Shown here one piece after another: positions 1 to 64,000 of a stretch of DNA of 64,000 nucleotides; within the stretch, counting starts at the first letter, position 1; the number at the start of each line of letters is the position of its first letter. Source of the stretch: an uncultured Veillonellaceae bacterium (GTDB lineage: Bacteria; Bacillota; Negativicutes; JARBTT01); contig CAWDTA010000002.1 in NCBI GenBank assembly GCA_963805085.1, positions 1,248,001 through 1,312,000 of the forward strand. Direction: 5' to 3'. Under the pieces are notes generated by a model. That model was not told the DNA's origin and did not search any database. It saw only the letters and a list, made by a program, of their open reading frames with translations. The position numbers were made by a program, and so were the translations under genes.

Positions 1-693
1 AGCAATCAGAAACGCAAGAAAGGCGAGCAAGAGTCCGCCAAGGAGACTGCCGAGTTTCCGAACTGTTTTGTCTGTGGTTGTTTTACCAAGCGGGATGAGT
101 ATAGTCGTAGCTAGTATTATATTATAAGAAACGTATAAGATACAAGAGAGTAACCAGTGCGGAGCCGGCTGCAAAGAAAATGTGGCAGCCGTGGAAAAAA
201 GATTGGAAAAGTCAGCATGATATGCAAGCGAGCTGCAGCTAACGATGAGAATAGCAAACGTTAAAAATGGTGTAGCAAGTAAATTGATTTTCGTAATGCC
301 ACTGATGCCACCAAGCGAGAGTAACGTGATGGCAATAGCCAAGCTATAAGCACCGTAGATGTTCATCGTATCAGCGGCAGCTAGCATAATGACTAAAACG
401 GTGAAAATAAAAAGTGAAATAGCGATATCAAAAAATATGCCAAGCTTTTTACCGCATAATTTATAAATCAGCTCGGGGTAAGAAGATAATTGATAGCGAT
501 AACTAATCGCTAATAAGCGGTAGCCAAGCCAAGAAAATAAAATACCAGCAAATAAGATACCGTATAAGCCAAAACTGCCATAGGTAATAAAAAATTGCAG
601 AAGTTCTTGACCAGAAGCAAAGCCGGCGCCGATAATCGTACCAGCGAATGTTAAGGCAACTTTTATAATTTCCTTTATTGAAGTGTTTTTCAT
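1..693 (-). CDS. YkvI-family (COG3949) membrane protein, 3' end runs off the window
   Basis: Not in the ORF track. Read manually from ATG at 693 (SD GGAGG upstream): MKNTSIKEIIKVALTFAGTIIGAGFASGQELLQFF..., containing the family signature IGAGFASGQE. Confidence 0.85.
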   Translation of the reverse strand, partial: MKNTSIKEIIKVALTFAGTIIGAGFASGQELLQFFITYGSFGLYGILFAGILFSWLGYRLLAISYRYQLSSYPELIYKLCGKKLGIFFDIAISLFIFTVLVIMLAAADTMNIYGAYSLAIAITLLSLGGISGITKINLLATPFLTFAILIVSCSSLAYHADFSNLFSTAATFSLQPAPHWLLSCILYVSYNIILATTILIPLGKTTTDKTVRKLGSLLGGLLLAFLAFLIA

Positions 694-811
694 AAAAACC
701 TCCAAGCAATAGTTTTTTATTTTTTAGTTTAGAATCAGAGCAACTATAAATTATATGTGAAAAGATAACAGGATAGGTATAATTGTTTTTGTAAATATTT
801 AATGGCTTAGT

Positions 812-840
812 TTGACAGTTTTTTGGTTAAAATATATAAT
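812..840 (+). promoter_or_regulatory. sigma-A-type promoter of serS
   Basis: TTGACA (812-817), 17 bp spacer, TATAAT (835-840). Confidence 0.75.
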
Positions 841-922
841 TAATAAATATTGTATTAGTGAAATATAAGATTTCAGGGCGTGGTGTAAACTGTGTTTTTA
901 AATATGGAGGTCGTAGAAAGAA

Positions 923-2194
923 ATGCTTGATATTAAATTTGTCAGAGATAACCCAGAAAAAGTACAGGAAGCTCTTAAAAATCGTGGCAATTCCATGACT
1001 TTGGATGCATTCCTAGAACTAGAAAAAGAACGTCGTCAGATTCTTGGTGAGGTAGAAAATCTCAAAAGCAAACGTAACGCTGTGTCACAACAAATCAGCG
1101 TAATGAAGAAAAATAAAGAGAATGCTGCTGATCTTGTACTCGAGATGCGCCAAGTTGGTGAAGAAATCAGTAAACTTGATGCACTCTTAAAAGAAGTAGA
1201 AGCGTCTTTAAAAGATATTATGTTAAGTATTCCGAATGTACCAAATGAAGTAGTTCCTATTGGAAAAAATGAAAATGATAATCCAGAGATTCGTCGTTGG
1301 GGTGAGTATCCTAAATTTGATTTTGAACCTAAGGCACATTGGGATATTGGTGAACGATTAGGTATCTTAGATCCAGAACGGGCAGCAAAAGTAACGGGAG
1401 CACGCTTTACATTTTATAAAGGTCTAGGAGCGAGATTAGAACGTGCTGTGATTAACTTTATGTTAGATCTACATACAGGTCAGCACGGCTATACAGAAAT
1501 GCTTACGCCGTTTATTGCCAATAAAGATAGTATGACTGGTACTGGCCAATTGCCAAAGTTTGCCGAAGATATGTTTAAGCTAGAAGGGCTTGACTATTAT
1601 TTGATTCCAACGGCGGAAGTGCCAGTAACGAACTATTATCGTAGTGAAATTCTTGATGGTAAAGAATTACCTAAATACTATAGTGCGTATAGTGCTTGTT
1701 TTAGAGCAGAAGCAGGTTCTGCTGGACGCGATACACGTGGTCTAATTCGCCAGCATCAGTTTAATAAAGTAGAACTTGTGAAATTTGTGAAACCAGAAGA
1801 TTCTTATGAGGAATTAGAAAAATTAACAAATAACGCTGAACGTGTGTTGCAATTATTAAATTTACCTTATCGGGTGATTCTTCTTTGCACAGGAGATATG
1901 GGGTTTAGTTCGGCGAAGACTTACGATATTGAAGTATGGTTACCAAGCTTCAATATGTATCGTGAAATTTCTTCGTGTTCAAATTTTGAAGATTACCAGG
2001 CACGCCGTGCGGATATCAAGTTCCGCCGTGAAGCAAAGGCAAAACCAGAATATGTACACACATTGAATGGATCTGGGCTGGCAATCGGGCGGACCGTAGC
2101 TGCAATTTTAGAAAATTATCAACAAGCCGATGGATCGGTAGTGATTCCAGAAGCATTGCGTTCATACATGGGTACAGATATCATAAAAGCGTAA
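923..2194 (+). CDS. serS: Serine--tRNA ligase
   Basis: [10 protein letters not shown] start, N-terminal coiled coil, [43 protein letters not shown] motifs. Confidence 0.99.
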
Positions 2195-2226
2195 CAAGGT
2201 GATAGATTAAAGGGGAGTAACAATTT

Positions 2227-2487
2227 ATGTCATATATTTATCAAACACAAGGTACTTGCTCTAAACAAATTACGATAGAATTAGATGATAACATCATTAA
2301 AAAAGTCGAATTTCTTGGTGGTTGTAATGGTAATTTAAATGGTATTTCTAGTTTGGTGGTAGGAATGTCGATTGAGCGAGTGATCGAAAGATTCGCTGGT
2401 ACAACTTGCGGTCCGCGGAGCACTTCTTGTCCAGATCAATTGGCGATTGCCTTAAAAGAAGCCTATGAAGCAAGTAAAACAAAATAA
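2227..2487 (+). CDS. TIGR03905-type free-standing TSCPD-domain protein
   Basis: GTCS...GGCNGNL...CGPRSTSCPDQLA pattern in 86 aa. Confidence 0.9.
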   Translation: MSYIYQTQGTCSKQITIELDDNIIKKVEFLGGCNGNLNGISSLVVGMSIERVIERFAGTTCGPRSTSCPDQLAIALKEAYEASKTK

Positions 2488-2504
2488 ATAAATGTAATCC
2501 AGAG

Positions 2505-2541
2505 CAAGGCTGTTCACAAACAATGTGGCAGCCTTGTTTTT
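2505..2541 (+). terminator. Intrinsic terminator after serS-TSCPD
   Basis: CAAGGCTG...CAGCCTTG stem followed by a T run. Confidence 0.7.
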
Positions 2542-2569
2542 ATATCGTTTACAATTTCCTGTAATTATA

Positions 2570-2598
2570 TTGACATTAATAATCATTCTTAATAAAAT
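2570..2598 (+). promoter_or_regulatory. feoAB promoter with embedded Fur-box-like site
   Basis: TTGACA-N17-TAAAAT. Spacer contains TAATAATCATTCTTA (2577-2591), 11/14 match to the 7-1-7 Fur consensus TGATAATnATTATCA. Confidence 0.7.
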
Positions 2599-2671
2599 AA
2601 GGACTACATCTTCGACTTCGAAAATAAATTGGGTATAAAGCCTTTCATTTATAGCACTGTTAGATGAGTAA

Positions 2672-2902
2672 GTGGGTGAAAAAATGACATTGGATAAAGT
2701 CCTGCGTGGACAGCATGTTAAGATTGTTGCAATTCCTGATGAACAAGTAAGGGTGCAAGCAATTCGGTTTGGCATTTCTATTGGTTCTACAGTAGAGTGC
2801 GCTGAAAAAATAATTGGCGGACCGATTGTATTAGTCCGAGGAAAGCAAGAAATTGCGATTGGTAGGGAATTATCAAAGCGAATCAAGATTGAGTTGGTAT
2901 AA
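2672..2902 (+). CDS. feoA: Ferrous iron transport protein A
   Basis: Small SH3-like FeoA pattern (RFGI..G...GPIVL...EIAIGR) directly upstream of feoB; true start may be ATG at 2684. Confidence 0.92.
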   Translation: MGEKMTLDKVLRGQHVKIVAIPDEQVRVQAIRFGISIGSTVECAEKIIGGPIVLVRGKQEIAIGRELSKRIKIELV

Positions 2903-2931
2903 AAGCTGTCAAGTGACAAAGAGGTGATGGT

Positions 2932-4776
2932 ATGGGATGTCATAGTGAAGCTCAGGATATTGAAATCCCTAAGTATGCAAAAAAAATTGTTTTAGTAGGA
3001 AATCCGAATGTTGGTAAATCGGTATTTTTTAATGCCTTAACTGGCATTTATGTAGATGTTTCTAATTTTCCAGGAACGACTGTTGATATTTCGCATGGGA
3101 AATTTGGTAATGATATTGTTCTTGATACGCCAGGGGTGTATGGGATCTCTTCGTTTAATGACGAAGAAAAGGTAGCGCGTGACGTTATTTTAGCAGCAGA
3201 TATGATTGTGAATGTTGTCGATGCTGTTCACTTGGAGCGAGATTTATTTTTAACGATGCAAGTCATTCATACAGGGATACCTATCCTTGTTGTATTGAAT
3301 ATGATGGATGATGCCAAAGCACAAGGGGTTAAAATTGATTTGAAATTATTAGAAGAAGCCTTGGGTGTGCCTGTTGTGCCAGCGGTCGCGGTGAAAGGAA
3401 TTGGTGTTGAAAATGTAAAGGCTAAATTATATGAAGCGCGGATCGGTATAGTAACGCCTAGTGTGCAAGCAGAGATAGAGCCGTTTATTACGGCTACTTG
3501 CCTGCAAGCGGATGCTCTTTTAATTGCTGAGGGTGATCATCATGTCGCTAAAAGACATAGGGTAAAACCGGGCAAGATGCGTGAATACATTTATCAAGCT
3601 CGGCGCGAACAGGTGAATCAGGTAGTGGCAGAGGTAGTTAGTTATACAGCGAGTGGTGCTAACCTTTCCACGAAAATTGGCAGAGCTATGTTAATGCCTG
3701 TCACTGGTGCAATTATTTTTATGGCTGCATTGACACTGATGTATTATGTGATTGGGGTCTTTGTGGCGCAAGATGTTGTTGATATCACCGAAAAGCAGAT
3801 GATGAAGGGCGTCTATGAGCCTTTTGTTCGCTTTATGATTGGGCAGTCTATTCCAGAAAAATCAATACTAGGTGCATATTTGATTGGTGAATTTGGTATT
3901 TTAACGATGACGGTCACGTATGTATTTGGTTTATTATTACCGCTAGTACTAGGCTTTTATTTTATTCTTTCCATTATGGAGGACTCTGGTTATTTACCAC
4001 GACTGGCAACTTTGGTTGACCGTTTTATGAATATGGTTGGTTTAAATGGTCGAGCGGTTATTCCCATGATTCTTGGTTTTGGTTGTGTTACGATGGCAAC
4101 CATTTCAACAAGGTTACTTGGTTCTGAACGTGAGCGTACCATAGCTGTGTCCTTACTTGGATTAGCGATACCCTGCTCGGCGCAATTAGGGGTTATTGCT
4201 GGACTGCTTGCTGGTATTGGCAGCCAATATATTGTTTTATATTTATTAGTCATGCTGATTACTTTAGGCTTGGTTGGCAAGGTATTGCACAGCGTATTGC
4301 CAGGCAAGCCGACGGATCTGTTGATTGATTTACCACCGATCCGTTTGCCGCGCATTGGTAATGTGACAACAAAGATGGTTACCAAATCTTATGCTTTCAT
4401 CAAAGAGGCAACACCGATTTTTGCCTTGGGCGCCTTGATTGTCACAACGTTACAAGTGACTAACTCACTATATTATATTCAAGACTGGCTATCACCCTTG
4501 ACGACAGGCGTGTTAAAGTTGCCACGGGAGACGGCAAATGTGTTTATAATGGGGTTGATTCGCCGTGATTTTGGCGCAGCAGGGCTTACAGGGATGGATC
4601 TTGACCCAGCACAGTTGATTGTCGCATTAATTACGATTACATTGTTTGTCCCCTGCATTGCATCGGTTATTGTCATGTTCAAAGAGCGTGGCAAGCTAGA
4701 AGGGCTGCTGATTTGGTTTGGTTCTTGGGCAGCAGCATTTACCATTGGTGGTATTGTTGCACAATTGGTGATATGA
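2932..4776 (+). CDS. feoB: Ferrous iron transport protein B
   Basis: GNPNVGKS, NFPGTTVD, DTPG, NMMD GTPase motifs; EDSGYLPR and GFGC membrane-domain motifs. Confidence 0.97.
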   Translation: MGCHSEAQDIEIPKYAKKIVLVGNPNVGKSVFFNALTGIYVDVSNFPGTTVDISHGKFGNDIVLDTPGVYGISSFNDEEKVARDVILAADMIVNVVDAVHLERDLFLTMQVIHTGIPILVVLNMMDDAKAQGVKIDLKLLEEALGVPVVPAVAVKGIGVENVKAKLYEARIGIVTPSVQAEIEPFITATCLQADALLIAEGDHHVAKRHRVKPGKMREYIYQARREQVNQVVAEVVSYTASGANLSTKIGRAMLMPVTGAIIFMAALTLMYYVIGVFVAQDVVDITEKQMMKGVYEPFVRFMIGQSIPEKSILGAYLIGEFGILTMTVTYVFGLLLPLVLGFYFILSIMEDSGYLPRLATLVDRFMNMVGLNGRAVIPMILGFGCVTMATISTRLLGSERERTIAVSLLGLAIPCSAQLGVIAGLLAGIGSQYIVLYLLVMLITLGLVGKVLHSVLPGKPTDLLIDLPPIRLPRIGNVTTKMVTKSYAFIKEATPIFALGALIVTTLQVTNSLYYIQDWLSPLTTGVLKLPRETANVFIMGLIRRDFGAAGLTGMDLDPAQLIVALITITLFVPCIASVIVMFKERGKLEGLLIWFGSWAAAFTIGGIVAQLVI

Positions 4777-4934
4777 TGAGAAAAAACGATGCACTTCAAT
4801 GCTCGCAATGTGGCAATATCATTACAGATAAAACAACGATTCGCTGTCCTCGTTGTAATCAATTATTAGTATTGCCTTGCAAGGGACGCTGTAGCCTGTG
4901 TAGTGTAAAAACTTGCAAAGATGATGAGGCATAA
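4773..4934 (+). CDS. Small Cys-rich protein translationally coupled to feoB (53 aa)
   Basis: ATG overlaps the feoB stop (ATGA). MMRKNDALQCSQCG...CPRC...CKGRCSLCSVKTC, 8 Cys; terminator follows. Confidence 0.7.
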   Translation: MMRKNDALQCSQCGNIITDKTTIRCPRCNQLLVLPCKGRCSLCSVKTCKDDEA

Positions 4935-4937
4935 GTA

Positions 4938-4972
4938 AAGAGCAGATGGTATGCAACGAATCATCTGCTTTT
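4938..4972 (+). terminator. Terminator of feo operon
   Basis: AGCAGATG...CATCTGCT followed by TTT. Confidence 0.6.
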
Positions 4973-5131
4973 ATTGACAGCTAAGAGTATTTATTATAAC
5001 AGTTTTTTGATTTTAATTGCTTAAGAAAAACTAAAAAAGTGTCGATATATTATTAATTGATATATTTTCATGTTTTACCTAAATATCTCAAGGGATGATA
5101 GCATTGATGATTTTTCTAAGGGGAAAGACAA

Positions 5132-5908
5132 ATGATATTTGATACACATGTACATACGAATTTTTCTTCAGACTCAAAAATGCTTTTGCCCGATGCGCTT
5201 GCTAGGGCAAAAGAAGTTGGTATGGGCTTGATCACGACAGAGCATATGGATTTGTTATATCCAGAGAGTGGTCAATTTATTTTTGATGTCGATCAATATT
5301 TTGCTGACTATGAACAATATCGAAGTGAGCAGCTACTGCTCGGAATTGAGGTTGGCATGCAATTAGAATGTCTTGAGGAGAATGCTAAGATTGTCAAAAA
5401 AAATAATTTTGATTATGTTCTAGGTTCTATCCACCTCGTAGACGGCATAGATATTTACTATGATGTTTTTTATGAAAAGCGTACAAAGTTGGAAACCTAT
5501 GCGCGCTATTTTGAAGCGATGGCTAGCTGTGTAAAAGAGCATTCGTTTATTGATGCGTTAGGGCATATCGACTATATTGCCCGTTATGCAAAGTATGAAG
5601 ATACAGAAATTTATTATCATGAGTTCCAAGAGAACATTGATGATATTTTAAAATATACGATAAAAAATGATATTGTATTGGAGCTAAATACTCGGCGATT
5701 TGGCGATAGAACTGTAATTAAAGCATTGACGCCCATTTATAAACGTTATTATGAATTGGGTGGAAGATTTGCAACTATTGGCTCCGATGCTCATAATCAA
5801 AAGGATATTGGCAGTCACTTTAAGCTTGCCAGGGAATTTGTAGAACAGTGCCATTTGCAACTGGTCTATTTTAAAAGTAGAAGCCCTGAATATATGGTGG
5901 AAAAATAA
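5132..5908 (+). CDS. PHP-family phosphatase, histidinol-phosphatase HisJ/HisK-like
   Basis: DTHVHTNFS, TEHMD, GIEVG, GSIH, GHIDY, ELNT, GSDAH PHP motifs. Confidence 0.85.
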   Translation: MIFDTHVHTNFSSDSKMLLPDALARAKEVGMGLITTEHMDLLYPESGQFIFDVDQYFADYEQYRSEQLLLGIEVGMQLECLEENAKIVKKNNFDYVLGSIHLVDGIDIYYDVFYEKRTKLETYARYFEAMASCVKEHSFIDALGHIDYIARYAKYEDTEIYYHEFQENIDDILKYTIKNDIVLELNTRRFGDRTVIKALTPIYKRYYELGGRFATIGSDAHNQKDIGSHFKLAREFVEQCHLQLVYFKSRSPEYMVEK

Positions 5909-5946
5909 CGGCTAAAGTAAAGTTATTGTGATGAGGGGATAGTAGC

Positions 5947-6621
5947 GTGAAACATACATTATTTCGTAATGCCAACTATGTTATGGGGATACTAGGCCTT
6001 TTCTTAGGGGGAGGTATGTATGGGCTTACTAAAGCGATTCAAGTTGGTCTATTGGCGATACCAGAGAGTGTCGTGTGGATATGTTTTACAGCTATGCTGG
6101 TTTTTGTTGGCTTGATTAATGGTAAGATGATTAGCCTCTTGCATCAGTGGGCCTATCGTGATTTTTTGACAGGAGTGTGGAATCGTAAGTATTTCACTTA
6201 TCGAATTAAAAAAGAAATGCTCGGTAAAAAGCAGACTAAGCAATCGTTATGCTTGGCTTTAGTTGATTTGGATAATTTCAAACGGGTTAATGATACGTAT
6301 GGCCATGGCGTTGGTGATAAAGTCATCAAGCAAGTTGCAAATGTCTTGATGACAAATGTTCGTTACACCGATTTGGTGGTGAGACTTGGCGGTGATGAAT
6401 TTGCCATCATTTTCCCTGGTACGGAAATCAAAAAAGCAAAGATAATTTCCGAGCGTATTCGTAAAATGGTCGACACCCGCTGTGAGCATGTAACAGTAAG
6501 CGTTGGTCTGGTAGAAGTTAATGATACAATCAATGTTTCCGAAGTGATGGATTTGGTTGATTCGGTATTATACAAAGCGAAACTTTCTAAAAACTCTGTC
6601 ATTACGATGGTGGCTGGTTAA
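5947..6621 (+). CDS. Membrane-anchored diguanylate cyclase (GGDEF)
   Basis: Two N-terminal TM helices, DFLTGVWNR, DLDNFKRVNDTYGH, RxxD I-site (RYTD), intact GGDEF. Confidence 0.92.
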   Translation: MKHTLFRNANYVMGILGLFLGGGMYGLTKAIQVGLLAIPESVVWICFTAMLVFVGLINGKMISLLHQWAYRDFLTGVWNRKYFTYRIKKEMLGKKQTKQSLCLALVDLDNFKRVNDTYGHGVGDKVIKQVANVLMTNVRYTDLVVRLGGDEFAIIFPGTEIKKAKIISERIRKMVDTRCEHVTVSVGLVEVNDTINVSEVMDLVDSVLYKAKLSKNSVITMVAG

Positions 6622-6652
6622 CGGAAAAATCAATTGGCGTGAACAAATACAC

Positions 6653-6695
6653 AAAAGAGACTGTCTCAAAATAAAATTTTGAGACAGTCTCTTTT
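6653..6695. terminator. Bidirectional terminator between GGDEF gene and iolR
   Basis: AAAAGAGACTGTCTCAAAAT / ATTTTGAGACAGTCTCTTTT perfect inverted repeat between convergent genes. Confidence 0.75.
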
Positions 6696-6772
6696 CTTAT
6701 GGGCTAAGTCTGCTATTTTGTATTGCCTTGTAATTATGACTCAACTCCAGAAATTTTGAGCAAAGATCAAAT

Positions 6773-7537
6773 CTAATTAGGTGCTGAATGGATTAGGGCA
6801 ACATTGTGTTTTTGAAAATAGTCTATATATTCTTTGTCGGGCTCTTTATCTGTAATAAAATAGTCAAGATTCTTCAATGGACAGAACGTCATAAGTGAAA
6901 CGGTTCCTGCTTTTGAAGAATCAACGAGTAATATTTTTGTACAATTTTTTTCGGTTAAATACCGCTTAATTTCACATTCGAGCGGCGAAGCATTTGTTGC
7001 ACCATTTTCAATTGAAAAGCCAGTCGAGGCGAGAAATGTTTTTGAAATGTTGTAGGTTTTTAAGCAGTTGATAACACTTGCACCGACAAAAGCGTTTGAC
7101 GGCCGATAGAGTGAACCACCTGTAGCAATGATGTTCATCTGATTGTAAGAGAACGCAGCATTGATGACATGAACGCTAGCAGTGATAATAGTTAGATTTT
7201 TTTTCTCTGCTAGATAAGGAATCATGTGCATTGTCGTTGTGCCAGAATCAATATAGATAACATCACCATCATCGACAAGGTTACTAGCCAACTTGGCAAT
7301 CTGTTTCTTTTGTGTCTGGTTTTTGATCTGACGCGCGGCAAATGGTTCGGGACTATCGTTTTGGTTGAGCATAATGCCACCGTAGACTTTCTTAATAGAC
7401 CCACGGTTTTCTAATTCCGCAATATCACGGCGAATAGTGTTTTTTGAGACTTCAAATATTTCGCAGAGTTTATTGATAGAAATGTTGTTTGATTCTTTTA
7501 AAATTTCTTCAATCTTATTTAAGCGATTTATTTTCAT
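6773..7537 (-). CDS. iolR: DeoR/GlpR-family repressor, likely IolR
   Basis: HTH VSKNTIRRDI...YGG, sensor domain IDSGTTT; divergent from the iol operon. Confidence 0.8.
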   Translation of the reverse strand: MKINRLNKIEEILKESNNISINKLCEIFEVSKNTIRRDIAELENRGSIKKVYGGIMLNQNDSPEPFAARQIKNQTQKKQIAKLASNLVDDGDVIYIDSGTTTMHMIPYLAEKKNLTIITASVHVINAAFSYNQMNIIATGGSLYRPSNAFVGASVINCLKTYNISKTFLASTGFSIENGATNASPLECEIKRYLTEKNCTKILLVDSSKAGTVSLMTFCPLKNLDYFITDKEPDKEYIDYFQKHNVALIHSAPN

Positions 7538-7902
7538 TATTCATCACATCCAATATCTTATTAACTCACAATTTGACAAACAATAATATACTCAAAATAT
7601 ATACAAAAAATAAGCATATTTTGAGTATGTTACCAATAATCCAATTATAAAACTCATCAAAGAAATAAACAAGTAGTTTTTTGAATTTATAATAAAAATT
7701 TTAAAATAAAAGCTTAATTTTAAAAACAGGTAGAGGGTTTTATAGAAAGTTTGAAATAGGTAGCTTCTATCAAAAAAAAGGAATTTACAAAAAACAAAAA
7801 TAATTTATTGCATAGAAAAAGGATATAAATTCTTTGTTGTGATAAACAATAAGAAATAGTCGAAATTTATATAAAAAAATTTTTATAAATGAGAAAAACC
7901 TA

Positions 7903-7983
7903 TTGACAAAAGATTAGAAATATATTAATTTATAACCAAGAGGTAATCAACACATAATCAAAAACATATCATAATATAATCAA
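7903..7983 (+). promoter_or_regulatory. iol operon promoter and tandem 11-bp IolR-type operator
   Basis: TTGACA-N17-TAATTT, then TAAYCAA-like units starting at 7933, 7944, 7955, 7966 (degenerate) and 7977, an exact 11-bp period resembling the B. subtilis IolR 11-mer WRAYCAADARD. Confidence 0.75.
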
Positions 7984-8015
7984 ATTAAGAAAAAAGAAAC
8001 GAGGTAATAGGTATT

Positions 8016-9167
8016 ATGAGTAACGTATTTTTAGTTCCATCAAAAATATTAACTGGATTTGGCGCAATTAACCAAATTGGAGAACACATTCAAGGTAGAG
8101 GAAAAAAAGCCTTGGTGGTTACTGATAAATTTATGGTACAGTTTGGTAATGTTGCCAAACTAACAGCAACTTTAGATGAATGTAACATCCAATACTATAT
8201 ATATGATGGTGTAAACGGTGAACCTACTGATAAAATGGTAGAAGAAGGCGTTCAGCTATACAAAGATCAAAAATGTGATTTACTGATAGCGCTTGGTGGT
8301 GGCAGTCCGATTGATACAGCGAAAGCAATTGGCTTCATGGCAAACAACACTGGCAAAATTAGCAGTTATATGAAAAAAGTCATTAATACAGAAGTTCCTT
8401 ACTTAGTAGCAATTCCAACAACAGCTGGAACTGGTTCAGAAGCTACTCAATTTACAATCATTGCGGATACAGAAAATAATGTAAAGATGCTACTTGCAGG
8501 TCCATCAATATTGCCAGCACTTGCAATCGTCGATCCAACCTTTACAATGACGGCGCCACCAAAGGTAACGGTAGCAACTGGTATAGATGCATTGACGCAT
8601 GCGATTGAAGCATATACTTCAAGAAAAGCGCAACCGTTATCTGATATCTTTGCATTAGCTGCAATCAAAAAAATTCACAAGAACTTACCAATCTGCTTTG
8701 CCGATGGTAAAAATGAAGAAGCAAGACTTCAAATGTCGCTTGGGGCGCATGAAGCTGGAATTGCATTTAACAACTCATCGATTACTATCGTTCATGGTAT
8801 GAGTAGACCAATTGGTGCACTTTTTCATATAGCACACGGTGTTAGTAATGCAGTACTTCTTACAGGTTGTATGGAATTTGCAATCAAAAAAAATACAGTA
8901 AGATTTGCTGAAATTGCAAAAATCATGGGTGTTACGGATGAGAATATGACGGATATGCAAGCCGCTCAGGCCATGGTAAAAGAGCTAGATCGCTTTTGCA
9001 AAGCTTTAGAAGTTCCAACACTTGAACAATTAGGCGTGAAGAAAGAAGACTTCTTCACACAACTGGATAAAATGGCGGATGATGCATTAGACAGTGGTAG
9101 TCCAAATAACACAATGAGGACACCAACAAAAGATGAAATTATCACAATATATAAAAAACTCTATTAA
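8016..9167 (+). CDS. Iron-containing alcohol dehydrogenase (candidate malonate semialdehyde reductase)
   Basis: GGGSPIDTAK, PTTAGTGSE, DALTHAIE, HGMS...HIAHG metal ligands. Specific substrate is inferred from operon position. Confidence 0.9.
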   Translation: MSNVFLVPSKILTGFGAINQIGEHIQGRGKKALVVTDKFMVQFGNVAKLTATLDECNIQYYIYDGVNGEPTDKMVEEGVQLYKDQKCDLLIALGGGSPIDTAKAIGFMANNTGKISSYMKKVINTEVPYLVAIPTTAGTGSEATQFTIIADTENNVKMLLAGPSILPALAIVDPTFTMTAPPKVTVATGIDALTHAIEAYTSRKAQPLSDIFALAAIKKIHKNLPICFADGKNEEARLQMSLGAHEAGIAFNNSSITIVHGMSRPIGALFHIAHGVSNAVLLTGCMEFAIKKNTVRFAEIAKIMGVTDENMTDMQAAQAMVKELDRFCKALEVPTLEQLGVKKEDFFTQLDKMADDALDSGSPNNTMRTPTKDEIITIYKKLY

Positions 9168-9196
9168 TTCAGGGGTGAAAGAAAGGAGTCAAAGAA

Positions 9197-10042
9197 ATGC
9201 CAATCGTTAAATTAGATGAGCTTTTGCTCGGCGTCAAGGATAACTCGTATGCAATCGGCTCCTTCAATGTTTCAAATATGGAAATGATAATAGGGACGAT
9301 AAAGGCTGCGGAAGAATTGAATGTACCCGTCATCATCCAGATTGCAGAAGGCAGATTGAAATACTCTCCACTGCATACGCTGGGGCCAATGATGGTAGCA
9401 GCAGCAAAAGAAGCGAAAGTTCCAGTGACAGTGCATCTTGATCATGGTGGAACAATCGAAGTTATTCATCAAGCATTGGAAATCGGATTTACTTCGGTTA
9501 TGTTTGATGGTTCTCAATATCCATTGGACATAAATATTGAAAAGACAATGCAAGTAAAAGAACTTGCAGATAAATATAATGCGAGTGTTGAAGCGGAAAT
9601 CGGTAGAGTCGGTGGCTCTGAAGGTGATTATGCCAACGTTGATATCATGATTACAAGTGTTGATGAAGCAGTGAAATTTTACGAAGCAACTAAAGTTGAC
9701 GCTTTAGCAGTAGCAATCGGTACAGCACATGGTAATTACAAAGAAGTTCCTAAACTTCGTATCGACAGATTAAAAGAAATTGCAAAAGTAGTTGCTTGTC
9801 CACTTGTTTTACATGGTGGTACAGGACTTACTGAACAGGATTTTAGAAATAGCTTAGAAAATGGTATCAAGAAAATCAATATTGCAACAGCATCTTATGA
9901 CAGCGTAGCGGCAAATGTAAAGAAACTGGCAAAAGATAAACCAGATTTCAATTACTTTGATCATACGGATACTGTAATGATGGCGACATATGAAAATGTA
10001 AAAAAACACATGTTGATTTTTGGTTTGAAAGATAAAGCATAA
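9197..10042 (+). CDS. iolJ: Class II aldolase, 6-phospho-5-dehydro-2-deoxy-gluconate aldolase-like
   Basis: HLDHG, SVMFDGS, EAEIG, GTAHG, LVLHGG, KINIAT motifs inside the iol operon. Confidence 0.8.
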   Translation: MPIVKLDELLLGVKDNSYAIGSFNVSNMEMIIGTIKAAEELNVPVIIQIAEGRLKYSPLHTLGPMMVAAAKEAKVPVTVHLDHGGTIEVIHQALEIGFTSVMFDGSQYPLDINIEKTMQVKELADKYNASVEAEIGRVGGSEGDYANVDIMITSVDEAVKFYEATKVDALAVAIGTAHGNYKEVPKLRIDRLKEIAKVVACPLVLHGGTGLTEQDFRNSLENGIKKINIATASYDSVAANVKKLAKDKPDFNYFDHTDTVMMATYENVKKHMLIFGLKDKA

Positions 10043-10056
10043 GGAGAGAAGAGCAA

Positions 10057-11088
10057 ATGGCAGTGATTGAATTTGACAACACAAAACATTTGGACATTGT
10101 ATTAATCGGTCGGGCAGCAATTGATTTTAACCCAAATGAGTTGAACCGTACATTAGATAAGGTAAATACTTTTACGAAATATGTGGGCGGTTCACCAGCA
10201 AACATCGCGGTTGGCGTATCAAAGCTTGGTAAAAAAGCTGGTTTCATCGGAGCAGTATCTGATGATCAATTCGGCACATTTGTTGTGGATTACTTTAATG
10301 AAAGAGATATTGATACAACAGGTATCGTAAAAGCAAAGAATGGTGAAAACTTAGGTCTTACTTTTACTGAAATTTCTAGCCCAACGGACAGTCAAATTTT
10401 GATGTATCGTAATGGCGTAGCAGATTTACAAATATCTACAGATGATGTTTCAGAAAATTATATCAAAAACAGCAAAATCTTATTGGTGTCTGGTACTGCA
10501 TTAGCAGCGAGTCCATCAAGAGAAGCCTGCTTCCTTGCTATCAAATATGCAAAAAAGCATGGTGTAAAAGTTATTTTTGATATTGACTATCGTGCGTATA
10601 CTTGGAAATCAAAAGCTGAAATTGGTATTTATTATTCGTTAGTCGGACAAATGAGTGATATCATTATTGGCTCCAGAGAAGAGTTTGAGCTTACTGAAAT
10701 GCTCCCAGAGGGTAACCAAGTACCAAATTATGAAATTGCTGAAAAATATATGAGTTTTGGTAATAAAATTGTCATCATTAAACACGGTAAAAAAGGTTCG
10801 GTCGCCTATAGCGCAGATAAAAAATCTTTTAAGGTGCAATCATTTAATATTAAATTATTAAAATCATTCGGTGGCGGCGATGCTTACGCATCAGCATTTA
10901 TTTACGGTTTACTTGAAGGCTGGAACCTAGATAAAGCTTTAGAATATGCCACAGCACATGCAGCAATGGTGGTTGCAAGTCATAGTTGTTCAGATGCAAT
11001 GCAAAGTGCAGATTCAATTCACGCATTTATTGAAGCACATAAAGATGAAAAGGTTATTACTCCAATTGACTGGAGGGACGAACTATGA
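10057..11088 (+). CDS. iolC: 5-dehydro-2-deoxygluconokinase
   Basis: PfkB family; IGRAAIDFN, KYVGGSPANIA, SFGGGDAY, SHSCSDAM. Confidence 0.95.
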   Translation: MAVIEFDNTKHLDIVLIGRAAIDFNPNELNRTLDKVNTFTKYVGGSPANIAVGVSKLGKKAGFIGAVSDDQFGTFVVDYFNERDIDTTGIVKAKNGENLGLTFTEISSPTDSQILMYRNGVADLQISTDDVSENYIKNSKILLVSGTALAASPSREACFLAIKYAKKHGVKVIFDIDYRAYTWKSKAEIGIYYSLVGQMSDIIIGSREEFELTEMLPEGNQVPNYEIAEKYMSFGNKIVIIKHGKKGSVAYSADKKSFKVQSFNIKLLKSFGGGDAYASAFIYGLLEGWNLDKALEYATAHAAMVVASHSCSDAMQSADSIHAFIEAHKDEKVITPIDWRDEL

Positions 11089-11870
11089 AATTCGGTCGCT
11101 TAGGTGAATTGAAACATGGCTACAATGCAATGACGACTTGTGAAAGTGCAATGCTTATGGATATTGGTTATCAGGTCATGAATGCACAAGAAAAGTTAAC
11201 ATTTAAAGATGATAAAAAAGAAACTGCATTTGTTATTTTGACTGGTGAAGTAATGATTCATTGGCAAAATGAAACGGAAATGATGAAACGGAATTTACTT
11301 TTTGATGATAATCCATACTGCTTACATGTTCCAGCGGGAACTGAGGTTATTGTTCAAGCGAATAACCATGTAGAAGTATTAATACAAAAGACCGAAAATG
11401 AAAGAAACTTTGCTCCTAAGTTCTATAGACCAGAAGATTGTCAATGCGATCAATTTGGTGCTGGAGTATGGAATGGTACTGCTGAACGGACAGTACGGAC
11501 AATATTTGATTATACCAATGCCCCATATTCTAATATGGTAAATGGTGAAGTAATTAATCGTCCAGGTAGATGGTCAGGTTATATTCCACATACACATCCA
11601 CAACCAGAGGTCTATACTTATAAGTTTAATAAACCGCAAGGATTTGGCTGCTCATTTATTGGTGATGATGCTTATAAGATTTCGCATAACAGTTATTCAG
11701 CAATTCCTGGTGGTGATAGTCATCCGCAAGTTACAGCGCCAGGGTATGCAATGTGGTATAGTTGGATGATTCGGCATTTACCAAATGATCCGTGGATAAA
11801 AACAAGAACTGATGATGTAGAACATACGTGGTTATTAGAAAAAAATGTGAAAATATGGGAACCAAAATAA
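11085..11870 (+). CDS. iolB: 5-deoxy-glucuronate isomerase
   Basis: Cupin; GRWSGYIPHTHPQPEVY and HPQVTAPGYAMWY motifs. Confidence 0.92.
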   Translation: MKFGRLGELKHGYNAMTTCESAMLMDIGYQVMNAQEKLTFKDDKKETAFVILTGEVMIHWQNETEMMKRNLLFDDNPYCLHVPAGTEVIVQANNHVEVLIQKTENERNFAPKFYRPEDCQCDQFGAGVWNGTAERTVRTIFDYTNAPYSNMVNGEVINRPGRWSGYIPHTHPQPEVYTYKFNKPQGFGCSFIGDDAYKISHNSYSAIPGGDSHPQVTAPGYAMWYSWMIRHLPNDPWIKTRTDDVEHTWLLEKNVKIWEPK

Positions 11871-11896
11871 AGAGACAAAGAAAGGTGAGGTAAACA

Positions 11897-13828
11897 ATGG
11901 GCTTTGTAAGAATGACTGTTGCACAAGCAGTAGTTAGATTCCTAGACCAACAGTATATCGAAGTGGATGGCAAAAAAAATAAATTTGTCCGTGGTATTTT
12001 TACTATATTTGGTCATGGAAATGTTGTTGGTTTGGGACAGGCTTTAGAAGAACTAGAACACAAATTAGAAGTTTATCAAGGAAAAAATGAACAAGGTATG
12101 GCACATATTGCAACTGGTTTTGCAAAACAGAAGAATCGTCACCAAATCTATGCTTGTACGTCATCCGTAGGTCCTGGAGCGGCAAATATGATTACTGCTG
12201 CCGCGACTGCAACGGCAAATAATATCCCCCTTTTATTACTGCCAGGAGATGTTTTTGCAACCCGTCAGCCAGATCCTGTTTTGCAACAGATTGAGCAAAC
12301 AGATAGTTTGGCGATTTCAACCAATGATGCATTCCAAGCAGTAAGTAAATATTGGGACCGAGTGAGCCGTCCAGAGCAATTGATGACTGCAATGATTAAT
12401 GCTATGAGGGTATTGACCGATCAGGCAAACACTGGAGCAGTGACGATTGCGTTACCACAAGATGTACAAGGCGAAGCTTACGACTTTCCAGAGTATTTCT
12501 TTCAAGAGCGTGTTCACCGAATTGATCGGAGATTACCAGTACAAGCAGCGATTGAGGATGCGGTTAAGATAATTATGCGTAAGAAAAAGCCAATCATTAT
12601 TTGTGGTGGCGGACTGCGATATGCTGAAGCTGGTGAAGAATTAAAAAGCTTTTCTGAGGCCTTTCATATTCCTTATGGTGAGACGCAGGCTGGTAAGAGC
12701 GCGGTCGCTTACGATCATGCATATAACTTAGGTGGAATCGGTGTAACTGGTAACTCGGCGGCAAATGATATAGCGCATCAGGCCGATTTGGTTATTGGGA
12801 TTGGTACGAGATTTACCGATTTTACAACGGGATCAAAAGGTGTATTTGATGCACCGAATGTAGAATTTTTGACAATCAATGTTTCTGATTTTCATGCTAA
12901 TAAATTAGATGCAGTAAAAGTTGTTGCTGATGCAAAAGTTACCTTAAAAAAAATAGAAGAAGAACTGAAAAAAGTAAATTATAAAGCTGCTTATACTGAT
13001 GAAATTAAGTTTGCAAAAGAAAAATGGCAGCTAGAATTAGAACGTTTATATGATGTTAAGTATTGCCCTGATTTTGTACCAGAGGTATCTGGTGATTTTG
13101 ATAAAAGCAAAATGACTGAATATAGAGAATCTTTAAAAACCTGCTTGACCCAAACAGAAGTAATTGGTGTATTTGATCGATTGCTTGACGATGATGCCAT
13201 TGTGGTTGGTGCATCAGGAAGTTTACCTGGATGTTTACAACGTGTATGGCGTCCAAAAAAAGTTGGTGGTTACCATATGGAATACGGTTACTCTTGTATG
13301 GGGTATGAAGTTGCTGCATCTATTGGAGCAAAATTAGCAGAAGAGAATCGTGAAGTGTATGCTTTTGTTGGTGATGGCAGTTATCTCATGCTGCACACGG
13401 AATTGGTAACTAGCATTCAAGAAGGGATAAAAACCAATATTGTTTTACTCGACAATAGTGGTTTTGGCTGTATCAATAATTTACAAATGGGTAATGGTAT
13501 GGGCAGTTTCTATACAGAATTTAGAAAACGTTCAAAAGATGGAAAAGGCAATGGTGCTTTATTGCAAATTGATTTTGCTAAAAATGCCGAGGCTTATGGG
13601 GCAAAGACATATTCCATTCATACGTTAGAAGAATTAGAAGCAGCTATTATAGATGCAAAAAAACAAACGGTATCAACATTATTTGATATAAAGGTATTGC
13701 CAAAAACGATGACCCATGGGTATGGTGCAGATTGGAATGTTGGCTTAGCTGAAATTTCTAGCAATGCTAAGATTAATGCTGCATACCAAAACCGTAGAAG
13801 CTTCTTAGACAAAGCGAGAAAGTACTAA
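11897..13828 (+). CDS. iolD: 3D-(3,5/4)-trihydroxycyclohexane-1,2-dione acylhydrolase
   Basis: [46 protein letters not shown] motif GDGSYLM...DN. Confidence 0.97.
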
Positions 13829-13872
13829 GTTATTCAGAAAGATAATTTATAAATTGAAGGGCGGCTTTTAAA

Positions 13873-14898
13873 ATGTTGAAAATCGGTATTATTGGTGCAG
13901 GTCGTATTGGTAAGGTTCATGGAGAAAGCATTGCAAAATATGTAAAAAATGCCACGGTAAAAGCAATTGCTGATCCATTTCTAAATGATGAAACAAAAGA
14001 ATGGGCCAAGTCTATGGGCATTGAGCATACGTATACGGATTATAAAAAAATTATGAATGATTCTGAAATTGATGCGGTGCTTATTTGTGCTTCAACAGAT
14101 ATGCATTCTCCACTTTCTATAGAAGCAATTCAAGCGGGTAAACATGTTTTTTGTGAAAAACCAATTGATCATGATGTAGAAAAAATCAAAGAGGTTTTAA
14201 ATGTTGTTAAAGCTTCTGATCGGAAATACCAAGTTGGTTTTAACCGCCGTTTTGACCATAATTTTAGAGCTGCACAAGAAGCGGTTGCTGCAGGTAAGAT
14301 TGGTAAACAACAAATTATTAAAATTACTTCTCGTGATCCCGAAGCACCACCAATCAGCTATGTAAAAGTTTCTGGCGGAATGTTCTTAGATATGACAATT
14401 CATGATTTTGATATGGTTAGATTTTTATCTGGCAGTGAAGTTGAAGAAGTATACACTGTAGGCGGAGTTACGGTTGATCCAGCAATTGGTGAAGCGGGTG
14501 ACGTTGACACTGCAATTATCAGCTTAAAACTTGCCAATGGTGCTATGGCTGTGATTGATAACTGTCGTCAAGCTGTATATGGTTATGACCAACGTGCTGA
14601 AGTATTTGGAACAGAGGGAGCAATTCAAATTAGCAATGATAGTGCCTCCAATGCAATTCTTAGTAATAGAGATGGAGTTACTGCTGAAAAACCATTGTAT
14701 TTCTTCTTAGAACGTTATATGCGTGCTTATGCTGATGAAATTGGTGCTTTTGTTGATGCGATTGTTGAAGATAAAGAAGTTATGGTAAATGCAGAGGATG
14801 GTTTAGAACCAGTCATTATCGGCCTAGCTGCTAAAAAATCATTACTTGAAAATAGACCAGTTAAGACTGCTGAAATTAAGCAAGCTTTTGGTTTATAA
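13873..14898 (+). CDS. iolG: myo-inositol 2-dehydrogenase
   Basis: GAGRIG, CEKP, GFNRRFD, TSRDP, DMTIHDFD, YGYDQR. Confidence 0.95.
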   Translation: MLKIGIIGAGRIGKVHGESIAKYVKNATVKAIADPFLNDETKEWAKSMGIEHTYTDYKKIMNDSEIDAVLICASTDMHSPLSIEAIQAGKHVFCEKPIDHDVEKIKEVLNVVKASDRKYQVGFNRRFDHNFRAAQEAVAAGKIGKQQIIKITSRDPEAPPISYVKVSGGMFLDMTIHDFDMVRFLSGSEVEEVYTVGGVTVDPAIGEAGDVDTAIISLKLANGAMAVIDNCRQAVYGYDQRAEVFGTEGAIQISNDSASNAILSNRDGVTAEKPLYFFLERYMRAYADEIGAFVDAIVEDKEVMVNAEDGLEPVIIGLAAKKSLLENRPVKTAEIKQAFGL

Positions 14899-15116
14899 AT
14901 AAAGATTTAGTTTTAGAGATTTTTATGCAATGAGATAATTTACTAAGCAAAGATATATTACTCCCTTGGTAACAAAGTAAATGTCTAGAACGTAAAAATC
15001 TCTAAGCAAATCTATCATTGGTATGACGTTATAATTTATACTCCTAAGCAAAATATAGAAATTATTATTACAGTGTATATGGTTTTATGAAAATAAAGGG
15101 TTGAGGAGCGTAGTTT

Positions 15117-16013
15117 ATGTTAAATATAAATGATATTCATTTGGGGATTGCACCGATTGCTTGGACAAATGATGATATGCCTGACTTAGGCAAAGAAAAT
15201 ACGTTTGAACAATGTATCAGTGAAATGGCTTTGGCTGGATTTACTGGCTGCGAAGTAGGAAATAAATATCCTCGGAATACTAGTGTCTTAAGTAAAGCTT
15301 TGAAAATACGTGGACTAAAAATTGCGAGTGCGTGGTTTAGTTCTTTTTTAACGACAAAACCGTTGCAAGAAACAATAGATGCGTTTATTGAACATCGTGA
15401 TTTTTTATGTGCAATGGGCGCTAAAGTAGTTGTAGTATCTGAACAAGGACACAGTGTTCAAGGGCAAGTAAAAACGCCGATTTTTGCCAAGAAACCATAC
15501 TTTACAGAAGATGAATGGAATAAACTTGCCACAGGGTTAAATAAACTTGGCGAGCTCGCAAAAGAAAAAGACATGAATGTTGTTTACCATCATCATATGG
15601 GAACTGGAGTACAAACAGCGGTAGAAATTGATAAACTAATGGAAATGACAGATCCTGCGTTAGTCTCTTTATTATTTGATAGTGGACATTTAGTTTATTC
15701 AGGAGAAAATCATTTAGCCGTGTTGAGAAAACATGTAGATCGTATCAAACATGTGCATTTAAAAGATATTCGAATCGAAAAAGTACAAGAGGTAAAAGAA
15801 AAACAGTTAAGCTTTCTAGAAGGTGTTAGATTAGGTACATTTACAGTCCCTGGTGATGGTTCAATTGATTTTATGCCAATTTTCGAAATATTAGCAAAAG
15901 CGAGATATCAAGGTTGGTTTGTAGTTGAAGCAGAACAAGATCCTTCCAAAGCAAATCCATTTGAATATGCTCAAAAAGCAAGATGTTATATTAAGAAAAC
16001 AGCAAATTTATAA
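15117..16013 (+). CDS. iolE: myo-inosose-2 dehydratase
   Basis: [35 protein letters not shown]. Confidence 0.97.
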
Positions 16014-16125
16014 AAAACAGAGTATTCCAATAATTGTATTTAATGGTTTCTAATTGATGAAGAAAAACAGCATATTAAAGATGAATCACTGATCAAACAT
16101 ATATTTAATAGTGTAAATTGAAGGA

Positions 16126-17502
16126 GTGAAAATAATGAATATTTTAAAATCGTTTTTGACAGGAGCAGACAAATCACGCATTACTGACCCTGCAGCTATA
16201 AAACGTATGTTTACAACCGCTCGCTGGCAGGTAATGACCTCGATGATTATTGGCTATGGTATGTATTATGTAGTAAAAATGACCTTGGGTGTAGCGAAAA
16301 AGCCTATGATGGAAGCCGGATTTACTGCTACAGAATTAGGGCAAATTGGTGCAGGATTACTTATTGCGTATGCTCTTGGTAAATTTGTTCATGGTTTCCT
16401 AGGTGACCGCATTAATGTTAAAAAGCTAGTGCCTACGGGCTTACTTGGCTGTGCTATTGTAAATATTATTTTAGGATTTACCACATCTTTTTATGTATTT
16501 TTGATCCTTTGGTTTATTAACGGCTGGTTTCAGTCTATGGGTTCTGCGCCATGTATCGTTTCAATAACGCAGTGGTTTTCTAAAAAAGAAGTAGCAACGC
16601 AATATGGTGTATTCAGTATTGCACATTATCTTGGTGAAGGCGCAACTTATATTATTTCGGCTTGGTTGATTGTACATTATGGCTGGCAGTCGGCATTCTG
16701 GTTCCCAGGAATTTTGTGCGTAGTAATGGCTTACCTAATGTATAAATTTATGTGGGATCGCCCTCAGGCATATGGTTTACCTACCGCTAATGAATTTAAA
16801 GGTGAAGTAGAAGAGGTTAAGAAAGAAAAAGTTAAGACTACGAAGGAAGCACAATTAGAGGTTATTAAAAACCCATTTGTTTGGTTAATTGCTTTAAGTG
16901 CCGCTTTCATGGGTATTGCACGTTATTCTTTGAGCAGTTGGGGCGTAATTTTCCTTCAAGAAAGTAAGATGTATAGTTTAGTGGCCGCTGGCAGTATTAT
17001 GGCTCTCAGTCCGCTCATGGGTGGATTAGGTTCTTTTCTTTCAGGTTATATTTCTGATAAAATTTTCAAATCACACCATGCTTTAACTACAATTTTCTTT
17101 GGACTAGTTATGCTTGGCGGACTTGTAGGTTTTTGCTATACACCTCCCGGAAATCAACTGCTGGATATGATCTGGATTTCAGTCTTTGGCTTTGGGCTTG
17201 GCGTTATCCTATGCTTTGTTGGTGGAATGCTGGCAGTCGATCTTTGCTCGCAAAAGGCCGCTGGGGCAGCAATGGGAACAGTCGGCTTGTTAGCTTATGC
17301 CGGTGCAGCTTTGCAGGATATTGCAAACGGCTGGCTGATGGATATCAGTAAAATTATGGTAGATGGTAAAGCAGTATATAATTTTGATGTGATTAATATG
17401 TTCTGGATTGGATCAGTTGCTATTATGATAGTCTTAATTGTTCCTTGTTTATGGGCCAAGAAGAAAAATACTCCAGAATCTACTACTGATGTTAATGGCT
17501 AA
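16126..17502 (+). CDS. MFS transporter, OPA (GlpT/UhpT/PgtP) family
   Basis: GYGMYYVVK, YALGKF, NGWFQSMGSAPC, AHYLG, ARYSLSSW; about 12 TM. Start may be ATG at 16135. Confidence 0.88.
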   Translation: MKIMNILKSFLTGADKSRITDPAAIKRMFTTARWQVMTSMIIGYGMYYVVKMTLGVAKKPMMEAGFTATELGQIGAGLLIAYALGKFVHGFLGDRINVKKLVPTGLLGCAIVNIILGFTTSFYVFLILWFINGWFQSMGSAPCIVSITQWFSKKEVATQYGVFSIAHYLGEGATYIISAWLIVHYGWQSAFWFPGILCVVMAYLMYKFMWDRPQAYGLPTANEFKGEVEEVKKEKVKTTKEAQLEVIKNPFVWLIALSAAFMGIARYSLSSWGVIFLQESKMYSLVAAGSIMALSPLMGGLGSFLSGYISDKIFKSHHALTTIFFGLVMLGGLVGFCYTPPGNQLLDMIWISVFGFGLGVILCFVGGMLAVDLCSQKAAGAAMGTVGLLAYAGAALQDIANGWLMDISKIMVDGKAVYNFDVINMFWIGSVAIMIVLIVPCLWAKKKNTPESTTDVNG

Positions 17503-17541
17503 TAAGCCCCGTAATCTATCGTAAATATTTGTGCTGATGCA

Positions 17542-17581
17542 GATGTAATAAATTACAGAATATTCTGTAATTTATTACATC
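17542..17581. repeat. 40-bp perfect palindrome between MFS and PHP genes
   Basis: GATGTAATAAATTACAGAAT|ATTCTGTAATTTATTACATC. Confidence 0.9.
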
Positions 17582-17695
17582 ATAAGCATTTAATTAGAAA
17601 TAAGTTCGATAAGCATATTTATTAAATTAAATATTTTTCGTTACTTAACAGTGACAGGGCAGAGGGTTAAATCAAACACATAAGGAGCATATGTT

Positions 17696-18412
17696 ATGGC
17701 AAAATTTATTGCAGATTTACACACACATACAATTTCATGCAGGCATGGTTTTAGTACGGTTACGGAAATTATCAAAGCCGCAGCTGATATTGGATTAGAA
17801 GCAGTTGGCCTCACCGAACATGGACCAGGTTATCCTGGCAGTGTTGGCGATGCATACTTTAATACTTACAGGGATATACCGTCAGAAATGTTTGGCATCA
17901 CTGTTCTAAAAGGTTGTGAGGTTAACATGATGGACTTTTATGGTAAGGTAGATTTGGAACAGTCCCGCATGGCTAAATTGGATATTGTTATTGCCAGTTG
18001 CCACAAAGAATGCACCCCTATAGGCTCTATAGAGGAGAATACAAAAATGTATTTAGGGGCTATTAGGAATCCTTATGTCGACATTATCGGTCATCCTGAT
18101 GCACCTCTTTATCCTATTGACATAGAAAAAGTCGTAAAGGCAGCGGTTAAATATGGGGTCGCCCTGGAAGTTAATAATAGTTCACCAGCGGCGCGTCCCA
18201 GCAGTGAAAAATTATGTGCTGAGATCATCCGCTTAGCAAAAAAATTTGGAGCAAAGCTGGCTGTGGGTTCGGATGCACATTATCATGTAGTTGTTGGCAA
18301 GTTTGATTATGCATATAAAATGATTACAGAAGGTACCTTTCCACTTGATCAAGTTATAAATTCTTCAAAAGATAATTTAATGGCTCATCTTCGCCGGAAT
18401 CGAAAACTTTAA
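17696..18412 (+). CDS. PHP-family phosphatase, YcdX-like (cytoplasmic)
   Basis: DLHTHT..HGFST, LTEHGP, GCEVN, GHPD, EVNNSS, GSDAH; no signal peptide. Confidence 0.88.
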   Translation: MAKFIADLHTHTISCRHGFSTVTEIIKAAADIGLEAVGLTEHGPGYPGSVGDAYFNTYRDIPSEMFGITVLKGCEVNMMDFYGKVDLEQSRMAKLDIVIASCHKECTPIGSIEENTKMYLGAIRNPYVDIIGHPDAPLYPIDIEKVVKAAVKYGVALEVNNSSPAARPSSEKLCAEIIRLAKKFGAKLAVGSDAHYHVVVGKFDYAYKMITEGTFPLDQVINSSKDNLMAHLRRNRKL

Positions 18413-18485
18413 TTGCACTAAAGTTTTCGAAGAATATGCCGATGTGATTCATTAAATCAAAAAAATAAATAGGGAGTTGAATTTA

Positions 18486-19430
18486 ATGAAAAAAGCTTTA
18501 TGGTTTAAGTCTATTTTATCCATTATGATGGCAGTTGCTTTACTTTTCCAATTTACTTTATTTGCATCAGCCGCTGAATCAAATAAAGTAGTTTTAAAAA
18601 TTGACAGGGCCGATGCCGATCAACTGCCAAGAAATTATAGAACGACTGATGATACTTTTCGTGCTACAAAAGATGGACAGTATCCTTCACGCGTTGGTTT
18701 GAAGGATATTCATGCCTCCGCCAGCAGTATTTTTTCAGAAAAAGAATTTGAACAAGTAATATCAAGGGCACACGGCAATGTAATTGTTGTAGACTTACGC
18801 CAGGAATCGCACGGATATCTTAATGGTATGGCTGTTAGCTGGTTTGGTGCTAATAATTGGGGAAATGACGGAAAAGATTTGGAACAAGTTAAAGTTATTG
18901 AAAAAGGCTTACTTGATAAGGCTTTAACAGAAACACCAACAACTATTTATCATTTTGATGATGATAAAAACGTAACCACCGAGTCTTTTCAGATTAATGT
19001 TGAAAACGCACTTACTGAAGAAGAAATGATAAAATCTCATGGGGCAGGCTATTTTCGGTTAGCTTGTTCAGATCATTTCCGTCCCGAAGATGCTGATGTT
19101 GATCGTTTTCTTGAGTTTTATAAATTGCTTCCAAAGGATGCATGGCTACACTTTCATTGCTTTGCGGGTGAAGGACGTACAACTATTTTTATGAATATGT
19201 ATGATATTTTAAAAAATGCAAAAAAAGTAAGCTATGATGATATTGCATTACGACAAGGGTTAATTGGACCAGTTGATATTCGAAATGTACCGGCTTCTAA
19301 AATGAATTGGAAACGTAAAGCCTATATTGAACGTGCTCAATTTGTTAAACATTTTTATGATTTTGTAAAACAAAGTCCGGATAATTTGCCAATGACTTGG
19401 TCGAAATGGGCTAGGCAACATAGTTATTAA
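18486..19430 (+). CDS. Secreted protein-tyrosine-phosphatase-like (cysteine) phytase
   Basis: Signal peptide ending ASA-AE; LPRNYR, VDLRQESHG, general-acid loop SDH, P-loop HCFAGEGRT (C-x5-R). Start moved to ATG 18486 based on SD AGGGAG. Confidence 0.9.
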   Translation: MKKALWFKSILSIMMAVALLFQFTLFASAAESNKVVLKIDRADADQLPRNYRTTDDTFRATKDGQYPSRVGLKDIHASASSIFSEKEFEQVISRAHGNVIVVDLRQESHGYLNGMAVSWFGANNWGNDGKDLEQVKVIEKGLLDKALTETPTTIYHFDDDKNVTTESFQINVENALTEEEMIKSHGAGYFRLACSDHFRPEDADVDRFLEFYKLLPKDAWLHFHCFAGEGRTTIFMNMYDILKNAKKVSYDDIALRQGLIGPVDIRNVPASKMNWKRKAYIERAQFVKHFYDFVKQSPDNLPMTWSKWARQHSY

Positions 19431-19742
19431 TTAGCCACAGTCTTCTTATGCCTGTTGCTTGGGAGAGTGATTTTTGATACAGCGCAGATAAAAATTTAGA
19501 AAATAAACGAATATAAATGAAAAATATGCAGAGGTAATTCATTAATTGTTGAATATTTTGCCTGATCTGATCATGGCTAAAGAAGGATGGGAACAGAAAT
19601 AAAACGCGTCAATTTTGTTAAAATTTTATTATATGACTAGATGGCATAACGTGAAGTTAGCTGTTAATTCATAAATTGGCACCAATGAAATTTATATTTA
19701 CAGACTAAAGTGCTCTAATGAAGTAACAGAATAGGTTTGATG

Positions 19743-19790
19743 AAGATAGACAGTGTAGATAATCTTTATGATGTCTACACTGTCTATCTT
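19743..19790. repeat. Inverted repeat just upstream of the MCP ribosome-binding site
   Basis: AAGATAGACAGTGTAGA ... TCTACACTGTCTATCTT, 17-bp perfect arms. Confidence 0.85.
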
Positions 19791-19813
19791 ATGTAAAAGG
19801 AGAGATATCTATT

Positions 19814-21814
19814 ATGTGGAAGAAAATGAATATGATGTCAAAGATGTTACTAGCTTTATTATTGCCAATGTTTCTTATTGTTGCGGGAATTTGTACGTAT
19901 TCTTATTTTGAGTCTCGTAATATCTTAAATAAGCAAATCATGCAGACCGTTACTTATATGGCGGAAAGTCAAAGTAATACGGTATACTATACATTGAAAG
20001 AAAAAGAAACGTTACTTACAATGTGTGCTGAGATTTTAGGACAAAAAGAGATGTCCACATCAGAGCGTATTGCTTTATATAAACAAGTGAAAGCAAATTT
20101 TACTGGAATTAAATCAGTATTTGATGGTTATGAAGATAAAACATGTAGTGATTCTCAAGGGGTAACAGAAAAAGAAAAGCCAGCAGGATATGATCCAAAA
20201 AGTCGTATTTGGTATAAGATTGCAAATGAATCAAAAGGTGTTGGCTATACACCTGCTTTTGAGACGTCTAACAAATCACTATCAGTAGATTTAAGTAAAA
20301 AAATTATTCGCAATGGACAAATGGTAGGTGTTGTGGGGGTCGATATTGATATTAGCCAAATACGTGAATTAGCACAAAATTTTAAAATTGGTGAAACCGG
20401 ATATGTAGCAATTTTAGATGAAAAAGGCAATTTCATTTCTCATCCTAAATTTGGTTTGACGGATAATATTAATGAGGTGGAAAATGGAAATCTAAAAAGC
20501 TATGCGGGTTCTTTGATGAATAAGCAGGCAAATGTACAAAGTGGAATTTTAAATGGTGAACAAGTATTAATGTCTGCATCACCAATTGGTAATACCGGAT
20601 GGACTTTTGTGATATTTGCGCCAGAAAAAGAGTTGTTTAGGGATGTAAATGAATTGGCCTTAAAGTCGATAACTTCCAGTCTTATTGGATTGATTTTAAT
20701 TGGTTTTATCATTATCGTTATTACAATTAATTTTGTGAAACATATAAAATTAATTGACAAAATGGCGGGAGAAATAGCAGCTGGTGATTTGCAGATTGAT
20801 CATGATTATAAAACAGATGAATCTAGTAAAGACGAAATTGATAAATTAATTCATAGTTTCCAACGAATGAAAATAAAATTACGTTCCTTAATCAGTAATG
20901 TTAGTACTTCAGCGATACAAGTTACACAGTCAACAGGACAGTTCTATGAAAGTTCCCAACAGTCAGCGGAAGCTGCAGATAGTGTTGCTTCTTCGATAAC
21001 ACATTTAGTTGGAGCAACTGAAAGTCAGGTAAAAGCCGTTAATGAAGTAGTAACAATAGTGGGCAAAATGTCGGAGAACATACAAAATGTTGCTGGCAGT
21101 GCAAATAGTATGGCAGGTATTGCAGACGAAGCCGCTGGAGCAACTATTTCAGGAAAACAATCAGTTGATGAGGCTGTTGCACAAATGGATAATGTCAGCA
21201 AAGCCGCTAATCGGGCGAAACTTGCATCGACTGATATGGAAAAAAGTTCAGATCAAATCGGGCAAATTGTTGAAATGATTTCTAATATTGCGGGACAAAC
21301 CAATTTACTTGCATTAAATGCGGCAATTGAGGCGGCAAGAGCCGGTAATCAAGGTCGTGGGTTTGCTGTAGTAGCGGAAGAGGTTCGGAAATTAGCTGAA
21401 CAATCTGATCATGCAGCCAGACAAATTACGGAATTAGTACAGAAAAATCATGAAAATATTGATCATATGGTTACATCAATTGAAGATGCAATTAATGATG
21501 TAAATCAGGGAAGTACACGTGTTTATGCCGCAGGCGAAGAATTTAAAAAAATCTTGGATATGGTAAATAATTTAGTGAATCGTGTAAAGCAAATATCTTC
21601 ATCGCTTGATGAGATTTCTAGCGGCAGCCAAAGCATTGTTGTTGCAGTAAACGATGTAGATGAGGTATGTAAAGGAACAGCAACTGAATTTGAAAGTGTA
21701 TCAGCGGCTGTTGAAGAACAGTCAGCATCAATGCAAGAAATTGCATCATCATGTTCTGCACTAAGTAATTTAGCGGAAAAATTAGATTGTGAAGTTCAAA
21801 AATTTAAATTATAG
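19814..21814 (+). CDS. Methyl-accepting chemotaxis protein (dCache-HAMP-MCP)
   Basis: [11 protein letters not shown] Cache motif, [23 protein letters not shown]...[16 protein letters not shown] signature. Confidence 0.95.
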
Positions 21815-21895
21815 CCAGCTTTAATTAAACAATATAGAATGTTAATGCTGCTAACGTTTAAAGTATGTACGACTTTTATAGGGGGGAGAAAACTT

Positions 21896-24817
21896 ATGAT
21901 GAGCAAAGAAACTATATTGAATGGACCATATCTATTGGCTCCGACTACGAATAGTATGACCATAGCCTGGGAGACTCGGTTTCAGGGGCAGACAAATGTA
22001 TTTTATGGGGTAAATGAGCAGTTTGATCAGCAAGCAGAAGTACAAGTGCAAAGGGCAACGCCCTATAAAGATAATCCTGATGGTAATTTTATCTCTACGA
22101 CAATTATAAACAAACTGGATGCAGACACAAAATATAGCTATAAAATTAAACTTGGAAATGAGCAAGAAGTTTGTGGCGAGTTTAAGACACTGGGGGATAA
22201 TCCAGATATAAAGCGAATTTTTACGATAAGTGACTCCCATCTGTTTAATACAAACAAGCAATTTGCTAATATAGTTTTAGCTAATAAGCCTGATTTTATT
22301 ATTCATATTGGAGATATCTCATTTGGAACCGGATATCAACGTGAACAGTATGAGGATAATTGGTTTAAGAAAATTCCAGAAGTAATAAAAACAATTCCTG
22401 TTATACATGTACCTGGTAATCATGATGATGGTCCATTTTATAATGACTTTTTTACTTTTCCTCAATCAAAGACTTACCAGTGTGATGAAGCAAAACGAAG
22501 TTTTTCATTTGACTATGGGAAAATTCATTTTTTAATACTTGATAGCAACCCTTGGGGATTATTTGAGATGAATGCAATTAATTCAGGATTGTCTGCAGAT
22601 AGTGAAACGAAGAAGATAATTTATAATACATTAGAATGGGCAATTGATGATTTAAAATCAAATCAAGCAAAAAATGCTGACTGGCGGGTAATCGTACTCC
22701 ATCACCCGTATACAGATGAATTTAATAATAAGTATATTGTTCCTATCGCTGAAAAGTATAATGTTAATTTAGTGATTAGCGGGCATCTACATTATTATGT
22801 TAAAAGTGTTTCTATTAACCCAGAGATTGGTGCTAAAACAGTTTATTTAACCCAAGGAAGTGCACAAGATGGAGAACATGAATTAAATCTAGGGCAGTTT
22901 GATAAGCGGTTATTAGTAGAATTTCCAGAAGTTGTTGCACTTGGAAAAGGTAATTATGGGGAGCTAGATATAACAAAAAGTAACCTGGCTTATAAAAGCT
23001 ATGGATTTAATAAGGATGACGATAAAGAGATTTTGGTTGATACAGTTGTTTTAACAAAGGAAAAACCTGAAATAATTATCTCTGATGTTCAAATTGATAC
23101 GATCGATAAATTTGGACATATTCGAATTACTGGTAAAGCCAAAAATGCAGGTAGTGGTTTTGAAGCTGTAATAGTTAAGGTCATCGATAATGGTGCAGAA
23201 CATGTCATTAATTTATTTGGTAATAAGGGAAAAGAGCGGATTATTGCTTTGAATTGTAATGAGGAAAAAGATTTTATTGCGCTTTATCAAACCACAGATC
23301 CTGGACAGCATGAATTGTATGTAGAAGGTATTACTAAAAGCATTACAGTTTATGAACCAGAGCAACTGACTTTTGAACACATGAAGCTTAAAGTTGGTAA
23401 TGAAAAAAATACTAACCTGCTAATTGCAAGTGTTGAAATTACAAATAATTTAAAAAACGAAGTGCAAGTACCTGTTGATCTGATTATCAACAAAGAAGTT
23501 GTTCAAAGAAAAATGACATCATTAGCGGGTTATGAGAAAAAAAATATAGAGTATTATCATAAGTTATCAAGAGGTGGAAGTTATAAAGTTAAGATAGCCA
23601 ATTTAGAAGAAAAAGAGATCAGAATACAAGGCCCTGTACGAATAATACCAAGGGTTAAGGATCTATCTGGTAATGGCAATGATGCTCTTTTACATGGCAC
23701 GCCAAGGGTAATAAAAGAGAAAGATAGAGTAATCGTACATTTAGATCAATATAGTGATTATTTGGAAATTCCAGATAGTGACAGTTTGCGCGTTAGCGAT
23801 GGCTTTACCGGCATGGTTTGGGCAAATATTAGTAGATTAGCTCAGGGGGCAGAGATGTCACATAATCCGCTGATGGTTAAAGGAAAGTCAATTGGTTGGG
23901 GGGCGACATATTTATTGCGTATGGCAGTTGAGAGAGCTGGTAGTTTAAAATGGGGAACTTGTCATGATATTACCGAATATGCCTGGCAAGGTGGTAATGC
24001 AAGTTTAAATGAATGGGTCCATTATACCTCTTCTTTTGATAAAAAAAGTGGTGGCACTTCTTATTGCAATACGAATAAAGTTGCAGAGATCTCAGGCATC
24101 GGTGCTGATGCTAAATTAAGAAATTGGGAGGATGAACCATTGTTTGTTGGCTATTCATATATTGGGCATGTAATTGAAGAAATTGGCAGACCTAAATATT
24201 TTACGCATTTACCAGCGCAAATTAGTCAGGTCAGATTTTACAGAACGAAATTATCCAGTCAAGAAAATCAATTAATTTATAAAAAGCCAGCTGAAATTGG
24301 ACCCAAAAGTGATGAATTAGCAGTCTGGCTGGACTTTAATAATATTATTACGACCGGGACTCATATTACGGAGTGGAGACGCCCGGCAATCTTTGAACCT
24401 TCATATAAAACCGAAAAAAAATATTGGGATTTTAATCAGTTAAAAGTTACCGCTGTTATACCAGTTGAAACAACATTAGAAGCTACAGTTGAAGTTTCTG
24501 ATGATGGTGATTTAGTCAAGGATTCGAAGAAAATTTGTATACATGATGGAGTGTGCTGTGTTGATCTAAGTAATTTACAGCAAGCACAGTATATTAGAAT
24601 TATGACAAAATTTGTAGCTGAAGTTGGTGATAAGGGAATTTTTACTCCTGAATTGTGGGAATATCAGGTTACTGCATCAACAGAAAGTATTTTTACAGAG
24701 ATGATATGGGCAACACGCGATGATTGGGAAAAGGGTCGAATGACCGATGCAGTTGGTTTCGAACCAGTTGACAGGCTCAAAACTTTTCATGAATATACAG
24801 ATGTTATTCATGGCTAG
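21896..24817 (+). CDS. Large metallophosphoesterase (purple-acid-phosphatase-like FN3 + calcineurin-like domain) fused to Ig-like and LamG/ConA-like domains
   Basis: GPYL...MTIAWET FN3-type start; SDSH, GDISF, PGNHD, LHHP, SGHLH metal motifs; DLSGNGND...EWVHY...ISQVRFY LamG-like segment. Start at ATG 21896 after SD GGGGGAG. Confidence 0.8.
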   Translation: MMSKETILNGPYLLAPTTNSMTIAWETRFQGQTNVFYGVNEQFDQQAEVQVQRATPYKDNPDGNFISTTIINKLDADTKYSYKIKLGNEQEVCGEFKTLGDNPDIKRIFTISDSHLFNTNKQFANIVLANKPDFIIHIGDISFGTGYQREQYEDNWFKKIPEVIKTIPVIHVPGNHDDGPFYNDFFTFPQSKTYQCDEAKRSFSFDYGKIHFLILDSNPWGLFEMNAINSGLSADSETKKIIYNTLEWAIDDLKSNQAKNADWRVIVLHHPYTDEFNNKYIVPIAEKYNVNLVISGHLHYYVKSVSINPEIGAKTVYLTQGSAQDGEHELNLGQFDKRLLVEFPEVVALGKGNYGELDITKSNLAYKSYGFNKDDDKEILVDTVVLTKEKPEIIISDVQIDTIDKFGHIRITGKAKNAGSGFEAVIVKVIDNGAEHVINLFGNKGKERIIALNCNEEKDFIALYQTTDPGQHELYVEGITKSITVYEPEQLTFEHMKLKVGNEKNTNLLIASVEITNNLKNEVQVPVDLIINKEVVQRKMTSLAGYEKKNIEYYHKLSRGGSYKVKIANLEEKEIRIQGPVRIIPRVKDLSGNGNDALLHGTPRVIKEKDRVIVHLDQYSDYLEIPDSDSLRVSDGFTGMVWANISRLAQGAEMSHNPLMVKGKSIGWGATYLLRMAVERAGSLKWGTCHDITEYAWQGGNASLNEWVHYTSSFDKKSGGTSYCNTNKVAEISGIGADAKLRNWEDEPLFVGYSYIGHVIEEIGRPKYFTHLPAQISQVRFYRTKLSSQENQLIYKKPAEIGPKSDELAVWLDFNNIITTGTHITEWRRPAIFEPSYKTEKKYWDFNQLKVTAVIPVETTLEATVEVSDDGDLVKDSKKICIHDGVCCVDLSNLQQAQYIRIMTKFVAEVGDKGIFTPELWEYQVTASTESIFTEMIWATRDDWEKGRMTDAVGFEPVDRLKTFHEYTDVIHG

Positions 24818-24930
24818 GCTGTTTGTATTAGGAGGATTAACTTTATTTAAAATGATAGTCCTGGAATTTAGTTTTAGATAAGTCCGTAGTTTTTTTATTA
24901 TAAATTGCAGATATAGAGAGGAGTTATGTA

Positions 24931-26346
24931 GTGGATCTTATCATGATTTTTATTAGTTTAGTCGGTTTAATGTATTTGGCTTATCGTGGATATTCCATTA
25001 TATTAATCGCACCTGCCTTTGCTGTGATAGCGGCTATTGGTAGTGGCTATGCAGCGATGCCGATTTATAGTGAGCTTTATATGACAAAAGCAGCAGAATA
25101 TATTAAAAATTATTATCCGGTCTTTTTATTGGGAGCAGTCTTTGCCAAGGTTATGGAATCTGGTGGACTTGCAGCGGCAGTTGCGAGTAAAATCGTACAA
25201 ACGCTTGGTAAAGAAAGAGCGATTTTAGCCGTGCTCTTGGGCTGCGGGGCTTTGACATACGGAGGGCTAAGTGTATTTGTAGTTGCATTTGTGATGTACC
25301 CGTTTTCTGCTATTTTATTTAAGCAAGCGAAAATTCCCAAACGATTACTACCAGCAACCTTATGGATGGGGATACTTACCTATGCGATGATTGCCATTCC
25401 GGGGACTCCTCAGATTCAAAATATTATTCCAACGGCTTTTTTTGGTACGACGACTTGGGCGGGAATTAGTACAGGTCTTTTTGCTACATTATTATATTTT
25501 GTTATTGCATGGGCATGGATCAGTTATCGACATAAGAAATTAGCAAGTCAGGGCGAAGGTTATGGAAATTATATTTTAAACGAACCAGAGGATGTAAAAG
25601 AAGATCTACCACATTGGAGCTTGGCGGCGTTACCACTGGTTCTCGTTGTTGTGATTAATTTGATTGTGAGCAATCCTTTTACTTGGCAATGGGCATATCA
25701 TTGGGATAACCATAGTTTAGAGAATTTTACAACGCTAAAATTGTCACTTTTAGCATCTAGTGTCGATCGTGTACAAGCGATATGGTCGATTAATGTTGCG
25801 CTTATTATAAGCAGCATTGTTGCGGCATTCATTGGGCGAAAACGTTTAAAAACGCAAGGAGGCGTACTTTCACCGATTAATATGGGAGCTGTATCTTCTA
25901 CTTCAGCAGTTTTGAATGTAGCATCTGGCTACGCATTTGGTTGTGTTATCGCTATCTTACCAGGTTTTCAAATCATCAAAGAAATGCTGCTGAATTTAAG
26001 TGTTGGTGATGGGCCATTACTTTCTGCAATCATTACGACGAATATTATGACAGGAATTACGGGATCGGCATCGGGGGGGTTAACCATAGCGTTGGGGATG
26101 CTTGGAAATGAATGGCTTGCTTGGGCAAACAGCATGCAGATGTCACCGGAGATTTTACATCGAATTGTTTGTATTGCTTCTGAAGGCATTGATACAGTAC
26201 CGCATTCTGGAGCGTTAGTTACCCTTTTTGCAGTCTGTGGATTAACTCATAAAGATTCTTATTATGATGTTTTTATACTAACAATACTAAAAACGACAAT
26301 TGCTTTTATTTGTTTGGCTTTTTATAGCATAACAGGACTCGTTTAA
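24931..26346 (+). CDS. GntP/GntT-family permease, YxjC (hydroxy-acid permease)-like subgroup
   Basis: FLLGAVFAKVMESGG, LTYGGLSVFVVAF, PGTPQIQNIIP, GITGSASGG, DTVPHSGA. Confidence 0.85.
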   Translation: MDLIMIFISLVGLMYLAYRGYSIILIAPAFAVIAAIGSGYAAMPIYSELYMTKAAEYIKNYYPVFLLGAVFAKVMESGGLAAAVASKIVQTLGKERAILAVLLGCGALTYGGLSVFVVAFVMYPFSAILFKQAKIPKRLLPATLWMGILTYAMIAIPGTPQIQNIIPTAFFGTTTWAGISTGLFATLLYFVIAWAWISYRHKKLASQGEGYGNYILNEPEDVKEDLPHWSLAALPLVLVVVINLIVSNPFTWQWAYHWDNHSLENFTTLKLSLLASSVDRVQAIWSINVALIISSIVAAFIGRKRLKTQGGVLSPINMGAVSSTSAVLNVASGYAFGCVIAILPGFQIIKEMLLNLSVGDGPLLSAIITTNIMTGITGSASGGLTIALGMLGNEWLAWANSMQMSPEILHRIVCIASEGIDTVPHSGALVTLFAVCGLTHKDSYYDVFILTILKTTIAFICLAFYSITGLV

Positions 26347-26419
26347 AGTAAAGATAACATAAACAAATATTTTGACTAAAATAATATACTAGAGGAAATC
26401 TCGTAGTGTAATGTAAAAT

Positions 26420-26463
26420 AAAAAACTAGAATATCAGAATAAAATCTGGTATTCTAGTTTTTT
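26420..26463 (+). terminator. Terminator closing the phytate/inositol region
   Basis: AAAAAACTAGAATATCAGA ... TCTGGTATTCTAGTTTTTT. Confidence 0.7.
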
Positions 26464-26725
26464 AGAATAGACAGGGAAATGCTGGACATTTATAAAAATG
26501 TAGTAACACAGGCAAAGGCTATGACAATAATTAAACAGGTAAATAGTGCGTTGACTAAGTGTACGGAGTTTCTACTGCAAAATTTCATCATTTTATTCTA
26601 CACCTCGAATTCTAATGTAAATAGCATTAATTGTAAAACAATTATACATTTACAAGATGTAAAGTACAATGCCAATTTCCGATATTTAGAGAAAAATAGG
26701 ATAAAAGTCCAAGAATTACGGAATA

Positions 26726-26763
26726 AAAATAAGCTAAACGTCCTAGACGTTTAGCTTATTTTT
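26726..26763 (-). terminator. Terminator of the 221-aa hypothetical gene
   Basis: AAAATAAGCTAAACGTC-CTA-GACGTTTAGCTTATTTT perfect stem. Confidence 0.7.
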
Positions 26764-27428
26764 TATTCTGGTGCTTTCATTAAATTTGTTTGTATAGGCA
26801 AAAGGTCCTGACTAATATCTAGGTTGATTGGATCGGCTAAAATAAGGATTTTTTGCAAGGCGTTGACTTGATCATCGTGTTGTTTGTTATTTAGTAAATT
26901 CTGACCATCGAGGGCATAAACGCTAGTTTCAATTATTTTCGTTTGTTTGCGAGAAAAAATTTTCGTTTTACTAATAATCTCTAAAACATGATTATGATTG
27001 TCATCAGTTAAATTTGCGGGCGGGGCAAGTTGTGTTAGTTTTTCATTGAGCGAGTTACTCTTGGTATATAAATCGGCCAAGCGAGCATGGGCGGTTTGTA
27101 CGCTGATCGTATCATTTTGGAATGCTTTGATTATTTTATGATATTGCTGCCAATTGTTGTTTAGTCTATCAATATATTTTTTGTAGGCAGTATACCATTC
27201 TGAGAAATTCATTTGTTCTTGAATTAACAGTTGTTGCTCTTCGGGCGTTGGTGGTTCTGGTTTCTCTGGTGGAGTTGGTTTGAAAATGAACGGAATACTA
27301 AGGAGAACTAGACAAATGATAATCGGCAAAATTTGTTTTTTACGAATGGCCAGAAAGATAATACAGCCGATACATAAAATCAGTAAGCCAAATAATATGT
27401 TTAATATTAATGGTGTTAAATGTAGCAT
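26763..27428 (-). CDS. Hypothetical membrane-anchored protein
   Basis: SD AAAGGAG; two N-terminal hydrophobic helices, Pro-rich linker (KPTPPEKPEPPTP), helical soluble domain. Confidence 0.75.
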   Translation of the reverse strand: MLHLTPLILNILFGLLILCIGCIIFLAIRKKQILPIIICLVLLSIPFIFKPTPPEKPEPPTPEEQQLLIQEQMNFSEWYTAYKKYIDRLNNNWQQYHKIIKAFQNDTISVQTAHARLADLYTKSNSLNEKLTQLAPPANLTDDNHNHVLEIISKTKIFSRKQTKIIETSVYALDGQNLLNNKQHDDQVNALQKILILADPINLDISQDLLPIQTNLMKAPE

Positions 27429-27648
27429 GGAAATCTCCTTTATCTAAAGTATATGTACTTTCTACAATTGTTTGGCGAGTTCCTGCTATTGCATGAAGAA
27501 GTTTGTATACAGCAGGTATTTTCCAGCAGGTATTGCAGGCTTAAAAATTTCACTATATACTAAATATTATATTCGTAATGCAGAAGTGATCAGGAAAGAA
27601 CTTACTAATCGAGTCTTTCCGAAATATATATACGAATAGAAAGAGGCT

Positions 27649-29370
27649 TTGCTCATGAAGTTTATCAATAAAAATTTTTGTAAAGGCCTTTGGCAGTTGT
27701 TCAAAGGATATTGGAATTCAGAAGAAAAATGGAAGGCAAGAGGTTTGCTTGGTATCGTCATTGCTTTGAATTTTATAGCAGTCTATATAACAGTGCTACT
27801 TAATCAGTGGTATAACACTTTTTACAATGCATTACAAAATTACGATCAAGCCGCATTCTGGAGTCTGAATGGACAATTTGCGATTCTTGCTTTTCTTCAT
27901 ATTATAGTTGCAGTATACGCGATGTATTTACAGCAAATGCTCCAAATCAAGTGGCGGAAGTGGATGACAAATTGCTATCTTGATAAGTGGATGCATAATC
28001 AGACGTATTATAAAATGCAGATTCTCGAAGATAAGACGGATAACCCAGATCAACGTATCAGTGAAGATATCAATCAGTTTGTTTCCTTAACACTTAGTTT
28101 ATCTTTGGGATTTTTGAAGCAGATTACTATGCTGGGCGCGTTTATCGCTATTTTATGGGATTTATCTGGCGTAATTACGATCCCTGTTGGTAGTGATCAA
28201 TTTACGATTTATGGTTATATGGTTTGGATTTCGATTTTATATGCTGTTATTGGTACCTATTTAACGGCGAAAATCGGGAATCCTTTGATTCGGTTGAATT
28301 ACGATCAACAACGTTATGAAGCAAACTTCCGTTTTAATATGGTGCGGTTAAGAGAGAATAGTGAGAGTGTTGCTTTCTACGGTGGCGATAACCCAGAAAA
28401 ATCAGGGCTTATGGCACGATTTGAACAAGTATTTAAAAATTATTGGTCTTTAATGAAATATGGAAAGCGCTTAACCTGGTTTACCTCAGGGTATGGTCAA
28501 TTAGCAATTATTTTCCCGACTTTGCTTGCTGCACCACGTTATTTTAGTGGTGTGATGCAACTTGGCGGCTTGATTCAAACTTCCAGCGCATTTGGTCGCG
28601 TGCAAGATGCGTTATCTTTCTTTGTTGATAGTTACACCTCGATTGCTCAGTGGCAAGCGGTGGTAAAACGTTTGCTTGGTTTTGTGGAACATATGCAAGC
28701 GGTAGAAGAGTTAAAAGTTGATACGAATATCGCTGAGGTCAATGTGGAACGTTTGGCCATCAAGAATTTAACAGTAGCATTGCCGAATGGGCAGACATTA
28801 TTACAAGATGTGAATCTACAGGTTTCGTGTGGAGAAAAATTATTGATCACCGGAGCTTCTGGTTGTGGGAAGAGTACCTTCATGCGAACGATTTCAGGTA
28901 TTTGGCCTTTTGGTAAAGGTAGTATTGTTGTTCCACAGGGGCAAATACGATTATTTTTACCACAACGCCCATATTTACCATTAGGTAGTTTAAAAGAAGC
29001 AATCTTGTATCCGAAAGAGAACCTATTGGTTGATGATGAACGCATCAAAGAAGTAATGAAAGAGTGCCAATTAGGCGATTTCATTAGCAAACTATATGAT
29101 GACGCTGATTGGTCGCGTATTTTATCGCTCGGAGAACAACAACGCCTTGCTTTTGCTAGAGTGTTACTGATAAAACCAGAGTGGGTATTCCTCGATGAAG
29201 CGACTTCGGCACTTGATGAACCAACCGAAAAAGTGATGTATGAATTGCTAGTAGAGCATTTGCCAAATACAGCGATTATTAGCATTGGGCATCGAAATAC
29301 ACTGGTAAATTATCATCAGAAGAAATTGCATTTAAGTGGTGATGGTAGCTGGGGTATGGAAGCGATATAA
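27649..29370 (+). CDS. Fused ABC transporter permease/ATPase, YddA/Rv1819c (COG4178) type
   Basis: DNPDQRISEDI, EANFRF..VRLRENSE, GASGCGKST, LSLGEQQRLAFAR, LDEATSALD, SIGHR. Confidence 0.92.
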   Translation: MLMKFINKNFCKGLWQLFKGYWNSEEKWKARGLLGIVIALNFIAVYITVLLNQWYNTFYNALQNYDQAAFWSLNGQFAILAFLHIIVAVYAMYLQQMLQIKWRKWMTNCYLDKWMHNQTYYKMQILEDKTDNPDQRISEDINQFVSLTLSLSLGFLKQITMLGAFIAILWDLSGVITIPVGSDQFTIYGYMVWISILYAVIGTYLTAKIGNPLIRLNYDQQRYEANFRFNMVRLRENSESVAFYGGDNPEKSGLMARFEQVFKNYWSLMKYGKRLTWFTSGYGQLAIIFPTLLAAPRYFSGVMQLGGLIQTSSAFGRVQDALSFFVDSYTSIAQWQAVVKRLLGFVEHMQAVEELKVDTNIAEVNVERLAIKNLTVALPNGQTLLQDVNLQVSCGEKLLITGASGCGKSTFMRTISGIWPFGKGSIVVPQGQIRLFLPQRPYLPLGSLKEAILYPKENLLVDDERIKEVMKECQLGDFISKLYDDADWSRILSLGEQQRLAFARVLLIKPEWVFLDEATSALDEPTEKVMYELLVEHLPNTAIISIGHRNTLVNYHQKKLHLSGDGSWGMEAI

Positions 29371-29463
29371 GTGGATAAGACATCTGCAAGCCTAAGAAAC
29401 GATAGCTTGCTTTTCGTTTTATGTAAATAATAATTATTCTCTGATTTCATAAAATAAAAGTAG

Positions 29464-29518
29464 AAAAATAAGATCAGCCGCTAAATTTTATTATATTTAG
29501 CGGCTGATCTTATTTTTT
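29464..29518. terminator. Bidirectional terminator
   Basis: AAAAATAAGATCAGCCGCTAAAT ... ATTTAGCGGCTGATCTTATTTTT between convergent genes. Confidence 0.8.
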
Positions 29519-30401
29519 ATTTATATTTTTGTATATAATCCCAAAGTGTTTGGAGTGATGAAAATGTCTTCTTCTGTTTTTTGCGGGCGAGAACGATATG
29601 TTTATAAAAAGGCTTGACGAGCGGGATAACGGTAATATCAGGGCAATTGTAGTATTGCAGACCGCTTAGAGAGATAAGAGATATGCCAAGTCCGGCGTTG
29701 ACTAGGTCAACTCTGCGCCCAGGTTCATTACAATAGCTGATAATTTGGGGAGAGAATCCAGCTTTACGGCACTCAGTAAGAAAGATATCATGTGAGACAT
29801 TTTCAGGTGAAGGAAAAATGAATTTTTCGCCGTTGGCATCTTTGAGGTCAAGAATTTTCTTTTGGGCAAAAGAATGGTTATTGGGTACGATGCAGACAAA
29901 ATCTTCTTGTTCTAATGAAATGAAGTCAAAATCATAGTCTTTGATGTTATATGGTGCAGCCAAAAGTGCTAAATCAAGTTCGTTGTCATTTAGCTTGCGA
30001 CAAAGTTCTTTACTTAAGTTATTGGTTAGGGTGAAGCTGATGTCTGAAAAATTGGTATTGAACGATGATAGAATGTCCGCGATATTGATGTTGCCAAGTC
30101 CTGTAATCATACCAATGCGAATGGTATTTTGCCCGTGGCTTGGACGATGTTTTTGTAATTGATGCTCCAATGCCGAGATGTCATCGAGAATTTTGATGGC
30201 GTATTGCATAAAGTCTTGTCCAGCAGGTGTCAATTCTACAGGATGACTAATGCGGTTGATGAGTTTAATACCAAGGTCGTTTTCTAATTTGGTAATTTGC
30301 TGTGATAAAGCTGACTGCGAGACGAAAAGACGGTCTGCAGCACGTGTGAAGTGTTTACACTCAGCGACTGCCATGAAATATTGAATTTGTTTTAATAGCA
30401 T
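29517..30401 (-). CDS. LysR-family transcriptional regulator
   Basis: HFTRAADRLFVSQSALSQQITKLE HTH plus substrate-binding domain; divergent from the M20 gene. Confidence 0.95.
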   Translation of the reverse strand: MLLKQIQYFMAVAECKHFTRAADRLFVSQSALSQQITKLENDLGIKLINRISHPVELTPAGQDFMQYAIKILDDISALEHQLQKHRPSHGQNTIRIGMITGLGNINIADILSSFNTNFSDISFTLTNNLSKELCRKLNDNELDLALLAAPYNIKDYDFDFISLEQEDFVCIVPNNHSFAQKKILDLKDANGEKFIFPSPENVSHDIFLTECRKAGFSPQIISYCNEPGRRVDLVNAGLGISLISLSGLQYYNCPDITVIPLVKPFYKHIVLARKKQKKTFSSLQTLWDYIQKYK

Positions 30402-30645
30402 AAAATCACCCTTAAATAAGACTGTTAACGATACTGATCCAATCTTGATATTATATTTTACTATAATATCATTAACTGTAATTATTAATCAAATTATTTT
30501 TTCTAATAACAATAGTAGAAATTTGAATTGTACTTTCACGTAGAATATCTGTATGATGAAATCAAATTGATCCAGTATAAACGATTAAGATGCAAATGGA
30601 TACGATGAGGCTTTTAGTTTGGGTGTAAGAAATGAGGTTTGTAAA

Positions 30646-31782
30646 ATGAAAATATTTAAATTATCGCAATATTTAGAAGAATTGGAATGCCTAGTAAACA
30701 TTGATAGCGTTTCGTCTGAGCCTATGGGAACAACACAAATCGCCGATATGATGAAAGAAAAATATGAAAGTATTGGATGGCAAGTGAAAAAGCATCAATT
30801 TGCTCCAAGCATTGGGCCTTGTCTGGAAATTACCAATTGCGAGGCCTCTAGTTATGATGTTTTAATTTTAGCCCATATGGACACAGTTTTTCCAGTAGGA
30901 ACAGCAAAACAACGTCCTTTTTCGATTAGAGAAAATCGTGCATATGGTCCTGGCGTTATTGATTGTAAAGCTGGGATGCTCAGTGGATTTTATGCATTGC
31001 AGTATTTATCACAGCAAGGTGAACTTGAAGATAAAGCTGTTTGCGTGTTTTTAAATAGCGATCATGAGGGGATTAGCTCCAAATATTCACAGCATTACTC
31101 GCAATCCTTAGCAAAAAAAAGCCGATATGTACTTGTGTTAGAAGCAGGTCGTGCCAATGGAAATCTTGTCAATAAACGAAAAGGCATTGGTCGTTATTAT
31201 ATTACAACTCATGGCGTAGCAGCGCACGCAGGTGTTGACCATAAAAGTGGTAGAAATGCGATTGAGGAATTGGCACATTGGATTTTAGCATTGCAAAAGC
31301 GTACAGATTATGTCAAGGAAACAACGCTGAATATTGGTATGGTTTCAGGTGGAGTTTCAATTAGTGCAGTTCCCGCAGAAGCAAAAGCAGCACTAGATAT
31401 TCGTTATTACGATGTGAAAGAAGCAGAAGCAATTGAGCGGTTGATGCAAGATTTGATAGCAAATCCGCATGTAGAAGGAACAACAGCAGAGTTTTCTGGT
31501 GGGATAACGCGTCCGCCAATGATTCCGACAGAAAAGACGCTGAAACTTTGTCAAGCAATTAATGATATCGGGGCAGAAATCGGTGTGGATTTTGACTGGA
31601 TGGCAAGCGGTGGTGGATCCGATGGAAGTTTTGCCGCGGCAGCAGGAACACCGACGATTGACGGATTAGGTCCAGTTGGTGGCGGGGCGCATAGTCCAGG
31701 AGAATATATGGAAATTGATACGATTATACCACGTTATGAACTTTTGTGTAGAACGTTAGTGCATATTTTAAGAGAAAAATGA
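30646..31782 (+). CDS. M20-family metallo-hydrolase (carboxypeptidase G2-like)
   Basis: HMDTVF, GPGVIDCKAG, LEAG, AHAG, GGGSDG, AHSPGEY. Start placed at ATG 30646 after SD GAGG. Confidence 0.9.
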   Translation: MKIFKLSQYLEELECLVNIDSVSSEPMGTTQIADMMKEKYESIGWQVKKHQFAPSIGPCLEITNCEASSYDVLILAHMDTVFPVGTAKQRPFSIRENRAYGPGVIDCKAGMLSGFYALQYLSQQGELEDKAVCVFLNSDHEGISSKYSQHYSQSLAKKSRYVLVLEAGRANGNLVNKRKGIGRYYITTHGVAAHAGVDHKSGRNAIEELAHWILALQKRTDYVKETTLNIGMVSGGVSISAVPAEAKAALDIRYYDVKEAEAIERLMQDLIANPHVEGTTAEFSGGITRPPMIPTEKTLKLCQAINDIGAEIGVDFDWMASGGGSDGSFAAAAGTPTIDGLGPVGGGAHSPGEYMEIDTIIPRYELLCRTLVHILREK

Positions 31783-31827
31783 AGTAGATAAAGGATTTGA
31801 CAAGTTTAAAGTTGGAGGGATCATTTT

Positions 31828-33195
31828 ATGCTGGAAATTTTTATTGCAGCAGTTATTACTATAGGAATGGGATTCCTTGTTATAAAAAAGTATAAGCCGC
31901 AGTCAGTTATTTTACTGGGAGGTTTGTTATTGCTCGGCTGTACGCTTATGATGGGAAAAGGGATTATTGCAAATAAACAAAGTTTAGGAATAGGTTGGTT
32001 TGATATTTTTAAGGTAGTCGAGGATCTTATGAGTAACCGGGTTGCTGGGTTGGGACTTATGATTATGTCAGTAGCTGGTTATGTGCGATTTATGGACAAG
32101 ATAGGAGCCAGTAAAGTTTTTGTTAATTTAGGGGTTAAACCGCTAAAATTTGTTCGTTCTCCTTATCTTGTACTTGCATTAGGCTTTTTTGTTGGACAGA
32201 TAATGAAAATGGCGATTACCAGTGCGGCTGGTTTAGGTGTACTGTTAATGGGGACTATGTTTCCTATCCTTGTAAGTTTAGGAGCTAGCCGAGCGGCAGC
32301 GGCAGCGGTGATTGTTACAACTTCTTGTATTGATCTTGGTCCAGTAGCTGCATCTTCTCAATTGGTGGCTAAAAATGCTGGTATAGAAGCCATGGTGTAT
32401 TTCTTGAAATATCAGTTACCAATTGCAGCAATTGTTTTACCGCTTATTGCGATTTTACATTATTTTACGCAGAAATGGTTTGATAAAAAGAGTGGTCACA
32501 TAGCAGTTCAGAAAGAAGAAATAAACGAAATTCAACAAGAAGACGACAAGAATTTACCACCAGTCATATATGCTTTATTGCCGATAGTGCCATTAATTCT
32601 AATTTTTGTATTTAATCCTGTATTCGGTTCCAAGGCGAAAATGACACTGATTAGCTCAATTTTAATTGGAATGTTTATTAGTATGGTATTTGAGTATATC
32701 CGGCATAGAAATGCACAAACGGTGTTTGGCAGTGTGCAAAATTTCTTTGATGGCATGGGAAGTTCCTTTGCATCAGTAGTTACTTTGATTGTGGCAGCTG
32801 AAACCTTTTCAACTGGTTTAACTGCCGTTGGAGCAATTCATAACATTATTGAAAAAACAGAAACAGCCGGGCTAGGCTCTTGGGCGATGATTATTGTCAT
32901 GCAGGGCGTCATTGCTGGAGCATCATTATTAACAGGCTCAGGAGATGCTTCCCTGTTTTCTTTTGCTGGATTGGCTCCTGCAATAGCTGAACGCATGAAT
33001 ATTGATCCGGCTCACATTTTACTTCCGATGCAGTTTTCTGGTACGATTGCTCGGGCGGTTTCACCGATTTCAGGTGTTTGCGTTGCGGTTGCGGGCCTGG
33101 CAATGGTCTCACCAATTGATATCGTAAAAAGAACAGCCATTCCCATGGCAGGCGCACTATTGGCTACAACGATTGCTAGTTTTCTTTTCTTTTAA
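31828..33195 (+). CDS. DcuC-family C4-dicarboxylate-type transporter
   Basis: GLGLMIMSVAGYVRFMDKIGAS, SAAGLGVLLM.T.FP, TGSGDA, RAVSPISGV motifs. Confidence 0.88.
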   Translation: MLEIFIAAVITIGMGFLVIKKYKPQSVILLGGLLLLGCTLMMGKGIIANKQSLGIGWFDIFKVVEDLMSNRVAGLGLMIMSVAGYVRFMDKIGASKVFVNLGVKPLKFVRSPYLVLALGFFVGQIMKMAITSAAGLGVLLMGTMFPILVSLGASRAAAAAVIVTTSCIDLGPVAASSQLVAKNAGIEAMVYFLKYQLPIAAIVLPLIAILHYFTQKWFDKKSGHIAVQKEEINEIQQEDDKNLPPVIYALLPIVPLILIFVFNPVFGSKAKMTLISSILIGMFISMVFEYIRHRNAQTVFGSVQNFFDGMGSSFASVVTLIVAAETFSTGLTAVGAIHNIIEKTETAGLGSWAMIIVMQGVIAGASLLTGSGDASLFSFAGLAPAIAERMNIDPAHILLPMQFSGTIARAVSPISGVCVAVAGLAMVSPIDIVKRTAIPMAGALLATTIASFLFF

Positions 33196-33378
33196 TAAGT
33201 ATTTTATACCATAGTTTAAGGGGGCAATACGCAATAAACGAGTTTTAGTTTTTTCACTTATTAAGATAATTTACAGTACTTAGTCAAATATCTTCTAAAC
33301 AATAACTTAATCAAAGATGAGAGAAATATCTAGGTTAGTGTTAAGTAAAAAGAGATATTAGAGTTGGAGGGTTTTTAC

Positions 33379-34299
33379 ATGAAAAACAAACTTTTTAAGG
33401 TATATATGGTTGTTATTTGTCTTTTCATTCTGCTACAGGCAGCAGTCGGGTGCGCCGCTAGCCCGCAAAAAGCTGCATCATTAGATGTTGGGGCAGGAAT
33501 GTTTACTATGCCGGAAACTACAGGTGCAAACAAAGATGATCTTCAGGTCTTTTATTATCGTCCAGCCGGCTGGACTCCGGACAAGCCAGTTGTTATTGTA
33601 CAGCATGGCATACAGCGTAATGCAGAAGAGTATCGTGATGGCTGGAAGACATATGCAGATCAGTATAATTTATTAGTAGTATGCCCACAATACTCCGAAG
33701 CAAAGTACCCGGGGGTGCGTTACTATAATACAGGGAATGTATCGGATTCCGATGATAATACAGGAAATTTACAGCCAAAAGACCAATGGATATTTCCAGT
33801 AATTAATCATGTAATTGATGAAGTACGGATACGTTCGGGAGCTAAGAGCAACAACTTTACGGTATTCGGACATTCGGCTGGGGCTCAGTTCGTCCACAGA
33901 TATGTACTTTTTGGTGGGCAAACAAAGGCACAGAGAATCATTTCTGCTAATGCCGGTTGGTACTCGATGCCAGATACAAATGTGGCATTTCCCTATGGCA
34001 TTAAAAATATGTCCATGAGCAACGAAGATTTGGCACAAGCATTTGCGAAACCAGTGACAATTTTATTAGGTGAGCAAGATATTAAGAGAAGTAAGGTACT
34101 TCGTAAAACTCCACAGGCAGATGCACAAGGGGCGAACCGTTTTGAACGGGGGAACCAATTCTTTGAGAAATCAAAAGCAAAAGCAGCAGAATTGGGCGTG
34201 CCATTCAACTGGAATTTAATTACGGTGCCGGGTGTTGGGCATGATGATGTTGGAATGGCAGCAGCGGCAGCAAAATTGATTGCCGAGGGAGCATTATAA
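33379..34299 (+). CDS. Exported alpha/beta-hydrolase (esterase-like)
   Basis: Signal/lipoprotein-like N-terminus, HGIQRN oxyanion region, GHSAG nucleophile, GEQD and GVGH triad candidates. Confidence 0.8.
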   Translation: MKNKLFKVYMVVICLFILLQAAVGCAASPQKAASLDVGAGMFTMPETTGANKDDLQVFYYRPAGWTPDKPVVIVQHGIQRNAEEYRDGWKTYADQYNLLVVCPQYSEAKYPGVRYYNTGNVSDSDDNTGNLQPKDQWIFPVINHVIDEVRIRSGAKSNNFTVFGHSAGAQFVHRYVLFGGQTKAQRIISANAGWYSMPDTNVAFPYGIKNMSMSNEDLAQAFAKPVTILLGEQDIKRSKVLRKTPQADAQGANRFERGNQFFEKSKAKAAELGVPFNWNLITVPGVGHDDVGMAAAAAKLIAEGAL

Positions 34300-34451
34300 T
34301 TATTAAGTTATGACTTAGAGAGAAAGTACGTTTTTTAATAAATGTTTCTCTTAAATTGCAATTCGTAAATTACTATCAAAAGAAACTGCATGTAAGTATT
34401 GAGATACGTTCTTTTACTGTAAAGGCGTATGGTTATAGTAGTTCGGATATA

Positions 34452-34502
34452 AATAAAAAATGACTTGAAGTTTATAGTTGAACTTCAAGTCATTTTTTAT
34501 TT
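34452..34502. terminator. Bidirectional terminator
   Basis: AAAAAATGACTTGAAGTT ... AACTTCAAGTCATTTTTT. Confidence 0.75.
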
Positions 34503-34547
34503 AATCATATCTCGTTGATTGTATACTTAGAAATTAATTCTTGTAAA

Positions 34548-35735
34548 TTACTTGCTTCTTTCAGTGAAATAATATATTAATGCTAGAACTGGCATACTTA
34601 GGCCAAGCATAGATGCAAACATCCAGCCACCATATGCATATGACCAGCCACCTACTGCAGAGCCAATTGCTCCGCCGATAAAGAAAACGGCCATGAATAC
34701 TCCATTTACTCGCCCACGTATTTCATTGCCTAGTGAATAAATCGCACGCTGACCAAGAACCAGGTTACCAGACACCGCCATGTCTAAAGTAATGGCGGCA
34801 ATGACAAGCATCGTTAAAGCGACGGCTGAAGAATCTTCAACTATATGCGTAAGCAAAAAAGACAGAATCGCAATGACAATGGCCAAGCCTGTCAATCGTT
34901 TGGTCCAGCCCTTATCAGCCAATCTTCCAGCGATAGGAGCAGCTATGGCGCCGGCCACGCCTGCAAGGGAGAATAAGGCAATGCCCTGTTGTGATAAATG
35001 GAAATGACTAGCCAGAAATAAGGGGATTACTGTCCAAAATAGACTGAAAGAACCAAACAACGAGGCTTGATAGAATGCACGACGGCGTAACACAGCTTGA
35101 GTTTTAAAAAGTGACCATAAAGAACAAATTAAATCACCATACTTCATCGTATGTGAAAGGCGCCGCTCGGGAAGTAAAAAAGCTAACATTACTGCCAATA
35201 TGGCCGTAATGACGGCCGAGAAAATAAAAATTGCCTGCCAACCCCAAAGGTCAGCAACTAAGCTTGATATTGGACGGGCAAGCATGATGCCGAGCAATAA
35301 ACCGCTCATTACATTACCTACCACTTGACCACGCTGCTCTTCTGTTGCTAAATGGGCTGCATAGGGTACCAGGATTTGCGTTGCTACGGAACCTAGCCCG
35401 ATAAGCATTGCCGCTATAAGAAAAAGCAATGCATTATGCGTAAAGGCTGATGCAAATAATGCACAAATCACAACCACTAATGTGGATAAGACTAGCCGCC
35501 GATTTTCGACAAGATCGCAAAGGGGAACAATAAATAATAAGCCAGCAACATAGCCGATTTGCGTTAGTGTTACGATTAATCCTGCTGAGGCTAAAGGAAG
35601 ATGTGTATCGATACTGATAGGGCCAACTAAAGGCTGCGCATAATAAAGATTAGCAACAATGACGCCAGAGGCAATTGCTAGTAGAAGTGTAATCCAGTTT
35701 GGAACTTGTTTGGTTTTTGGCTGTACTGTATTCAT
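34548..35735 (-). CDS. MFS transporter (YnfM/arabinose-efflux-like)
   Basis: VANLYYAQPL, TLTQIGY..GL...PL.D..ENRRL, GLLLGIMLAR; about 12 TM. Confidence 0.9.
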   Translation of the reverse strand: MNTVQPKTKQVPNWITLLLAIASGVIVANLYYAQPLVGPISIDTHLPLASAGLIVTLTQIGYVAGLLFIVPLCDLVENRRLVLSTLVVVICALFASAFTHNALLFLIAAMLIGLGSVATQILVPYAAHLATEEQRGQVVGNVMSGLLLGIMLARPISSLVADLWGWQAIFIFSAVITAILAVMLAFLLPERRLSHTMKYGDLICSLWSLFKTQAVLRRRAFYQASLFGSFSLFWTVIPLFLASHFHLSQQGIALFSLAGVAGAIAAPIAGRLADKGWTKRLTGLAIVIAILSFLLTHIVEDSSAVALTMLVIAAITLDMAVSGNLVLGQRAIYSLGNEIRGRVNGVFMAVFFIGGAIGSAVGGWSYAYGGWMFASMLGLSMPVLALIYYFTERSK

Positions 35736-35779
35736 AAAATATCCCTGCCTTAACTTTGATTTTCAATTGCAATATAAAT

Positions 35780-35829
35780 ACTAAACGTTTAGTTCACTTA
35801 TTAATTGAATTATAAACTAAACGTTTAGT
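35780..35829. promoter_or_regulatory. Pair of TetR operator palindromes
   Basis: ACTAAACGTTTAGT perfect 14-bp palindrome at 35780-35793 and 35816-35829, between divergent MFS and TetR genes. Confidence 0.8.
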
Positions 35830-35918
35830 ATTTGTAAAGTATTTTATTTTCTTATAAGAAAATATTTAGTATAATGTACGTATAGTTTTAATTAAGAGAA
35901 ATACACAGGAGGGGTTTT

Positions 35919-36500
35919 TTGGAAAAGAAAAAAGGGCGTCCTCGTAACGTCGAAACGGAAAAAGCGATTCTTGCTGCTTCTTATGATTTATTGCTAGAGG
36001 CTGGCTTTGGGACTGTAACTGTTGAAAAAATTGCTGAACGTGCCAAGGTGAGTAAAGCCACCATTTATAAATGGTGGCCAAATAAAGCTGCAGTTGTTAT
36101 GGATGGATTTCTATCTGCGGCGATGTCTAGGCTTCCCGTACCGGATACAGGTTCTGTTGTTAATGATATCATCATTCAGGCTAGCAATTTAGCCAAATTT
36201 CTGACTAGCCGAGAAGGTAAGGTAATCAATGAAATAATTGGAGAAGGACAATTTGATTTAAAGCTAGCAGCAGAATATCGATTAAGGTATTTTAATCCTC
36301 GGCGGCTTGATTCAAGGCGGATTTTAGAACGAGGTGTGCAAAGAGGCGAGCTAAAGGAAGAGTTGGATCTTGAATTGTGCATTGACTTAATTTATGGTCC
36401 GATTTTCTATCGTTTGTTAGTAACTGGTGAAAACCTAGAGGAAGATTTTATTAGAGTTTTAATAAATTATGCTTTTGAAGGTATTCAATTAAAAAGATAA
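35919..36500 (+). CDS. TetR/AcrR-family regulator
   Basis: GRPR, TVEKIAERAKVSKATIYKWWPNK HTH, GPIFYRLL C-terminal motif. Confidence 0.95.
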   Translation: MEKKKGRPRNVETEKAILAASYDLLLEAGFGTVTVEKIAERAKVSKATIYKWWPNKAAVVMDGFLSAAMSRLPVPDTGSVVNDIIIQASNLAKFLTSREGKVINEIIGEGQFDLKLAAEYRLRYFNPRRLDSRRILERGVQRGELKEELDLELCIDLIYGPIFYRLLVTGENLEEDFIRVLINYAFEGIQLKR

Positions 36501-36537
36501 TATAGAAATGGATGATAGGTGTCTTACCTTTACCTAC

Positions 36538-36577
36538 AAAAAAACTGCCATAAACTTAAGTTTATAGCAGTTTTTTT
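36538..36577. terminator. Terminator after tetR
   Basis: AAAAAAACTGCCATAAAC-TTAA-GTTTATAGCAGTTTTTTT. Confidence 0.7.
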
Positions 36578-36597
36578 ATGGATAAGATAGTATTTAT

Positions 36598-36721
36598 AAA
36601 AACAGATGGTATTTAAATTATAGGCTGGATTTATTTCAATGTTATAGTATCGCGTATGATTTTTAATAGAGCAGTCTTTAAAATACGTGGTTGATACTTT
36701 CGGTGGGGCAAACAACCTGTC
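36598..36721 (+). repeat. Direct repeat copy A (~120 bp) flanking usp
   Basis: Shares a 37-bp identical core (36614-36650 = 37291-37327) and colinear flanks with copy B. Confidence 0.85.
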
Positions 36722-36738
36722 ACCATGTTCCTGCGCTT

Positions 36739-37167
36739 TTATTTACAAATCATTACTGGAATTTTGATTTGGTTTAATACTTCCTGACTTACAGAACCCA
36801 AGACGATAGATTTTATTTTGCCTAATCCGCGTGAACCCATGATAAGAAGGTCTGCATCTATTTCATTTGCATAAGTTAAGATGGTTTTTGCTGGATGGCC
36901 ATATAAAATACGACTATACGATGAAATTTCTTGAGGAACTTTTTGCATTGTAGACTGTATAATTGATTGTGCGATTTGATCATTTGCGGCCAGAACATCA
37001 TCAACAAGGTACACGTCGTCTCCCGCTGTATGTATCGCTTTTACGTGAAGAAAATATATTGCTGCTGCAAATTTTTCCGCTATTTGTATAGCTGATAAAA
37101 CAGCCTGTGATGAATGCGTTGATCCATCAATTGGAACAAGAATACGTTGAATAAATTCTTTTTTCAT
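36739..37167 (-). CDS. Universal stress protein (UspA family)
   Basis: ILVPIDGS, GHPAKTI, LIMGSRG...LGSVS...IPVMI. Confidence 0.95.
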   Translation of the reverse strand: MKKEFIQRILVPIDGSTHSSQAVLSAIQIAEKFAAAIYFLHVKAIHTAGDDVYLVDDVLAANDQIAQSIIQSTMQKVPQEISSYSRILYGHPAKTILTYANEIDADLLIMGSRGLGKIKSIVLGSVSQEVLNQIKIPVMICK

Positions 37168-37247
37168 TCTTAACCCCCCTTAAGAGTTCTTCTTTCATTT
37201 TAGTATAGTACACAAATATGTATAAGTAAAATCTGGATTTTATGAGG

Positions 37248-37274
37248 AAATGGGACAAGATGCTTGTCCCATTT
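37248..37274. repeat. REP-like palindrome
   Basis: AAATGGGACAAG-ATG-CTTGTCCCATTT. Confidence 0.8.
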
Positions 37275-37275
37275 G

Positions 37276-37398
37276 AAAACAGAGAGTATCTAAATTATAG
37301 GCTGGATTTATTTCAATGTTATAGTATTGAGTATAGTTTTTTATAGAGTAGTTCTTAAAATGTGTGGTTGATATTTTCGTTGGGACAGATAACCTGCC
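37276..37398 (+). repeat. Direct repeat copy B (~120 bp) flanking usp
   Basis: See copy A; ends in GGGACAGATAACCTGCC. Confidence 0.85.
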
Positions 37399-37537
37399 GT
37401 GTGCCACGAACTAGTAAAGTATTATCAAAAGAAGCTAGATCTAACTGGTGATTCTAGCTAGTGTATGGAAACGATATAAATGAAGAAAATAACTGCTATG
37501 AACTTAGGGGTGTAGCAGTTGTTTTTTGCCTGAAAAC

Positions 37538-37715
37538 AGATGCTCTCCAACAAAAATAGCAAGTCGGCAAGAGACGAATCTCGAGTTAGTGCTAGGTTCA
37601 AAGTTCGCAATGAAGGCTAAACTCCCTGCGGTCAGAGAGAAAGCCTTCAAAGCTAATTGATGGTAGGATTCGTCTGTGTTGCCTTGATTGAAAAATTTTC
37701 TTATGTAAAGCATCT
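37538..37715. repeat. Long imperfect hairpin, MITE/REP-like non-autonomous element
   Basis: Nested arms AGATGCT/AGCATCT, GGCAA/TTGCC, AGACGAATC/GATTCGTCT, GAAGGCT/AGCCTTC around AAACTCCCTGCGGTCAGA. Confidence 0.6.
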
Positions 37716-37743
37716 ATTTATGCCTATAATTTTTATTTGATAA

Positions 37744-37833
37744 TTGAATTCTTTGCTTAAACAATATATAATAAATGTAAATAATAATAAACAATTAAAA
37801 ACAATAATAAACGATAAAAACAATAAAAACAAG
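37744..37833 (+). promoter_or_regulatory. GRE operon promoter with tandem AAACAAT repeats (DeoR-type operator)
   Basis: TTGAAT-N17-TATAAT (37744-37772); AAAC(A/G)A(T/G) at 37759, 37789, 37799, 37809, 37818, 37827. Confidence 0.7.
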
Positions 37834-37850
37834 CAAAGGGGAGTTATATC

Positions 37851-40208
37851 ATGAACGATTTATATATGTCTCCACGGATTTTTAAATTGAAGGATAAAAT
37901 GTTATCTGATAAGCGGTTTGCGTCGATTGAGCAGGCGATGATTATTACGGATACGTATAGAGAGAATGAAGATAAGCCTGTGATTATCAAACGGGCATTG
38001 GCGTTGAAAAATGCTTTAAGTAAAATGGAAATTGCCGTGGAGCCAGGTGAGATCATTGTTGGCAATCGTACGAGGGGGGTACGGGCTGGGGTGGTGTTTC
38101 CTGAGAGTGGCAGTTCATGGATTGATCGTGAAATAGAAGGATTGCCAACGCGTCCACAAGATCGGTTTGAGGTACGGTCAGAAGACGTTGCGACGTTTCG
38201 TGAGGTAATCAAGCCATATTGGCAAGGAAAATCATTAGAAGATGTGATTCGGAATCGTTTTGGCAGCGAGATCGACGAGATTGCTAAAGTGGTAAAAATC
38301 AATCAAAAAGACCATGCGCAAGGGCATATTTGTCCAGATTGTGAAGGGTGGCTATCACAGGGGCCAGCGGGGATTAAGGCGAGAGCAGCAGAAAAACTAA
38401 AACATGCTACCGCTCAATCCAAGGATTTTTATCAGAGTGTTATCCTTGTCATGGATGGGGTACAAGGGTTTATGCTGCGCTATCATGACCTTCTGCTCAA
38501 AATGGCAACGAACTGTGAGGATGCAGAGCAGAAAGAAGAACTGAAAAATGTGGCAGTGATTTGCAAAAATTTAGCGCATCGTTCGCCGGAAACGTTTCAT
38601 GAAGCAGTACAAGCGTTATGGTTTTTATTTGTGGTATTGCATATGGAATCCAATGCTTCTTCCTTTTCACCGGGCAGAATGGATCAGTTTTTGTATCCGT
38701 TCTATAAAAAAGATCGTGAAAACGGAATTTTAGATCAACAAAAAGCACTAGAAATCATCGAATGCATTTGGCTGAAATTTAATGAAATCGTTTATTTGCG
38801 CAATTCGCATAGCGCAAAGTTTTTTGCTGGTTTCCCGATTGGGTTCAATATCGCCATTGGCGGACAAGATGAACAGGGGAACGATTACGTCAATGAACTA
38901 TCCTTCTTGCTGCTAAAAGCGCAAGAACACCTTGGTTTGCCACAGCCGAATTTATCGGTGCGGTTAAATAAAAATACCTCTGAGGCGTTATTGAAAGAGA
39001 GTATTAAAGTAGTGGCTAAGGGCAGTGGGATGCCACAATTCTTTAATGATGAAGCAATTGTCAAAACAATGATTGAAAAGCTCGATATCACCAGAGAAGA
39101 TGCGCTTGATTATGCTATTGTTGGTTGTGTCGAACTTACCACGCAAGGCAATAGCCTTGGGTGGAGCGATGCGGCGATGTTCAATTTAAATAAAACGTTA
39201 GAAGTGACGTTGACTGGTGGTAAGTGTTTATTAACGGGCGAAAAAATTTCGCCAGATTATGGGAATTTATGCACGTATGAGACCTATGAAGCATTAGAAA
39301 CTGCGTTTGCTAAACAAATTGATTATTTTATGGACAAAATGGTGCTAGCTTGTGAACAAGTAGAAAAAGCCCATATCGATGTATTGCCATCGCCATTTTT
39401 ATCTTCGGTCATCCATGATTGTATCGAGAAAGGAGTGGATGTTACCGCTGGTGGCGCGCATTATAATTTCTCGGGGATTCAAATGATTCAAGTGGCAAAT
39501 CTCGCCGATAGTTTGGCGGCGATAAAACAATTGGTTTATGAGGAAAAACGTGTGGATAAGGAGCAGTTATTAGCCGCGTTAGAATGCAATTTTGACGGCT
39601 ATGCTGTAATCAAAGCATTGCTTCTAAATAAAGTGCCGAAGTATGGCAACGATGTAACTTGGGTAGATGAATTGGGGGCAAAATGGGCCCGCTATTTCCA
39701 TGGAAAAATATCAAGCTATACAAATTATCGTGGCGGCAAATATCATACGGGGATGTACACGGTTTCAGCGCATGTACCGATGGGTGAAAATGTTGGAGCA
39801 TCGCCAGATGGTCGCTCGGCAAAAGCACCACTTGCGGATGGCGGAATGTCGCCTGTGTATGGCAGAGATCTTGCTGGACCGACGGCAGTGCTAAAATCAG
39901 TAGCCCGTTTAGATAATCAATTGACGACCAATGGTGGTCTATTAAATATGAAATTTTTACCGGAGTTTTTTGCTACGGAGCGAGGCGTTGATAAGTTCGC
40001 TAAGTTTCTGCGTGCTTTTGTTGATTTAGAAATACCGCATATTCAGTTCAATGTCCTCAGGCGTGAAGATTTGCTGGCGGCGCAAAAAGATCCAGAAAAA
40101 TACCGCAGTTTAACTGTTCGGGTGGCAGGTTATACTGCGTATTTCACGGAACTGGCTGGTGAATTGCAAAATGAAATCATTGCGCGTACGAGCTATGGTG
40201 ATATTTGA
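37851..40208 (+). CDS. Glycyl radical enzyme, PflD-like clade
   Basis: Single-Cys loop VGCVEL, Gly loop RVAGY, plus PTRPQDRF, ESNASS, FAGFP, LPQPNL, YTVSAHVP motifs recalled from E. coli PflD. Confidence 0.92.
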   Translation: MNDLYMSPRIFKLKDKMLSDKRFASIEQAMIITDTYRENEDKPVIIKRALALKNALSKMEIAVEPGEIIVGNRTRGVRAGVVFPESGSSWIDREIEGLPTRPQDRFEVRSEDVATFREVIKPYWQGKSLEDVIRNRFGSEIDEIAKVVKINQKDHAQGHICPDCEGWLSQGPAGIKARAAEKLKHATAQSKDFYQSVILVMDGVQGFMLRYHDLLLKMATNCEDAEQKEELKNVAVICKNLAHRSPETFHEAVQALWFLFVVLHMESNASSFSPGRMDQFLYPFYKKDRENGILDQQKALEIIECIWLKFNEIVYLRNSHSAKFFAGFPIGFNIAIGGQDEQGNDYVNELSFLLLKAQEHLGLPQPNLSVRLNKNTSEALLKESIKVVAKGSGMPQFFNDEAIVKTMIEKLDITREDALDYAIVGCVELTTQGNSLGWSDAAMFNLNKTLEVTLTGGKCLLTGEKISPDYGNLCTYETYEALETAFAKQIDYFMDKMVLACEQVEKAHIDVLPSPFLSSVIHDCIEKGVDVTAGGAHYNFSGIQMIQVANLADSLAAIKQLVYEEKRVDKEQLLAALECNFDGYAVIKALLLNKVPKYGNDVTWVDELGAKWARYFHGKISSYTNYRGGKYHTGMYTVSAHVPMGENVGASPDGRSAKAPLADGGMSPVYGRDLAGPTAVLKSVARLDNQLTTNGGLLNMKFLPEFFATERGVDKFAKFLRAFVDLEIPHIQFNVLRREDLLAAQKDPEKYRSLTVRVAGYTAYFTELAGELQNEIIARTSYGDI

Positions 40209-41131
40209 TGACAACGTTAAAGGGAACGATATTTGACATCAGGAGATTTTCTACCCATGATGGGGACGGTATTAGGACGACTGTATTTTTGAAAGGTTGC
40301 CCATTAAAATGTGTATGGTGTCAAAATCCCAAAGGGATTGAGAGAGAAACGAGTCTTGTTCACTTTTCGAATCGATGTATTGGTTGTGGCTTATGTGCGA
40401 GTATCAGCGTAGATGGTGATATTACGATAAAAGATCAACTGCCAGTGCTGCATAACAGCCAAGCAAAGCAGTGGCAGGAGTATGTAACGATTTGTCCAAC
40501 CAATGCGTTGGTAATGGATAGTAAACAGTACACAGTTGCTGAAGTAATCGAAATTGTCTTACGTGATCAACCATTTTTTCAATATGGCGGGGGTGTTACT
40601 TTGTCGGGCGGTGAGCCACTATTGCAAAAGGAGTTTACGCTCGCACTATTAAAAGCACTTAAACAAAAGGCTGTGCATACGGCAGTAGAAACTTCATTAT
40701 GTGTAGATCAAGCGTATCTGCTACAGATCCTGCCCTATATTGATACCTTATTTGCTGATTTTAAGGTATTTGATGATGGCGCTCATAAGCGGGCGACGGG
40801 AATTGATAATGGGCTGATTAAGGATAATATTGCAATGGTATTAACCTCTGCGTATTGCGATCGTGTGATCATTCGCACGCCACTGATTCCGCAGTACACG
40901 GCAACAAAGGAAAATATTGCGGCGATTTGTCAGTATATCGCTAAGTTGTATCCGCAGGTAACCTATGAACTACTCAACTATAATCCATTGGCACAGGCGA
41001 AATATAAACAGGTGGGGATCGAGTACTGCTTTAAGGAAAATCCGAAGCTGTTTACAAAAGAAGAAATGCAGGAGTTTCAATGGATTGCGCAAGACGCTGG
41101 GATCATAAACTTGCTAAAAGATGACGAATAA
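40205..41131 (+). CDS. Glycyl-radical activating enzyme (radical SAM)
   Basis: HDGDGIRTTVFLKGCPLKCVWC (CxxxCxxC), ferredoxin-like insert CIGCGLC...CP, GGVTLSGGEP. Confidence 0.95.
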   Translation: MMTTLKGTIFDIRRFSTHDGDGIRTTVFLKGCPLKCVWCQNPKGIERETSLVHFSNRCIGCGLCASISVDGDITIKDQLPVLHNSQAKQWQEYVTICPTNALVMDSKQYTVAEVIEIVLRDQPFFQYGGGVTLSGGEPLLQKEFTLALLKALKQKAVHTAVETSLCVDQAYLLQILPYIDTLFADFKVFDDGAHKRATGIDNGLIKDNIAMVLTSAYCDRVIIRTPLIPQYTATKENIAAICQYIAKLYPQVTYELLNYNPLAQAKYKQVGIEYCFKENPKLFTKEEMQEFQWIAQDAGIINLLKDDE

Positions 41132-41154
41132 ATAAAGTTGAAAGAGATGAAAAG

Positions 41155-41916
41155 ATGTTTGTTGAAGAAAGACAGGAAAGTATCGTTTTATTATTAAATA
41201 AATTTGGCAAGGTTAAAGTAAAAGAGCTTAGTGAAAGGTTTGCGGTAACCGAGGATTGTATTCGCAAAGATTTGGCGAGCTTAGAAAAAGAAGGCTATTT
41301 AAAACGAGCTTACGGCGGTGCGGTTATCGTGCGAACCAATGTGCATAAAGCTGAAGTCCGTAGCCGAAAAAATATCGATGTGAGTGCAAAAAAAGCGATT
41401 GCTCAAAAATCATTTGCGCTTATCAAAAATCAAGATATGGTCTTTTTGGATATTTCGACGAGCAATCTTGAGCTTGCGCATTTGTTAGTTGAAAGTAAAA
41501 AAGAGATCACTGTCGTGACCAATATGATTGAGATTCTTGTTTTATTAGCAAAAAAAGCTGAGATAAAAATCGTATTTGTCGGCGGTGTCATCAATAAAAG
41601 TCGTGATGGTTTTTGGGGGAGTATGACGATGGAGTTGATTGCGAAATGTAAGCCTGATATTGCCTTTGTCGGCGCTGTCGGCATTGACGTTTATGAAAAT
41701 AGTATTTCTACCTATGACATTGAGGATGGTAACAATAAAGCAATGATCATCAAAGCGAGTAAAAAGGCTTATTTAGTTGCTGAATTTACTAAATTCAGCA
41801 AAGATGGTAACTATAACTATGCAACCTTAGATGATTTAACCGGGGTTATTACGAATCAGACATTATCAATAGAAGTACAAGAAGTGATGCTTGAACATGG
41901 GGTGGAGCTGCTATAA
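41155..41916 (+). CDS. DeoR/GlpR-family regulator
   Basis: MFVEERQ, VTEDCIRKDL...RAYGGA HTH, VVTN sensor motif. Confidence 0.93.
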   Translation: MFVEERQESIVLLLNKFGKVKVKELSERFAVTEDCIRKDLASLEKEGYLKRAYGGAVIVRTNVHKAEVRSRKNIDVSAKKAIAQKSFALIKNQDMVFLDISTSNLELAHLLVESKKEITVVTNMIEILVLLAKKAEIKIVFVGGVINKSRDGFWGSMTMELIAKCKPDIAFVGAVGIDVYENSISTYDIEDGNNKAMIIKASKKAYLVAEFTKFSKDGNYNYATLDDLTGVITNQTLSIEVQEVMLEHGVELL

Positions 41917-42089
41917 CGTATGCTTTAGGGAAGGCATCGCTAAAGAAAAGATGAGATAGAGGCCAGTTGAACGTGAAGAAAAATAGCAATTTAGCGCGGA
42001 AGTTAGTAGAAAAAGACGATATTTGTCACTTGCACAAAGATGAAATTCGTAGTAAGGTTTCTGTAATAGAAGACTACGGAGGATTTTTT

Positions 42090-44084
42090 ATGGTTTTGAA
42101 ATGGATCAAGCAAGTGCTGAACTGGCAAAAGTTTTATGAATTGATTCAGCAAGATATCAAATTATTTATCTATTTATTGGCGCTTCTTATGCTGTTTAGA
42201 ATTGGCTTTATTGGTATCATGCAAGCTTATTTAGGCGGTAGTACCAATTGGGCGGATATTTTATTGGCCTTGTATTATGGTTTGAAACTGAGTTTAAAAA
42301 GTGCCGGTTTATTGGCGGTAACTTCTTTTTCTAGTTGCTTGATTTTTTATTGCTTTTCCTCTAAAACAACAGTGTATGTACGAAAATTCATCGGCTCGGT
42401 TTATACGATTGTCTTAACCATATTGTTTTTCGCGCGCATTCCTTTTTATCAGCAGTTTCACTCAGGCTTTAATCAACTGATTTTTAATACAATCAATGAT
42501 GATGTTTATGCGCTTGTCCTTTCACTCATTGATCAGTTTAATTTGCCCTTACGCTTATTTGGTGCTTTGGTAGGGGCGGGGATGCTATGCCTTCTCTTAT
42601 GCAAGTGGTTGGATACGCGAATCCTTTACCTGCCAAAGTTAAAAAATTGGTATGTAAATATCGCCATGAGGGTTGCCTTTTTCGTGGTACTGTATCAGTT
42701 TGCTGTGTTCGTTAATTTTGGTGGCAGCCTGAGTTTTGCTGGCAATGTCGATTGGGAGAACTCTGGGGTTACAAAGGATCAATTGCTCAATGAAGCAATT
42801 TTAGATGATGTGCAAGCTGTTTATCGTGCCTATGAGATGAATGGTCGACTCGCAAGTTCTACAGGGCTTATGTTTGAACCAACACAAATTGCTGACTATG
42901 CGCGCCAGTTGTCAGGAAAGCAAATAGAAAGTGATAATTTGGATGATTATTTGAAAAAATCAGTGCAGGGACTACGAGCGGAAAAGCCGAAACAGATCTT
43001 TTTGATTATTTCGGAGAGCTATGCAAATTGGCCCTTACTTGATAAATACAAAAACCTCAATATCGCCAATGGGGTGAAAAATATTATTGCTGAACCTGAT
43101 AGTGCTTATGTTAGTACGTTTTTACCAAATGGGATGAGTACGATTTCGGGTGTTATGGGAATCGTCACTGGCTTTACTGATGCCAATTTGTATTTGACGA
43201 CAATGCCAGAAGCATATAAAGAACCATATTCGACGGCGGTTGCACCTCAAATGAAGAAACTTGGCTATCGAGCAAAGTTCTGGTATGCTGGGCCAAGCTC
43301 TTGGGAACGGGTCAAAGATTTTTCTCTTGCGCAAGGCTTTGACGATTTTTACGGTAGTGGTGATTTTGACGGGAGAGCAGGTAATGTTTGGGGTTGGGAT
43401 GATGAATATTTGTATGACGCCGTGCTAAAAGGCGTCAAAACAGAAGAACCTAGCTTTAATATCGTGCTCAATGTATCGAATCATTCACCGTTTACCGTGG
43501 ATTTAGACAAAGCAGGATTTGATCGGGAGGCTGTGACTGCACAGCTACCAGATAGCGTAAAAAATGACCAAGAGTTGGTGAAGCAGCTTGGTCATTTCTG
43601 GTATGCTGATAAGATGCTGGCTGAGTTTGTGGTGCGTGCAAAGAAAAAATATCCGGATAGTGTATTTATTATTGTTGGTGACCATGCCGATCGGATGAAT
43701 ATTGATAAAACACCAACAATGTATGAACGGTATGGTATCCCTTTTGTCGTGACGGGCAAAGGGATTACCAAGCAAAGCTTACCGGCAGGCGTGGCCGGCA
43801 GCCATATTGATGTGATGCCAACCTTATTAGAACTAATTGCGCCAAAAGGTTTTACGTATTATTCGGTAGGAAATAGTTTGACAAAGGGAAATGCTTTTGG
43901 TGTTAACTATGGATTTTGGATTACGCCAAACTATATCGGTAAAACAGATATGGTTGCTCAGCCAGAGGCCATCACCTCGCCAGATGCTCCTGAGCCAGAC
44001 CCAACAATGGTGCAAGGCACTGTCGAAGCGGTGCGGAGTGTATCTTGGTGGCGGAGTAAGTATGGAAATCAATTAGCGAAATGA
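42090..44084 (+). CDS. LTA-synthase/sulfatase-family membrane phosphotransferase
   Basis: N-terminal TM bundle, ISESYA, SNHSPF, WYADK, VGDH, GSHID motifs. Start placed at ATG 42090 after SD GGAGG. Confidence 0.88.
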   Translation: MVLKWIKQVLNWQKFYELIQQDIKLFIYLLALLMLFRIGFIGIMQAYLGGSTNWADILLALYYGLKLSLKSAGLLAVTSFSSCLIFYCFSSKTTVYVRKFIGSVYTIVLTILFFARIPFYQQFHSGFNQLIFNTINDDVYALVLSLIDQFNLPLRLFGALVGAGMLCLLLCKWLDTRILYLPKLKNWYVNIAMRVAFFVVLYQFAVFVNFGGSLSFAGNVDWENSGVTKDQLLNEAILDDVQAVYRAYEMNGRLASSTGLMFEPTQIADYARQLSGKQIESDNLDDYLKKSVQGLRAEKPKQIFLIISESYANWPLLDKYKNLNIANGVKNIIAEPDSAYVSTFLPNGMSTISGVMGIVTGFTDANLYLTTMPEAYKEPYSTAVAPQMKKLGYRAKFWYAGPSSWERVKDFSLAQGFDDFYGSGDFDGRAGNVWGWDDEYLYDAVLKGVKTEEPSFNIVLNVSNHSPFTVDLDKAGFDREAVTAQLPDSVKNDQELVKQLGHFWYADKMLAEFVVRAKKKYPDSVFIIVGDHADRMNIDKTPTMYERYGIPFVVTGKGITKQSLPAGVAGSHIDVMPTLLELIAPKGFTYYSVGNSLTKGNAFGVNYGFWITPNYIGKTDMVAQPEAITSPDAPEPDPTMVQGTVEAVRSVSWWRSKYGNQLAK

Positions 44085-44162
44085 TTTGTCTAGCGTTATT
44101 AGTACGATATAGTATGATTTGAGATTTATCATAAAATAAAATCTATAAAGACATAGTATGAG

Positions 44163-44903
44163 GTGAGTTCTATGGCAATCGTCCATAAAGGCAAGAAAAC
44201 TTTAAATGGACAAGCAAATCAATATTTGCTAACAAGTATAGCTTGTGTGGTGATGCTGATTGCGTATGCGTTTATGATGGTGCAAGGACAGGGCGATGTG
44301 GAAGTAAACGTTGTCTTTATGGCATTACCAGTGTTTTGGGTTATTGGTGCGGTATTTTACTTTAGAAAGTATAAAATCTTTAAAGCTGGGGCGGCTGGTG
44401 AGTCTGGGTTATTGGAATATGTACGAAAATTGCCTAACCAATATCATATTTTTACCAATTTTCAGATCACAGAAAAGCGTATTCACGATGAGGTGGACTT
44501 ACTCGTTGTTGGGGATACCGGTGTTTTTGTCATTGAAGCAAAAAATCATGTGGGTAAAATTGATGGCACTGCTGATGATGTTGAGTGGAAACAATACAAA
44601 ACTGATCAGGCAGGCAACACCAAAATAAAGTTGCTGGCAAATCCAATCAAACAAGCGGATTGGCATACGATCAATATCGACCGATTGCTTAGGCTTGATG
44701 GTTTTCATGTTACAGTAATTGGCTTGCTGGTCTTTACCAATCCGAAGGCGACCTTGGAAATTGGCCCAAGCAAACTGGCTATTTTAGATAATTGTAAAGC
44801 CGTGAATCAATATATCCTAAATTACAAACCACAACAGAGGCTCAATAAAAGTCATATTAATAAAATTGTTCGTGCTTTAGAAGATAAGGTGAACAAGAAG
44901 TAA
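44163..44903 (+). CDS. NERD (nuclease-related) domain membrane protein
   Basis: Two TM helices, then GAAGE...EVDLLVVG..GVFVIEAKN...NPIKQA. Confidence 0.85.
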   Translation: MSSMAIVHKGKKTLNGQANQYLLTSIACVVMLIAYAFMMVQGQGDVEVNVVFMALPVFWVIGAVFYFRKYKIFKAGAAGESGLLEYVRKLPNQYHIFTNFQITEKRIHDEVDLLVVGDTGVFVIEAKNHVGKIDGTADDVEWKQYKTDQAGNTKIKLLANPIKQADWHTINIDRLLRLDGFHVTVIGLLVFTNPKATLEIGPSKLAILDNCKAVNQYILNYKPQQRLNKSHINKIVRALEDKVNKK

Positions 44904-45073
44904 AAAGATGTCCGCTAGGCCAGAAAAAACGCGTAGTTATTATTTGGCTAAAGTTATTATTAATTATTTTTTTATAAATTTGGTCAGTAGGATTTTAGTA
45001 TGTTTTGGCGAATGATATAGATAATGGTATATAGCAATAATGTTATGATGCTGAATGCAATGGAGGATAAAAT

Positions 45074-45856
45074 ATGAGTGACGAAAGAGATTGGGATTTG
45101 TTTAAACAAAAGTTAAAAGTGAAAACTGGCATTGATTTAAATGAATATAAAGCGAACCAAATGCAACGTCGGATTACAAATTTGATGACAAGACATAACC
45201 ATAAATCCTATGTTGAATTTTTTAATTCAATTGAAAATGATAAGAAGGCATTTGCTGATTTTATAGAGTATTTGACGATTAATGTAAGTGAATTTTTCCG
45301 TACACCAGAAAAATTTTCTGAATTAGAAGCGAAAGTAATTCCTGATTTATTAGCAAAAAGCCCTAAGTTAAATATTTGGAGTGCCGGTTGTTCAATTGGG
45401 GCTGAGCCTTATTCTTTGGCGATGATTCTAAAGGATATGACACCATCCGCAAGACATCGTATTTTAGCCACCGATCTTGATATTGAAATTTTGAATAAAG
45501 CCAAAGCTGGCGTTTACAATGGCAATGAAATTAAAAATATTTCTACATCGCGTAAAAGCACTTATTTCAACATTGAAGGTGATAAATATACAGTTTTAGA
45601 TGATATCAAATCACGCATTGACTACAAACGTCATAATTTATTGTTAGACAGTTTTGAAACTGGTTTTGATTTGATTCTTTGTCGTAATGTGGTTATTTAC
45701 TTTACGGAAGAAGCAAAGGATAAACTTTACCGCCGTTTCTTTGCAGCGCTAAAACCAGGTGGCGTTTTATTTGTAGGCGGTACAGAGGCAATTTTGAATT
45801 TCCGTGATATTGGATTCGCAAGTTACTTACCATTTTTCTATCGCAAACCATTTTAA
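45074..45856 (+). CDS. cheR: Chemotaxis protein-glutamate O-methyltransferase
   Basis: TINVSEFFR, WSAGCSIGAEPYSLA, ATDLD, CRNVVIYF. Confidence 0.96.
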   Translation: MSDERDWDLFKQKLKVKTGIDLNEYKANQMQRRITNLMTRHNHKSYVEFFNSIENDKKAFADFIEYLTINVSEFFRTPEKFSELEAKVIPDLLAKSPKLNIWSAGCSIGAEPYSLAMILKDMTPSARHRILATDLDIEILNKAKAGVYNGNEIKNISTSRKSTYFNIEGDKYTVLDDIKSRIDYKRHNLLLDSFETGFDLILCRNVVIYFTEEAKDKLYRRFFAALKPGGVLFVGGTEAILNFRDIGFASYLPFFYRKPF

Positions 45857-47013
45857 AAAATACCCCAATTAGAAAATATTTTAAATAATGCAGTTAATTT
45901 GTTGAAAATGACGCGAACGAAGGTCTTTTCTTCAACGGAGGATTGTGCGAGCAAGTCGACTTTCTTGACGACATTGTTATCGACAAGCAACTTCAACTCA
46001 CCGATTTTTTGCCCCTGATAAACAGGGGCTTTTATTTTGTCTGGAATATCAATATCTACGGTAACAGAACCTTTTTTTGCTTCTTCGACGACCATTGCGG
46101 CATCGCTACTTAAGATGGCATCGACGTTTTCACCAAAGCCGCCTTCAACTGCAACACTGTCAATAAAGGCGCCGCTATTGGCATATTCAAATAATTCGTA
46201 GTTATCAAAGCCCCATTGCAATAGATTCTGTGAATTTTGCCAGCGAGACTTGTCGTGCAGTATAACAGCGATTAAGCGCTGATTTTTTTTTGTGGCACTG
46301 GCTACGAGACATGGGCCAGCTTCAGTTGTTGTTCCCGTTTTAACACCATCGGCTTCTGCGAGCATCCACAGAAGTTTGTTGGTGTTTTTTAAATTCTGCT
46401 CGTGGTTATAACCACGGCTATCTTTCCAATCAACATTGGTATGTTTGGTGTTGACGATTTCGGCAAAAATCGGATTATTCATCGCATAGCGTGTAATCCA
46501 AGCCAGATCATAGGCACTAGAATAATGGTTTGGTGTAGGCAAGCCATTTGGATTTTGAAAATGGGTATGATAGGCGCCAAGTTCTTTGGCTTTTTCATTC
46601 ATTAGTACAACAAAATCATCTACGGAACCGGAGATAAATTCGGCGATGGCAATGGCACTGTCATTACCAGAACGAAGCATAAGCCCAGTAAGTAATTCGT
46701 GGAGTGTGATGATTTGACCTTTTTCAAGGTACATGCTAGAGCCAGAAGTATTTGCAGCCTTGGCACTAATCGTAGCATTCTCTTCAAGTCGGTTACTTTC
46801 AATGGCCAGAATTGCAGTCATAATCTTTGTAGTACTGGCAGGTGGTAACTGCTCATAGGCATTCTTTTCAAATAGTATTTGCCCAGTTTTCGCATCAATC
46901 AGGACAGCGCCACTGGCGCTGATGGTTGGGGGAGCTGGTTTGCAAAAAGCGAAATTGGTAATGAGTAGCATAGGAACTAAGATAGACGCAATTTTTTTTA
47001 TCCAAGGAAGCAT
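45853..47013 (-). CDS. D-alanyl-D-alanine carboxypeptidase (S11, DacB/DacF-like)
   Basis: Signal peptide, PASTTK (SxxK), SGND (SxN), KTG; PBP5 C-terminal domain. Confidence 0.95.
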   Translation of the reverse strand: MLPWIKKIASILVPMLLITNFAFCKPAPPTISASGAVLIDAKTGQILFEKNAYEQLPPASTTKIMTAILAIESNRLEENATISAKAANTSGSSMYLEKGQIITLHELLTGLMLRSGNDSAIAIAEFISGSVDDFVVLMNEKAKELGAYHTHFQNPNGLPTPNHYSSAYDLAWITRYAMNNPIFAEIVNTKHTNVDWKDSRGYNHEQNLKNTNKLLWMLAEADGVKTGTTTEAGPCLVASATKKNQRLIAVILHDKSRWQNSQNLLQWGFDNYELFEYANSGAFIDSVAVEGGFGENVDAILSSDAAMVVEEAKKGSVTVDIDIPDKIKAPVYQGQKIGELKLLVDNNVVKKVDLLAQSSVEEKTFVRVIFNKLTALFKIFSNWGIF

Positions 47014-47083
47014 GCAAAATCCCCCTCATTGTTTCGTAGTATTTTAGAGTGTGTTTCAAAAAAACACACAACCTTAAAAATGC

Positions 47084-47210
47084 AAGAGACTGTTACAAGA
47101 TGCCTAGATGCTAGGTAGGGCGAGAACGAGAGCGAGTGCGTCCAATGTAGTACGTTGATCAAGGGATCGCAGGATGAGCAACGCAGATGGGGATTTTGCA
47201 ACAGTCTCTT
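47084..47210. mobile_element. MITE-like hairpin element
   Basis: Terminal IR AAGAGACTGTTACAAGAT / ATTTTGCAACAGTCTCTT; internal AGATGCTAGG ... CGCAGATG shared with 60866-60960. Confidence 0.6.
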
Positions 47211-47303
47211 TTAGCAGATTATATTACTTAACCGAGGAGATGATGCATATATTTAAAAAAAAAGCGTACTATCCAGTAAGGTCATAGAAGGGAGGCAAAG
47301 CTT

Positions 47304-48047
47304 ATGGTTTCTATGCGCAATTGTTTTGCAATGACGGTGATTGCTCTCGCCTTGGTTGCTAAAGTAAGCCAAGGCATTTTTTTAGAAGAAGTAAAAGTCG
47401 TAAAAAAAATTCCTACCACGCATAAGGTAGTTGCTCTAACCGTTGATGATGGACCGCATTATAAAACAACGCCAGAATTGTTAAAAGTTTTAAAAGAAAA
47501 AAATGTGAAGGTGACGATGTTCGTCTTGGGTGAAAATGTTAAAGAACATCCGGAATTGGTTGCCCAGGCAGCCCAAGATGGGCATGAAATAGCTACCCAT
47601 GCCTATACACATATCCCTTTAACGAAAATGAGTCAAGGAGAATGTGCAGCAGAATTGGATAAAACAGAAGCAATTCTCAAAAAAATTGAAATAAAACCGC
47701 ATTTGTTTCGTCCGCCGGGGGGCTTATACAACGATGCCGTGATCAAAGAAGCTGATAAACATTGCTATACGACGGTTTTGTGGTCAGTTGATCCGAAAGA
47801 TTGGCAAAGACCAAGTGTAGAGAAGGTGGTAAACACGGTTACCACTACAGTAGAACCGGGGAGTATTGTGCTATTGCATGACGGTCAATATCCATTGCCT
47901 ACCCCACAGGCAATTGGACAGATTATTGATAACTTACGGGCAAAAGGCTATACCTTTGTTACCATAAGTGAACTGCTTGAATATTATGAAGTGCGAGAAA
48001 CAGGTCTATTTTCATATTTAAATTATCAAAAGATTTTGTTAAACTAA
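47304..48047 (+). CDS. Polysaccharide deacetylase (CE4, Pda-like)
   Basis: LTVDDGP, HAYTH, FRPPGG, DPKDW, IVLLHD. Confidence 0.93.
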   Translation: MVSMRNCFAMTVIALALVAKVSQGIFLEEVKVVKKIPTTHKVVALTVDDGPHYKTTPELLKVLKEKNVKVTMFVLGENVKEHPELVAQAAQDGHEIATHAYTHIPLTKMSQGECAAELDKTEAILKKIEIKPHLFRPPGGLYNDAVIKEADKHCYTTVLWSVDPKDWQRPSVEKVVNTVTTTVEPGSIVLLHDGQYPLPTPQAIGQIIDNLRAKGYTFVTISELLEYYEVRETGLFSYLNYQKILLN

Positions 48048-48125
48048 ATACAATTATAATTATTTACGCCGAAATGTGTTAGAATAGAATAAAAGCATAT
48101 TGTCAGTGAAATATGGAGGATAAAT

Positions 48126-49085
48126 ATGTATTGTAATCATGAAGTCGAAACGATGCCTAGAGCAACAATGATTGAATTACAAACGCAAAAATTGCAAAAA
48201 ATGATAAAATGGGTCTATGAAAAAAGCCCTTTCTATAAAGAAAAAATGGCGTCATTGGGGCTTAATGATCAATCCATTCAAACGCTTGAAGATTTGCAGA
48301 AGCTACCTTTTACGACGAAAGAAGATTTGGTTACCAATTCGCCCTTTGGATTTTTGACTGTTCCGCTAAGTAGTACCATTCGTATGCGTATGATTGGCGA
48401 TTATAAACCAGTGACAAAAGCCTACACCAGTGCAGATATTGGACGGAATGTGGAAATGACCGCACGTGCCTTAGTAGCAGGTGGTGTCAATATGGCGGAT
48501 GTTTTACAAATTTGCGAAGATTATACAAGCGAACAGGCGCTAGGAATTCAGTATGCTGCGGAAATTTTGGGGGCGACTGTCGTTCCGACTGAGATGACAA
48601 AGCTGGAACTTCAATTGGAAATGATCGATAAATTGCGGATTACAGCTATCGCTAGTAATGCCCAGCAGATGCTGCAATTATTAGTGGCGGGTCAAGCTTT
48701 AAATTATGATGTAGCACAGCTGGCAATTTCCAAAGTTTTTTCTTTAAACAATGATACAAAAAATAGCATGGATGAGCATATTGCTAGTCGTTTTAACGCA
48801 AGAGTATTCAACTTGTATTCTCCTCCAGAACTTGGAAATTCAGCAATGATGTTTGAATGTCAGAAAAAATGTGGTTTACATATTCAAGAAGATTATTATT
48901 ATCCAGAGATCATTAATATCATAGATGACAGCAATATTTTGGATTGTCATATGGGGGAATTGGTGCTTACTACATTATCAACTGAAGCGATGCCGATTAT
49001 TCGCTATCGCACCGGACAAATGGTAGCGATTGATCGTGAAGTGTGTTCTTGTGGCCGAACACTCTCCAGAATAAAAATGCCATAA
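48126..49085 (+). CDS. Phenylacetate-CoA ligase (PaaK)-like protein with degenerate active site and no C-terminal domain
   Basis: SPFY, LPFTTKEDL, GLHIQED.YYPEI, GELVLTTL..EAMPIIRYRTG, CSCGRT are present; the SSGTTG P-loop is absent. Confidence 0.8.
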   Translation: MYCNHEVETMPRATMIELQTQKLQKMIKWVYEKSPFYKEKMASLGLNDQSIQTLEDLQKLPFTTKEDLVTNSPFGFLTVPLSSTIRMRMIGDYKPVTKAYTSADIGRNVEMTARALVAGGVNMADVLQICEDYTSEQALGIQYAAEILGATVVPTEMTKLELQLEMIDKLRITAIASNAQQMLQLLVAGQALNYDVAQLAISKVFSLNNDTKNSMDEHIASRFNARVFNLYSPPELGNSAMMFECQKKCGLHIQEDYYYPEIINIIDDSNILDCHMGELVLTTLSTEAMPIIRYRTGQMVAIDREVCSCGRTLSRIKMP

Positions 49086-49160
49086 GAATTTATTTACAAT
49101 GATGATTTTGTTTTTTCTGACTCAATATTGGGTACATTACCTATTGAGGAGGTGTTGTAT

Positions 49161-49301
49161 ATGATGTTTGGTCATAAAAAACGTTATCCGATGATTGGCT
49201 CGGTGGATTCCAACGATATGAGAAGTATGGCAAAAATGGCATTTGCAGGCTTCATCTTTTATCAAGCAGCAAAATACGTTGTAAAAGAGATCATGGATTA
49301 A
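49161..49301 (+). CDS. Small protein (46 aa), below ORF-track cutoff
   Basis: SD GAGGAGGTG; MMFGHKKRYPMIGSVDSNDMRSMAKMAFAGFIFYQAAKYVVKEIMD; followed by its own terminator. Confidence 0.7.
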   Translation: MMFGHKKRYPMIGSVDSNDMRSMAKMAFAGFIFYQAAKYVVKEIMD

Positions 49302-49311
49302 GTCTCCTTAG

Positions 49312-49348
49312 AAAATTGCTCTGGCTTTTTAGCTAGGGCAATTTTTTT
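49312..49348 (+). terminator. Terminator after small ORF
   Basis: AAAATTGCTCTGGCT ... AGCTAGGGCAATTTTTTT. Confidence 0.7.
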
Positions 49349-49404
49349 ATGCAGGATTATTGAAAAAAAACCAGAATTTTTAAGGTATAAAGGAGGGAAC
49401 GCTT

Positions 49405-50559
49405 GTGCGATTTATACATACTTCAGATTGGCATTTAGGCAGGTTGTTTCATGGTAAGCATTTAACGGATGACCAGGCTTATGTACTAGAGCAGTTCCAG
49501 GCTTTAGTAAAAGATACAAAGCCCGATGCAATTATAATTGCTGGGGATATTTACGATAGATCGGTACCGCCGACGGAAGCGGTAGAACTTTTAGATGATA
49601 CCTTAGCGAAACTTTTATTGGATGAAAAAGTTCCAATTATGATGATTGCAGGAAATCATGATAGTCCAGAACGCGTTGGCTTTGGCAGTAAACTGTTAGC
49701 AAGGCAAGGCCTCCATGTCGTGGGCACTCTTGAAAAGAAGGTGCAGCCCATTGTCTTTCACGATGCGTTTGGTGAAGTATACTTTATGCCGTTTACGTAT
49801 GCCGAACCAGCTTTGGTGCGCCATTTATTTCAGTTAGATAAGTTAGATAGTCACGAGCTGGCAATGCAGTTTCTCGTGGAGCAAAGTTTAGCGAATATCC
49901 CTGCCAAGGCGCGTAAAGTTGCGATTGCCCATACGTTTATTGCTGGCAGCGTGGAAAGTGAATCGGAGCGCCCCTTGTCGGTAGGTGGTACAAGTAATGT
50001 GAGTAGCAGTGTCTTTGCTCCTTTTCATTATACAGCGTTGGGGCATTTACATAATTCACAACGCGCTGGGGCAGAGCATATCCGCTATTCGGGTTCACTA
50101 CTAAAATATTCGTTTGATGAAGCGAATCATAAAAAAGGGATTAATATCGTTGAGCTAGATCCAGCGGGCAATGCAAGTATCGAAGTGGTAAGTTTAACGC
50201 CGAAATACGATGTTCGGGTTGTCGAAGGACATTTTAACGATATTTTAAAAAATCGCATCGACTATCCACTGAGTGATGACTACATCAGTGTCAATTTGCT
50301 GGATACGATGCCGATTTTGGATGTGCATGGGCAATTAGAAAAGGTATATAAAAATTTGATGCAGATCGAGCGCCCTTATTTAACCGTTGCTGGTAAATTG
50401 CAAAAGCCAAGCGGCGATCATCGACGCATGAGTGAAACGGAATTGTTTGATTCTTTCTTTGAACAAATGACAGGGGAAAAACTAACAGAAGCGCAAAGTA
50501 AAGTGTTTCGTGAGAATTTAGACGAATTATTCCAAGCAGAAAGGGAGGTGAAAGTATGA
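49405..50559 (+). CDS. sbcD: Exonuclease SbcCD subunit D
   Basis: HTSDWHLG, AGDIYD, AGNHDS, ALGHLH, RYSGS. Confidence 0.96.
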   Translation: MRFIHTSDWHLGRLFHGKHLTDDQAYVLEQFQALVKDTKPDAIIIAGDIYDRSVPPTEAVELLDDTLAKLLLDEKVPIMMIAGNHDSPERVGFGSKLLARQGLHVVGTLEKKVQPIVFHDAFGEVYFMPFTYAEPALVRHLFQLDKLDSHELAMQFLVEQSLANIPAKARKVAIAHTFIAGSVESESERPLSVGGTSNVSSSVFAPFHYTALGHLHNSQRAGAEHIRYSGSLLKYSFDEANHKKGINIVELDPAGNASIEVVSLTPKYDVRVVEGHFNDILKNRIDYPLSDDYISVNLLDTMPILDVHGQLEKVYKNLMQIERPYLTVAGKLQKPSGDHRRMSETELFDSFFEQMTGEKLTEAQSKVFRENLDELFQAEREVKV

Positions 50560-53500
50560 AACCGTTAATGCTCAAGATCAGTGCTTTTGGCCCTTATGCG
50601 GATGAAGTTGTTTTAGATTTTAGTGCACTTGAGGGACGGACTTTCTTTCTGATTCATGGACCGACTGGTTCGGGAAAAACGACGATTTTAGACGCGATGT
50701 GTTTTGCTCTTTATGGTGATACGAGTGGGAATGTCCGCGATAGCAAATCGGTACGCAGTGATCATGCCGAGCTTGCCATTGCCACTGAAGTGGAATTTAC
50801 CTTTGCGATTGGGGAAACAAACTATAGAGTAAAACGTAGCCCCGAGCAACTTCGCCCGAAAAAACGTGGCGATGGGACGACGCTGCAAAGTGCCGAGGCC
50901 GAGCTCTGGAAGTTAGCTGAAACAGAAGAAGCCTTACTCACCACGGGGTATAGTGATGTCATCAAACAGGTAGAAACCTTACTGGGCTTTAAGAGTAGTC
51001 AATTTCGGCAAGTGGTGCTCCTACCACAAGGCGATTTTCGAAAATTACTCACGGCAAATTCTGCCGAACGGCAAGAAATCATGCAAACGCTGTTTAAGAC
51101 AGAACTTTACCGAAAAATTGAAGAACATTTGAATAGTAAATATAAACAAACCAAGCAAAATGGTGAAGAACTTACCAAAGAGCGCAATTGGGTACTGAGC
51201 GACGCAAGCGTTGAGACACTAGAGGAATTGCTCGAACAAATCAAAGTAAATCAGGCTAGTTTAGCCGATAAAAATAAAGAACTGCTCAAGTTGAAAATAG
51301 CAGTGGAACAAGCACAAAAACAGGTTAGCAATGGAAAAATCATTGTCAATAAATTTAACGAATTAACAGATGCAAAAAACAAATTGACAGAGTTAGAAGA
51401 AAAAGTCGACACAGTTAAAGTTGGTCGAGTAACGCTAGAAAAAGCTAAGAATGCCGCTACCCTAATGGATGCAGAAAAGCAACTATTGCAATTAGAAACC
51501 GATCAAAAACAATATATTGAATTACAAACAAAACAGCAGAATCAAGTGTTAAGTTTAGTAAGTAAGTTGAAATTAGCCGAAGAAAAATTAAAACTAGAAC
51601 TGGCAAAAGAAGCTGAACGCGAAGCTGTTGCCAATGAGGTAATCAAGCTTGGCGAGATTACGGACAAGGTTAAAGCCTTGGTACAAGCGGAAGCGGAAAC
51701 TCTGCAGTGTCAGAAAATCGTACAGCAATCGTTGGCACTAAAAACAACAGGGCAAGAAGTACTAGCGCAAACAAAAATGACGCTGCAAGCGAAACTAGAG
51801 CAAGAAGAAACGTTAAAACTACAAGCAAGTAAATTGACCAGCAGTAAAATTGAGCTTGAGCATGCCAAACGAATTGCGCAAAAACGTGAAGAGATAGAAG
51901 TACTGGGCAAGGATGCTGTGATTGCCAAGCAAAACTTAACGCGGGAAGAAAATAAACTAGTAACATTGCAAGAAAACTATGTGACGATGCAAAGTACGTT
52001 AAGTAAGTTGCAATATCTATTCGCAGCTGGACAAGCGGCTGTCTTAGCGAGTGATTTAGAAGAAAATGCACCTTGTCCTGTTTGTGGCTCGACCTCACAT
52101 CCGAAGTTAGCAGTGCCGACAGATCGTTTGCCGAGTGAAACAGAAATAAAAAAAGTACAAGACCATCTAGGCGAACTTGATCAAGCGCGCAGTAAAGCGC
52201 AAACGCTAGTGAATAGCTGCAGAACAACTACGCAGACCATCCTCAATCGCATTGCCGATATGCAAGGGGAATTGGGTGAAGCGCACCAAGCACAGGTAAG
52301 CGAGCTCCTGACTAAGGTTGTAGAATTAGAAAAGTTATGTCAACAAGCGCAAACTGCGGGTGAGGGATTAGGGATACTCAGTAAAGAGATTGCCACTTTA
52401 AAGGAAACCGAGCAGAAGCAAACCTTGGCGCAAGAAAGATGTGAGGAAACTTGGCGACTGGCGGATAGTGCACTTCGTCAAAAGCAAGCGGTTGTCGTAG
52501 AACGGCAAGCCTTAGTGCCAGAGGAGTATCGTAACAGCGAAGCCTTGGCAGTAGCGCAAGAACGAATGCTGGCGAAGCAACAGGCATTAAAAGCTAGTTT
52601 TGAAGCGGCACAAACTGCGGTGAAAGAATTCCAGCAGCAGGTTGCGGTTGCGCAGACGAGTTTTGCCAGCACGAAAGAACAATTGGAAAATACGCAGGCG
52701 CGCTATCAAAGAGAGGAAGAACTTTTCAAGGAGCGTCTAGAGCAAGCAACGTTTGCATCACTAGAGGAATATCGCGGTGCAAAGAAATCGACCGATTATA
52801 TCGAAAAGTTAGCAGAACGAATCGGACTATTTGATACAAATATGAATAGTGCCAAAGACCGTTTGCAAAGAGCACAAGCGGCAACGATCGACTTAGTACT
52901 GCCGGAAATGGCAAAGCTAGAGCAAGCCTTAGAAGCAGTGACCAACCAGCACAATCAAGTTTTAACTGAGCAGGTTAAACTCGCAAATCAAGTAGGCAAA
53001 CAAGAAGAGGATCGGAAAAAAATCCAAAAGATCAATGGTGAACTAGACAAACTCGCTGAAGTATATGGACTGATTGGTAAGCTCGCGGAGACGGCAAATG
53101 GTAAAAATGAATACGGTTTAACATTTCAACGGTTTGTTTTGGGATCGTTACTCGAAGATGTGGCTGACGCGGCAAATATGCGCTTAAAAATGATGAGTCG
53201 GGGACGTTATTTGCTCCAGCGAACGATGGATCGTGCGCGTAAAAATTCCGCTGGCGGTTTAGAACTCGAAGTGCTGGATAATTATACTGGTATCGCACGT
53301 GGTGTAGGAACGTTGTCGGGGGGCGAAACCTTCTTGGCTTCTTTATCCTTGGCTTTAGGTCTGGCTGATGTGGTGCAAAGTTACGCCGGCGGTATCCACC
53401 TCGATACCATTCTTGTCGACGAAGGGTTTGGCACACTAGATCCAGAGGCCTTAGATATGGCGATCAGAGCGTTGATTGATCTCCAAAAGGGCGGTAGACT

Positions 53501-53606
53501 CGTCGGGATCATTTCCCATGTACCAGAACTTAAAGAGCGTATTGATGCACGCTTAGAAGTAAGTACAAGCAAACATGGCAGCAGTGCACAATTTAAGGTA
53601 GGATAG
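50556..53606 (+). CDS. sbcC: Exonuclease SbcCD subunit C (SMC-like ATPase)
   Basis: GPTGSGKTT, LPQGDF, coiled coil with CPVCG zinc hook, LSGGE, VDEGFGTLD. Confidence 0.96.
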   Translation: MKPLMLKISAFGPYADEVVLDFSALEGRTFFLIHGPTGSGKTTILDAMCFALYGDTSGNVRDSKSVRSDHAELAIATEVEFTFAIGETNYRVKRSPEQLRPKKRGDGTTLQSAEAELWKLAETEEALLTTGYSDVIKQVETLLGFKSSQFRQVVLLPQGDFRKLLTANSAERQEIMQTLFKTELYRKIEEHLNSKYKQTKQNGEELTKERNWVLSDASVETLEELLEQIKVNQASLADKNKELLKLKIAVEQAQKQVSNGKIIVNKFNELTDAKNKLTELEEKVDTVKVGRVTLEKAKNAATLMDAEKQLLQLETDQKQYIELQTKQQNQVLSLVSKLKLAEEKLKLELAKEAEREAVANEVIKLGEITDKVKALVQAEAETLQCQKIVQQSLALKTTGQEVLAQTKMTLQAKLEQEETLKLQASKLTSSKIELEHAKRIAQKREEIEVLGKDAVIAKQNLTREENKLVTLQENYVTMQSTLSKLQYLFAAGQAAVLASDLEENAPCPVCGSTSHPKLAVPTDRLPSETEIKKVQDHLGELDQARSKAQTLVNSCRTTTQTILNRIADMQGELGEAHQAQVSELLTKVVELEKLCQQAQTAGEGLGILSKEIATLKETEQKQTLAQERCEETWRLADSALRQKQAVVVERQALVPEEYRNSEALAVAQERMLAKQQALKASFEAAQTAVKEFQQQVAVAQTSFASTKEQLENTQARYQREEELFKERLEQATFASLEEYRGAKKSTDYIEKLAERIGLFDTNMNSAKDRLQRAQAATIDLVLPEMAKLEQALEAVTNQHNQVLTEQVKLANQVGKQEEDRKKIQKINGELDKLAEVYGLIGKLAETANGKNEYGLTFQRFVLGSLLEDVADAANMRLKMMSRGRYLLQRTMDRARKNSAGGLELEVLDNYTGIARGVGTLSGGETFLASLSLALGLADVVQSYAGGIHLDTILVDEGFGTLDPEALDMAIRALIDLQKGGRLVGIISHVPELKERIDARLEVSTSKHGSSAQFKVG

Positions 53607-53617
53607 GGGGCAGTTTC

Positions 53618-56600
53618 ATGGCACTAAAATTAATATATGGACGTGCTGGCACTGGCAAAACTGAGTATTGTTTAGATGAAATTCGCCAGCGTTTGCGTCA
53701 ATCACCAGAGGGGGATTCGCTCATTATGCTGCTGCCAGAGCATGAGACGTTTAAAGTAGAAAAACTGCTGGCCAATACACCTGAATTAGGGGGATTTACA
53801 CGTAGCTATATCTTTGGGTTTCGTCGCTTTGCACATCGTGTCCTGATGGAAACTGGCGGTGCACTTCGCCCTCAGATTACGGAGCTTGGGAAAAGACTGC
53901 TACTAACCAAGGTGCTTAGTGAACATAAAAAAGACTTGAAATCACTTGGCAGAGCGGCAAAACAACGAAACTTTGCCGATACGCTAGCAACTATGATCGA
54001 AGAATTTAAATCGTATGGCATTCAAAGTGAAGAGCTGAGTAGGGCAGTTTCTGACATGGAGGATTCACCACTCAAAGATAAATTGCAGGATTTGGCGCTT
54101 GTGTACCAAGGTTTTGCCGCGGGGATGGCAGGACATTATACCGATGCGGAAGATTGTCTGAACCTGCTGGCTAAGCGGCTAGCAACGTCAAGCATTGTGC
54201 AAAATTCTCAGATATGGATTGATGGGTTTCGCTGGTTCAATCCGCAGGAAACAGCGATTATCACCAGTCTGCTCAATACGACAGCTGATGTGACAATTAC
54301 GCTTTGTATTGATGATGTTGAAAACCAAGAACATCAAATAGAAACTTCACTGTTTTACCGACAATGGCAAACTGGGCAGAAGTTACTCGAACTTGCCAAA
54401 AAATTAAACATTCCTGTCGTCGAAAAAGAATTAACAGAAAATTATCGATTTGCTGATGCGGTAAGTCTTCAACATATTGAACAAAATTTCTATCGTTTCC
54501 CGATTCGGGTGATCAACGAAAATGAAGGAATACATCTCGTTGAAGCGGCAAATCGTCGTTTAGAAGTAGAAGGAATTGCGGTTGATATCATTCGGCTTTG
54601 TCGCGAAGAAAAGTATGCCTGGCGTGACATTGCCATTTTAGTGCGCGACCAGGAGAATTATGCCGATCTGTTAAGCGTGGTGCTAGCGGATTATGGGATT
54701 CCGTTTTTTAGTGATAGCAAACGGCACAGCGTTCACCATCCGTTAGCGGAATTGTTACGCTCGGCACTAGAGGCAATCAATGGATGGAAATATGAGCCGC
54801 TGTTTCGTTGCTTTAAAACTGATTTCTTTGGCGCCAGCCGCAGTCAGATTGATGTATTAGAAAACTATGTTTTACAGTTTGGTATTCGTGGGAATCGTTG
54901 GACGATGCCAGAGGACTGGAAATTTGTGAAGCGTTTGTCTTTAGATGAAGACAGTGAGCTAGATGAAAAAGCAACGGAACAGTTGGCAAAGCTCAACGAA
55001 GTTCGCTGGCAAGTCATTGCGCCTTTACTTCGTTTTGAAAAACGAATCCACAAGGCGAGTACAGTTACGGAGCTGACAACAGCCTTGTACAATTTATTGG
55101 TAGACCTAGATGTGCCACAGCAACTAGAAAAATGGGCCTTTGCGGCAGAATCGCAAGGCTATTTAGATGAAGCACGTGAGCATCAGCAAATGTGGGATAG
55201 TGTTATTGTATTATTTGAACAAATGGTGGAAACCTGTGGCGAAGAAACAATGAAGTTAGAAGACTATGAAGCGATTATCAACGATGGTTTAGAAGGGTTA
55301 AAGCTTAGCTTAATTCCGCCGGGATTAGATTATGTAACAATTGCATCGCTGGATCAAAATAGTGTATCGGGCAGTAAGGCAATCTATATTGTCGGTGCAA
55401 ATGAAGGTGTATTGCCTAAACGCAGTCGGAGTGAAGGACTGCTTACTGATGCAGAAAGGGTGCAGATGGCAAGTATTGGCCTAGAATTATCGCCTGGCGC
55501 CAGTGCGGATAATTTTGCCGAACGCTTTTTACTGTATAGTGCGATGACTAGAGCGAGTCGGTATCTTTGGATTAGTTATCCTTTGGCAGATAGTGAAGGC
55601 AGTGGACTCGGTCCATCTTCGATCATTAGTCGTTTGCGCGAAATGCTCTGCATCCAGCAAATACAGAGTATCCCGCTCGAAATAGCAGCAGGAACGGAGC
55701 ATGGAATCATTGCTGAGCCTCGCCAAGCGTTATCTCATTTATTAGGGGCATTTCGCCAGTATCAGCAGAAGAAACAGCTGAGTCCGATTTGGCAAGATGT
55801 TTATAATTGGTCATTGCTCGATGAATCCATAAGGCCACTCTTAAAAACGATTTTAGCTGGCTTGTTTCACCGAGATAACGTTGAACCGTTACCACCAGAA
55901 TTGGCGGGGAAACTGTATACGATCAATAAACGTTTACGTGGTAGTGTAACGCGTTTTGAACGGTTTAAAGCCTGTCCGTTTCAGCATTTTGCTCAGTACG
56001 GTCTTAGTTTAAAAGAACGCGCGGAGTTTCGTCTTCAAGCACCTGATTTAGGGCAATTTTTACATGCTGCGTTGAAAAATTTTGGCGAACGTATGGAAAC
56101 GGAAAATCGGACTTGGGGTAGTGTGGGCGATGAAGAATACAAAGCAATCTGTACGGAAATCGTCGATGATTTGGCACCGAAACTGCAAAATGAAATTCTC
56201 CTTAGCTCCAATCAGCATAAACATTTGCTGGGTAGAATCAAACGAACCGTCGAACGCTCCATTCAACGGTTAATCGAGTTTGATCGAGTGAGTGAATTTA
56301 GCCCAGTTGGTTTGGAAAAGTCGTTTGGACGTGGGAAAGATGCGCTGCCACCACTTGAATATGCCTTAGAGAATGGCTATCGTCTAGAAATCAGTGGACA
56401 GATTGACCGAATCGATAGCATAACGCATGAGGGCAAACGCTATTTTCTCGTCATTGATTATAAATCGGGGAATGCCTATATCAATTTAATTGATGTGTAT
56501 TATGGACTCAAATTGCAACTCTTAACGTATTTACTAGTAGCACAGAATTCTGCCAAGGAGATGCTCGGAGAGGCAGCCTTGCCAGCAGGGATTCTCTACT

Positions 56601-57052
56601 ATTTCTTAAAAAATCCGCATATTACGGCAAATGCAAAACTATCAGAAGCAAAAGTAATGGCAGAAATCAATAAAAAGCTTAAAATGCCAGGCTGGGTATT
56701 AGCGGATGCCGATATGGTGCAAAAGATTGATAGCTCCTTCAACTTTATCAAAGTTGCTCTTACGGCAAAAGGAACGATCAATGCATCGACAAAAAATAGT
56801 GTAAAGACCGAGGAAGAGTTTTTTGCTTTGCTCCATTATATGGATGAAGTGCTCATGGCTACAGGTAAGCAAATCTTACAAGGTGATGTTGCGGTGAGTC
56901 CGTATGAATTGGATGCAAAACAAGCTTGTACTTTTTGCCAGTATCATTCGTTTTGTCAATTTGATCGCCTACTAGCAGACCATGAATATCGAAAATTGGC
57001 GAAGCTCGATAATGAAACGATGATGCAGAATTTATTAGCGGGGGTGAAATAA
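53618..57052 (+). CDS. addB: ATP-dependent helicase/nuclease subunit B
   Basis: GRAGTGKT, nuclease GQIDRID...IDYKS, Fe-S cysteines CPF ... CTFCQYHSFC. Confidence 0.96.
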   Translation: MALKLIYGRAGTGKTEYCLDEIRQRLRQSPEGDSLIMLLPEHETFKVEKLLANTPELGGFTRSYIFGFRRFAHRVLMETGGALRPQITELGKRLLLTKVLSEHKKDLKSLGRAAKQRNFADTLATMIEEFKSYGIQSEELSRAVSDMEDSPLKDKLQDLALVYQGFAAGMAGHYTDAEDCLNLLAKRLATSSIVQNSQIWIDGFRWFNPQETAIITSLLNTTADVTITLCIDDVENQEHQIETSLFYRQWQTGQKLLELAKKLNIPVVEKELTENYRFADAVSLQHIEQNFYRFPIRVINENEGIHLVEAANRRLEVEGIAVDIIRLCREEKYAWRDIAILVRDQENYADLLSVVLADYGIPFFSDSKRHSVHHPLAELLRSALEAINGWKYEPLFRCFKTDFFGASRSQIDVLENYVLQFGIRGNRWTMPEDWKFVKRLSLDEDSELDEKATEQLAKLNEVRWQVIAPLLRFEKRIHKASTVTELTTALYNLLVDLDVPQQLEKWAFAAESQGYLDEAREHQQMWDSVIVLFEQMVETCGEETMKLEDYEAIINDGLEGLKLSLIPPGLDYVTIASLDQNSVSGSKAIYIVGANEGVLPKRSRSEGLLTDAERVQMASIGLELSPGASADNFAERFLLYSAMTRASRYLWISYPLADSEGSGLGPSSIISRLREMLCIQQIQSIPLEIAAGTEHGIIAEPRQALSHLLGAFRQYQQKKQLSPIWQDVYNWSLLDESIRPLLKTILAGLFHRDNVEPLPPELAGKLYTINKRLRGSVTRFERFKACPFQHFAQYGLSLKERAEFRLQAPDLGQFLHAALKNFGERMETENRTWGSVGDEEYKAICTEIVDDLAPKLQNEILLSSNQHKHLLGRIKRTVERSIQRLIEFDRVSEFSPVGLEKSFGRGKDALPPLEYALENGYRLEISGQIDRIDSITHEGKRYFLVIDYKSGNAYINLIDVYYGLKLQLLTYLLVAQNSAKEMLGEAALPAGILYYFLKNPHITANAKLSEAKVMAEINKKLKMPGWVLADADMVQKIDSSFNFIKVALTAKGTINASTKNSVKTEEEFFALLHYMDEVLMATGKQILQGDVAVSPYELDAKQACTFCQYHSFCQFDRLLADHEYRKLAKLDNETMMQNLLAGVK

Positions 57053-60000
57053 TGGCATGGTCAGAAGCACAACTGCAAGCGATTACCACGTACAATAAAA
57101 ACTTACTAGTTGCCGCGGCGGCAGGTTCAGGAAAAACCTCAGTATTGGTAGAGCGTATTATCAGACGATTATTAGATGAAAAGCAAAAGTTTAACATTGA
57201 TAAAGTTCTAGTCGTTACCTTTACAAATGCGGCAGCAGCGGAAATGCGGGAGCGGATCGGCAATGCCATTAGCAAAGCGTTAAAAGAACGTCCTAAGTCG
57301 CGCCATTTAGAGAGGCAATTGGTGCTGCTCAATGCTGCTTCGATTTCGACGATTCATGCATTTTGTCAAAATGTCATTCGCCAAAACTTTCATCTGCTGG
57401 ATATCGATCCAAAATTTCGTCTAGCCAATGAGCAAGAAACTAACTTACTCAAACAGGATGTATTAGAAACGTTGTTTGAAGAAAAATACACGGATGCAGA
57501 TGCAGATTTTTTAACCTTTGTGGACCATTATGGTAACGAACGTAGTGATGAAGAGCTCTATGAAATTATTTTAGATTTGTATAAATTTTCTTGTAGCCAA
57601 CCGTATCCGCGCGTTTGGCTCGAACGATTGAAAGATAGTTTTGCGCTGGCGGAAGATACTGATATTGATACGACTGTGTGGGCGAAACTCATTCGGCAGC
57701 AGCTAGAATTGGCGTTATTAGAATGTCAGCATCTCCTCGATGAAATGATTCTGAATGCCCAGCAAATTGACTTTGATTTTTATGTGCCAACCTTTGAGGC
57801 TGATCGCGGGCTGATTGATAGCTTGGCAAAATTGCTGGAGGCACCGTGGGACGAGTTGCAAAAAGAGATGTACGCTGTTAAATTTAGTGCGATGGCACGA
57901 GCGCCTAAAGAAACAGATGAAGCGCTAAAAAAAATATTTAGTGATAAACGTGGTAAAGTAAAAAAAATCATTACTACACTGAAAGACAATTATTTTACGA
58001 TCACAGGTGCAGAACAAATTGCTGATCTCATCCAGGTTGAGCCGATGATGGCTGCAATCTGCCAATTGACCATTCAGTTTGCTGAAAGTTTTGCCGCGGC
58101 GAAACGCACCAAGGCGATTGCTGATTTTAATGATCTAGAACATTTTTGTTTGAAAATCCTATTGCATGAAGAAGCTACGCCAGAAAATGCCCAGCCATCC
58201 GCTGTTGCGAAAGCCTTGCAAGAAAAATACGAGGAAGTTATGGTTGATGAATATCAAGATACCAATGGGGTACAAGAAGCAATCATATCGCTAGTGCGCA
58301 AAGCAGAAAAACCAAACTTATTCCTCGTAGGGGATGTCAAACAAAGCGTGTATCGTTTCCGCTTGGCTGAACCAGAGCTATTCCTCGAAAAGTATCGTAA
58401 CTACCCTAAAAGCGGGGAATCGTTTGCCCGCATTGATTTGGCGCAAAACTTTCGGAGTCGCGGAGAAATCCTAGCGGCAATTAATTTTTTGTTTTGTCAA
58501 TTGATGTCGCCCAAAGTTGCCGAACTGAGCTATGGCGAACCGGAAAAATTAAATCCGGGGACGGGGTATGTAGAGACGCAGCAAAAGCTTGTTGCCGGGG
58601 CAGTCGAGCTAAGTATTATTGATCGTGATAGCTGTGAAAGTGAAGATTTTCATGAGCAAGACAGCGAAATGCAGACCGCTGATAACCCGCAAGAGGAAGA
58701 AGAGCTCTCTGGTTTCGCGTTAGAGGCAACGTTTATCGGACAAAGAATACAAACGCTGATGGACGAGGCTGCTTATGTTTTTGATAAAGAGACGAAGAAC
58801 TATCGACTCCTTGCTTGGCGTGATATCGTCATTCTTTTACGCTCAGTAAAAAATAAAGCCAATGTATTATTAGAAACACTTCGTAATGCAAATATTCCTT
58901 CCTATGCCAATGTAGATTCTGGCTACTTTCAGGAAATTGAAATTCAAATCATGCTCGCTTTGTTACATGTGATTGACAATCCATACCAAGACATTCCGCT
59001 CGCCAGTGTACTACATTCACCGATTGTCGGACTATCGACGATAGAACTTGCCGAAATCAGGCTAACATTACCACAGGCTGAATTATGGTCGGCTGTTATT
59101 AAGGCAAATGCAGTAGAAACTGAGTTAAACGCTGAGATTAAGGCAAAATTAAGCCATTTTATCGCGCAGGTTAACGAATGGCGTAATTTGGCAAGGCGGA
59201 AGAGTGTTCCTGAACTCATTTGGCAATTGTTCCGTGATACCGGCTATTATGATTACGTTGGTGGTATGCCGGGAGGGATGCTGAGACAAGCAAATTTGCG
59301 GATGCTGTATGATCGGGCAGGTCAATATGAGACGACGAACTTTCGGGGGCTATTTAGATTCTTGCGCTTTATTGAGAAGATGCGTGATACGGGGACCGAT
59401 TTGGCGGTAGCGAGAACGCTGGGCGAAAGTGAAAACGTCGTGCGCATTATGAGCATCCATAAAAGTAAAGGGTTAGAGTTTCCCGTAGTGATCGTTGCCG
59501 ATCTTGGCAAACAATTTAATCTCATGGATAGCAAAGGGACGCTACTTATGCATAGGAAGCTAGGCTTAGGCCCTTATGTTACCAATGGTGATTTAGAGTT
59601 CAGATATCCTACAATTGCGCGGCAAGCAATCGCTTATAAAATGAATATGGAAAGTAAAGCAGAAGAGCTGCGGGTATTATATGTTGCGTTAACTAGGGCC
59701 AGAGAAAAATTAATCTTAGTCGGTTCAGTGGCGAAACTTTCGTCAAAAGCCAATGCCTGGTCTCAACATATTGCTTCTAGCAATCGTTTACTGCCCGATT
59801 ATGCGATCGCTGGTGCCAGTACCTATCTCGATTGGGTTTGCCCAGCGGTGGTGCGTCATGCGGATGGAGAAACGCTCTTAAAAGTAGCCGATACGACCCA
59901 AATGCGGATCAATGCCATTCATGAAGACACTTCGCATTGGCAGGTGTCGATCATTCCTGCCAGTGATGTCTTGCGCAATGAAGAATTGAGTGTGGAAGAT

Positions 60001-60759
60001 AATGCATTTATGCAAAAGGTAGGACACTTGCAACCACTTGCAGAAAGTGATGAAAAGGACTGGGTGAAGTCCGTACTTGATTGGCAATATCCTGATATGA
60101 CGACCAAAGAAGTTCCGGCGAAATTATCCGTAACCGAAATGAAACGCCGTTTTGATCTAACGCAGCAAGCCGAAAATCCTAGCGAGACGATTTTTAAGAA
60201 ACCAGTGATCGTTACACGTCCGCGATTTATCCAAGAAAAAACCAAATTAACTGGCGCGGAATATGGCACGTTGATGCATAGTGTCATGCAGCACATCGAC
60301 ATATTTGAGGATGTATCGATGGATGGCTTGAAAGCGCAATTGGCTCGTCTGGTGTTAGAAGAAAAAATCTTGCCTGAACATGCTGAGGTCATCGACTTAA
60401 ATGGCGTACGATCGTTTTTCGCTAGCGATATCGGCAAGCGGATGCTCGCCGCCCATAACATTCGGCGCGAGTTGCCTTTTAGCGTTATGTTGCAAGCGAA
60501 ACGGTTTTATCCGGACATGAAAAATGAGCAGGAACATATTTTTGTGCAAGGGATTATTGATGTTATTTTCGATGAAGGCGAAGAAATGGTCTTAGTTGAT
60601 TATAAGACGGACCACAGCGATAGTGAAGCAGAGCTCACAGAAAAATACGCCTTGCAACTTACGATTTACGCTGAAGCGATTGAGAAAATCCTCAAGAAAA
60701 AAGTAAAAGAAAAATATCTATATTTATTTCATAGTGGAAAATTGCTACAGGTGAAATAG
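57052..60759 (+). CDS. addA: ATP-dependent helicase/nuclease subunit A
   Basis: AAAGSGKT, VDEYQDTN, VGDVKQS.YRFR, SIHKSKGLEF, YVALTRA, QGIID...VDYKT. Confidence 0.97.
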   Translation: MAWSEAQLQAITTYNKNLLVAAAAGSGKTSVLVERIIRRLLDEKQKFNIDKVLVVTFTNAAAAEMRERIGNAISKALKERPKSRHLERQLVLLNAASISTIHAFCQNVIRQNFHLLDIDPKFRLANEQETNLLKQDVLETLFEEKYTDADADFLTFVDHYGNERSDEELYEIILDLYKFSCSQPYPRVWLERLKDSFALAEDTDIDTTVWAKLIRQQLELALLECQHLLDEMILNAQQIDFDFYVPTFEADRGLIDSLAKLLEAPWDELQKEMYAVKFSAMARAPKETDEALKKIFSDKRGKVKKIITTLKDNYFTITGAEQIADLIQVEPMMAAICQLTIQFAESFAAAKRTKAIADFNDLEHFCLKILLHEEATPENAQPSAVAKALQEKYEEVMVDEYQDTNGVQEAIISLVRKAEKPNLFLVGDVKQSVYRFRLAEPELFLEKYRNYPKSGESFARIDLAQNFRSRGEILAAINFLFCQLMSPKVAELSYGEPEKLNPGTGYVETQQKLVAGAVELSIIDRDSCESEDFHEQDSEMQTADNPQEEEELSGFALEATFIGQRIQTLMDEAAYVFDKETKNYRLLAWRDIVILLRSVKNKANVLLETLRNANIPSYANVDSGYFQEIEIQIMLALLHVIDNPYQDIPLASVLHSPIVGLSTIELAEIRLTLPQAELWSAVIKANAVETELNAEIKAKLSHFIAQVNEWRNLARRKSVPELIWQLFRDTGYYDYVGGMPGGMLRQANLRMLYDRAGQYETTNFRGLFRFLRFIEKMRDTGTDLAVARTLGESENVVRIMSIHKSKGLEFPVVIVADLGKQFNLMDSKGTLLMHRKLGLGPYVTNGDLEFRYPTIARQAIAYKMNMESKAEELRVLYVALTRAREKLILVGSVAKLSSKANAWSQHIASSNRLLPDYAIAGASTYLDWVCPAVVRHADGETLLKVADTTQMRINAIHEDTSHWQVSIIPASDVLRNEELSVEDNAFMQKVGHLQPLAESDEKDWVKSVLDWQYPDMTTKEVPAKLSVTEMKRRFDLTQQAENPSETIFKKPVIVTRPRFIQEKTKLTGAEYGTLMHSVMQHIDIFEDVSMDGLKAQLARLVLEEKILPEHAEVIDLNGVRSFFASDIGKRMLAAHNIRRELPFSVMLQAKRFYPDMKNEQEHIFVQGIIDVIFDEGEEMVLVDYKTDHSDSEAELTEKYALQLTIYAEAIEKILKKKVKEKYLYLFHSGKLLQVK

Positions 60760-60865
60760 TAGGGTGTGTTTCAAAAAACACACTTCAGACTGTAGAAAAA
60801 ATAAAATATTTGTGTCGATGATTTAGAAAATATCTAAATCCGGTCAAATTATAAACTAGTACGAA

Positions 60866-60960
60866 GATAGACTGCCGGTTGGTGAAAAGTGCTCAGATGC
60901 TAGGAACAGCACCTTGTCGGAGGGCGCAGATGAGTGCTTATCGCCGACCGGCAGTCTGTC
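60866..60960. mobile_element. MITE-like hairpin element (shorter relative of 47084-47210)
   Basis: IR GATAGACTGCCGGTTGGTGA / TCGCCGACCGGCAGTCTGTC; internal CAGATGCTAGG ... CGCAGATG. Confidence 0.55.
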
Positions 60961-60984
60961 TGTCCATAGTAGGTCTACAATCAA

Positions 60985-61032
60985 AAAAAAGCGTGAACAA
61001 TATCGCAATCGCGGTACTGCTCACGCTTTTTT
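60985..61032. terminator. Bidirectional terminator
   Basis: AAAAAAGCGTGA ... TCACGCTTTTTT. Confidence 0.75.
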
Positions 61033-61043
61033 ATGCCCTCAAC

Positions 61044-61274
61044 TTAACAGGTTAGTCTGCCAAATCGAGGATGATTGACTGGTTTTAAGCTAAGTTTGCG
61101 AACTATCGTAACGGCTTCTTTTAAAGGAATATCAATACGATCGGTTTTTGTTTCTAGTACGCAGATGGGATTGTCTACGCCAATTTCGCTGCCTGGCATA
61201 TAGACATATTCTTGATTGATGTTATCACCGTAGATAACACCAGCTTTGAGTTCTGCGGTTACCATTACACTCAT
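61044..61274 (-). CDS. Hypothetical protein (76 aa), likely co-transcribed with corA
   Basis: SD AGGTGA; 18 bp downstream of the corA stop; terminator follows. Confidence 0.75.
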   Translation of the reverse strand: MSVMVTAELKAGVIYGDNINQEYVYMPGSEIGVDNPICVLETKTDRIDIPLKEAVTIVRKLSLKPVNHPRFGRLTC

Positions 61275-61292
61275 AAAAAGTTCACCTAATTT

Positions 61293-62246
61293 CTAAAACA
61301 TATCTTTTTTCCAAAGTACAAATATACAAATAGCAGTCAGAAACGTTGCAATCGTAGAAACGTATAAAAAGCCACTTTCAGCATCACCAAAAGGAACTGG
61401 TACATTCATGCCAAAAAAGCTCGAAATCATCGTCGGAATGGCGAGGATAATCGTGATTGAAGCCAAGAATTTCATTACTAAGTTCAAATTATTAGAGATG
61501 ATCGAGGCGAAAGTATCAGCCACGCGACTCAAAATTTTGCTATACATTTCAACCATTTCTTTGGCCTGCTTATTTTCGATAATAACGTCTTCCAGTAAAT
61601 CTTCATCTTCTTCATACACTTTGACAATATGTTGTAAGTTGTGACTAGAACGTAGCCGCAATAATTTGTCTAGAACGGCACCATTCGAACGAAGTGAAGC
61701 ATTGAAGTAGGTTAAGCCTTTTTGCAATTCCAATAGCTGTAAGAGTTCTTGGTTTTTCATGGAGCCACGCAGTCTTTTTTCGATTTCATCAGATAATTTG
61801 CTGATCTGCCGCAAATACTTTAGATATAATGTTGCGGATTTATAAAGAAGTTGGAATAAAAAGCGTGTCTTTTTAAAGGTCCGAAACGTACGCGCTGTAG
61901 TTTCATTAAACTCAGAAATGACAGGATTGTCTTCCAAACTAACTGTTATTGTATAATCTTGTGTTAAAATAATAGCGAGAGGTAAAGTGTCATAGCTGTC
62001 GTTGGAACGTACAATCGGTACGTTGGTCACAACCATTACACAATTGTCCTCTAATTCTGTATGAGAACGTTCTTCTTCATCCAATGCGGATTTTAAAATA
62101 TCTATCTCAACTTCGGTTATATTACTGACTACTTTTAGTTCATAAGGTGTTGGATTCACTAAATTAATCCACGCGCCCCGTTCAATTGTTTTTATGCTTA
62201 GCTCGAGCAGTGGACCACTTTCCGAACTTTTGAAAATTCTAAGCAT
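61293..62246 (-). CDS. corA: CorA-family Mg2+ transporter
   Basis: WINLVNPT, ALDEEERS, SNNLN.VMK, FFGMNV signature and two C-terminal TM helices. Confidence 0.93.
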   Translation of the reverse strand: MLRIFKSSESGPLLELSIKTIERGAWINLVNPTPYELKVVSNITEVEIDILKSALDEEERSHTELEDNCVMVVTNVPIVRSNDSYDTLPLAIILTQDYTITVSLEDNPVISEFNETTARTFRTFKKTRFLFQLLYKSATLYLKYLRQISKLSDEIEKRLRGSMKNQELLQLLELQKGLTYFNASLRSNGAVLDKLLRLRSSHNLQHIVKVYEEDEDLLEDVIIENKQAKEMVEMYSKILSRVADTFASIISNNLNLVMKFLASITIILAIPTMISSFFGMNVPVPFGDAESGFLYVSTIATFLTAICIFVLWKKDMF

Positions 62247-62284
62247 AGTATTCCCCCTTCAGACAGGGAAATACCGCTATATTT

Positions 62285-62380
62285 TTACAAATTTATATTA
62301 GACAAGTAAAAAAACGGCAATATTCCCCTGATTTTATTTGTTTTTAACAATAACCGCAAACTAGGAGGGTCTACATCCAT
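62285..62380 (-). CDS. Putative corA leader peptide (31 aa)
   Basis: SD AGGTGA, then MDVDPPSLRLLLKTNKIRGILPFFYLSNINL*, lying between the promoter and corA. Confidence 0.6.
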   Translation of the reverse strand: MDVDPPSLRLLLKTNKIRGILPFFYLSNINL

Positions 62381-62421
62381 TTTTCTCACCTGCCTTCGTG
62401 TTTATAAGATATTACATTAAG

Positions 62422-62450
62422 ATATTACTCCTTGCGTATATAATAGTCAA
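62422..62450 (-). promoter_or_regulatory. sigma-A-type promoter of leader-corA transcript
   Basis: Minus strand TTGACT-N17-TAATAT. Confidence 0.6.
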
Positions 62451-62594
62451 GACAAGCGCACTGAAAATCAGGTTAAAGTTGCGTTAAGAATTATTTTTTT
62501 CCTTCATTAATATAAAATGTATACAATTCGATCGAGAGGGAATCATAAGCAAACAATAATTGTATTCTTTTTAGATTATGGAATATTTTTTTTA

Positions 62595-62624
62595 TTGACA
62601 ACCATTTATAAATTTTGCTATAAT
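62595..62624 (+). promoter_or_regulatory. tRNA operon promoter
   Basis: TTGACA-N18-TATAAT with extended -10 TGn. Confidence 0.8.
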
Positions 62625-62642
62625 ACTAAATGTGTCAAGCAC

Positions 62643-62731
62643 GGAGAGGTGTCCGAGTGGTTTAAGGAGCTGGTCTTGAAAACCAGTGATTCCGCAAGGG
62701 ACCGTGGGTTCGAATCCCACCCTTTCCGCCA
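62643..62731 (+). tRNA. tRNA-Ser (anticodon TGA)
   Basis: GGAGAGG acceptor stem, anticodon arm CTGGT-CTTGAAA-ACCAG, long variable arm, GTTCGAATC, encoded CCA. Confidence 0.97.
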
Positions 62732-62765
62732 TAAAATCTAATTGTTTTTATGAATTAAGCTTAAT

Positions 62766-62854
62766 GGAGTGGTACTCAAGAGGCTCAAGAGGACGGTTTG
62801 CTAAATCGTTAGGTGGGTAACCATGCGTGGGTTCGAACCCCACCCACTCCGCCA
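62766..62854 (+). tRNA. tRNA-Ser (anticodon GCT)
   Basis: GGAGTGG acceptor stem, anticodon arm ACGGT-TTGCTAA-ATCGT, long variable arm, GTTCGAACC, encoded CCA. Confidence 0.95.
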
Positions 62855-62869
62855 TTTAAATTGAAAGTT

Positions 62870-62900
62870 AAGACTTTGGAATATTTCCAAAGTCTTTTTT
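62870..62900 (+). terminator. tRNA operon terminator
   Basis: AAGACTTTGGAA-TAT-TTCCAAAGTCTTTTTT. Confidence 0.85.
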
Positions 62901-63257
62901 GTCGCCCCAAAAGGCTGTTGATAGCGATAAAGTTATGTCGTTTGTACGGCAGCCTATTTTATTCTGCAAATAATATGCTATAATGAAATTAATGTAATAA
63001 TGCAGTTTAAAATGGAATAATGATCTTGTCGTATAGTGAATTTTGAACTGAATTTTATTGAAGAAACACTGGAAATATAAAGATAAACTTATAATTTATA
63101 TCAGTGTTTCTCGTAAAAATTAAATAGTTTTTAATTAGGCAGTGCACATCTTTTAACTATATATAAATCGAAAAATTGTATAAGAAAGAATTCTTATACA
63201 ATTTTTTTTTAGTCTGAGCTGTACGTACATAAAATTTGGAAAGAGGATGGATGCGTT

Positions 63258-64000
63258 ATGTCAAATCTTAATGATACATTCACTAACATTGACTCTATTT
63301 CTCAACAGAATATTGGCATAAAGATTTGCAGCATTTATGCCTTAGTAGGAATTTTATGGATAACATTTTCTGATCAATTAACCCGCTACTTAGCTAGAGA
63401 CGTTGATGAAATGGTCTTAATGAGTACATATAAAGGTTGGGGATTCATTTTACTGACGACACTACTCCTCTATATTTTGGTACAACTTTTTCTTCAAAAA
63501 ATAGTTAAAATTAACGAACAGCTTAGTCTCTCTAATCAATCATTGGAGGCGTCTTATGAGGAGATTGCTGCCTCTGAAGAAGAACTACGTGACCAATATA
63601 GCCTGCTTGAACAGCAAAATAATGCACTGTATACTAGTGACCAGAATTTTCGCAGTCTGTTTGATAATATGCTCACCGGATTTATTGTCTATGAAATCAT
63701 TTACGATGATAAGGCGAATTTTATCGGTTTTCGCTTTCTAGCCGTTAATCCAGCTTTTGAAAAATTGACTGGCTTGAAAGAAAAAGATGTTCTTGGCAGA
63801 ACATCTTTAGAAATCTTCCCGCAAACTGGGAAATTGTGGCATGATCCATTTAAGGTAGTTGCCGATACTGGCAAACCTTATTCATTCACTTTGTTCGGAT
63901 ATGAAACGGGAAAATACTTTGAAGGAACCGCTTATCGCCCCACTTCCGACAGGGTTGCCATCCATTTCTTTGATTGTACCGCTCGCATTATGGGCCAGGA
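63258..64000 (+). CDS. Membrane PAS-domain signalling protein, 3' end runs off the window (output domain not visible)
   Basis: Not in the ORF track. Read from ATG 63258: two TM (IYALVGILWITFSD, YKGWGFI), coiled coil (SYEEIAASEEELRDQY), PAS (FRFLAVNPAFEKLTGL...VLGRT..EIFP). Confidence 0.85.
   Translation, partial: MSNLNDTFTNIDSISQQNIGIKICSIYALVGILWITFSDQLTRYLARDVDEMVLMSTYKGWGFILLTTLLLYILVQLFLQKIVKINEQLSLSNQSLEASYEEIAASEEELRDQYSLLEQQNNALYTSDQNFRSLFDNMLTGFIVYEIIYDDKANFIGFRFLAVNPAFEKLTGLKEKDVLGRTSLEIFPQTGKLWHDPFKVVADTGKPYSFTLFGYETGKYFEGTAYRPTSDRVAIHFFDCTARIMGQ

Follow-up and report, generated by a model that had tools for sequence, protein, structure and literature searches.

Background

Genes for Mg2+ transporters in Firmicutes are controlled by the M-box (ykoK, RF00380), an RNA that binds the metal directly, works with a terminator and carries no upstream open reading frame (uORF). 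In attenuation of the ermC/cat type, stalling of a ribosome on the leader ORF makes segment '1' of the RNA inaccessible; segments 2 and 3 then pair and segment '4', i.e. the Shine-Dalgarno sequence (SD) of the regulated gene, is released.

Leader peptides placed ahead of Mg2+ transporter genes are described in enterobacteria. The motif EPDP, which follows the initiator Met of MgtL, is reported to abort translation within six residues, an effect that low Mg2+ enhances, and the N-terminal position of the motif is said to matter in that the ribosome gains no stability from a nascent chain that is still short (bioRxiv 10.1101/2021.02.02.429294). In E. coli, translation of corL is described as inverse to corA expression and as rising with Mg2+, and whether the RNA or its translation acts as the Mg2+ sensor is presented as still debated for enteric mgtA and corA (PMC11552253). 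In Bacillus subtilis, Asp-Pro and poly-Asp motifs are reported to stall ribosomes (PMC11381351). A 'corA motif' (Stav et al. 2019) is given by its source from Gammaproteobacteria only (PMC6429828). A full-text search, incomplete in its coverage, returned no publication that describes a leader peptide of corA, be it in Negativicutes or in Firmicutes at large.

Here, we analysed the leader of a corA gene in a window of 64,000 nucleotides, i.e. the whole stretch of DNA under study, from an uncultured Veillonellaceae bacterium of the class Negativicutes. This leader appears to work like the mgtL/mgtA, corL/corA and ermC-type leaders, yet it belongs to none of these RNA families. It is very probably a real and widely conserved cis-regulatory element, and the reading that we favour, with a little better than even confidence, is that of a leader-peptide-dependent translational attenuator of a CorA-family transporter, in which a pause in early elongation senses Mg2+ and exposes the corA SD.

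The likeness to the mgtL/mgtA leader of Salmonella and E. coli, as the latter is described, extends to a short uORF ahead of a gene for a Mg2+ importer, to two mutually exclusive folds of which the OFF fold sequesters the SD of the uORF itself, and to an acidic, Pro-containing motif right after the initiator Met (M-EPDP in MgtL, M-D-x-D-x-P here). In contrast to mgtL/mgtA, our leader has no sequence or Rfam relationship to it, stems from a different phylum and is lower in Pro (one is typical, and some leaders have none); its predicted output is the masking of the transporter SD, whereas that of mgtA is Rho-dependent termination. With the enterobacterial corL/corA system, as reported, it shares the regulated gene family and a uORF located within a leader that can adopt an ON or an OFF fold. 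It differs in that corL is described as starting with UUG, as holding few acidic or Pro residues and as acting through Rho; the present leader is unrelated in sequence to the enterobacterial corA leader and ends in an SD-sequestering hairpin.

The corA locus

Every element listed in the original prediction, i.e. the promoter, the SD, the 31-aa ORF and the 38-nt gap to corA, is found in its predicted place on the minus strand. A sigma-70-type promoter (62422-62450, minus strand), composed of TTGACT (62450-62445), a 17-nt spacer and TAATAT (62427-62422), is also listed by a promoter scan with 9/12 matches. It is followed by a uORF of 31 codons plus stop (MDVDPPSLRLLLKTNKIRGILPFFYLSNINL; 62285-62380, minus strand), which is preceded by the SD AGGTGA and starts with the ATG at 62380; its stop ends at 62285, which leaves 38 nt to the corA ATG at 62246. 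Among 50 homologous leaders described below, a TTGACN-N17-TANNNT promoter is present in 40, and the end of the -10 element lies 38-73 nt (median 42) from the uORF AUG.

The regulated gene, corA (61293-62246, minus strand), encodes a 317-aa CorA-family divalent-cation transporter. The protein scores 159.9 bits against Pfam PF01544 (cut-off 27) and the GMN motif is visible in its translation as FFGMNVP. With the NCBIfam equivalog TIGR00383 (CorA Mg2+/Co2+ transporter), it scores 99.3 bits, under the cut-off of 200.75, so that its substrate can be named only tentatively. A 76-aa ORF (61044-61274, minus strand) starts 19 nt past the end of corA; it matched no Pfam or NCBIfam family and is present at the corA loci of 15 other genomes. 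It is probably co-transcribed with corA and hence governed by the same leader.

The region 61900-63300 was scanned with Rfam 15, which we take to include the Mg_sensor and gammaproteobacterial corA motif families. At E <= 10, only two tRNAs and chance-level matches were returned, and the enterobacterial mgtA/corA leader families were not matched. Nor did RF00380 match the corA leader at this threshold, which bears out the earlier remark that no M-box is seen here. The single M-box of this genome lies on another contig (C1), upstream of an MgtE-N-like ORF.

Segments and alternative folds of the leader

The pairing segments are delimited on the minus strand, in the order A, 1+A', A''+2 and 3. 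Segment A (62377-62395) comprises the SD of the uORF (AGGTGA), its AUG and the next G. Segment 1 (CAGGGGAAUAUUGC; 62317-62330) is an SD mimic spanning codons 17-22 of the uORF, and its last base is also the first base of segment A' (CCGUUUUUUUACUUGUCU; 62300-62317). Segment A'' (GUAAAAAUAUA; 62278-62288) holds the uORF stop codon at its 5' end and is directly followed by segment 2 (GCGGUAUUUCCCUG; 62264-62277), an anti-SD that has two alternative partners, segment 1 and segment 3 (GGGGGAAUACU; 62247-62257), the latter being the SD region of corA.

The minimum-energy fold contains the 2:3 hairpin over the corA SD, together with a long helix, A:A', in which the SD and AUG of the uORF (62395-62377) form the 5' arm and 62317-62300 the 3' arm. 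The 191-nt leader folds at -45.2 kcal/mol, compared with -34.6 +/- 3.7 kcal/mol in 200 shuffled sequences (z = -2.83), none of which was as good.

In the alternative pairing, segments 1 and 2 form 14 pairs, three of them G-U. This pairing is only the outer part of an inverted repeat identified with a repeat finder, whose 25-nt arms (62330-62306 and 62288-62264) are 76 % complementary and 17 nt apart. Further inside, the 5' half of A' (62316-62306), which is shared between the two folds, finds its partner in A''; this pairing appears when the leader of the window is folded with segment A masked, and inner hairpins similar to it can be seen in other leaders. Since A' belongs to both folds, helix A:A' and the long hairpin are mutually exclusive. 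The three-way RNA switch initially proposed thus holds as regards the competition of 1:2 with 2:3, and has to be enlarged to four to five segments: A:A' sequesters the ribosome-binding site of the uORF and shares nucleotides with the 1:2 hairpin. A further helix, in which codons 5-8 (CCUAGU) would pair with the sequence flanking segment 1 on its 5' side, was also considered; it extends beyond a CC:GG core in few leaders only and was dropped.

Distribution of the leader among relatives

A protein search of 41 related genomes yielded corA loci that represent many families within the class. Upstream of these related corA genes, the promoter, the start of the uORF and an SD hairpin recur, along with a segment 1 rich in G and an A' rich in U. 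In the first set of 30 corA loci, the uORF was found in 23; the seven loci that lack it are those with the most divergent CorA proteins (<=59 % identity).

Covariance models were built from three leaders, then from 13. The model R2 gave exactly one match per genome in 50 of the 151 genomes sampled from the window's class, and 47 of these 50 matches lie immediately upstream of a corA homologue. The three weakest (E 1e-4 to 2e-3) are false matches to A-tract/U-tract terminator hairpins. At least 47 of the 151 genomes accordingly carry this leader, of about 165 nt, immediately ahead of corA. The true matches span at least 16 of 29 families, and five leaders that are recognisable by eye (L006, L018, L019, L024 and L029) were missed in the R2 run. 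A third covariance model, built on the ON hairpin of four close relatives, proved too narrow, as it recovered about 16 leaders plus reverse-strand matches, and it was not used for counts. A strict DNA pattern of the uORF start, which covers part of the family, matched the window's genome alone among 401 genomes of the phylum; 12 of these are members of the class, and none comes from the families with that exact form.

The arrangement goes beyond chance, since the fold beats shuffled sequences and other families of the class show the same arrangement ahead of their corA genes.

Covariation of A:A' and 2:3

Forty-two full-length leaders were aligned to the model, and the figures that follow are therefore drawn from an alignment fitted to the A:A' and 2:3 structure under test. 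In this fitted alignment, 88.5 % of the A:A' and 2:3 positions are paired compared with 78.6 % in shuffled alignments, and none of 500 shuffles reached the observed value; 18 of the 28 pairs, in 102 cells, change on both sides. When the partners were slid by 1-3 columns as a control, 47-55 % remained paired. Taken separately, and in the same fitted alignment, the A:A' helices are 83-95 % paired, with changes on both sides at 10 of 18 pairs, and the 2:3 hairpin is 85.3 % paired, with such changes at 8 of 10 pairs.

Because of the fitting, 50 leaders were also folded singly and without guidance. A:A' and the 2:3 hairpin occurred together in 41 of these folds, the 1:2 hairpin took their place in six, and no fold showed both; counted each on its own, 2:3 was present in 45 folds and A:A' in 41. 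Helix A:A' and hairpin 2:3 show covariation. Two divergent leaders, L018 and L019 (MEGDTAGPS...), keep A:A' and the SD hairpin, and the 1:2 alternative is not evident in them; L029 diverges further still.

Evidence for the 1:2 pairing

The complementarity of segments 1 and 2 is position-specific and cognate-specific, as supported by a swap test and not by a column count. In the column-wise count, made on an alignment (A7) that was not fitted to 1:2 and in which the columns of segment 1 are out of register, 63.8 % of positions were paired versus 62.7 % in shuffles, 94 of 500 shuffles being as high. RNAalifold predicted no pairs on MAFFT alignments of the whole leader or of the region from segment 1 to segment 2, both of which were out of register.

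When the whole upstream sequence is considered, segment 2 finds its best partner at a site starting 41-59 nt past the uORF AUG in 44 of the 50 leaders. In the swap test, carried out on 42 leaders (the region definition failed for L006, L007, L017, L022, L029, L059 and L073, and one duplicate was left out), cognate 1:2 duplexes had a mean energy of -17.7 kcal/mol compared with -13.0 kcal/mol for non-cognate ones, a difference that none of 10,000 permutations reached. After de-replication to 26 leaders, the corresponding values were -17.8 and -12.5, and against GC-matched non-cognates the cognate duplex was better in 23 of 25 cases. Decoy regions of the same leader gave -6.1 with segment 2. Where 50-190 nt are inserted between A'' and segment 2, as is the case in some leaders, the 1:2 complementarity is likewise retained.

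Among aligned corA leaders, the original prediction had expected a conserved D-P-P ORF and covariation of both 1:2 and 2:3. The ORF is indeed conserved and 2:3 does covary; D-P-P is not conserved, and the column count for 1:2 lies within the range of shuffles.

The uORF peptide and its position in the leader

The frame of the uORF is open over at least 25 codons (25-42) in all 50 leaders, whereas the other two frames are so in eight and four of them, respectively. The uORF starts with the pattern M-D/E-x-D-x-P. Codon 2 specifies Asp in 48 leaders (GAT in 29, GAC in 19) and Glu in the remaining two, and codon 4 specifies Asp in 49 (GAC in 40, GAT in 9). Six leaders lack codon 3 (MDDHP...), and no particular residue is kept at codon 5 (R, H, P, G, I, Q, Y or L). 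Pro occupies codon 6 in 42 of the 50 leaders and is missing from codons 5-6 in four. It is always encoded by CCT, and the AG that follows is mostly conserved, which suggests an RNA-level constraint on that codon; part of the apparent peptide conservation may thus be due to the RNA. The near-invariant residues of the peptide are the two acidic ones only. Across the 50 leaders, the fraction of D, E or P is 0.50 in residues 2-7 and 0.11 elsewhere. Judging from these coding signatures, the uORF is likely to be translated.

Codons 1-7 of the window's uORF (M-D-V-D-P-P-S; 62360-62380, minus strand) form its conserved N-terminus and constitute the candidate pause or abort site. Four of the six residues that follow the initiator Met are D, D, P and P, i.e. 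the D/E/P enrichment by which MgtL-like peptides of intrinsic ribosome destabilisation (IRD) are recognised (bioRxiv 10.1101/2021.02.02.429294). The description of an MgtL-like Asp-Pro-Pro leader peptide is therefore upheld for a conserved, apparently translated ORF with an acidic, Pro-containing N-terminus, and not for the Asp-Pro-Pro motif itself, which is restricted to two of the 50 leaders, i.e. the window's and that of its nearest relative. A stall at D-P-P, the event on which the first scheme turned, has to be abandoned for the family: what is conserved is D or E in second position (all 50 leaders) and D in fourth position (49 of them). As D-P-P occurs in two leaders only, polyproline and EF-P cannot be the mechanism of the family.

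The position of the uORF relative to the RNA segments is also constrained. The spacing between its SD and its start is conserved, and A' starts 57-70 nt, most often 62 nt, after the uORF AUG. The stop codon lies past A' in 40 of 42 leaders and ahead of segment 2 in 38 of 42, the medians being 13 nt past A' and 12.5 nt ahead of segment 2. Owing to this position of the stop, a ribosome terminating on the uORF would cover segments 1, A' and A'' and leave segment 2 to the SD. The idea that the reading frame is kept across segment 1 and A' was refuted: the spacing is kept, and the start of A' is distributed over the three frames as 12, 14 and 16.

Proposed mechanism

In the OFF fold, A:A' would tie up the SD and AUG of the uORF and 2:3 would bury the corA SD. 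In the ON fold, segment 1 and A' would pair with A'' and segment 2 in one long hairpin, leaving the corA SD free. The choice between the two folds would be set by the place of the uORF ribosome at the time when segment 2 leaves the polymerase. A ribosome held within the first six codons or so (M-D/E-x-D-x-P) would cover segment A, so that A' would be unavailable to A, the long hairpin would form and corA would be translated. A ribosome running on would instead cover segment 1 and A' and terminate in the linker before segment 2, which would then pair with the SD, while A:A' would close behind the ribosome and complete the OFF state.

The topology (1:2 and 3:4 versus 2:3) and the four-segment logic are those of ermC-type leaders. 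A leader ORF with its own SD lies upstream of the regulated gene, and the SD of that gene sits in the covarying 2:3 hairpin, the 5' arm of which can pair instead with a part of the leader ORF region; this 1:2 complementarity is position-specific and cognate-specific, but its column count lies within the range of shuffles. Two features set the present leader apart: no antibiotic is involved, the signal presumably being an ion, and the role of segment '1' is held by the leader's own SD and AUG. Because of this last feature, the pause must fall within the first few codons.

We examined the switch in silico by masking segment A, as a held ribosome would do. In transcripts cut before the corA SD, segment 2 paired with the region of segment 1 at P >= 0.5 in every one of the 50 leaders (mean 0.81) when A was masked, compared with 20 of 50 (mean 0.38) without the mask. 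In the full-length leader of the window, the accessibility of the corA SD was 0.30 with no mask, 0.71 with segment A masked and 0.30 with segment 1 and A' masked. Across the family, masking of segment A at full-length equilibrium raised the accessibility in 38 of 50 leaders, to 0.5 or more in 12 of 50, and the mean moved from 0.31 to 0.38. As this equilibrium effect is weak across the family, the in silico results are compatible only with a kinetic switch that is set during transcription.

The most likely input would be intracellular Mg2+, with low Mg2+ leading to ON: as with MgtL of enterobacteria, the ribosome would be destabilised or slowed by nascent chains with acidic and Pro residues at their N-terminus, and the more so when Mg2+ is low. 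From the conserved sequence and folds we infer a pause at codons 2-6, a response to Mg2+ and the sense of that response; for Mg2+, the grounds are the CorA family of the regulated gene and the precedents of MgtL and corL. That low Mg2+ means ON is plausible and not secure, since a destabilised ribosome drops off instead of stalling for long, and segment A, once left free, could close on A' and so bring about OFF.

Signal and output of the switch

An attenuator of the same design could respond to another translation-related signal, i.e. the activity of EF-P and ABCF proteins (and so ATP/ADP), charged Asp- or Pro-tRNA, polyamines, pH or ribosome-targeting antibiotics, corA then being tuned to the state of the translation apparatus. 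We consider this unlikely. The architecture is that of antibiotic-sensing attenuators such as ermC, and it combines with two near-invariant Asp codons and, in the window's leader, with D-P-P. EF-P and the ABCF ATPases are reported to resolve acidic and Asp-Pro motifs in B. subtilis (PMC11381351). However, the element occurs only ahead of a CorA-family transporter gene and once per genome, P-P is present in two of the 50 leaders, and the closest precedents, MgtL and corL, are reported to respond to Mg2+.

It seems improbable to us that the RNA itself is the sensor, whether as a metal-binding riboswitch or through a Mg2+-dependent equilibrium of its helices, so that the uORF would not be needed and its conservation would reflect constraints on the RNA. 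The frame, open in 50 of 50 leaders versus eight and four for the other two, speaks against this reading, as do the Asp of codon 4, which lies outside the modelled helices and is kept in 49 of 50 leaders with variation between GAC and GAT, and the Asp-to-Glu changes at codon 2. The conserved SD spacing and the stop placed between A' and segment 2 point the same way. The helices are plain, and we saw no conserved core of the kind expected from a complex tertiary fold. In its favour, the conserved uORF sequence is largely helical (AUGGA takes part in A:A', and segment 1 and A' lie within the ORF), the Pro codon is always CCT, and sensing by the RNA or by translation is described as still under debate for mgtA (PMC11552253).

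A different output, with premature termination as the main effect and SD masking as a secondary one, is about as doubtful. Termination could be Rho-dependent, as both the corA and mgtA leaders of enterobacteria are reported to act through Rho (PMC11552253), or intrinsic at the U-rich A', which follows a helix; R2 also cross-matches A-tract/U-tract terminators. The U-run of the present leader is nevertheless located inside A:A' and not after it, no terminator-like site was found in the leader on the minus strand, and the covarying 2:3 hairpin specifically covers the SD. Finally, that the 31-aa product is a functional small protein rather than a sensor, e.g. a membrane peptide acting on CorA, is very improbable: some leaders do have hydrophobic C-terminal halves (e.g. 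GILPFFYLS), but conservation is confined to the first seven residues or so, the remainder being free in sequence and length (25-42 aa), and the reading frame across segment 1 and A' is not kept.

Conclusions

The Mg2+-sensing translational attenuator is thus the reading that we retain for the corA leader. Within it, we put forward, more tentatively and at somewhat less than even confidence, that the leader is an independent, convergent case of the ribosome used as a Mg2+ sensor in a Firmicute lineage. The acidic residues of codons 2 and 4 would make the ribosome pause or fall apart while the leader's own Shine-Dalgarno sequence is still held and, as that ribosome-binding site is an arm of the switch, the kinetics of early elongation would be read out as exposure of the corA SD, without Rho or a metal-binding RNA.

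This leader represents a compact system of about 165 nt, unrelated to the enteric ones, in which a minimal peptide, acidic at its N-terminus, is combined with an output predicted to be purely translational, and the roughly 50 natural variants already available provide many ready-made compensatory mutants. If it proves to be Mg2+-responsive, sensing through acidic N-terminal peptides would be a general solution that evolved more than once, the leader would provide a simple model for pausing in early elongation, and the regulation of CorA-family transporters would extend to a group of bacteria where only the M-box was expected.

Leader variants and sequence constraints

In the acidic uORF of the corA leader, the proline at codon 6 (window 62362-62365) is encoded by CCT, as is the case in all 42 of the leaders, homologous ones included, that have a proline at this position. 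This codon is usually followed by AG in the homologous leaders, thereby creating an out-of-frame UAG, and the out-of-frame UAG near codon 6 is retained despite amino-acid changes (TCTAG, TGTAG). This conservation of UAG and CCT is an apparent constraint at the RNA level.

Nine leaders (L010, L017, L052, L055, L056, L058, L061, L063 and L067) carry insertions of about 50-190 nt separating segment A'' from segment 2, and complementarity between segments 1 and 2 is retained in all of them. Divergent corA leaders in which the uORF has an acidic start were also found, i.e. L018, L019 (MEGDTAGPS...) and L029 (VDGDPGGP...), all three being missed by the covariance model, built from 13 leaders and run on 151 genomes of the class. 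In L018, the strongly covarying A:A' pairing and the SD hairpin are both retained; a clear alternative pairing of segment 1 with segment 2, which would free the corA SD, was not seen.

Immediately 3' of the -10 element lies a TTAATGTAA-like motif (window 62412-62421) shared by many homologous leaders. Among the 40 in which a promoter could be recognised, about 17 have this motif when counted by eye, and it could correspond to the transcription start region or to an operator.

Genomic context and M-box of the same genome

The sole M-box riboswitch of this genome was detected on another contig (G000:C1:94671-94847, locus L078; 153.6 bits). An ORF about 480 nt downstream of it resembles, on a by-eye reading, the N-terminal domain of MgtE, and the MgtE membrane domain (PF01769) had no match in this 83%-complete genome.

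Divergently from corA, two tRNA-Ser genes with anticodons TGA and GCT (62643-62731 and 62766-62854, plus strand) are preceded by a perfect consensus promoter, TTGACA-N18-TATAAT with TG upstream (62595-62624, plus strand). On the other side, a 76-aa ORF with its own SD (window 61044-61274, minus strand) starts 19 nt past corA. No family match was obtained for it in Pfam or NCBIfam, and tblastn identified homologues in 15 further genomes, in each case at the corA locus (48-82% identity); its product looks like a conserved partner of the CorA encoded in the window.
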